DNA from: Eledone cirrhosa
Lineage: Eukaryota
DNA length: 46,410 nucleotides
Direction of reading: 5' to 3'
Assembly (NCBI GenBank): GCA_964016885.1
Contig: CAXHJY010000776.1
Span: forward strand, 1-46,410
Position numbers and translations under genes: made by a program. Shown here one piece after another: positions 1 to 46,410 of this stretch. A model generated the notes under the pieces. It was not told where the DNA came from. It saw nothing but the letters and a program-made list of their open reading frames with translations, and did not search any database. Within the stretch, counting starts at the first letter, position 1. Each line of letters starts with the position of its first letter.

Positions 1-827
1 GATACAATTATTAAGGAAAAGGAAGTTTTATTCACATGATTTAACTTTTTATTGTGTGGACCTGTTACGTGTGTTTTTGCTGAGGATTGAGCTCAAGGTC
101 ACTGTATTTTTTGTTGAATCACTAGTCTGAAGAGTAGATTGATAATGGTGTCAGGTCCATAACTTCTATGGGTGACCTTAAGCCAATCCTCTGTGAAATG
201 TGCATAACAAATTAATACATAATAAAAAAACTAAATACATGTAAATGAAATTTCATCATTTTTCTTAACACACACACATATATATATATCATCATCATCG
301 TTTTTACATCCACTTCTGCATGGGTTGGATATATTCATATTTATGTACCCAGTCCACCTTGTAATGTGGTCATGTTGATGATATGACAAAAAATCTCCCA
401 GACCAACCTTTCAGTTAGTCATTTTGGTGTTATGAAGGAGAATTGGAATTTTAGCCTACATATTGTTGGTAATATTAATGATGTTCCCTGCTGTATTAGC
501 GATAAATTTTCGAGGGTTTTTCTTAGTAGTTTTCATGACGTTATTATTGTTAATTTTACTGATGTAGTATTAACTTGGATATTTACCATGCGGTATTCTA
601 ATTCTATTGTATCTCTCTCAGTTATTTACCATGCGACTCTCAGTTCCTACCTCACAAGCTAGTGACTCTCAGTTCCTACCTCATGGTATATCTTATATTA
701 TATTATTTTAATTTAGTCTATGTTATTTGATTTTAGTTTACCTTATTTTATCTTATTTTACGATTATACTATATTATGTTCTATGTATATAATTTTTAAT
801 TTTTAATTTTATATTATTTTATCTCAT

Positions 828-1294
828 TCCTTACCCTATATTTTATTTTTTATATTTTATATGTAAGTTTGTTATGTATTTCTTTGTATCTCTTTTTATA
901 TATATTATAAGTCTGTTTTTCACCTATTTTTTACCTATTTTTTACCTACTCTTACCTAATCCCATTATCTTATCTACTCTTGTCTGTTCTCTTATCCATG
1001 TGTCTACTCTTGTCTGTACTCTTATCCATGTGTATGCTTGTATGTAACTATATGTTGACAGCACCCCGCCCAACTGTGACTGATAGCACCCCTTATTTTT
1101 ATTTTTATTTTTATTTTTATTCTTATCCTCTATCGTCTATTATTACCTTTCATTCTTCAATGTCTTGGATTTGTTATTGCTTGTATGGTATGTAATTAAC
1201 CTTTATGCTCTGATGAGTCCCACTTATAGTGCGGATGAAACAATGTTAGCAAGTAAAGATATGCATATGCTATAAGCGTTCTTTGTTATTGATT

Positions 1295-1302
<8 letters not shown>
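828..1302 (+). mobile_element. Hammerhead-bearing dispersed repeat, copy 1 (putative Penelope-like pseudo-LTR or retrozyme monomer); may extend further 5'
   Basis: Near-identical to 39502-39999. T-rich, with an internal 30-bp tandem duplication (tctactcttgtctgtwctcttatccatgtg x2), a (TTTTTA)n tract and a hammerhead near the 3' end. Runs directly into a (TA)n array. Confidence 0.75.
1201..1258 (+). ncRNA. Type I hammerhead ribozyme
   Basis: Stem I CUUUA-UGCU/AGCA-(AG)-UAAAG; core CUGAUGA 1210-1216; stem II GUCC-CAC[UUAUA]GUG-(C)-GGAU; GAAA 1237-1240; short stem III AC[AAU]GU; predicted cleavage after GUU (1247/1248). Confidence 0.85.
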
Positions 1303-3172
<1,870 letters not shown>

Positions 3173-3182
3173 ATATATATCT

Positions 3183-3442
3183 AAAGTCTGTCTTAAGCCA
3201 GAAGGCTCATTTGGCCGGTGCTTATCCCAATTTCATGGCATGAAGTGACAGAGTACAAGACTCGCCCCTGAACAGGACACCAGTCCATCGCAAGGTTAAG
3301 CCCCCAGCTACTCATTTTCAGCTGAGTATACTGGAGCAACGTGATATGAAGTGTTTTTGCTCAAGAACACAACACGCAGCCCAGGAATCGAACCCACAAC
3401 ATTATGATCGTAAGTCCAACACCCTTACCACTAGGCCACGTG
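3183..3442 (-). mobile_element. tRNA-derived SINE (CORE-like plus Meta/V-type central domain)
   Basis: Minus strand: A box TGGCCTAGTGG, B box GGTTCGATTCC, then TGTGTTCTTGAGCAAAAACACTT and CCTTGCGATGGACTGGTGTCCTGTTCAGGGG. Confidence 0.8.
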
Positions 3443-3597
3443 TGTATATGTATGTATATACATATATATATATATAGAAGCTTTCACCATACTTTTTGAC
3501 TAAAGAAATTTTAGTCTGATAGTGGGGTTTAGGACCCTCTAAGAAATGGAAAAAGATGAGTATTGATGTACATGGGAGTCAAACTTACACCAACACA

Positions 3598-3638
<41 letters not shown>

Positions 3639-4357
3639 TGTGTGTATATATATGTCAAGTTGCCCTTCAGTGCTACTGGCAACATGTAACACAGTCAACC
3701 TGTGCATGGTAGGGGCCAATAATCTGGCAGCCCCACCAAGTTTGCTTGGTGAGGAGGAGGATTTTGGACATCCTGCTGGATGAAAAACCTTAATGCATTT
3801 CCCAAGGTGGATGAGCAAGTCTCACAATGTGACAAGGCAGAACCTTTGAATTAGAAATACAAAATCATCTGACAGGCTTCTACTCTGTTTCTGTCTACAA
3901 TCACTATCACTCATGAGGCTTTGGATAGCCTAAAGCTATAGTTAAGACACTTGTCCAGCATGCCATATAATGTGATTTAGCCTGGGGGTTCATGATTTAC
4001 ACCACATGTAAACAACAATCATTAAACACATTCATTTCACTTGAAATTTGATGATTTTTGTTTATAACATTCTTATGGTTTTCATAAAGCAATAAAAATA
4101 TGCAAAGGAGTGATTTTAGAGCATCTAAAAATGTATACTGATCTTATTAGGAAAAGAAGAAGCCAGACACTAATTATTTCCTAAGCAACTCAATATTTTG
4201 TAGAAGTAATTCATCAAAGTATGATGACATATGTTATCTTAAGGGTAGAATGCTTCTTGTTTTTAACCAGATTTTTTCTCTCTTTCAGTGTGGCTGTCAG
4301 TCATCCTCAACACTGAGTGCATCATGTTTGCAGATTTAATTAGATAAAACTAAACAT

Positions 4358-4695
4358 GGCCTCCAAGGGAGACGTCATTTCTGCACTGAGGTCTTTCCTT
4401 GCCAGCAGCAGTGGAAGTACCAATGGCCACCTCAAACACTTACTTGTTGTCCCCCATCAATGTTGAAGCCAGACACTACCTGTTGAGTGCAATTATGGCC
4501 CTCATTAACAGGTTCATCCACTACAATCTAGACCCTGAACCCTTATTTCCAAGGCCTGCCTAACCACTCTCAGGAAAAAAGATGATAGCATATGCCCCGT
4601 CACGGTAAGCAATATCTGTTTGAGGTTCACTTCCAAGGTCATCTGCAAGTCTGTTGTGCCTGAACTAAATGAAGAACTCTGCCCGGTCCTGCTAG
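4358..4695 (+). pseudogene. Decayed CRE-clade non-LTR retrotransposon, N-terminal part of the RT
   Basis: Frameshifted translation DVISALRSFLASSSGSTNG..EARHYLLSAIMALIN..ACLTTLRKKDDSICPVTVSNICLRFTSKV resembles the CRE consensus V..AI.SF..GS.GG.DG / GA.L.AL.KKDGGIRPIAVG..RRL.SK. Confidence 0.6.
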
Positions 4696-4716
4696 ACCCA
4701 CAAAAACTTTACCAAT

Positions 4717-5390
4717 TTGATCCTCCATAATAGTGGCTTTGAGATAAAAGTAGAATGGAATTTCCTTGCCACATCCCATGGCAAGAATGCCTTTGATGGT
4801 GCCGGTGGGACCATCAACCATTTAACAGCAAGAGCAAGCCTACAGCGACCAGTATCAGATCAAATTTTAACTCCAAAGAAGTTGTTTAAATTTGCAAGGA
4901 AAAGGATTGCTGGTATCACCATTTTGTTTATGGAGTCTAAGTCTGTCAACCAGATGTTACAGTTTCTAGAGCTTTGATATTCAACTGAGCCTAATTCAAA
5001 GACTCATGTAGAATTCATGAATTCATCTCTTGTGGTAGCAATATAACCATGAGCCTTGTTTCTGGACATTGCTCTTCTTTGCTGTTGCAAAACAATGCTA
5101 GCCTGTGTCAATTGAAGATGTCTTACTCAGGTCTTACAATGCTTGTAAGTACAATGATGATTGGTACTTTGGAATGGCAAATTATGTTTCAGTGGAACAT
5201 ATTAATGTTAAATTCCTTCATCCCAAAGACTTTGCAAGTCAATTTTTCTGGCCAAGTAATGACAACCTCTGTTGGATTCTAATTGAGAACATCATGAAAA
5301 AAGTTGACCCACCTTTCTCTGGAAGCACAGATAGAACGTATTGTTTTCTTGTGATGAAATAAAAGAAGTACAAAGTTTGATGAGACATGG
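4717..5390 (+). pseudogene. Decayed DNA-transposon transposase fragment (Sola2-like assignment tentative)
   Basis: EWNFLATSHGKNAFDGAGGTINHLTARASLQ motif, followed after frameshifts by YNACKYNDDWYFG..VKFLHPK..FFWPSNDNLCW, a pairing typical of an invertebrate transposase family. Confidence 0.6.
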
Positions 5391-7719
5391 TACCTTCTTT
5401 TTTTTTTTATCGTTTCTTGTTATTTTTTACTCATTTCTAGTGCATTTCATTGCCTTGAGCTTTGGAAGGAAAATGCACTTTGGGAAAACTACCTTCATTG
5501 ACTTGACAACCCATCAATATGCACCATGAAGAATTTCTGCTTTTCAACTCCCTGAATGTGTATCGTATTGCAGAAGTATGAAGCCTCATTTACCAATTGC
5601 ATTAATGATTTTTTTATAGTCAAGAGGTCAATTAAGATGAAAGATTTAAAATTAAATAGGAAACTTCTTGTTTCATAGAACAAGTGGCAGGCTTTGTTGG
5701 GTTGGTATCAAAAGGTTTTAAATTATTCATATTGAGCTACCTGATTGCTAAAAGAATAAGGCACACATGCAGTACATTGTCTATGATAGGATAAGGACCA
5801 CATGCACATCCTCACTTACAAATTTGTATCTGTATTTGTGTACATATAAATAGATATAGAGAAAGAAATGTTAGTGAGAAAGATAAGGAGTTACCATTTA
5901 ACACCTAAATATATTCATGCCACCAACCATTCACTAATTTTTTCTATTTATAATCCATAAAAACTAGGTTTGCATGCAGCTACGTTGAAAACTTTAGGGC
6001 ATATAGTCATTACAAAATAATGTACAACCCTCTCTCTAAAATGTTAGCTTTTCAAAGAAATTTTAGAATGTAGATGGTTTTTTTTCTTTACAATCCCTGA
6101 CTCACTAAGTTTACCTGTCTTCTCTTTTGAAGTTTCAAGTGTACATCCTGCTCTCTACTTTTGCTTCAACTTCCATAGTTGCTACACTTTTCACCCACTG
6201 CTTCATATCTCTATAACAATTCTTACTACTCAGATACATCTTCACTAGCTCCTTCCACTCATTACAAAGATCTTACAACTATCTCTGACTCATTCATATT
6301 TTCTTTTAACACATAATTCCACAGTTCTACCTAAGTCTCTGCTCCTCATATATCATATACATGCTCATTATATGCTGTATGTACTCAAACTAGACTCTCT
6401 TACCCAGCTATTTCATCTACACATTTGAATTTATTTTAAGCCTTGCTGTCACACATGAACTCTCCTGTCTTTGCAGAATGCTCTACAATATAGTCTCAAA
6501 GTTGTTCAGGCTGTAGAGTAGAAGTAATTTTGATCATTACTTTAACAATATGACTAATTCACTGGTAAGACTGGAGTTTACATATAAGCATTAAAAACAA
6601 CTGTAACCAATATATTTTCTCAAATAATATCTTAGCTGCTTTGACAAGAATTATGATTTTTTTAAACTACATGTGAAGTCAACATTTAACTTTTTAGAGT
6701 AATCAAATAAGCTTCAAAATTTAATTTTCACCACTTCTTTCACCAATACTTTAGTGTACAAAATTCAAAGACAAAACTGGTAAAACTTTATACAAAGATA
6801 GAAGCTCAATAGAAGTGTTGGGATATTTGTACTATGGAAAGTATAGGTATTGAGTTAGAAGGGGGTTAATTGACAAGGATGGTTCATGTAGGAGAGAACT
6901 AATGTTGAGGAGTGAAAATAGTTTCAGGTAGGAAGAATAAAAGGAAATACAAGTTCAAATTAGTAAGGTTATCTACGTCCATTTGCTCTCATTATCAGCT
7001 GCAAATCCTGGGGGAAGGAGACGACTGAACTCACCATCCTCACCATCATCATTCTACAGCCTGTTTTCCATTTGGATAGGTTGTTATGGACCAGGACAAT
7101 ACTGACCTCCACATTCTACAACATGATTATTGGTAGGAATGTGAATAGATAACAAGAGGTACAGGGATATGCTGCTATTCATTCCATGCACAGCATAAGT
7201 GGATAAACAGAGTCACATGGGTAAGAGATTGATGACCAGCAGTAGGTGATATAGAAGAGAGCTATAATTGACAAGTGAAAGATAACCAGTAATCTTGCAC
7301 CAACTTACCTCCTTTACAATTCACAATAACAGCCACTAATCACTACAGAATGGCTGCAATATGGTCCATTCTTATCAAGAGAACATTAGGACAGTTAAAC
7401 AATAGCCAATAACGAATTATATATATAAAAAAGATTTCTTTGATCATATAACAAAATGTTTTCAATGTACATGACCTCTGTGACCAACATAACACTAACA
7501 TGACACCAATGATGGTCACTTTAATACATGATCTCAATAAAACAATCTAATAGACTAATATATAATATTAATTATGGCATGAAAACTATGAATAATAATA
7601 TACATAAATTTATCTTTAAAATGACTATAGTGACAAAAGAAGATAAAAACACTTTAACAAATATAGCATAACCACCTTAAAGGTTAAACTGAGTATATAT
7701 ATATGTATCCGGTTTGTTA

Positions 7720-7873
7720 GAACCGATGTACCATATCCCTGCATGTTATAAGAGTTGACTTAAACGGTCGGTGTCAAGAAGGACATCTAGCTGTAAACAT
7801 TGTCTCAAAACATCCCATCCAACTTATGCCAGAATAGAAAAAGTGGATGTAAAGATGATGATGATTATGATGA
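7720..7873 (+). mobile_element. SINE 3' fragment with RTE-type (ATG)n tail
   Basis: CCATCCAACTTATGCCAGAATAGAAAAAGTGGATGTAAAGATGATGATG resembles the RTE 3' end at 36181-36235 (minus strand). Confidence 0.55.
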
Positions 7874-9514
7874 TAATTCTTAGCTTCAATGATATTAAGG
7901 GTAAAAAAATAATGAAGTTCTTTTAAATTAAATTCAGTTCCTATAAATAGTTATAGATAGAAATAAAATGTAAAAAGTTTGATGCCTAAGGAAAATTGAC
8001 GAAAAATAACAAAAAACTTATATGACTGTTGTTTCAAAGCTTGTTAATATGTTTTACGTGGGTAGTTAGCCCATGTAATAGTGTAGGCTGATTAAAAATA
8101 ACATTTCATCAGGTCTCTGATTGGAGGCTACCTTCCTCCCTCCCACCAGTTTTAGAGATCCTGTAAAGAGTCTTCCCTGACTAAACAGTAAAAAAGAAGA
8201 AAAAATAAATATTCAGTGATGTTATAGTGTAGTTTTGTTAGATAAAATCTTGGTTAAAAAGTATGAATTAACATGTAATTGGTTGTGTATTCCACAGGCA
8301 TGTGTACTCTTGATGTAATTCACAAGATGAAATAGCATGGCACAGTATGTGACAAAGCTGGACCATTGAATTACAGGTAGAATAAGATTGATGCTGTTGA
8401 TGTTTAGTTTAAATTGTTGCTGGTTGATTCCTGCAGGAAAGACATGTTTGAGAGGATTCCAAAAGAATCATGTTCTAGGGAGGTAAAACTGGGATCTCAC
8501 CTCTTCATTTTCAAAATCTATTGGAATAGATGGTCAATATATTTCATTAGAAGTATGGTAACCAATGGAATTAAGGGAATAAGTAGGTGCTGACCAACAA
8601 ATGACTAAAGGAGTAAAAAATATTACTACAACCCAACTTTATTGTGAATTATATTTCTCTTACAGCACCATTCACTATTTGACAATGTCCTCCACAGTAG
8701 TCAGCTATAGTTTTTCTCTCTCTCTTGCCAACAACCTTCAACTTCTAGCCTCACAACTAAATAAAAGTACTGCTTATTAAGCAGCAGGTAGACACATCTT
8801 TCATTTACCCTCACCTGTCCACCACACATCTTGCTACACAACTAAGTACAAACTGGAGAGTATATATCAATTACACTATAGAGGAGATGGGTGAGGAAGG
8901 AGTGAAAGGCAGAGTAAGAAAGGCATCAGGTGGGAGGTCGACTACAACTACCTGCTTACAGACATGACTAAAGGTAGAGGTATGTATGTTATTCACCTGT
9001 ATATATAATGCAAAGACAGGGGTAGTAGGAGAAGGAAGAAGTAAATATAAAGAGAGTTTACAAATAAGAAAGAGGACAAGTAGAGGAATGAGAGAAAGGG
9101 AGGAGGGAATACTGCCAAATAAGAATGAGATAGAAACAAACAACAACTATTATCAACCTAGAAAGTAAAATTGGTGGTGTGAGAGAGAGAAAGAAAGAGA
9201 AGGGGCTAGACAGATAATCAGACTGACAAAGACAGATGTGAGAGAGGAAGTGAGTAGTGAAGTCAAAGTAGGAGAAGTTTGAAATAAGGTGAAACGCTAA
9301 AGAGGCTAGTTAAATCAAAACATGACCAACTATTGAGTTAGGGTTAGTGTTAGTTTTTCTTTTGCCATTTGTGCTAGAATTGTAGATATAAAGATATGTA
9401 GCTAAAGTAACTAAGATGTGTAGCTAGGGTAACTAAGAAACTAGCTAACACTACATTACCACACCTTAACCAACAGTACTTCTTATCAACTTGGATATTC
9501 CTCAGCCTAATTAA

Positions 9515-9758
9515 CCTTTTTGTTACCAACTTGCATGGAGTCGTTAGTTCTATGATGAAAGACCAGTTTTTAAATGTTTTTAACTAAATTTCAACCTTCC
9601 ATAATACATAAATTTATGTAAGAACATTTTCTGAAGTTATGCTCCATACACCAATTTTAATAATGTGTATCAAGTTAGTTATTTTATCAATCCCTCCTAT
9701 TTAAAATAATTGAAAATCATTAGCAGTATATTTCAGTAGAAATAAGGAAATAAAAGGT
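9515..9758. mobile_element. TTAA-flanked MITE, family B
   Basis: TTAA-CCTTTTTGTTACC...GGAAATAAAAGG-T-TTAA degenerate termini; internal sequence shared with 11979-12458 and 16972-17394. Confidence 0.55.
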
Positions 9759-10059
9759 TTAAACAGCTACTTTCATATCAGTCCAGTTGGATGTGGGGAG
9801 TTAACCTCAAAACTGGACAGAGAATGCAGTTTTTTTTTTATTTACAAAGAACTTTGTAATAAATCTGTAAAGAAATGATAAATGACTTTCTTTTAGAGTA
9901 TTTAGGACAGATGAGAAGTAATAATCTATGTCAAAGTATTTAAGACAGTTGAGAAATGATAATCTATGTCAAAAGTTAAATAAATGAATAAATAGATAAC
10001 TGAATACTCTGATTCTCCATCAGCCAAGTGTCACTGATGATACACCCATGTTTAACCCA

Positions 10060-10222
10060 GTGGATTGGCAGAATCGGTAGAGCGTCGGACACCCTTTATG
10101 TGCTGAGTTCAAATCCCGCTGAGGTTAACTTTGCCTTTCATCCTTATGGGGTCGATAAAATAAAGTACCAGTAATTCACTGGGATAATTGCTGGTCTTGT
10201 GCCAAAAGTAGAAACAATTATT
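10060..10222 (+). mobile_element. tRNA-derived SINE with Nin/Deu-like domain
   Basis: A box TGGCAGAATCGG, B box GAGTTCAAATCC, GCCTTTCATCCTTATGGGGTCGATAAAATAAAGTACCAG; multiple copies in the window. Confidence 0.8.
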
Positions 10223-11978
10223 TTATATACACTATTAGATTTGATGGCCTTATGATTAAATATCTATTTTTAAATATCTGCATGCTAATTTGAAACTGGG
10301 TTCTTTGTTTCAAAATAAATTCATAAATCACACACACACACTAGATATCTGTTAGAGACAGCAACAAGTTCAATCAATCAGATTTTATCATCAGACCCTT
10401 TAGTAGATTTCTTTATAATAGTAGAGTTGTATGTTAACATTTACACTACTGCCTCCAACTCCTCACCCTGTACCAAAGGCAAGCATGGCAAGGAGACAGG
10501 TGGTAATTCTGTTTTAACAAAAATAGTGTCCACACAGTGCATAATAGTGTTTCTAATATGAAAGGCATATAGGACCTAATTGTTAATATGTTATAATAAC
10601 CTTAGAAAAGAAAAAAAGATAAAAAAAAACAGAAAGAAAAGGACAGACATAATGCCATTCCCATTAATTTTGCAACAGTCTCTCTCAACTGACAAATATA
10701 TATGAACACTAGATATAAAAATAACATACACTCATACATACAAAGACACTCGGTTTATAACAGCCTCACAGGAAGTATTTCTATGGCAACCATTCACAAC
10801 ACACTAACATTTGCAAATTTTCAGCTGCTAATTGTAACATTGTTTACCTTGATGTTGGTTTTATTTTGGTTTGTTTTTTTTCACATCAATTATCTTTCCC
10901 CATTACATTCATGACAAAATATAAGACAAAAAAAAAATGAAATATTTTTTATTACCTTAGATTAAAATAAAAAAGGTCCCTAAATAAACCTTATATCTGT
11001 ATCTATAATAGTGTGTCTATTGAAAAAATGTTATTGCAAAATATGAATATTATATATACAGGTAAGTTCATGGTGAGCTGAGCATTGGAGTGAAGTGACA
11101 CGTGAGCCAACTGACATAGACCTAAGATTTTGAGGGTTCCTACTTCAAGTTCTAGTTCATTTATTCTATTCTATTATACATAATATACACTACATGTACA
11201 TGCATGTATATACATAAATTATAAATATTTAGCATTGGTTACTAAATTGCATAATGGGGTCCATTACCAGCTTGGGAGAGGCCTACATGTTACACCTTAC
11301 CTGGGTCTATTACCAGCACACATACATATATGAACCTGAAATTTACTTAAACATCTACTACTCTGTGTGCATATTTAGTGCACATGTGTTCATGCACTTG
11401 TGTGTGTAAATATGATATTTAAAAAGCAGCCAAATACTCCAACAACAGGTCACTGAAGATTATATATATATCTTTTAGTAAAATTATTGCTTGAGGAGAT
11501 AAGGTTTCTAAGTACTCTGCTTCGAAGGAGCCACTCCTCAAATGGAAAATACTGCTTGTGTCTCCATAACCAAATCTTTTATATATCCTCCTTCATCTAT
11601 TAAAATTCTTGGCATCATATTTACATCGGATGTGCATAGACAGAACAGATCATCTATTGGCTAATGCAGTAAAATGTTAACATCCTATTAAGAATGGCAG
11701 ACACTTTTTTCATTTCCCCACTTATTAAAAACTAATAATATTCTACTTAATTATTCAACTCTTTATAAAGCAATATTCTCAAACAACAACTGAAGTTAAA
11801 GATAGAAGATATATGTGGTATTACTGTTACCTGTTCCAGCCATCCAGTTGAGGCCATGCTGGGGCAACGCCCTTAATTGTTATTATTGTTTCTGTAGTGG
11901 GCATTGTGATTTATTTTCACTGTGAACGTTGCAGTTTGGTTTCAATTTCTAATTGGAAACACTTCATTTTAGCTCAAC

Positions 11979-12458
11979 TAACTCTTTTAACATGAAACCA
12001 CCACTGGTTCTATAATGCAAAGTTGGTTTGTTTTAAAGTGCTCATATTTAAATTTACACCTTCCAATCATAATTTTATGTAAGAAACTTTTTAAAATTAT
12101 TTTAAACACCGATTTAATAATGGTTTCTTATATAGGCACAAAGCCAGCAATTTTGGGGGAGGGGAAAGTCAATTAAATTGACCCCAGTGCATGACTGGTA
12201 CTTTATTTTATCGACCCCCATAAGGATGAAAAGCAAAGTTAACATCGGCAGGATTTGAACTCAGATCATAAAAGGCCATAACTATGCGACAAAGCATGGT
12301 GTCTGACCCTCTACCGATACTGCCAATCCACCGCCCTCAACACTGACTTAATAATGAAAATATTAGTTGGTTATATTACTAAATCTCTAAAAAAAAAAAA
12401 TTATTGTACAAATTAATTGAAGATCATGTTTCATTAGAAATATAGTAACAAAGATTAA
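11979..12458. mobile_element. MITE family B copy, interrupted by a SINE
   Basis: Homologous to 9515-9758 on both sides of the SINE; ends GTAACAAAGATTAA. Confidence 0.5.
12123..12338 (-). mobile_element. Full-length Nin-domain tRNA SINE with 18-bp target-site duplication
   Basis: A/B boxes and Nin-like domain on the minus strand; flanked by AACACCGATTTAATAATG (12105-12122) and AACACTGACTTAATAATG (12339-12356). Confidence 0.85.
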
Positions 12459-13595
12459 GAAGTTTTTTGGACAACCACGAATGTCACTAATTCTCATATT
12501 TTCACCTATTAAAATATTTGGCTTTGATAGTAACAACCATTGTTATATGGGCATGGACTAATCAACTTTTGCAGATGGTAATTAATTTAAAATTAACTGC
12601 AACCTACCCCAAGTGCTATATTTTTCTCAAAATGAAATCCTTAAGAATTCAAAGGTAGAAATACATTTATTTGATTGCTCTTGTCTAATTTACTGAAAGA
12701 AGTTTTTTTTAAGCCTCTCTGAAGTTTATATTTTTTAGTATATATTCTTCAAAGATTCTGTGAAACAGCAAGGTACATTGAGTCAATATAAGCTAATCTG
12801 CAACAAAGCAATGCACAGAATGTGAAGCTATGCTGATCCGTAAAATAAATGGAGCTAAACTAGGGTGATTTCTCAAATATAAACTTTTTAGAATTTAGTC
12901 AGTAAAACAAGTACAAACAATGACAGACAGTAGAAACAAGGTCGTGAAACAAAAGTATTAGAAAATTATTTCAGGAAGCAAACAATTAAAAAGTAATCAA
13001 ACAAGTTACTAGGTTTTGTCAATTACTAAAATTAAATTATAAGGATAATACTATCTTTAAAAACAAAGAATTTAGCAGAAATAATTTTTGAGTAAACATT
13101 TCCATGAAAAAATGTTTACATATAAAAAAAAAACCCAGCAACATGGAAAAATAATCTCTATTAACATCCTTATTATTATCAATTAGTTTTATTTTTACTA
13201 CTTGCCATTGGCAGGTAATGACCCATCCAACACAGTTAAATGAGTAACTGATATTCTAAATAGTCAAAACTAACAACCCTTAAGTCCTCAAGAGGTTATG
13301 TATAGTGGCACGACAGTTGTGTGTATATTCACAGTGCATAAAAAAATGTTAGACAAGTGCTTCTACTAGGAATCTGAAGCAAGGCATGAAGTGCAGTGCT
13401 GTTATATTGAGGGTGCAGAGCTTGTTTATAACTCCATCAATCTTCTACCATCTCTGAAGCTTGAATACTTGGTGTTAGAGGCACATAGGGTTGGTTGGCA
13501 GGTTAACTGACAGTCTAATCAGTTAATTAGATACATATTAAAGAAGTAGGATTTTGTTTCTTAGTGCTTTTCCACCTTCTGTAAAGTGATAGTAT

Positions 13596-13760
13596 TAGTG
13601 CCGTGATAAAATACACCCAGCCCATTTTGGAAAATGGTAGTGCTGATATCACAATAACATGTACCCAGCCCCCTCTGTAAATCGTAGTGTTAGTGCCACA
13701 ATAAAATACACCCAGTTCACTCTGTAAAATGGTAGTGCTAGTGCCACAACATTCTGTGAA
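13596..13760 (+). repeat. ~48-bp tandem repeat (~3.3 units) within a SINE-like remnant
   Basis: Units such as TAGTGCCACAATAAAATACACCCAGTTCACTCTGTAAAATGGTAGTGC; related single units near 345 and 20535-20575. Confidence 0.7.

Positions 13761-46410: not shown

Follow-up and report, generated by a model that had tools for sequence, protein, structure and literature searches.

Introduction

Hammerhead ribozymes of metazoan Penelope-like elements (PLEs) were described mostly as single motifs from truncated copies; they combine a long helix II with a short helix I, their helix III is palindromic, and their activity is low even as dimers (PMC4209133). In the minimal form, positions 9 and 10.1 are separated by an additional base, and G10.1 pairs with C11.1; canonical type I hammerheads of metazoans, too, typically have a helix III of 2 bp and a small palindromic loop (PMC4209133). 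In the Hydra clade of PLEs, the reverse transcriptase (RT) carries DKT and RWK motifs, the linker is of the CxCX5C type, and the endonuclease (EN) is without CCHH (PMC8557442). According to our count in File S2 of that paper, U precedes GAA in 17 of 25 Hydra families; helix II is closed by G.U in two of the 25, the palindrome is centred on one base in 16, and the hammerhead is in sense orientation in all of them, with (TA)n targets given for 26 of 27 families (PMC8557442). The function of hammerheads in PLEs is treated there as a question still open (PMC8557442).

Non-LTR retrozymes consist of tandem units, each with a hammerhead, and give highly self-paired RNAs of 170–400 nt, with plentiful transcripts in both linear and circular form (PMC7229834; bioRxiv 10.64898/2026.07.22.740005). 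In animals, they are thought to be moved by PLEs (PMC7229834), and a preprint derives retrozymes from PLE ends (bioRxiv 10.64898/2026.07.22.740005). PLEs make up 6.83% of the genome of Octopus vulgaris and fall into 190 families there (PMC13282606).

Here, we compare with these systems a repeat with a type I hammerhead motif, found in two copies in a stretch of 46,410 nucleotides from Eledone cirrhosa (hereafter, the window).

Repeat copies and their extent

The following parts of the repeat were delimited:

687..827 (+): multi-copy stretch by which copy 1 probably extends further 5'
828..1302 (+): copy 1, part common to copy 2; U-rich, non-coding 3' region, from sequence alignment
39502..39999 (+): copy 2, with a 5' end shorter than in copy 1 and the same 3' end

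Alignment of 828–1302 with 39502–39999 gave 464 matches and three substitutions (890, 921, and 1291) over 467 aligned bases, while the indels of 7, 1, 30, and 1 nt were all located in T-rich tracts. ATG-initiated frames longer than 76 codons were absent from both copy regions, and at least 520 nt upstream of the hammerhead core were non-coding. An earlier note had described two near-identical direct copies with the same hammerhead and no open reading frame, and this description was borne out. A third copy was not detected in the window by BLASTN with 601–1310 as the query. Both copies were solitary within the window, neither being arranged as a tandem or inverted pseudo-LTR pair; they shared the 3' end, differed in the 5' end, and had unrelated flanks. 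The interior of copy 1 contained tandem repeats of 11, 30, and 6 nt. The element has a single GC-rich island (1059–1092), within which a short direct repeat is built around AGCAC. By eye, a similar word is also seen close to the ends of several Hydra consensus sequences (PMC8557442).

Copy 1 probably reaches back to about position 687. A 78-nt contig of the public run X3 (depth 661.5) aligned to 687–759 with three differences, and TATAT is present near 687, the putative 5' limit; the join of this part to position 828 is hidden by a masked stretch at 787–830. The start at 828 proposed earlier holds for the match to copy 2 and probably not for the element itself.

Further upstream, a repeat at 448–660 with internal short duplications was covered more deeply by contigs of X1 and X3 than any other part, one AT-rich bin excepted. 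Because of this deeper cover, and because an X1 contig leaves at 657 into other sequence, it was treated as separate and, adjoining copy 1, probably belongs to another family. At 345–393, a unit of roughly 48 nt showed back-joints in X3, which suggests that it forms tandem satellite arrays in other parts of the genome.

Hammerhead motif

The motif occupies the same place in both copies, about 50 nt from their common 3' end:

1201..1258 (+): type I hammerhead of copy 1; core at 1210–1216 and 1237–1240, predicted cut 1247/1248
39898..39955 (+): type I hammerhead of copy 2; core from 39907, identical to copy 1

In copy 1, the C3–A9 part of the core corresponds to 1210–1216 and GAAA to 1237–1240. 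Helix II (1217–1224/1228–1236) consists of 4 + 4 bp with a bulged C at 1232 and a 3-nt loop, and has a G.U pair at its base, as the earlier note had read in place of G-C at 10.1/11.1. Helix I is formed by 1206–1209 with 1248–1251 (4 bp), followed by an AG bulge and by 1201–1205 with 1254–1258 (5 bp), and is open-ended. Helix III is represented by the palindrome ACA-A-UGU (1240–1246), next to a GUU site with the predicted cut at 1247/1248. Every core position agreed with the consensus of PMC3088659 (C3 U4 G5 A6 N7 G8 A9, G12 A13 A14, A15.1-U16.1, H17). The sequence was identical in both copies, and none of nine substitution sites listed from run contigs fell within 1201–1258.

A type I descriptor matched the window three times (1210, 22002, and 39907), compared to a single match in 500 dinucleotide shuffles of the 35,967 non-microsatellite bases. 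Rfam gave no hammerhead match at the gathering score in the window or at E ≤ 10 in 800–1320, where the two weak matches were irrelevant. The textbook minimal motif at 22002 was likewise missed by Rfam at the gathering score. Since Rfam gave no hammerhead match, the call rests on the anatomy and the descriptor; by these, the repeats carry an intact type I hammerhead motif, and both the earlier identification and its predicted cut at 1247/1248 can be retained.

Outside the window, no exact matches were found in prokaryote genomes. The same core pattern occurred at 57 viral or metagenome loci (22 and 35, respectively), none of which had more than three contiguous stem I pairs, a hammerhead fold, or a BLAST match to the element.

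Comparison with described hammerheads

With the hammerheads of metazoan PLE pseudo-LTRs (Cervera and de la Pena, 2014, PMC4209133), the motif shares a long helix II, a short first part of helix I, a small palindromic helix III, and occurrence mostly in solitary copies. A bulged base in helix II, as here, is known from a Penelope variant of Drosophila virilis (PMC4209133). Unlike those hammerheads, the motif has G.U for G-C at 10.1/11.1 and no extra base between 9 and 10.1, and its helix I can extend further (PMC4209133). In literature searches, no report was found on the activity of hammerheads with G10.1-U11.1.

Judged by its sequence, the motif most resembles the published hammerheads of Hydra-clade PLEs (Hydra-1_Obim, Penelope-17_HM, and Hydra-1_Crog; Craig et al., 2021, PMC8557442), which also are type I and lie near the 3' end. 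The likeness extends to the U before GAA, the odd-centred palindrome, the (TA)n targets, the G.U closure of helix II known from two families, and the U at the cut site of several families (PMC8557442). In contrast, the palindrome is 7 nt long here vs. 9–10 nt in all 25 Hydra families, and the hammerhead of Hydra-1_Obim follows the stop codon by about 130 nt, vs. at least 520 non-coding nt here (PMC8557442). Hydra-clade PLEs also encode RT and EN, neither of which was found with the copies of the window. Identity with Hydra-1_Obim itself was rejected, as the hammerhead and the 3' end differ by eye (PMC8557442). A 14-nt loop II motif had no match in the supplement of PMC8557442.

Predicted folding and mode of cleavage

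In folding of a 60-nt segment, helix II formed with a probability of 0.97–1.0, the proximal part of helix I with 0.27–0.47, and helix III with 0.002. In the monomer, helix III would have at most 2 bp and a 3-nt loop. Three closable stems had been claimed; helices I and II agree with the prediction, and helix III of the monomer does not. In a two-strand fold, the palindromes of the two strands were predicted to pair with each other, in line with the dimer-type stem III of the earlier note. When the whole repeat was folded, the hammerhead helices near the core had predicted probabilities below 0.1, and alternative folds dominated.

According to the folding model, helix I may extend into a longer structure:

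1179..1277 (+): predicted helix I extension, long imperfect hairpin; weakly supported, an equally good fold being reached by 14 of 300 flank shuffles

The loop–loop tertiary contacts suggested earlier did not find support because the motif is without the canonical 6-bp/4-bp geometry (PMC4209133): helix II comprises 8 bp, and helix I runs for 4 bp before it is interrupted. A segment at 1148–1176, considered as a possible "anti-hammerhead," was discarded as being at chance level for such a U-rich strand: 81 of 150 shuffles gave an equal or better duplex, and helix II was lowered as much in 12 of 60.

Efficient cleavage at 1247/1248 is predicted to require the pairing of two motifs via ACA-A-UGU, as in a tandem precursor RNA; solitary copies would be cut slowly or not at all.

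Insertion sites

The surroundings of the two copies were as follows:

1298..3092: (TA)n-type microsatellite, likely target; directly adjoins the 3' end of copy 1
39420..39496 (+): tRNA-type SINE head, cut off at the start of copy 2, outside the family (78% match, 59 nt)
39497..39502 (+): TTATAT left of copy 2, candidate 6-bp target-site duplication, repeated at 39994–39999

Copy 2 interrupts the tRNA-type head inside a TA-rich satellite. The head, which we take to be that of a SINE from its A/B-box anatomy, matches another such head at 3381–3439 (−). The TTATAT hexamer is also present three times inside copy 2, which weakens its reading as a target-site duplication. Between copy 2 and the satellite, 90 nt (40000–40090) had no other match in the window and are possibly the rest of the interrupted SINE. 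Both copies were located at TA-rich sites, in keeping with the (TA)n preference of the Hydra clade, a trait common to Naiad and other clades and therefore not diagnostic.

A fixed 3' end combined with variable 5' ends is the pattern left by target-primed reverse transcription. Since both copies are intact on both sides of the cut site, we infer that the template RNA of each was either uncut or re-joined.

Other elements of the window

A second, unrelated hammerhead was found at some distance from both copies:

21998..22033 (+): hammerhead of the classic PLE minimal type; predicted cut 22029/22030

It has an extra A after the core, a GGAC/GUCC helix II, and an AACGUU palindrome. As far as its sequence indicates, this motif shows that PLE-type motifs are present in the genome of Eledone cirrhosa. 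A frame ending about 75 nt upstream of it resembles, in our view, the C-terminus of a PLE endonuclease; Pfam gave no match for this frame.

Two pieces of APE-RT non-LTR retrotransposons were located on opposite strands at 33533–35314 (+) and 36400–37206 (−), the latter with a PHD finger after the RT; named matches of the neighbouring LINE were from a crab, a lancelet, and a priapulid (40–48% identity). A Tc1-type transposase in two frames (30072–31088, +) was accompanied by an inverted-repeat pair at 29769–29980 and 31197–31394. Perfect inverted repeats (18374–18441 and 20158–20225, 68/68) surrounded an open frame at 18741–19208, for which no Pfam match was obtained; the segment 18374–20225 is possibly a young DNA transposon or an inversion.

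Family size and age

A search of public runs listed 24, of which four were aligned to 290–1300, with 24 of 676 pieces viewed. Part of 940–1295 was present in 20 of the 24 listed runs, and at least half of its words in six. The only run recorded as RNA among the holders contained 0.06 of the sampled words, in what was a weak search. In run X3, 592 contigs aligned to 290–1300; among them, a 77-nt contig with one difference on 1004–1080 had a depth of 2804, and the depth was 4.7 for a longer contig of 415 nt and 16.4 for one of 1133 nt. Contig depth is not a copy number, and summed depth was not used for ranking parts of the element. The run contigs nevertheless indicate a multi-copy family with many near-identical members, probably hundreds or more. 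No joint linking the 3' end to an earlier part of the element was found in the four aligned runs, where contigs can drop such joints; the only back-joints were those at 345–393.

With the octopus substitution rate of 0.0036 per site per million years (PMC13282606), if applicable, the two copies would have split near 0.9 million years ago, an estimate with a wide error, as it is based on three changes. The earlier proposal that the family is young and made up of retroelements related to Penelope or to retrozymes is supported, with three substitutions in 467 bases and multi-copy occurrence in X3.

Horizontal transfer was not inferred from runs labelled as several organisms, X6 and X7 having given two and six contigs. 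A break at 1218 in X6 was likewise not accepted as ribozyme cleavage: it joins a GANTC site to GATC and presumably is a Hi-C ligation junction.

Nature of the element

We consider it likely that the repeats are 5'-truncated 3' ends (the pseudo-LTR region) of a recently active PLE, or a short non-autonomous derivative of one. The common 3' end, variable 5' ends, unrelated flanks, TA-rich junctions, and multi-copy family all argue for this. According to such a scheme, the GIY-YIG endonuclease of the PLE would nick TA-rich DNA, and its reverse transcriptase would copy the RNA from a fixed 3' start, usually stopping early. Against the PLE reading, the motif is without the extra base 9/10.1 and the G10.1-C11.1 pair of the minimal PLE hammerheads, its palindrome is shorter and the non-coding stretch before it longer than in the Hydra comparisons above, its helix III would also suit a canonical metazoan type I motif, and the core-proximal helices are improbable in the fold of the whole repeat. 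No RT or GIY-YIG domain linked to either copy was detected by a six-frame motif scan or by Pfam on one upstream frame. As upstream sequence yielded no remnant of PLE coding regions, truncation of an autonomous element is indistinguishable here from a short non-autonomous form.

Within the PLE reading, a Hydra-clade partner is the best lead, tentative but to be taken seriously. A more specific version, which seems rather unlikely to us, is a dispersed, non-tandem, non-autonomous element of approximately 610 bp (687–1297) moved in trans by a Hydra-clade PLE via a cut and re-joined RNA. Literature searches revealed neither a Hydra-clade partner of the family nor a description of the family from cephalopods. 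As ribozymes, this particular family and its variant of the hammerhead have probably not been catalogued, the kind of element being already known; the family may already be among the PLE families of the Octopus vulgaris repeat library. That this was a "hidden system," as the earlier note put it, is not upheld: in animal genomes, PLE ends that carry a hammerhead are most often solitary, according to PMC4209133, and the unrelated motif at 22002 in the same window also counts against it.

The copies could instead be solo offspring of a non-LTR retrozyme, with tandem arrays elsewhere in the genome being transcribed, cut, circularised, and reinserted by a PLE. Like the animal non-LTR retrozymes (Cervera and de la Pena, 2020, PMC7229834; Li et al., 2026, preprint), the repeat is non-coding and of low GC and carries a type I hammerhead, with a helix I fuller than in minimal PLE motifs; in addition, monomer fractions of retrozyme families vary from 0 to 1 with consensus lengths of 51–972 bp (bioRxiv 10.64898/2026.07.22.740005), and our view was that of 46 kb of the genome. 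However, no tandem units were seen, the 5' extents of the two solitary copies differ, the element has at least 470–610 nt, and its RNA is not self-paired as described for retrozymes (PMC7229834), the whole-repeat RNA folding worse than shuffles (z = +1.17). The missing joint from the 3' end into the element, given that contigs can drop such joints, and the level of at most 0.06 in the RNA run, given the weak search, speak in the same direction. We therefore regard a retrozyme origin as decidedly unlikely, and the retrozyme and circular-RNA branch of the initial proposal did not gain support. The PLE and retrozyme readings nevertheless grade into each other, because monomer fractions span the whole range and an origin of retrozymes from PLE ends has been argued.

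It appears quite improbable that the motif is a non-cutting passenger on the 3' end of another non-LTR element or was copied by DNA-level duplication. The G.U at the base of helix II and the dominance of alternative folds in the full context would fit a passenger, as would the finding that eight of nine tested Xenopus retrozyme dimers were uncleaved in vitro (bioRxiv 10.64898/2026.07.22.740005). The agreement of every core position with the published consensus (PMC3088659) argues against it; so does the lack of listed substitution sites in the motif, a point of little weight in a young family, and the unrelated flanks speak against segmental duplication.

A Pol III-driven, SINE-like hammerhead element similar to the schistosome repeats, with the tRNA-type head directly adjoining copy 2 as the promoter, is highly improbable: copy 1 lacks a head of this kind, the candidate TTATAT duplication suggests that copy 2 was inserted into a SINE, and the reading fails because 15 runs of at least four T, beginning with one at 39515, separate the head from the hammerhead. 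At such runs, transcription by Pol III would stop.

Significance for Penelope-like elements

On the preferred PLE reading, a young and near-identical family with a hammerhead fuller than the usual minimal form would be a convenient test case for comparing cleavage of the monomer and the dimer, and the same family would also suit testing of a cut-and-rejoined template. If the trans-moved 610-bp element proved true, it would stand midway between the pseudo-LTRs of PLEs and tandem retrozymes and would offer a recently active system for testing what the hammerhead does in PLEs.
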